DNA of 31,638 bases from an uncultured Anaerolineaceae bacterium (GCA_964420755.1 CAYQUY010000001.1:1-31638), one strand, 5' to 3'. Positions 1-31,638 are shown, counted from the stretch's first letter. Program-made: numbers and translations. Notes: generated by a model from the letters alone, not told the origin.

Positions 1-7395: not shown

Positions 7396-7462
7396 CAGTA
7401 ACGCCCGGGGGCTCGGATGTGGCAGCAGAGTGGGAGGGATGTGGGAGGAATGTGGGAACGAT
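7396..7462 (-). mobile_element. Array boundary: attI-like site or right half of an attC, with 11-bp phased repeats (site C)
   Basis: Minus strand ...CCGAGC-CCCCGGGC-GTTACTG (7402-7396) has the same GAGC-8nt-GTT geometry as site B but no R''/L'' arm. It is preceded by GTGGGAGGGAT / GTGGGAGGAAT / GTGGGAACGAT (7430-7462) and degenerate units at 7419-7429 and 7408-7418. Alternative core GTTAAGT at 7345-7339. Confidence 0.5.
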
Positions 7463-7497
7463 GCTGGAGCGGTGTGATCCCCCTTGGGCACGCATTC

Positions 7498-7527
7498 ATT
7501 ATAGGTCTTAAGTGAGGCCCTCCGCAA
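7498..7527 (-). promoter_or_regulatory. Pc-like promoter reading into the cassette array
   Basis: TTGCGG (7527-7522)-N18-TATAAT (7503-7498); an imperfect inverted repeat cgca(a)caacg-cgcaac-cgttgtgcg (7523-7547) overlaps the -35. Confidence 0.6.
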
Positions 7528-7688
7528 CAACGCGCAACCGTTGTGCGTATTCGATATAGATAAGCTGCCGACCGCGCATCTTACTCTCCAGCATCGCCTT
7601 CGGCCGCCACTCGCCAGGCGCCACCCAGCCAAGCACACCCGCGGCGTACCCCGCCAGCCTGTACACCCCGTCATGCTGCGGAGGCCGC

Positions 7689-9152
7689 TCATTCAGTCCT
7701 CGCCTCCTCCTCTCCCACCCACACCCATCGCCCCGGCCGGGGCGCCGACACGGGCGAGTGACGCCGCAAGTAGGCCTCCAGCACCTGGAAGAGCATCGCC
7801 GACCCCTCGCGAAGAGTCCTCCGACCCTCCTCCACCGTCAGATAGCCTAGCCCCGGATGGACCTCGACACCCGTGTGGGCCACACGGTAGATCTTGTCCG
7901 GATCTAGCGCTTCCCCGCGCACCCTCACCCGCCTAACCCGTCGGCCGGCCGCCGCACCGGGGTCGTACTCCACGGCAAGACCGCTGATCTGCGGGATTCC
8001 GGGAGGCTGCCCCCCTCTCTCAAGCCGTCGGCCCTTGCTGATGGCGGGATCCAGACCCCGTTCCAGCGCAGCCAGAAGCTGCTCGCCGCGCACCTCAGAG
8101 AGGAACGGCCTGGCGGACGAGAGACAGACGGCCTCGAGCTGCCCCAGGGTCACGCCCCCTGCCGACAGCCCCGATCGAAGAACCCCACTGGAAAGCATCG
8201 CCGCCTCGGCGCCAAACCACTCGCACAGCGCGTCGGCGGCCGCACTCCCCAGGCTGCACTCCCTCTCGTAGTGGATACCTAGGGGCGAGACCAGCACGCC
8301 CACGGGTTGCGCCATCAACCTCTCGGCCTCTTGCTCGGCCGAAGCGACCGCAACCATCACGAGCGGGTCGGGAGCTTCGTCCTCGGGCACATCCAGCAGC
8401 CGGGCCGCTCTCTCCAGCACCTGGCCGGTCTCAGGATCGAGGGTCAGGTCCACCCGGCCCAAGGACTCCGCATACTCGCCCGCCTGGACGATGAGAGCAC
8501 CGTTTCTCTCCTCCCCAGATGGGAGGCGGTCGTGCGAGTGAGCACCAATGATGACATCGACGCCCCTCACCTCATCCGCCAGCCGCCGGTCATCGGCCAA
8601 GCCGAGATGCGAGAGTACGAGGATCGGCCCTGCCCCCTGCTCCCGCAGCTTCTGGACCAGGTCGCATGCGACCTGGCGGAAATCCAGGAAGCGGAGGCTG
8701 ACGGGCCCGTATAGACCGCTGCACGGGCAGGTGAGGCCGACGACTCCCATCTTGAGCTGGTCGGCGATTGGGATGAGCACGAACTCCTGAAGACCTGCAG
8801 GGAGCCGGCCGCCGCCATCGAGCAAGTTGGCGCCCAGGATGGGGAAGCAGGCCCGGCAAGCCACGGCCGAAATCGCCTGCGGCCCATACATGGCCGTGAC
8901 GGTGTTTCCGATGGCCTTGAGCGAGTAGCCCATCGCCTCCAGGATGGACGAGAGCCCCGCGCCTCGCGTCATGCTCGAGATCGGACCCTGGCCGGCGATG
9001 GCGTCACCCGCATCCCACAGCAAAACACGCCTTCCCTCGGCCTCCGCCCGGGTCCGTGTCTTCCGGGCAAACGAGGCCAGACGCGCCATCGCCTCCAACC
9101 GGCCGTGCATGTCGTTCGTATGCAGAATCGTCAGCCGGAGGGGGTCAGCCAC
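7689..9152 (-). CDS. Bifunctional metallophosphatase / 5'-nucleotidase
   Basis: LTILHTNDMHG, DAGD, GN, VLSHLG, IIGAHSH and QAGEY motifs plus a 5'-nucleotidase C-terminal domain; GTG at 9152 preferred; no signal peptide. Confidence 0.9.
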   Translation of the reverse strand: MADPLRLTILHTNDMHGRLEAMARLASFARKTRTRAEAEGRRVLLWDAGDAIAGQGPISSMTRGAGLSSILEAMGYSLKAIGNTVTAMYGPQAISAVACRACFPILGANLLDGGGRLPAGLQEFVLIPIADQLKMGVVGLTCPCSGLYGPVSLRFLDFRQVACDLVQKLREQGAGPILVLSHLGLADDRRLADEVRGVDVIIGAHSHDRLPSGEERNGALIVQAGEYAESLGRVDLTLDPETGQVLERAARLLDVPEDEAPDPLVMVAVASAEQEAERLMAQPVGVLVSPLGIHYERECSLGSAAADALCEWFGAEAAMLSSGVLRSGLSAGGVTLGQLEAVCLSSARPFLSEVRGEQLLAALERGLDPAISKGRRLERGGQPPGIPQISGLAVEYDPGAAAGRRVRRVRVRGEALDPDKIYRVAHTGVEVHPGLGYLTVEEGRRTLREGSAMLFQVLEAYLRRHSPVSAPRPGRWVWVGEEEARTE

Positions 9153-9313
9153 ACGTTCCGTCCTGGGAGGTTTCAAGCCCATCCACGCGCGAGCACTCCG
9201 CGAGTCGCCGATGGGGGCAACCATCGCCACGCCCTTTGCGCGGCGGACTCCGTCTGCGTGCTTCTCACGGCCCAACCCGGCCCTGGCATTGGCCACAGCC
9301 CCTCGGGCTTCGC

Positions 9314-9490
9314 TCAGAATGGCAGCCTCCCCAGAAAGTCCCCCACCCGCGAGACGATGGCCATGGCCGGCCCGGCGGCCGAGTGCACGATGAGAAAAAC
9401 CCTCATCGCCACCAACGAGATCGACACGGGCAGCAGCATCTTGTAGATGACCTCATCCATATCGCGCGCGGCGGCAATTTGGTGTGTCAT
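9314..9490 (-). CDS. 58-aa small hydrophobic protein (not in ORF track)
   Basis: MTHQIAAARDMDEVIYKMLLPVSISLVAMRVFLIVHSAAGPAMAIVSRVGDFLGRLPF*, preceded by AAGAAGGGAG-CACCTC-ATG. Confidence 0.6.
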   Translation of the reverse strand: MTHQIAAARDMDEVIYKMLLPVSISLVAMRVFLIVHSAAGPAMAIVSRVGDFLGRLPF

Positions 9491-9825
9491 GAGGTGCTCC
9501 CTTCTTGAGAAGATGTTCTGCCGCTCGTGGGTCTCTGCATCAGCCTGTCGAAGACGCCTTCGCCAGCGAGATCGCTGCCCTCACAGGGTTCCTTCAACAC
9601 ACTCCCGGTAGAGTTTGCGCTCCCGTCACGTCCATGGCACAATGTCGAAGATTGTCGGGAAATGCCACCACCAGGGGGAAGATTCCCATTCCTCTCCTGA
9701 GCCTGCCTCGAAATCCTGAATGCCGCTCGCCTGCGCAGGTGGCCTGCCTCACCTTGCCTTTCGCGCAAGTACCACCGCTCTCCGATCTCAACCCTGGCGA
9801 GCGGAGATACTGCCTGAGCAGCTAG

Positions 9826-11082
9826 ATGACCAGCATGCCCCACACGACGGAGCCGGCCAAGAGAACCCACGCCAACGCCCAGCTGGGTCTCTTCCTGACC
9901 GCGATGTTCTTCGTCGAAGCCTCCCGCAGCATGACGACGGTCCAGGTGCCTGTCTACCTGCGCGAGCTGGGCGCCGACATCCGTCAGATCGGGCTGTTCT
10001 TCACCCTCTCGCTGATCTTCCCGCTCCTGCTTCGCGTGTTTGGCGGGTGGGTTTCCGACTCGATCGGCCGCCTGAAGGCCATGCTTATCGGCAGCCTCGC
10101 CGGGGTGCTCACCTATGTGGCCTTCGCCGTCTCGGCGAGTTGGCAGATGGCGATTCTGGCCCCCGCCCTCCTGGCCGTGGCGACAGCCCTCACCATCCCT
10201 TCCTATTACGCTTACATTGCCGACCATACCAGCGACACCAACCGTGGCCGGGTGTACGGCCTGGCGGAGACCGCCCGCACCTTGGCCTGGATCTTCAGCC
10301 CTCCGTTTGGGGGCATGGTTGGGCAGAGGCTGGGGTATCGCTGGATGTTCGCCGCAGCCGCCCTGACCGCCGCCTTGGCTGGTCTCATCTTCCTGGTGGT
10401 GCAGCGCGCCACACGCCTGCAGCAGTCGGGGCCCCAGGCAAAGGCCGATCTGGCTTCGCTGCGCAGCTCCCTGGGCCAGATGTTCACCCTCGCCATATCC
10501 GGTGGTCTGATCACGTGGCTCCTTATCACCGACGGGATCAGGGACAGCGCCATGAGGCTGTCGTTCGATCTGATGCCCGTCTACCTCACCGACATCGCCG
10601 CCCTCACCAAGCAACAGATCGGTCTGCTGGATGGCATCTTTGGCATCGCCTGGGTCGCCACCAGCTATCCGGCCGGTTGGCTCGTCGACAAGACTAGCGA
10701 ACGGCTCTGCATTGTCCTGGGGACCCTGATTCAACTCGCCTCCCAGGTCGTCTTTGTGCTGGCCGCGAGCTTCCAGGGATTCGCTGCTTCGTGGATCCTG
10801 CTGGGGGTCGGCGGGGCGCTCCTTGAACCAGCCTTCAGTTCCCTCGTCGCCAGAGGGGTTCCGAAAGAAGTCCGAGGCATCGTGTACGGCCTGCTGGCCA
10901 CCAGCCTGGGCCTGGTCACCCTGCCCTTCCCGTGGATCGGGGGCCAGCTGTGGGGACTCCTCGGCCCCAGGGCGCCCTTCATCATCACCGTAGCTGCCGG
11001 CAGCCTGACCATCCTTCCGGCGTGGAGAAAGCTGGTCGTCCCGCCCAGAGAAGCCGCGGCTGAGGCAAGGGCCGAGGGCTGA
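9826..11082 (+). CDS. MFS transporter
   Basis: About 12 TM segments; motif A-like GGWVSDSIGRLK and AGWLVDKTSER. Confidence 0.9.
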   Translation: MTSMPHTTEPAKRTHANAQLGLFLTAMFFVEASRSMTTVQVPVYLRELGADIRQIGLFFTLSLIFPLLLRVFGGWVSDSIGRLKAMLIGSLAGVLTYVAFAVSASWQMAILAPALLAVATALTIPSYYAYIADHTSDTNRGRVYGLAETARTLAWIFSPPFGGMVGQRLGYRWMFAAAALTAALAGLIFLVVQRATRLQQSGPQAKADLASLRSSLGQMFTLAISGGLITWLLITDGIRDSAMRLSFDLMPVYLTDIAALTKQQIGLLDGIFGIAWVATSYPAGWLVDKTSERLCIVLGTLIQLASQVVFVLAASFQGFAASWILLGVGGALLEPAFSSLVARGVPKEVRGIVYGLLATSLGLVTLPFPWIGGQLWGLLGPRAPFIITVAAGSLTILPAWRKLVVPPREAAAEARAEG

Positions 11083-11240
11083 GACATCCATTCGCTCACC
11101 GGTCCGCATCCGGCGACGCCCTGCCAGGAACACAGGCCCGACCCACGGCCAGGCGCGCCTGTGCTGGCCCACAAAGAAAGCGCCGTTGTTGCGGGCTGAC
11201 TCCCCCAAGTGCGTCGCTTGGCCTTTGCGGCGGATCGTGT

Positions 11241-11531
11241 TCATGCGGCCCGCTTTTCCCTCAGGCAGAATGGAGCCGATTGCAGTCCTTCGGCGGGACT
11301 TGGCACCTGCGAACGCAGCTTCGCCTCCTCCATGCTCTCGACATGCTGGTAGACACACTTCGCAAACTCCTCGAACGTGTCCACCCTCAGCGCGGTCAGA
11401 GCTTCACGCAGGCTGGGCGAGAAGTCATACTCGGCCAGGACCTCCCCGATCCGGCCCTCACGGAAAGCTTGTGCGACGCCAGGATCGATCGCGGACCTTC
11501 CCAGCAGTTGGTTAAGCGCCTTCATAGACAT
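11241..11531 (-). CDS. 96-aa protein with weak NHLP-clan/Os1348-like leader resemblance
   Basis: Strong RBS GAGGAGGTGCTCC-ATG; MSMKALNQLLGRSAIDPGVAQAF...LAEYDFSPSLREAL resembles the L-gR-xx-DP...Y-dL pattern of Nif11/Os1348-type leaders. ORF is solid, family call is tentative. Confidence 0.6.
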   Translation of the reverse strand: MSMKALNQLLGRSAIDPGVAQAFREGRIGEVLAEYDFSPSLREALTALRVDTFEEFAKCVYQHVESMEEAKLRSQVPSPAEGLQSAPFCLREKRAA

Positions 11532-11569
11532 GGAGCACCTCCTCATGCATTCGTTCTCTCTCCACCCAG

Positions 11570-11600
11570 AAAACCAAAGGCAGCGACTTTCATCGCTGCC
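11570..11600 (-). terminator. Rho-independent terminator between the 15-aa ORF and the 96-aa gene
   Basis: GGCAGCGA-TGAAAG-TCGCTGCC perfect 8-bp stem followed by TTTGGTTTT on the minus strand. Confidence 0.75.
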
Positions 11601-11647
11601 CCGGGGACAAGGTTGAGCCGGGATCAGTTGACTGCAGCAGACTCGGG

Positions 11648-11695
11648 CTAGTGTCCGCCGCCACCGGGCTCGTAGGGGCAACGAGTGCTGGCCAT
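11648..11695 (-). CDS. 15-aa peptide ORF MASTRCPYEPGGGGH (not in ORF track)
   Basis: GGAGG-TTGCG-ATG, 15 codons then TAG; the terminator stem begins 47 nt after the stop. Confidence 0.55.
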   Translation of the reverse strand: MASTRCPYEPGGGGH

Positions 11696-12077
11696 CGCAA
11701 CCTCCGTGTGATTTGTGCCCACTCAGTAGGAGACTACTACACCAACCCTCAAGATTCCCTTAGCTTCGGGGAACAGGGAGACGATTGAAGACTGACCCGG
11801 CTCCAGTTGCTGCATCCACAGTCGAGCAGGAGCGTGGCTTTCCGGAACCCAGGAGGTTGCTGGGGAAGTCTTGCGTGTGGAGAGGGATCTGTGCGCCCGA
11901 GGGTTAGGGCAGGGCCTCAGCCACCCCGGATGTGGTCCTCCCCGTCTTTCGTCACACCTTCTCGGGAGGATGGGCTAGTCAACAGTCACCTCGGTTGGGT
12001 GCTGAAAGGCCCTCTATCTGAGAGAGGATGGGACCCCGCTGTGCAGATGCGGAGGAGATGCCGGGAAGCGGCGAGGA

Positions 12078-15000
12078 TCAACGGATCAGTCGGGCATACG
12101 CCTCGCGGAGAGGTTCGGGGGGATCCAGGCCGAGCTCATCCGCCAACCGGTGGACGTACTGGCGGTAGTGCCCCACCGCCTCGCTTCTACGCCCCAATTG
12201 CCCCAGGACCTCGAGGTAGTGCAGGTTGAGGTCATCCCGAAGTGGATCGATCTGCAAAGCCTGACGAAAGCTGTTGACAGCCTGCTGCGGCTGCCCGCGC
12301 GCCAGCGCTTCATCGGCATGGTGCGTGAGAAGCTGGAGGAAATCTCCCTCCAGCTGGCGGCGCCGCTCCACAACCCACTCCGAGGCATACTCAGGCAGAA
12401 AGCTGCCACCGCACACGTTAACCGCCTCGGTCAGCGCAAAGAACCGGCGCGGGTCACCCGGCGGCATCGCCATGGCCACACTGGAAGCGTGCTCGAACTC
12501 GGCCACATCGTACTCGATCGCGTACTCTGGGTTGACCGCATAGACCGAGCCCTCGATGCGGATCATGTCCTTTGACAGGGCCCGACGGAGACTGTGGATC
12601 GCGGTGTACAGGCTTGAGACCTGGCGGCCAGGCGGGGATTCGAGCCAGAAGGTCTCTAGGAGCACGTCGCGTTCAACCTCCTTCCGATCCGTCAGGAAGA
12701 AGAGAACCTGCTTCGGAAGGGGTTCGAGGTCGGACACGCGCCTGCCCTCAAACCGAAGCTCTGAAGGCCCGAAGGCTTTCACCAGAAGGTGCCGCTTCTT
12801 ACTGGGCATCTCGGACTTCTCTTCATACATCCGCGCCATGGCGCGCATGATATCGACCCGCTGGAGGACCACCGCAAGGTGGGGACTCCCCTCGAAGTCC
12901 TGGCGAGCAAACTCGCGCATGCCCTCGTGGTACATCATCTCCCCGCCGAGGAACTGCTCCACGCCGTGGCTCCGTGCCCATGCCAACGCTTCCTCCAGGT
13001 GGCCGCGGGCCTCCTCCCGGTTTCCGGTAGCCAGAGCGGCCTGTGCCAGGAAGTACAGGATCAGAGCCTTCTCGCTCGCGCGCAGCCCGCCCTGCTTCTG
13101 CCGCAGAATCTCCATCAGCCTGAGCGTGGCGCTCGAGGGGGAGGCAGCGATGGACAGGGCCGCCAGTTGGATGTCCACCGCAGCCGGGCGTTCCTTTGCG
13201 CTGTCGAGTGCCCTGGCCCGCTCCAGCCACTCGTGCGGCAGGGTGCCTGTGCCGCAGCGACGATGGAGGACGCTCGTCTGGGTGTAGCCATATCGCAGGA
13301 GGTCGACACTGCCCAGGCGCGCCGCCAGCCTCAGACCCTGCTCATAAAGCGCGGCGGTCTGAAACGGGAGACCCAGGTCGCAGAACAGGTCCGCCTGGCC
13401 AAATAGAATGCTAGCTTCGAGACGTAGGTTTGCAGCCCGATGGGCGCACTCAAGTCCCTCCTCGAACATTCGAAGCGCGTGGTCGTAACGCCCCTCAAGG
13501 TAGGCTGTCATCGCAAGGTTATTGAACGAGATGGCTAGTGGAAAGGGCGATCCAATCTGGGCCAGGATCTCATGCGCCCTCAAGTTTGCGGCCTGGACTT
13601 CCAGCGGCTTGCCGAGGGCGCTCTGGATCGGCAGCAGATCGTTGAGGACTAGAGCCAGTGTGAAGCGATCATTGGCCCGCTCCAAGAGCCTGACCGCCCG
13701 CAAGATGAGCCGTTCCGCCTCCTGGACATCTCCTCCCGACGCGTAGATGGCCCGTCCTTTCAACCGGAGGCACGTGGCTCTACGCGCCAGATTCCCACTC
13801 CGCGGTAGCAGTCGCTCTGCCTCCCCCGCTGCCTGTATCACCTCCTCATTGCGTCCTCGCTGAAGCGCAATGAGACCTCGAACGGTCCAAGCTCGGGCCC
13901 ACATGGCAGGATTCGACTTCCCTCGCCGAAGCATGTCGAAGGCCTTCCCCGCAGCCTCGTCGGCCTTGTCCAGGTTAGCCTGGTCTGCGTAGGTTGTCGC
14001 AAGGTAGAGGAACAGACCAGGCGCTGCCACGCCCGCCTCATCGAGGCGGCTCCCCCAAACCTCGAGCGTCTGCGTCCTCCCCCGTTCGAACATCGCTGGC
14101 GCCTCCCTCTCCGCCAGTGCAGCAGCGCGCCGGGGCGCGCCTGCCGCCAGGTACAGCTCGACAGCCTCCTCCGGAGAGCCGTGGCCCGCTAGGTACCGAG
14201 CGGCCCGAATCCGCAGGGACCGCAGACGCTTCGGATCCTTGCCCGCCAGGGTTTCGATCAGGAACTGACGGAGTTGAGGGTGGTATTCGAACGTCCTCGG
14301 GACCTGGTCGGTGGCGACCACGAATAGCCCGTCGCGCAGAAGACGGGCCAGAAAGCGCTGGCTGTCCTGGCGTTGGAGGACGCAGTCGCAGCCCTCCACG
14401 GTCATCACCGGCAGCACAGACGATTCCAGCGTGAAGCGGTACACATCGTCCGGCAGATGCCCAAGGACCACCGCCGCCAGGTACTCGTAGACCATCGGCC
14501 GGGTCCGCTGCGCCAGGACCTCCGAGCCCGTACCCGACATCGTGGCCGAGAGGAGGATTCCGGAGATCCAGCCCTGAGTCTCCCGCAGCAATCGCGCGGT
14601 TTCGGCCTCCGGGAGCTCGGCGCCCAGCCGCTTCCGGGCAAGGGCCCTGAGCTCGTCGCTGGTGAGGGCCAGATCGTTTGGGCCGATGCCAGCCATCTCG
14701 GCATCGACGACCAGCTTGGCCAGCGACAACTCGGGCAGCTGCCTACCCGCCGCCAGAAGGGTCACATGGCTGGGCTGCTCCTGCAGGAACGCGTTGAAGA
14801 ACGCCATCACCGCATCGGAGGGATTCACCCGGTGCAAGTCATCGAGTGCAATGACGAATGGCTCGCTGATCCGGGACTCGATGACGTCGACGAAGGCCCG
14901 GGCCAGGGCCTCGGGCGCGGCCCCCGAAAGGGCTGCCAGGTCCGGCTGCCCCCGAAGGCGGCGGAAGCGCTTCTGCAGCGAGGCGGCCAGCACGCTGGCC

Positions 15001-15239
15001 AGGCGCATCACGTCGCAGTCCGCCTCAGTCAGCCGAACCCAGCATACCGGCAAATCGGTGTGCGCCCCAAAGTCCGCCAGAAGGGTGCTCTTGCCGTAAC
15101 CCGGCGGAGCAATGACCACAATCAGCTTGCGGGGAAGATTGGCGTGGATTTGATCGACGAGCCGTTCCCGGTGGAGTTTCGTCCGATCAAAGGTGAGTGG
15201 GCCGATGGCGTGCCCGAACTGCGAAGTTGGTGAGGCCAT
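12078..15239 (-). CDS. MalT-like STAND ATPase-TPR-wHTH/BTAD (SARP-type) transcriptional regulator
   Basis: RERLVDQI...VVIAPPGYGKSTLL Walker A, IALDDLH Walker B, FEYHPQLRQFL, TPR-like repeats, and C-terminal VKAFG...DVAEFE...FLPEYASEWVVERR...DPLRDDL BTAD pattern. Confidence 0.9.
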   Translation of the reverse strand: MASPTSQFGHAIGPLTFDRTKLHRERLVDQIHANLPRKLIVVIAPPGYGKSTLLADFGAHTDLPVCWVRLTEADCDVMRLASVLAASLQKRFRRLRGQPDLAALSGAAPEALARAFVDVIESRISEPFVIALDDLHRVNPSDAVMAFFNAFLQEQPSHVTLLAAGRQLPELSLAKLVVDAEMAGIGPNDLALTSDELRALARKRLGAELPEAETARLLRETQGWISGILLSATMSGTGSEVLAQRTRPMVYEYLAAVVLGHLPDDVYRFTLESSVLPVMTVEGCDCVLQRQDSQRFLARLLRDGLFVVATDQVPRTFEYHPQLRQFLIETLAGKDPKRLRSLRIRAARYLAGHGSPEEAVELYLAAGAPRRAAALAEREAPAMFERGRTQTLEVWGSRLDEAGVAAPGLFLYLATTYADQANLDKADEAAGKAFDMLRRGKSNPAMWARAWTVRGLIALQRGRNEEVIQAAGEAERLLPRSGNLARRATCLRLKGRAIYASGGDVQEAERLILRAVRLLERANDRFTLALVLNDLLPIQSALGKPLEVQAANLRAHEILAQIGSPFPLAISFNNLAMTAYLEGRYDHALRMFEEGLECAHRAANLRLEASILFGQADLFCDLGLPFQTAALYEQGLRLAARLGSVDLLRYGYTQTSVLHRRCGTGTLPHEWLERARALDSAKERPAAVDIQLAALSIAASPSSATLRLMEILRQKQGGLRASEKALILYFLAQAALATGNREEARGHLEEALAWARSHGVEQFLGGEMMYHEGMREFARQDFEGSPHLAVVLQRVDIMRAMARMYEEKSEMPSKKRHLLVKAFGPSELRFEGRRVSDLEPLPKQVLFFLTDRKEVERDVLLETFWLESPPGRQVSSLYTAIHSLRRALSKDMIRIEGSVYAVNPEYAIEYDVAEFEHASSVAMAMPPGDPRRFFALTEAVNVCGGSFLPEYASEWVVERRRQLEGDFLQLLTHHADEALARGQPQQAVNSFRQALQIDPLRDDLNLHYLEVLGQLGRRSEAVGHYRQYVHRLADELGLDPPEPLREAYARLIR

Positions 15240-15410
15240 TGCACGATCTGTCCCGTCCTCTGCCTGCGGGACATCCGATGAAGAAGGACCTGCAATGGGG
15301 CAGCGCAGACCGGTAGGCTGCCCCCTGAAAGTATAGCCTCCGTGTCTGCACCCGCAACCTTTCAGTCGACTGACAGTTGCCGCAATCCCGCTCAGAGAAA
15401 CCGCCGGAAA

Positions 15411-15440
15411 TGGACAAAGCCTACCATTTTATGCTAGTGT
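15411..15440 (+). promoter_or_regulatory. Candidate promoter upstream of the permease remnant / ROK gene
   Basis: TGGACA-N18-TAGTGT with an extended -10 TG-C. Confidence 0.35.
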
Positions 15441-15491
15441 TCTGTTGAGATGCCCATGACACCTTCGCCAAATCCTCCGATCCGGGGACAG

Positions 15492-15653
15492 CTCCTGCCG
15501 CTTGGGCTCGCCATGCTGAATATGAAGAACACCTCCAACTGAGGCCAGACAATGACGGGCACTATCCTGATCTCCCTGCCCGTGATCGCCGTCATCCTGC
15601 CCATGCAGCGGCGGTTGATCGCCGGCGTGACCGCCGGAGCGGTGAAGGAATGA
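15492..15653 (+). pseudogene. C-terminal remnant of a MalG-type carbohydrate ABC permease
   Basis: LLPLGLAMLNMKNTSN*GQTMTGTILISLPVIAVILPMQRRLIAGVTAGAVKE* matches the MalG C-terminus (LPvGL...NWG.lMA...SLP...Q+.fi.G.tAGAVK); in-frame TGA at 15540-42 where Trp is expected; its stop overlaps the ROK start (ATGA). Confidence 0.8.
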
Positions 15654-16576
15654 TCGCCGGTGTCGACATCAGCAGGACCAGGATTACCGTCGGCATGGTT
15701 GATGAGTCCGGCCGGGTCCTGGCTCGCGCCGAGTGCCCCACGGCGGCCGAGCGCGGCCCGGCCGATGGGCTTGATCGGATCCGCACCATGATCGAGGAGA
15801 CCCGGCTGCAGGGCGACGAGGGCTTGTTCGGCATCGGCGTCGGTTGCACCGGGCCCGTCGACCCCACCACCGGCATGATCGGCAACGTGGAGTTCCTCCC
15901 GGGCTGGCAAGGCGCGAATCCGGTGGAGGCGCTCGTCTCCCGTTTCTACCTTCCGGTGGCGATCGAGAACGCCGCCGATGCCGGCGCCCTGGGCGAAGCC
16001 ATCTGGGGTTCGGGCCGGGGTGTGAACCGGTTCATCTATGTGACCATCGGCGCCGGCATCGGCGGCGGCGTGGTCCTGGATGGGCAACTCTACCGCGGCG
16101 TCGAGGGCGCCCACCCCGAGATCGGCCATCATGTCATCGATCCTTCCGGACCGGCCTGCTACTGTGGCGCACGTGGCTGCTGGGAGAGCCTGGCCAGCGG
16201 CTCGGCGATGGAGCGCTGGGCGGAGGACAACCCCCAGCCCGGACAGCCAGAGGGTGAAAGGCTGGACGCCGCAACCATCTGCGCCGCCGCCCAACGCGGC
16301 GAGGCATGGGCGCAGCCCGCGGTCGACCGGATCGGGACTTACCTCGGCCTGGGTCTGGCCAATCTCATCACCCTCTTCACCCCTGAAGTGATCGCATTGG
16401 CGGGCGGGTTGATGCGCAGCCACCTTCTCTTCTGGGATCGGATACAGGAGACCATCCGCACCACCTGCGGCCTGGTTTCGTATCAGAAGACCCGCTTGAC
16501 GCCCGCGGCGCTCGGCCCCGAGGCGGGCGTGGTTGGCGCCGCGTGCGTCTGGCTCTATCGCTTCAGGACGCTGTGA
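15650..16576 (+). CDS. ROK family sugar kinase
   Basis: GVDISRT, GIGVGCTGPVD, ENAADAGALGE, VTIGAGIGGG, EIGHH and CYCGARGCWE motifs. Confidence 0.93.
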   Translation: MIAGVDISRTRITVGMVDESGRVLARAECPTAAERGPADGLDRIRTMIEETRLQGDEGLFGIGVGCTGPVDPTTGMIGNVEFLPGWQGANPVEALVSRFYLPVAIENAADAGALGEAIWGSGRGVNRFIYVTIGAGIGGGVVLDGQLYRGVEGAHPEIGHHVIDPSGPACYCGARGCWESLASGSAMERWAEDNPQPGQPEGERLDAATICAAAQRGEAWAQPAVDRIGTYLGLGLANLITLFTPEVIALAGGLMRSHLLFWDRIQETIRTTCGLVSYQKTRLTPAALGPEAGVVGAACVWLYRFRTL

Positions 16577-16842
16577 CGATGCCAGCCAGCACCCTCGCCG
16601 CGACACCACACCTCTGCGACATCCTTGCCCAGCCGGAGGCCCTGGAGAGGATCCCGGCTGGCTTCACCGACCGCAAGGATCCGCCAGCGTTCGCCCACTA
16701 AGCGACGACGGCGTGTCAACTTGCACTGAGAGTTCCTCGTGGCGGTTGACCACTAGCGGCAAGACGACCTCCGGAAACGGTAAGGTCAGGCGGCCCACAT
16801 GGAGTCCGGCGCCAAGTGAGCAGAAGGAGAGGAAGGAGAGCG

Positions 16843-17850
16843 ATGCGGACGGTCCTTGGCGTTGACGCGGGAGCCAGCAAGACACACGCCTTGGTCGCCG
16901 ACGAAGCCGGCCACGCTCTGGGCTTTGGGCAGGGAGGCACGGCCAACCACCAGGTATGTGGTCTGGACGAGGCCATGAACCAGATCGCGCGGGCTGTCGA
17001 AGCGGCCATGGCCGAGGCCGGCCAGGCACCTGGCGGCCTCGAGGCTGGTTGCTTCTGCCTGGCCGGCGCCGACCTGCCCGAGGACTACGCCATGCTTCAG
17101 GAGGCCATTCAGGCCCGCGGCTGGGCCCGCTCCGTGATCCTCAAGAATGACACGCCAGCCGCCTTGCGGGCAGGGACGAGCCGCCCTTGGGGTGTAGTGG
17201 TGATCTGCGGCACAGGCTTCAACGCCGCCGGTCGGGCTCGGGACGGCCGCGAGATCATCCTGCCGGGCTTAGGCGCGATCTCAGGTGACTGGGGAGGCGG
17301 GCACGAGCTTGGCATGGAGACGATCCGGCAAGTCATGCGCGCCTGGGATGGGCGAGAGAAACCAACCCTCTTGACTGATCGTGTGCTTCAGACGTTCGAA
17401 GCCCCCTCGGTCGAGGCTCTCCTCCAGCGCCTGTACCACGGGGAGATCGACCAGCGCCAGGTAATGGATCTTGTACCATTGGTCTTCGAGGTCGCTCAGG
17501 CGGGGGACGAGGTCGCCCGGGAGCTGATCCAGCGCATGGGGACCGAGGTCGGTGTCACCGCCAATGCGCTCATCCGGCGGCTTTCGCTCGAGACCGAGGA
17601 AGTCGAGGTCGTGCTCGGGGGAAGCGTCTTCAAAGGAAAGGGGCCGCTGCTGATCGACACGGTCCAGGCGATGGTCCGAGGGATCGCCCCTCGAGCCCGG
17701 ATCGTCCTGCCCCGCCGGGAGCCGGTGGTTGGCGCTACCCTGATGGCCCTCGAGGCTATCGGCGTGCGAACCGACGAGACCCTCGAACAGGAACTGGAGG
17801 CCTCACTCCCGCCGAGACTGCGAATTGCCAGAGAAGATCAGGAGGACTAG
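16843..17850 (+). CDS. BadF/BadG/BcrA/BcrD-type ATPase; N-acetylglucosamine kinase-like
   Basis: VLGVDAGASKT, LAGAD, NDT, VVICGTGFNA and GDWGGG motifs; AGGAGAG RBS before ATG 16843. Confidence 0.88.
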   Translation: MRTVLGVDAGASKTHALVADEAGHALGFGQGGTANHQVCGLDEAMNQIARAVEAAMAEAGQAPGGLEAGCFCLAGADLPEDYAMLQEAIQARGWARSVILKNDTPAALRAGTSRPWGVVVICGTGFNAAGRARDGREIILPGLGAISGDWGGGHELGMETIRQVMRAWDGREKPTLLTDRVLQTFEAPSVEALLQRLYHGEIDQRQVMDLVPLVFEVAQAGDEVARELIQRMGTEVGVTANALIRRLSLETEEVEVVLGGSVFKGKGPLLIDTVQAMVRGIAPRARIVLPRREPVVGATLMALEAIGVRTDETLEQELEASLPPRLRIAREDQED

Positions 17851-19568
17851 ACCGGGATGGGCCTGCCCACCTCAGGGATTACGACCCGAACCCCCGTCCC
17901 CCGGATCAGGTCGGCCCAGAGGTCCGGCCTCTCCGTGTGAATCGGGACGAGCGTCCTCGGCCGGACTCGGCGCACGAATTCAACGAGCTCATCTGAGCCA
18001 GCATGGCCGGAGGCGTGGTAGCCCGGCTCCGGCACAACCTCGGTCACCTCTCCCCTTTCGCCGAACCTGGGCACCAGCCCAACCACCTTCAAACCCAGAT
18101 GCTTCGTCCAGTTCCACAGGCGCAGGAGATCGACCTTCTGCTCGTCGTCGTAGGCCTGGCTGTTCGAGAACACGTAGAGCCCGCCAGGCGTACCACGCAG
18201 GATGAGCTGCAGGTCGAGCAGGTCGGGCGCGTCGGTCAGGCTGAAGGCCAGAATGTAATCACCTGGCTCCCTGGCCACATCTTCCGGGCTGTGGGTGGAT
18301 GACCGGTATCTCTCGCGGACCCACGTCTCCCAGGGATTCTGTCGCGCTTTCGGGTCGTCATACAGGCCGACATGCGGATCCTGCATGACATCGGGGAGGC
18401 TTGGGTCCGCCAGGACCATTGCCCGCAGCAGGTAAGCATCCCGGGGCTGCACCAGCAGACGTCGTCCGGTTTCGGCCGCAATGCGGTCAAAGACCATCAA
18501 GCGCTCGATGTTGCGGGGGGCGAAGTCCACGACGACCAGCTGACCTGCGACGCCAGCCACCGCCCGCAGGCAGTTCTCGTAGACCTCGGTCTCGGTCGTG
18601 CGGTTAGGCTCGGTCAGCCGTGTGCCCTCGCATAGGAGAACCGTGGGCTTGAGGAGCGCCAGGCCGTCCGCAAAGGCCCAAGTCTTCGGGCCATTCTGCC
18701 CATGGAAGCGCATGTCGCCCGTGTAGCCCACCCAGCCAGCCTCGGTCTCGACGGCCGCCCCCATAGCGCCGAACAGTGAGTGGTCGACCGGCCAGTGCTG
18801 AAGCTGGAGTCCCGGCACGTCCGCCCCCCGCCGGGGCTCGAGGCTTTTGCTCGGCGGGGTCGCCCAGAACGAGCCGGCTGTCTGCAGCGGATCCTCCCCG
18901 AGCTCTCCCCTGGGCTCACCGTCGAGGAAGACCCACGGCCGGGATATGTATCCCAGGTCTCTGGCAGACTGCAGCAGTCCGTGCGCGTCCGGCAGGCGGG
19001 GGTTGACGAATGGCGCCCCCGACCTGCCTGCCTGCCCGACATCGATGAGGACCTTGCTGATGAAGGCCGTCAGGCAGGTGCTGCCAGCGGGGATGTCTGG
19101 CGAGACATACTCCAGGTCACTGATGTGATCCTGGTGGGCATGGGAGAGCAGGATCAGGTCCACCGGCAGCGCATGCTCGCGGCGCAAGTCTCGGTAGGTG
19201 CCCGGGGAATGCTGCCGGAAGTACTCCCAGAAGGAGTCGACGGCCCCGTCCTCCAACTCAACGATCTGGCGCGGCTTCCTCTGCCTTCCCGTCGGCGCCA
19301 GTTCCTGGATGCGTACGTCGTCGTCGCGCAACGCAGGGACCAGGTCCTCACGAAGCAGCCCGCGCAGCGGAGGCACCAGGCCCAGCGCCAGTGGATCGAG
19401 CAATCCCCGCGTCAAGCGTTCCTTGATGAAGACGCCGTCGAAGTAGGCACCGTACCGGCCGAAGGCCTTGCCGAAGTCGAAGAGTAGACGACGCTCTCCG
19501 TCCTCGAGCAGAATCTTGTTCCCGCCGATCTCACCGACGCTGCCGTAGCAGGTGATCGTGGTAGACAT
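17847..19568 (-). CDS. MBL-fold / beta-CASP nuclease (RNase J-like)
   Basis: EIGGNKILL, LLFDFG, SHAHQDHI, VDHS, YTGD, LCEGT, HASGH and PIHT motifs; converges on the BadF gene with a 4-nt overlap. Confidence 0.85.
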   Translation of the reverse strand: MSTTITCYGSVGEIGGNKILLEDGERRLLFDFGKAFGRYGAYFDGVFIKERLTRGLLDPLALGLVPPLRGLLREDLVPALRDDDVRIQELAPTGRQRKPRQIVELEDGAVDSFWEYFRQHSPGTYRDLRREHALPVDLILLSHAHQDHISDLEYVSPDIPAGSTCLTAFISKVLIDVGQAGRSGAPFVNPRLPDAHGLLQSARDLGYISRPWVFLDGEPRGELGEDPLQTAGSFWATPPSKSLEPRRGADVPGLQLQHWPVDHSLFGAMGAAVETEAGWVGYTGDMRFHGQNGPKTWAFADGLALLKPTVLLCEGTRLTEPNRTTETEVYENCLRAVAGVAGQLVVVDFAPRNIERLMVFDRIAAETGRRLLVQPRDAYLLRAMVLADPSLPDVMQDPHVGLYDDPKARQNPWETWVRERYRSSTHSPEDVAREPGDYILAFSLTDAPDLLDLQLILRGTPGGLYVFSNSQAYDDEQKVDLLRLWNWTKHLGLKVVGLVPRFGERGEVTEVVPEPGYHASGHAGSDELVEFVRRVRPRTLVPIHTERPDLWADLIRGTGVRVVIPEVGRPIPV

Positions 19569-19779
19569 GGCCCGTCCTCGTGCCGGCGCTTTCCGAAACC
19601 GAGTTGGCCTTGGCCCATGCGGTGACGCGCAGGACAGTCGTCACGATGGATGGTCCGGGCGGCCGACGGCCAGGACCGTGGCCAAGGAGCGGGCGGCTAG
19701 GTCATCAATCGCAGGCTTCCCCCAGAATACTACCTGCGCCCCCCATCAATGCAAGGATCCCGGCATCAGGCCCTCGTCT

Positions 19780-20472
19780 TCACGCCCCTGAAGGCTGGGC
19801 CAGATCGAAGCGTAGGTACCTTTGGGTGGCGGCCTCCAGGTTCGAGTAGACGCCGCGATAGGCCGGGGGAAGCAGCGGCGCCAACTGGTACATGATCTCG
19901 TCGAGGATCTGCTCCCGCACCTGCCGGGTCACCAAGGCTCCGCCAGGATCGATCGCAAACGGCCGCCCCACAGCGATGTGGAAGTCGCTGCGCCGGAGGC
20001 GGCGCAGGTTCTGCTTGTAGTTCTCGGCGCCGCAGTAGACAATCGGGAGAAGGGGGGCGCCACTGTGCAGCGCCAGGATGACGACGCCCGGGTGGGCCTT
20101 CTGCAGGCGGCCATGGCCGCTGCGGGTGCCCTCCGGCGAGATGATCACGATCCGGCCCTGTTTCAGCCTCTCTATTCCCTTGCGCACGGCGCCAATGTCG
20201 GCCTCGCCCCTGCGAACAGGAATGGCCTCGCATACCTCCAACAGCCATCGTGACCAGCCCGCTTTCCATCGATCGGCCTGCACAAAGCCGTGCACCGGCC
20301 TCGGCTTGAGATGGGTGTAGATAATGGGGATTTCCAGGATGTTGACGTGGTTGGTCACGATGATCAGCGGCCCCTGCCACGGCACCCGCGCCAACTGCTC
20401 GTCGTCGATGCGGCAGATCAGCGACGTCAGCCCCTTGAAGGTTGCCACGACCGCGCGCTGGGTCAGGCTCAC
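19780..20472 (-). CDS. Lysophospholipid acyltransferase (PlsC-like)
   Basis: IIVTNHVNILE, IPVRRG and ISPEGTRS motifs; GTG start overlaps the upstream TGA. Confidence 0.9.
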   Translation of the reverse strand: MSLTQRAVVATFKGLTSLICRIDDEQLARVPWQGPLIIVTNHVNILEIPIIYTHLKPRPVHGFVQADRWKAGWSRWLLEVCEAIPVRRGEADIGAVRKGIERLKQGRIVIISPEGTRSGHGRLQKAHPGVVILALHSGAPLLPIVYCGAENYKQNLRRLRRSDFHIAVGRPFAIDPGGALVTRQVREQILDEIMYQLAPLLPPAYRGVYSNLEAATQRYLRFDLAQPSGA

Positions 20473-21407
20473 GAGGCGACCTTCGCGGCAGGCACGATGA
20501 CCTCCATCTGCCGCGGCAACAGCTCGATCTCAAGCCGCTGGCCGTCAATGCACAGGATCTCGCCATCCGTCTGAGCGGGAAGCACCCCTTTGACCGCCGT
20601 GATCGAGATCCGGGCCGCCTGTCCGGTCGTGATCTCCTTCTGGGTGGACTGCGTCCCTCGTAGGAAATGGGGAATCAGGGTGAAGATCCGGATGCGGCTG
20701 ACCTCATGCGCGATGCACAGGTCGAACAGGCCATCATCCGGCTCCCCCTTCGGGGCCATGAAGAAGCCCCCACCCAGCCGCCGGCCGTTCATGACCGAGA
20801 CCATCAACGAGGGCTGGGTCAAACTCTTGCCATCGTACTCCACCGTGCTCACCGGGGCCTTGTTATACAGGAAGATGGTCTTCAGCACTGCTACCAGGTA
20901 GCTGAAGAATCCGCCCCAGCGGGGAAGCTTGGCAGCCTCGATCGTGCCGATGGCGTCGAAGCCCACGCCGACGCAGTTGGCGAAGTAGCGCCCCTGAGGA
21001 TAGAGGCCCCCGACGACCCGGCCGATGTCGATCGTCCGCCGACGGCCCTCCGCCAACACCTGGCAGGCACTTTCGAGATCCTTGGGGATGCCGATGGAGT
21101 GGGCGAAGTCGCTACCGCGGCCGGAACCCACGACGCCCATCGCCGACGTTCCCTTGCCCGCCAGCCTGGCTTCCATCAAGCCGTTGAGGACTTCGTTGGC
21201 CGTCCCGTCCCCGCCCAGGGACACGACGATTTCGAATCCCGAAGTCGCCGCCTCCTTGGCGATCTCGGCTGCGTGCCAGGGACGCTCCGTGCGAACGAGG
21301 TCAAAATCGAGCCGGTGTTCGGTCATCCATTGTTCCACTTTGGGGATGGCCCGAGCCCCCGCTCCCATCCCAGCCTTCGGGTTGGCGACGATCATCAGTC
21401 TTGTCAT
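20469..21407 (-). CDS. Diacylglycerol kinase family lipid kinase (YegS/BmrU-like)
   Basis: IVANPKAG, SLGGDGTANEV, GSGRGSDFA, IDIG, GVGFDA, GGGF and QTDGE motifs; ATG at 21407. Confidence 0.92.
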   Translation of the reverse strand: MTRLMIVANPKAGMGAGARAIPKVEQWMTEHRLDFDLVRTERPWHAAEIAKEAATSGFEIVVSLGGDGTANEVLNGLMEARLAGKGTSAMGVVGSGRGSDFAHSIGIPKDLESACQVLAEGRRRTIDIGRVVGGLYPQGRYFANCVGVGFDAIGTIEAAKLPRWGGFFSYLVAVLKTIFLYNKAPVSTVEYDGKSLTQPSLMVSVMNGRRLGGGFFMAPKGEPDDGLFDLCIAHEVSRIRIFTLIPHFLRGTQSTQKEITTGQAARISITAVKGVLPAQTDGEILCIDGQRLEIELLPRQMEVIVPAAKVAS

Positions 21408-21734
21408 TCTCTTCCCATCCTTCCGACTTCCCGGCTGACCGAACGCCGAGGCACGCGGTCGGCGGCTCTCGAACATCCGCCTCAGCCCCCGGTTCGCCCC
21501 AGGCATTCGCCTGGAATTCCTCAAGCGAGCGCAACCACCCCGTGACCGACCGTGGCACAGCGCTTGTCGCCCTACAAGGGCCGAGCTACCCACCAACTGC
21601 CCAGTCGGTCCTCAACAACGGGAGGCCCGCGACCTTCGCCGTCGTGAGGTCACTCCCGAGCGCCCGCACGAAGCCAGGTGAGGTTTCCGCGGTTTGCCGA
21701 AGGCCGACCTGCTTCAGCCGTCGGACAGGTATCC

Positions 21735-23174
21735 TCAAGCCTTCTTGCGGACCCAGACCAGGCTGACGGTGCTCAGGGCAAACAGCAATGCGTAGCAGGC
21801 GAAGATGGCGAAATACCCCAGTCCCGGCAGGTAGCCGTTCATGTAGTCCGCGATCGGGCCGCCAATGCCCTTGCCGATCATGCCTGCCCCGGCACCCGCC
21901 AGGTTCGAGATCCCGAGATACCGTCCGGCCTCGTCAGCCGGCACGAGCCCCGTGCCGAGCGCCCAGTTGGCGGTCATGAACAGGCCCGCGCCCAGTCCGA
22001 TGATGCTGGCCGCCACGTAGATCACCACCATATCCGGCACCCAGATGGCCGCCAGCAGGATAATCGAGCCCAGGGCCGATATCAGCCCACTCGCCCCAGC
22101 GACGCGCTTCGGCCCCAGCCGATCGGAAACCCAGCCCCCAGGGAGAGCCGAGAGTATGACGAACAGACCGATGACGGTCATCAGGTTGCCGTTCATGCTG
22201 GCGGCCGTTTCGGCGTTTACATTGAACGCGTACATCAGGAAGAACGGGGCGAAGCCCTGGATGGACGTGACTGCCGCCAAAAACAGTAGACGGTTGACCA
22301 CCCACCAGGTGAACGATGACTGGCGGCGGGCGTCCCGGCCGATGGTCGCCAGCGCGCCGGACCACACGCCTGCGACAACGGCAACCGCCATCGCCACCGC
22401 TCCGCCGATTCCGACACCGACGGCCAGCGCCGTCGTTCCCCCAGTGAACGGCCAGGCAATCAGCCCGGCCAGGCCGCCCAGCGCGCCACCGCCAATCAGA
22501 CCGGCGGCCGCGCCCAGGGCGATCCCCGCCAGCATGCCAAGCACTCGCAGCATCGGTATCTTCAGCGAGACAGTGGGCTTCTCCTTGAGCGGCGTCTCCT
22601 TGACGAAGACGAGCGTCAGAAGCATGGTGATCAGCAGCGTCACCGCAGTGGCGGCGATGGCCCACATCAAGTGTCCGCGGCCCACGAGTTGGGCAATCGT
22701 GAATCCAACCAGGACGATCGGCACGAGCTCCAACACGGCCTTGACAGCGGAAGCCCGGCCACGCTGATCCTCGGGGACGAGATCCGGGATCAGCCCCTGC
22801 AGCGGTCCGTGCGAGACGTTGGCCGAGAACTGGATGAGCAGGGTGGCCACCAGCAGCATCCAGTAGCTGCCGGAGAGCCCGATGGCGACCAGGAAGACGA
22901 TGTCAAACAGCACACCTACGAAGATGAAGGGCCTGCGCCGACCGAAGCGGGAGGTCGAGCGGTCCGAGAGGAGACCCGCGGCCGGCTGCACCAACATGGC
23001 GATGATCAGCCCGGCCGTGCTGATCACCCCCAGCGCCGTGTTCTGCCTGCCCGCAGGTACGAACAGAGCGACCAGGTACGGCGTAAACACCGATCCGACC
23101 GCCGTGTTGCGGATGTTCAGTCCCAGCCAGAACAGGTTGACGGTGAGATAGTCGTACCAGCGCATCCGTTTCAT
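21735..23174 (-). CDS. MFS transporter (SLC45/GPH-like)
   Basis: GLLSDRSTSRFGRRRPFI and GGWVSDRLGPKR motifs, multi-TM; GCAGGAG RBS before ATG 23174. Confidence 0.9.
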   Translation of the reverse strand: MKRMRWYDYLTVNLFWLGLNIRNTAVGSVFTPYLVALFVPAGRQNTALGVISTAGLIIAMLVQPAAGLLSDRSTSRFGRRRPFIFVGVLFDIVFLVAIGLSGSYWMLLVATLLIQFSANVSHGPLQGLIPDLVPEDQRGRASAVKAVLELVPIVLVGFTIAQLVGRGHLMWAIAATAVTLLITMLLTLVFVKETPLKEKPTVSLKIPMLRVLGMLAGIALGAAAGLIGGGALGGLAGLIAWPFTGGTTALAVGVGIGGAVAMAVAVVAGVWSGALATIGRDARRQSSFTWWVVNRLLFLAAVTSIQGFAPFFLMYAFNVNAETAASMNGNLMTVIGLFVILSALPGGWVSDRLGPKRVAGASGLISALGSIILLAAIWVPDMVVIYVAASIIGLGAGLFMTANWALGTGLVPADEAGRYLGISNLAGAGAGMIGKGIGGPIADYMNGYLPGLGYFAIFACYALLFALSTVSLVWVRKKA

Positions 23175-23306
23175 GAGGATCTCCTGCGGAATCCGGACGC
23201 CGCCGCGGCATGCCCGAAGGGCGCTGCAAGGCAACGGATTGGCAGCCGGCGGCCTGGTGATGCCGTTCGGCTCATCGGCTCGGTCCTAGCGGGCCGCTTC
23301 AACCCC

Positions 23307-23897
23307 TCACCCCGACCGAGATGAGGGCTCACCTCCGCCGTCCTCCAGGACAATGCAGCCCGCCCGGCTGGGATGATCTTCCACCAGCACGTTCCGCCCA
23401 ACCTTGCGGATAAGCCACACCACGAGGAGGTCGCCGCCAGAAGCAAACACGAAGGCCATGCCATACAGCGCCAGCAGCAGGCTCCCAACCGCCGTCCCGA
23501 CGGCGAAGGGGACGACGCCAAGCAGGATCATTGGGAGAAGGGCGCCCAGGCGGTAGGCGCCCGCCGGCAGGGGGTCGAGGGCGTGGGCATACGGCGTCAG
23601 CGTGCTCGCCGCCAAGCCGAATCGGATCCGCTTCAGAGGCAGGCGGCCAAGAAGCGCCCATGCCACCCCATGGATGACCTCGTGTACCACGATGCCCAGC
23701 AAAAGAGAGACAAGAAAGACAACCCCGCTAGCCACAGTCAGATGCGCGTTGGCCTGGCCCTCCCGCGGGGATAAGACGAGGTATACCCCGAAGAGAACTG
23801 CGAGGAGAGGCAGCGTGAGGGCCAGGGAGTACAGGTTCGCCTTCCCGAGCGAGACGGACAGGTCCTTGGCGTTAGGATGTTCCTCACTCTCTGCCAT
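23307..23897 (-). CDS. DUF3267 family putative zincin membrane peptidase
   Basis: VHEVIHG (HExxH), PYAH, LLP...G and GGD motifs with TM segments. Confidence 0.85.
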   Translation of the reverse strand: MAESEEHPNAKDLSVSLGKANLYSLALTLPLLAVLFGVYLVLSPREGQANAHLTVASGVVFLVSLLLGIVVHEVIHGVAWALLGRLPLKRIRFGLAASTLTPYAHALDPLPAGAYRLGALLPMILLGVVPFAVGTAVGSLLLALYGMAFVFASGGDLLVVWLIRKVGRNVLVEDHPSRAGCIVLEDGGGEPSSRSG

Positions 23898-23924
23898 GAC
23901 AGCGAGCTTCCTTCACGAAATGGA

Positions 23925-24764
23925 CTAGAACCCTTCCGCCCCGGCGTACCGCTCACCCGCCTCGATCCTCTGGCGAAGGTCGTTCCCGGCGGGCGGCAGC
24001 GGGCAGGTGGCATAGGGCGTGAAGGCACAGGGCGGATTGTAGGCCTTGTTGAAGTCGAGCTCAACCTTGCCCTCTCGGGGAGGCGGGGAAGTGAGAAATC
24101 GGCCTGCGGGATAGGTCGTGATCCCGCTGGTCGCGTCCCGAAAGGCGAAGAAGACCCCGTCAGCGTCGCCCGAGGAGGCGATCAGCCGTGCCGCCTGACC
24201 ATCGAGCTCGAAGACCACGTAACCGGGACTGGCACAGTCCTCGGTGTCCCCCAGGATGTCGGTGATGGAGATGCTTCTGGGCGGGTCCCAGGCGGTCCAG
24301 ACCGCGTTCACGCGGTACCGTTCCCGAATGGGAAACCATTGCCGGCCACCGAATCGCTCCCGCGCCGGATGGTTCCTGTCCCACAGCCGGATCCCGGTGC
24401 GCGCCCCCCGTCGGATGACAATCATCGTCAGGCTACCCACGGCGACCTTGGTGGGCGAGCCGGAGATGTCCGGACGGAGTTGCGCCTGCTCCGCCGGCTG
24501 GCCATCCACTGCAACCATGACGCCCCGGGAGACGCGCAGTGCCACATCGTCGCCCAGCAGCCCGAAGCTCCCGACGCATCCCGGTGCTGAGGCCGGCGGC
24601 AGCACGATGTCGCCCGCCGGGTCGGTGCCAAAGCGGTTGGGACCCTCCTTGAGCCAGTACAGCCCGGCAAGCGTCAGCCAGCCCTCGTCGGCCCGCAAGC
24701 GGGCCTCCATCTCCTGGCGCCAAGCCTGAATGTCATCATGGTAGCTGAGGGCGCCGCTATCCAA
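23925..24764 (-). CDS. DUF1684 domain protein
   Basis: GWLTLAGLYWL, FRDATSG.TTY.AGRFL and DFNKAYNPPCAFTPYATCPLPP motifs; TTG at 24764 has a GAAGGAG RBS (track start 24806). Confidence 0.9.
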   Translation of the reverse strand: MDSGALSYHDDIQAWRQEMEARLRADEGWLTLAGLYWLKEGPNRFGTDPAGDIVLPPASAPGCVGSFGLLGDDVALRVSRGVMVAVDGQPAEQAQLRPDISGSPTKVAVGSLTMIVIRRGARTGIRLWDRNHPARERFGGRQWFPIRERYRVNAVWTAWDPPRSISITDILGDTEDCASPGYVVFELDGQAARLIASSGDADGVFFAFRDATSGITTYPAGRFLTSPPPREGKVELDFNKAYNPPCAFTPYATCPLPPAGNDLRQRIEAGERYAGAEGF

Positions 24765-25149
24765 GCGAGAGTCTCCTTCCCGATGATCCCTAGTATGATA
24801 CAACACCCCCCAGAGGCGGTTCGGCTGCGGATTGCCGGACGAGGCAGATTTCGGGATAGAATGGGAAGGTTATGAGGCCCCGGCATTAGGCCTTCTTCCG
24901 GCAAACGGGCGTGACATCCGAAGCTGAGTGGCACCGACGGAGCGATGAGCCGGGCGAAGCGATCGGACACCCTTCCCCTGTTGTAGAGGGCTGAGAGACC
25001 CATCGCTGACCGGTGAGACTCGACCTCGCGACCCTGCTCCAAGTCGTTCCACTGCGTCGCTTCTGCCACACCCGAGAGCCCAGGATGAGCGCGGTGTTGA
25101 GATCCAAGCGCGCAGTTTCTGGCGGCCCGGATGGGCACGGAGAAAACGG

Positions 25150-26397
25150 ATGCTGAATCGGGTACGGGAGACCTACCACGAATATCCGCTTAAGTTCTGG
25201 GTGCTCGTTGGGGCCTCGTTCATCGACGGCGTCGGCCGGACGCTGATCAACCCGTTCTTCGCCCTGTACGTCACCCAGAAGTTCCAGGTGGGCATGACCC
25301 AGGCCGGAGCGCTGTTTGCCATCTTCTCCATCTCGGGCTTCTTCGGCAACATGCTGGGAGGTGGGCTCACCGATCGCTTCGGCCGCAAGGGCATGGTGCT
25401 CTTTGGGCTGGTCTTCAGCGCGCTGAGCAGCATCTCGATGGGCCTGGTGAGTCGGCTGACCGTCTTCTATGGGCTGGCCGCCTTTGTCGGCTTCCTCTCC
25501 GACATTGCCGGCCCGGCCCACAGCGCCATGGTCGCGGATATGCTCCCGGAGAGACAGCGCGCGGAGGGCTTTGGCGTGCTGCGCGTGGCGGGCAACCTCT
25601 CGTGGATCGTCGGCCCCACCATCGGCGGCTTGCTGGCCACCCGCTCCTTCCTCTCACTGTTCATCCTTGATGCCGTCTGCAGCCTGATCACGGCAGCCAT
25701 CGTCCTTCGTCTGATCCCGGAGACTCGACCGGAGGCGCGCGACACCGCCGCCCGCGAGTCCATGGGGCAGACCTTCCGAGGTTACGGGCGGGTGCTCTCC
25801 GACGGAGGCTACGTTGGCTTCCTTGCGATCGCGGCGATCATGAACCTCGTCTACCTCCAGCTGTACAGCACCTTCTCCGTCTTCCTCCGGGATGCCCACG
25901 GCTTCTCCCCCCGCGAGTACGGCTTCCTCATGAGCATGAATGCTGTGCTGGTCGTCGTGATGCAGTTTTGGGTGACCCGTCGGGTGAGCCGGTATCCGCC
26001 CATCGTCATGATGGCCCTCGGCTCCGTCCTGTACATGATCGGTTTCAGCCTGTTTGGCTTTGTCTCGGCCTACGCGTTGTTCGCCGCAGCCATGATCATC
26101 ATCACCATCGGCGAGATGATCGTCGTCCCCACCAGCATGGCGCTCGTGGCTCGCTTTGCCCCTGCGGACATGCGCGGCCGGTACATGGCCATCTTCTCCA
26201 TGTGCTGGACGATTCCCTCGGCCATCGGCCCTTGGGCTGCCGGCCTGATCATGGACAACTTCAGCCCGAACTGGGTGTGGTACCTGGCGGGCATGTTCTC
26301 ACTGGTGGCGGTGGTCGGCTTCCTGGCGCTCCACCTCAGGACGCGGGCCCGGCTTGCCGCCCAGCCCGAGGCGACCACGCCGGCTGCGGCCGTGTGA
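25150..26397 (+). CDS. MFS transporter (MDR-type)
   Basis: GGLTDRFGRK motif A, about 12 TM segments, APADMRGRYM. Confidence 0.92.
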   Translation: MLNRVRETYHEYPLKFWVLVGASFIDGVGRTLINPFFALYVTQKFQVGMTQAGALFAIFSISGFFGNMLGGGLTDRFGRKGMVLFGLVFSALSSISMGLVSRLTVFYGLAAFVGFLSDIAGPAHSAMVADMLPERQRAEGFGVLRVAGNLSWIVGPTIGGLLATRSFLSLFILDAVCSLITAAIVLRLIPETRPEARDTAARESMGQTFRGYGRVLSDGGYVGFLAIAAIMNLVYLQLYSTFSVFLRDAHGFSPREYGFLMSMNAVLVVVMQFWVTRRVSRYPPIVMMALGSVLYMIGFSLFGFVSAYALFAAAMIIITIGEMIVVPTSMALVARFAPADMRGRYMAIFSMCWTIPSAIGPWAAGLIMDNFSPNWVWYLAGMFSLVAVVGFLALHLRTRARLAAQPEATTPAAAV

Positions 26398-26806
26398 CGA
26401 TGCCCTGCCCGCCATAGGGGTCGCCCCGGACGGCACGTAGATTGCCGAGGCCTTCCGCTGGCACCTCGCCTGGGGCGCACGGGCGTTCCGGTCACTCCTG
26501 CCCCTGGCTCGTCTCTCGTCCAGACTCACCTGTTCTGACTTCTGGCCCCATACCGCCCGCGGGCGCGTTCGATAATCCTGCGCCAGATCGCTTGCCGGAC
26601 AGCGATCTCCTGTCCCGCCGCGACCGAAATCGGGGTCAGGGCCCCAGCCTGGAGGGTGACGGTCACAGGCTCCAAGCTCCGCTTTCGCCCCGACGCAAGC
26701 CTGCGTGACAGAAGCGGAGAATGGCTGCGAGGGATCTCATCGGATATCCACCAAATGGCTGTATACTCTGGATGCGAATGGCCGCCATGATTCGTAGGAG
26801 GCTGCT

Positions 26807-31638: not shown

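Follow-up and report, generated by a model that had tools for sequence, protein, structure and literature searches.

AfsR of Streptomyces coelicolor is a large SARP that also carries NOD/STAND and TPR modules, and it activates the adjacent gene afsS through the 22-bp afs box. In the RRNPP systems (Rap, NprR, PlcR, PrgX) an HTH-TPR regulator senses an exported, processed pro-peptide after its re-import. SARP target promoters are recognised by direct repeats at an 11-bp (or 22-bp) period, with the 3' repeat 8 bp from the -10 element (PMC10936776). Short leader genes can also act beyond their own transcript, as in Sinorhizobium meliloti trpL, whose released RNA (rnTrpL) and 14-aa peptide (peTrpL) each act in trans (PMC6614838, PMC7298713).

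Here we analyse a 31,638-nucleotide stretch of DNA (the window; GCA_964420755.1, CAYQUY010000001.1:1-31638) from an uncultured Anaerolineales (Anaerolineaceae) bacterium, in which a large regulator gene is followed by a micro-ORF, an intrinsic terminator and a gene for a 96-aa protein, every feature of the module lying on the minus strand. A first-pass annotation had located all four elements correctly and had read them as a peptide-signalling or RiPP-like locus, with a leader-peptide attenuator as an alternative. The module has, in our view, the look of a hitherto undescribed switch gated by translation and not that of a peptide-antibiotic locus, and we found no paper describing it.

Results and discussion

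The sensor-regulator gene (12078..15239) encodes a 1053-aa protein that Pfam, NCBIfam and PDB matches identify as a permuted large SARP. Pfam places AAA_16/AAA_22 at the N-terminus (AAA_16, E=6.8e-8), TPR repeats in mid-protein and BTAD at residues 911-1051 (E=6e-20), and in combination with NCBIfam gives the module order ATPase (26-170), TPR (about 410-760) and SARP (812-1052). A Walker A motif, GYGKST, is readable at residues 47-52, and the NCBIfam MalT model covers residues 20-514 (E=2e-56) with a score below its equivalog cut-off, so the N-terminal half is, as judged from sequence, a MalT-like STAND relative and not MalT itself. The protein has the STAND NTPase combination of an AAA_16/NB-ARC-type P-loop NTPase with a C-terminal repeat sensor, and also the SARP-family succession of an OmpR-type winged-helix DNA-binding domain and a BTAD helical domain. 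The NCBIfam AfsR model matches residues 812-1052, and in a PDB search the C-terminal 230 aa (about 824-1052) align to the AfsR SARP domain (8hvr, E=6.8e-13), EmbR (2fez) also matching the SARP region (E=3.5e-8). AfsR and this regulator are thus built from the same SARP, STAND ATPase and TPR modules, but AfsR has the SARP at its N-terminus, followed by the NOD/STAND ATPase and TPR, whereas the order here is ATPase-TPR-SARP, and the host belongs to the Chloroflexota rather than the Actinomycetota.

Regulator orthologues of 41-61% identity are present in 23 of the 24 genera of the family, and in the same proportion of genera the small-protein gene lies next to the regulator gene at a distance of 260-750 bp. 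The features follow one another in the same order beside orthologous regulators at 18 of the 19 family loci examined first and at most of about 65 further loci, a recurrence that at the sequence level exceeds chance; the loci are related, so that these and the following counts overstate independence. The search found 75 species-level Anaerolineales loci, and two versions of the module can be distinguished. The commoner version, of which this genome has a copy on another contig, has as conserved neighbours a catalytically dead M78 relative (a pseudo-ImmA, with the M78 fold lacking HExxH), a PD40 propeller, an M23 peptidase and an MBL hydrolase. The copy in the window falls in a separate paralogue clade with variant repeats and lacks the pseudo-ImmA/PD40/M23 operon, its neighbour being a convergent MFS transporter.

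Upstream of the micro-ORF lie two direct repeats with an 11-bp period, CTAAGGGAATC (11763..11753) and TTGAGGGTTGG (11752..11742), which form the probable regulator binding site. They are a 'type B' variant of the family consensus GTTnAGAATCC GTTGAGAG, and by pattern search the box is present once in the window. The repeats end 8-9 bp from a weak -10 element, TAGTCT (11736..11731), itself 9 nt past the TTGAGGG heptamer, giving a window promoter of the form CTAAGGGAATC TTGAGGG N9 TAGTCT, and GAGTGGG (11724..11718) falls at the probable transcription start. Repeat-anchored alignments yield a consensus TAnnnT followed after about 7 nt by GAGTGG; the core TTGAG-N6-TTGAG, with at most three mismatches and at a fixed distance from the micro-ORF, and likewise the full consensus cGTTnAGAATCC GTTGAGAG N8 TAnnnT N7 GAGTGG, are found in 51 of 55 distinct loci. 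The micro-ORF promoter has no -35 hexamer, and no sigma-70 consensus promoter was found in 11100..12300. In repeat layout both the family consensus and the window promoter follow the SARP rule, as does the afsS promoter, in which a pair of 11-bp direct repeats overlaps the -35 region and a poor -10 lies 8 bp away (PMC10936776). The regulators of the five variant-repeat loci, the window included, form a single clade (support 100/99), and box and regulator therefore co-vary. Given a SARP-box promoter directly upstream, the regulator very probably drives the micro-ORF promoter, in keeping with the point made in the first-pass annotation that SARP/BTAD proteins activate adjacent genes; its SARP domain would bind the two repeats and start the transcript near G11724. 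A repeat-box site also lies beside gcvPB in this genome and is not conserved in relatives.

The micro-ORF (11695..11648) has a canonical Shine-Dalgarno sequence, GGAGG (11705..11701), a 5-nt spacer, an ATG at 11695 and, after 15 codons, a TAG stop (11650..11648); its product is MASTRCPYEPGGGGH. The first-pass annotation had looked to comparable micro-ORFs beside orthologous regulators as a deciding point, and SD-led ORFs of 9-24 codons, of the type M-x-R-C-P-x-x-G-G-G-G, do indeed lie between orthologous regulator and small protein in 52 distinct Anaerolineales sequences. In all of these the start stands in a fixed place at optimal spacing from the SD, and the frame stays open to its stop despite indels. 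Counted by phase, GG dinucleotides number 220 at codon positions 1-2 but 32 and 74 in the remaining phases; each of the four Gly codons occurs, with third positions free. Conservation and reading phase in these sequences mark the micro-ORF as a real gene that is in all likelihood translated. A structured non-coding RNA or sRNA with an incidental ORF would fit the strong nucleotide-level conservation of the SD spacer GGAGGUUGCC and of the hairpin arm described below, but is very unlikely in view of this start-site spacing, open frame and GGN phase, and of the RNA searches: Rfam returned no match and RNAalifold on the leaders no conserved helix besides the terminator.

The annotation's suggestion of RRNPP-type signalling did not survive examination of the peptide. 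As in RRNPP systems, a TPR-containing regulator is encoded beside a short peptide gene, but the 15-aa product has no signal sequence, hydrophobic stretch or export and processing features, no Opp genes accompany it in the window, the regulator is a STAND-SARP activator rather than an HTH-TPR protein, and the host lies outside the Bacillota.

A single terminator-like site occurs in 11100..12300. It is an intrinsic terminator (11570..11602) that separates the micro-ORF from the 96-aa gene, with hairpin GGCAGCGA/TCGCTGCC followed by TTTGGTTTT: a 5' arm GGGGCAGCGA (11602..11593), a loop, a 3' arm (11586..11579) and a U-tract (11578..11570). Hairpin and U-tract recur in 18 of 19 loci, the arm beginning 61-89 nt before the small-gene ATG, and within genomes the hairpin motif is confined to these modules save for a few chance matches that form no hairpin. 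Six nucleotides upstream of the 96-aa ORF (11531..11241) is its own SD, GAGGAGG (11544..11538), the two together spanning 11241..11544. The ORF is nested, as the first-pass annotation had remarked, in a longer TTG frame (11681..11241), and all 18 homologues start at the same MSM. Because this start is 38 nt past the U-tract with no promoter-like site between, the 96-aa gene would be expressed only by terminator read-through, and because the terminator stands between the two genes it should stop most transcripts short of the 96-aa gene, once the peptide gene has been copied. This agrees with the earlier view of a high ratio of peptide to downstream product. A short ORF, translated to judge from its SD, phase and conservation, stands before an intrinsic terminator that precedes a downstream gene, an arrangement characteristic of leader-peptide attenuators.

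The 96-aa protein itself gives little encouragement to a RiPP or peptide-signalling locus, in which it would serve as NHLP-type precursor, or the micro-ORF product as core peptide, with maturation enzymes encoded elsewhere. The AF2 model has five helices (pLDDT 74), and the all-helical character, with about 60 structured residues, resembles NHLP/Nif11-type leaders; NF038399 (Os1348 NHLP clan, NCBIfam) matches residues 4-60 with E=1.1e-3, among its language-model neighbours are a 'Franean1_4349 family RiPP' cluster and LigA-like clusters, and a LigA-domain model fits the fold with E=0.011. But the NF038399 score is 19 bits against a cut-off of 40, only three of 19 family members match at E<0.1, and Pfam gives no match. 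No Gly-Gly cleavage motif follows the helical domain, and there is no hypervariable core; conservation extends over the whole length, through the motifs (L/V)PSPxEGL and a C-terminal (Q/R)(V/A)A, as in a protein that folds and bears a tail. Neither the window nor any of 19 related loci encodes a maturase, cyclodehydratase, radical SAM enzyme or C39 transporter, and in the commoner version the partner is the pseudo-ImmA, in the company of PD40, M23 and MBL proteins. Both the NHLP label and the RiPP-like reading of the first-pass annotation thus lose their footing, the latter being extremely unlikely.

The arm sequence of the terminator suggests a second pairing partner. Its 5' segment GGCAGCG is invariant in all 41 aligned leaders, whereas the 3' arm varies, and in silico it can pair either with its own 3' arm or with micro-ORF codons 4-7 (UCGUUGCCCC, 11684..11675), the candidate anti-terminator strand. 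The R-C-P codons match this arm in 231 of 252 cells (92%), as high a rate as for the outer stem of the terminator itself, and the rate falls to 32-51% once the partner is shifted by 1-3 nt. At least six of seven pairs form in 32 of the 41 leaders; the other nine have no R-C-P partner, some using the SD spacer GUUGCC or other segments instead. In window RNA ending before the 3' arm this pairing is the minimum free energy partner, while the leader's overall folding energies are no better than those of shuffled sequences (z = 0.46 and -0.63). With an invariant 5' arm, the 41 leaders show no two-sided covariation in favour of the anti-terminator, which is supported instead by wobble changes on one side and by codon bias: 30 of 31 ORFs encode the Arg of the R-C motif by CGY, whereas CGY accounts for 44% in neighbouring genes.

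We accordingly favour, with a probability of roughly 0.55, a leader-peptide attenuator superimposed on a unit of activator and small gene like that of AfsR/afsS, the reading that the first-pass annotation had kept as its alternative; the invariant arm complementary to the R-C-P codons and the restriction of Arg to CGY argue for it. The transcript would carry first the translated 15-codon micro-ORF and then the terminator, its start, termination and read-through all being steps that we infer. A ribosome on the micro-ORF would mask codons 4-7, letting the terminator form and releasing a short peptide-coding RNA; were the micro-ORF unoccupied, the anti-terminator would form and the small-protein gene be transcribed. 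That translation favours termination is purely a geometric argument. Against this attenuator, amino-acid conservation of P-K-D-G-G-G exceeds what a pure occupancy sensor needs, and no physiological signal ties Gly, Cys or Pro codons to the downstream genes.

The codons also bear on a more classical scheme, in which the Gly codons would be regulatory and stalling at low charged tRNA-Gly would free the post-stop segment as anti-terminator. Gly makes up 33% of micro-ORF residues, always in frame and in runs of 3-5, and in the window and several GC-rich loci the run GCGGCGGAC (11661..11653) can pair with the C-rich post-stop segment GUCUGCUGC (11642..11634), which holds a UGCUGC that, as read from the sequence, could pair with GCAGCG. 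This amino-acid-sensing attenuator is nevertheless quite unlikely, since the post-stop partner is not conserved in AT-rich loci (e.g. L022, L026), the downstream genes have no evident link to glycine, the gcvPB-adjacent site is not kept in relatives, and the conserved R-C-P is left unexplained.

A less probable but serious alternative is that the micro-ORF is mainly a functional intracellular micropeptide gene, its product acting as an effector in the manner of AfsS or joining the TPR domain as ligand or partner, with the terminator merely fixing a high ratio of peptide to small protein and no translation-dependent switching. Conservation at the amino-acid level speaks for this: the internal repeats RCPKDGGGSC and RAPKDGGGSC of locus L019 differ at eight nucleotides, six of them synonymous third positions, those of L023 likewise almost only at synonymous third positions, and C-P and the Gly run are kept where the RNA pairing is weaker (CAT TGC in L079, CGA TGC in L065). 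Paralogous modules within one genome, moreover, encode different peptides, and the layout mirrors AfsR-afsS, where a large SARP has a small repeat-containing ORF directly downstream on the same strand; some of the micro-ORF peptides, like AfsS, have internal repeats. The likeness is one of layout, with no sequence relationship claimed, AfsS having 63 aa and the Gly-rich peptides here 9-24, and here a terminator and second gene follow the small ORF. A peptide function would leave unexplained the invariant arm complementary to the R-C-P codons, the CGY restriction, and the fixed short distance at which a promoterless small gene follows the terminator; nor does it sit well with the hypervariable residues between C-P and the Gly run, or with lineages that have only M-x-x-D-P-V-G-G-R.

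The favoured attenuator itself departs from the trpL type. Common to both are a short SD-led ORF and an intrinsic terminator before a structural gene, an alternative pairing that involves the translated region, and, by analogy, a short terminated RNA still encoding a peptide that could have a dual role. But here the anti-terminator strand lies within the ORF, so that ribosome occupancy should favour termination rather than relieve it; nothing evident connects the conserved codons with the regulated gene; the leader is served by a promoter of its own that probably depends on the activator; and the system is known from sequence alone. Since parts of it are conserved at the amino-acid level, the micro-ORF peptide may also act in trans, like the S. 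meliloti trpL leader peptide.

Conclusions

Taken further, the micro-ORF could serve two functions in a new intracellular circuit of micropeptide and STAND regulator: its translation would gate the attenuator, and the free or nascent R-C-P-x-D/G-G-G peptide would be the molecule that is sensed. We consider this tentative proposal rather improbable. The peptide might, for example, bind the TPR sensor of the regulator and close a feedback loop. Alternatively it might report thiol, metal or haem state, an idea prompted by the resemblance, and only that, of its Arg-Cys-Pro core to the Cys-Pro haem-regulatory motif (PMC2742820). If such a circuit exists, the duplicated, orthogonal sets of regulator, box and peptide in one genome would constitute two insulated channels.

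Organisation and conservation of the module

The regulator gene, repeat-box promoter, micro-ORF, terminator hairpin and 96-aa small-protein gene make up a genuine regulatory unit, conserved and so far undescribed in print; literature searches returned work on SARPs in actinomycetes only and nothing on this module. In the window all of its parts lie on the minus strand, and the regulator, 15-aa ORF, terminator and 96-aa ORF listed in the first-pass annotation stand in every detail. The 1053-aa regulator ORF (15239..12078; Pfam, NCBIfam and PDB alignment) is followed, after its stop codon, by a 546 nt intergenic gap containing the micro-ORF MASTRCPYEPGGGGH, opened by GGAGG-N5-ATG at 11695 and stopping at 11648, and a terminator-like hairpin (GGGGCAGCGA / TCGCTGCC with TTTGGTTTT, 11602..11570), the one such site returned by the terminator scan in 11100..12300. 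The 96-aa ORF begins 38 nt past the terminator, with GAGGAGG-N6-ATG at 11531. Beyond it comes a convergent gene for an MFS transporter (9826..11082, plus strand, Pfam), and a divergent ROK kinase (15650-16576, plus strand, Pfam) lies upstream of the regulator. Minus-strand ORFs at 9487-11358 and 15434-16609 are shadow frames of these two flanking genes, with low-complexity translations rich in Arg, Gly and Ala. The whole window matches zero Rfam families at the gathering threshold.

In its N-terminal half the regulator has a P-loop STAND ATPase (matched by AAA_16, with a MalT model spanning residues 20-514), TPR repeats come next, and the C-terminus is a winged-helix and BTAD unit. Because this C-terminal unit aligns to the solved AfsR SARP domain (E=6.8e-13), and also to EmbR, the regulator is classed by sequence as a large SARP of permuted domain order. 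At two related loci, L031 (G010:C3) and L032 (G020:C5), a second, divergent regulator paralogue lies in tandem directly upstream of the module regulator, which in G010:C3 is broken by one TAA.

Relatives of the 96-aa protein occur in 23 of 24 genera of the same family, and the same genomes contain relatives of the regulator at 41-61% identity. In each such genome the two genes are adjacent, with order and strand kept and a spacing of 260-750 bp. When the gaps at 19 family loci were read, nearly all proved to contain an ORF of one kind, 9-24 codons long and opened by an ATG behind an SD, encoding for example MAITRCPEDGGGGGH, MHRCPKTGGGSS, MTKARCPRDFGLSGG and MLALRCPKDGGGSCRAPKDGGGSC. A scan covering one genome per species found 75 additional loci, all from MAGs labelled Anaerolineaceae, Anaerolineales or Chloroflexota, and most of these have a comparable micro-ORF. 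The 15-codon ORF that the first-pass annotation singled out thus has counterparts beside orthologous regulators, in 52 distinct nucleotide versions. Glycine makes up 33% of the residues in these versions, with all four Gly codons in use, and GG dinucleotides start 220 times at codon position 1, 32 times at position 2 and 74 times at position 3. Where the peptide has internal repeats (L019 and L023) the copies diverge almost solely at synonymous third positions. At L084 the micro-ORF is present in two tandem copies (MKSPRDQGVGSM twice), about 100 nt apart and each with its own SD, which suggests a duplication of the leader.

The repeat-box promoter

Upstream of the aligned micro-ORFs the DNA carries two direct repeats with an 11-bp period, followed by 8 nt, TAnnnT, about 7 nt, a conserved GAGTGG and, after a further 12-18 nt, the SD (promoter consensus cGTTnAGAATCC GTTGAGAG N8 TAnnnT N7 GAGTGG). 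The core TTGAG-N6-TTGAG is present with at most three mismatches in 51 of 55 distinct loci. At SARP targets the direct repeats are spaced by 11 or 22 bp, and 8 bp separate the 3' one from the -10; afsS carries a 22-bp afs box of this architecture (PMC10936776); the module promoter has the same repeat spacing and distance to the -10. In the window the minus strand reads variant repeats CTAAGGGAATC TTGAGGGTTGG (11763..11742), a -10-like TAGTCT 9 nt after them (11736..11731) and GAGTGGG (11724..11718), and from this sequence we infer binding of the repeats by the regulator and a transcription start near 11724. No sigma-70 consensus promoter was found in the window's 11100..12300, as expected for an activator-dependent promoter.

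A third look-alike of this promoter in the window's own genome (L112, G000:C114:5021-5038, minus strand; GTTGAGAATCC GTTCAGG N9 TATACT) sits in the gap after gcvPB, the gene of a glycine dehydrogenase subunit, and is oriented antisense to it. A link to glycine metabolism through this box was dropped, as the second-site boxes in ten related genomes lie in unrelated contexts, and for the same reason no conserved regulon member was found.

Terminator and predicted leader pairing

The hairpin and its U-tract are present in 18 of the 19 loci, with the 5' arm beginning 61-89 nt before the ATG of the small gene, and within genomes the motif is confined to modules, bar a few non-hairpin chance matches. 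The 5' arm, GGCAGCG, is identical in all 41 aligned leaders and usually extended by AGGC; the 3' arm is variable, its changes mostly preserving G-U pairs. A sigma-54 reading of the TGGCAG in this arm was ruled out by eye on its misfit to GG-N10-GC spacing.

Codons 4-7 of the micro-ORF include an Arg-Cys-Pro motif whose sequence, CGY UGY CC, is the same as that of the 3' arm and could therefore pair with the 5' arm as an anti-terminator strand. For this pairing, a scripted count over the leader alignment (A3) finds pairable bases in 231 of 252 cells (92%), the same level as in the outer stem of the terminator (263/286); sliding the partner by 1-3 nt lowers the figure to 32-51%. At least six of seven pairs are available in 32 of the 41 leaders and the partner is missing in nine, counts that are not independent because the loci are related. 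Nor can the pairing display two-sided covariation, since the 5' arm never varies. RNAalifold on the 41 leaders, whose stretch from stop codon to hairpin varies too much to align, recovered the terminator outer stem as its sole helix. When the RNA is cut before the 3' arm, the minimum-energy fold pairs the 5' arm with the Arg-Cys-Pro codons in 24 of 41 leaders; in the window UCGUUGCCCC then pairs with GGGGCAGCGA, with a hairpin of the Gly run nested inside, and the RNA folded at full length adopts the terminator. The folding energy of the window leader, a GC-rich RNA, is no better than that of its shuffles. Codon choice lengthens the predicted pairing on two counts. CGY encodes the motif's Arg in 30 of 31 distinct ORFs but accounts for 44% of Arg codons in the regulator genes next door, and the codon preceding that Arg is GCU in 11 of 31, against a 15% share of GCU among Ala codons.

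A four-step ribosome-gated terminator is the simplest model that accommodates all parts of the module; it starts from the observed anatomy, conservation and complementarity, and adds to these a predicted binding event, start site, translation and direction of switching. The SARP domain would bring RNA polymerase to the repeat-box promoter, and the transcript would be translated from the ATG at 11695. A ribosome on the micro-ORF would cover codons 4-7 and leave the 5' arm to pair with its 3' partner, so that the terminator would form and transcription would stop at about 11570, releasing a peptide-coding RNA of about 150 nt; with the micro-ORF unoccupied the anti-terminator would form and the 96-aa gene would be transcribed. 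Searches for RNA-seq and metatranscriptome data turned up freshwater-metagenome runs of DNA only. Segments of the P-K-D-G-G-G type are, however, conserved at the amino-acid level beyond what an occupancy sensor would need. A role for the peptide in trans, as an AfsS-like effector, TPR ligand or arrest peptide, therefore stays a serious rival, or could be a function added to the ribosome-gated terminator. It has a precedent in the trpL attenuator of S. meliloti, of which the RNA and the 14-aa peptide both act in trans (PMC6614838, PMC7298713).

The 96-aa protein

The first-pass annotation had read the small protein as resembling an NHLP leader and the locus as a candidate for peptide signalling or a RiPP-like product. 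The leader label falls short: the protein scores 19 bits against NF038399 (Os1348 NHLP clan), below the cut-off of 40, only 3 of 19 family members match that model, and Pfam gives no match. The family alignment has no Gly-Gly leader end and the tail is conserved, none of the loci examined has a maturase or transporter gene linked to the module, and the micro-ORF peptide has no export signal; neither a RiPP nor peptide signalling of the RRNPP type is therefore supported.

All 19 small proteins end in (L/V)PSPxEGL, a variable charged linker and an invariant C-terminal Ala (window 11241-11300; columns 76-100 of the small-protein alignment A1), the Ala being preceded by V or A and usually, further in, by Q or R (QVA, QAA, RAA). 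This conserved terminus after a disordered linker might serve as a ligand for a TPR clamp or as a C-terminal degron. The AF2 model (pLDDT 74) has five helices and a disordered tail. With this model Foldseek found nothing in the PDB with E below 8, and among AFDB clusters one unnamed relative and a weak match to a LigA domain. A word-based homologue search returned only 4 matches, all without names.

Two versions of the module

At 14 of the 19 loci a gene for a 168-aa Peptidase_M78 (ImmA/IrrE-like) protein starts within the small gene, and behind it this commoner version, type A, carries genes for a PD40 beta-propeller protein of 640 aa, an M23 peptidase and an MBL-fold hydrolase. Translation of the M78 relative is coupled to that of the small protein (L021:6790-7296 and 11 other loci, among them L036, on contig C149 of the window's own genome). 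Because HExxH is absent in 12 of 12 sequences examined, where the equivalent stretch is ARETLSAL, it is probably catalytically dead, and probably a pseudo-protease serving as a binding partner. Gly-Gly endopeptidases exist among M23 enzymes; the type A operon (L021:7430-11387 and equivalents) combines an M23 peptidase with a poly-Gly leader peptide, which may be coincidence, and the window paralogue is without these genes. A conserved ORF of some 120 aa, with zero matches in Pfam and NCBIfam, directly precedes the type A regulator in the same orientation (L020:2625-2990 and 10 further type A loci); it is missing from the window, which has the divergent ROK kinase on that side instead.

The window and L017, L018, L028 and L034 represent the variant version, type B, without the M78, PD40, M23 and MBL genes and with no conserved downstream neighbour. 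Their regulators form a single clade (support 100/99), and their boxes share the variant repeat form YTnAGGrAATC YTsAGGG, 9 nt from the -10. In other genera, exact variant boxes pointed to complete modules at L127, L128 and L130, and to L132, which keeps the small gene and by the same criteria is without an SD-led micro-ORF or hairpin. At one mismatch the type B box occurs in at most 37 of 98 genomes, an upper bound because this set mixes true modules with coding-sequence look-alikes. The variant box tracks the regulator clade and the two therefore co-vary, which backs the predicted binding of regulator to box. Both versions are co-resident in four genomes (G000, the window's own, with type A on C149, and G002, G014 and G010), and their box-regulator pairs suggest two insulated channels.

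Implications

Almost all study of large SARP and STAND regulators has been in actinomycetes. Two known kinds of system meet in the module: the large SARP whose small gene lies next to it and, on the predicted mechanism, the leader-peptide attenuator. It follows the logic of Streptomyces AfsR/afsS, with an activator, a repeat box and an adjacent tiny gene, but in a different phylum, with the domain order permuted and a putatively translation-coupled terminator added before the output gene. Immediate impact is limited, as the hosts are uncultured. The sharp sequence constraints (repeat boxes, Arg-Cys-Pro codons and invariant hairpin arm) nevertheless allow clean mutant design, and co-resident paralogous sets with different boxes are a natural test of regulator-operator specificity. 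The module adds a conserved family of genes for 9-24-aa peptides, one overlooked by annotation pipelines, and places an unannotated family of 96-aa proteins, as well as the type A pseudo-ImmA, in a functional context.
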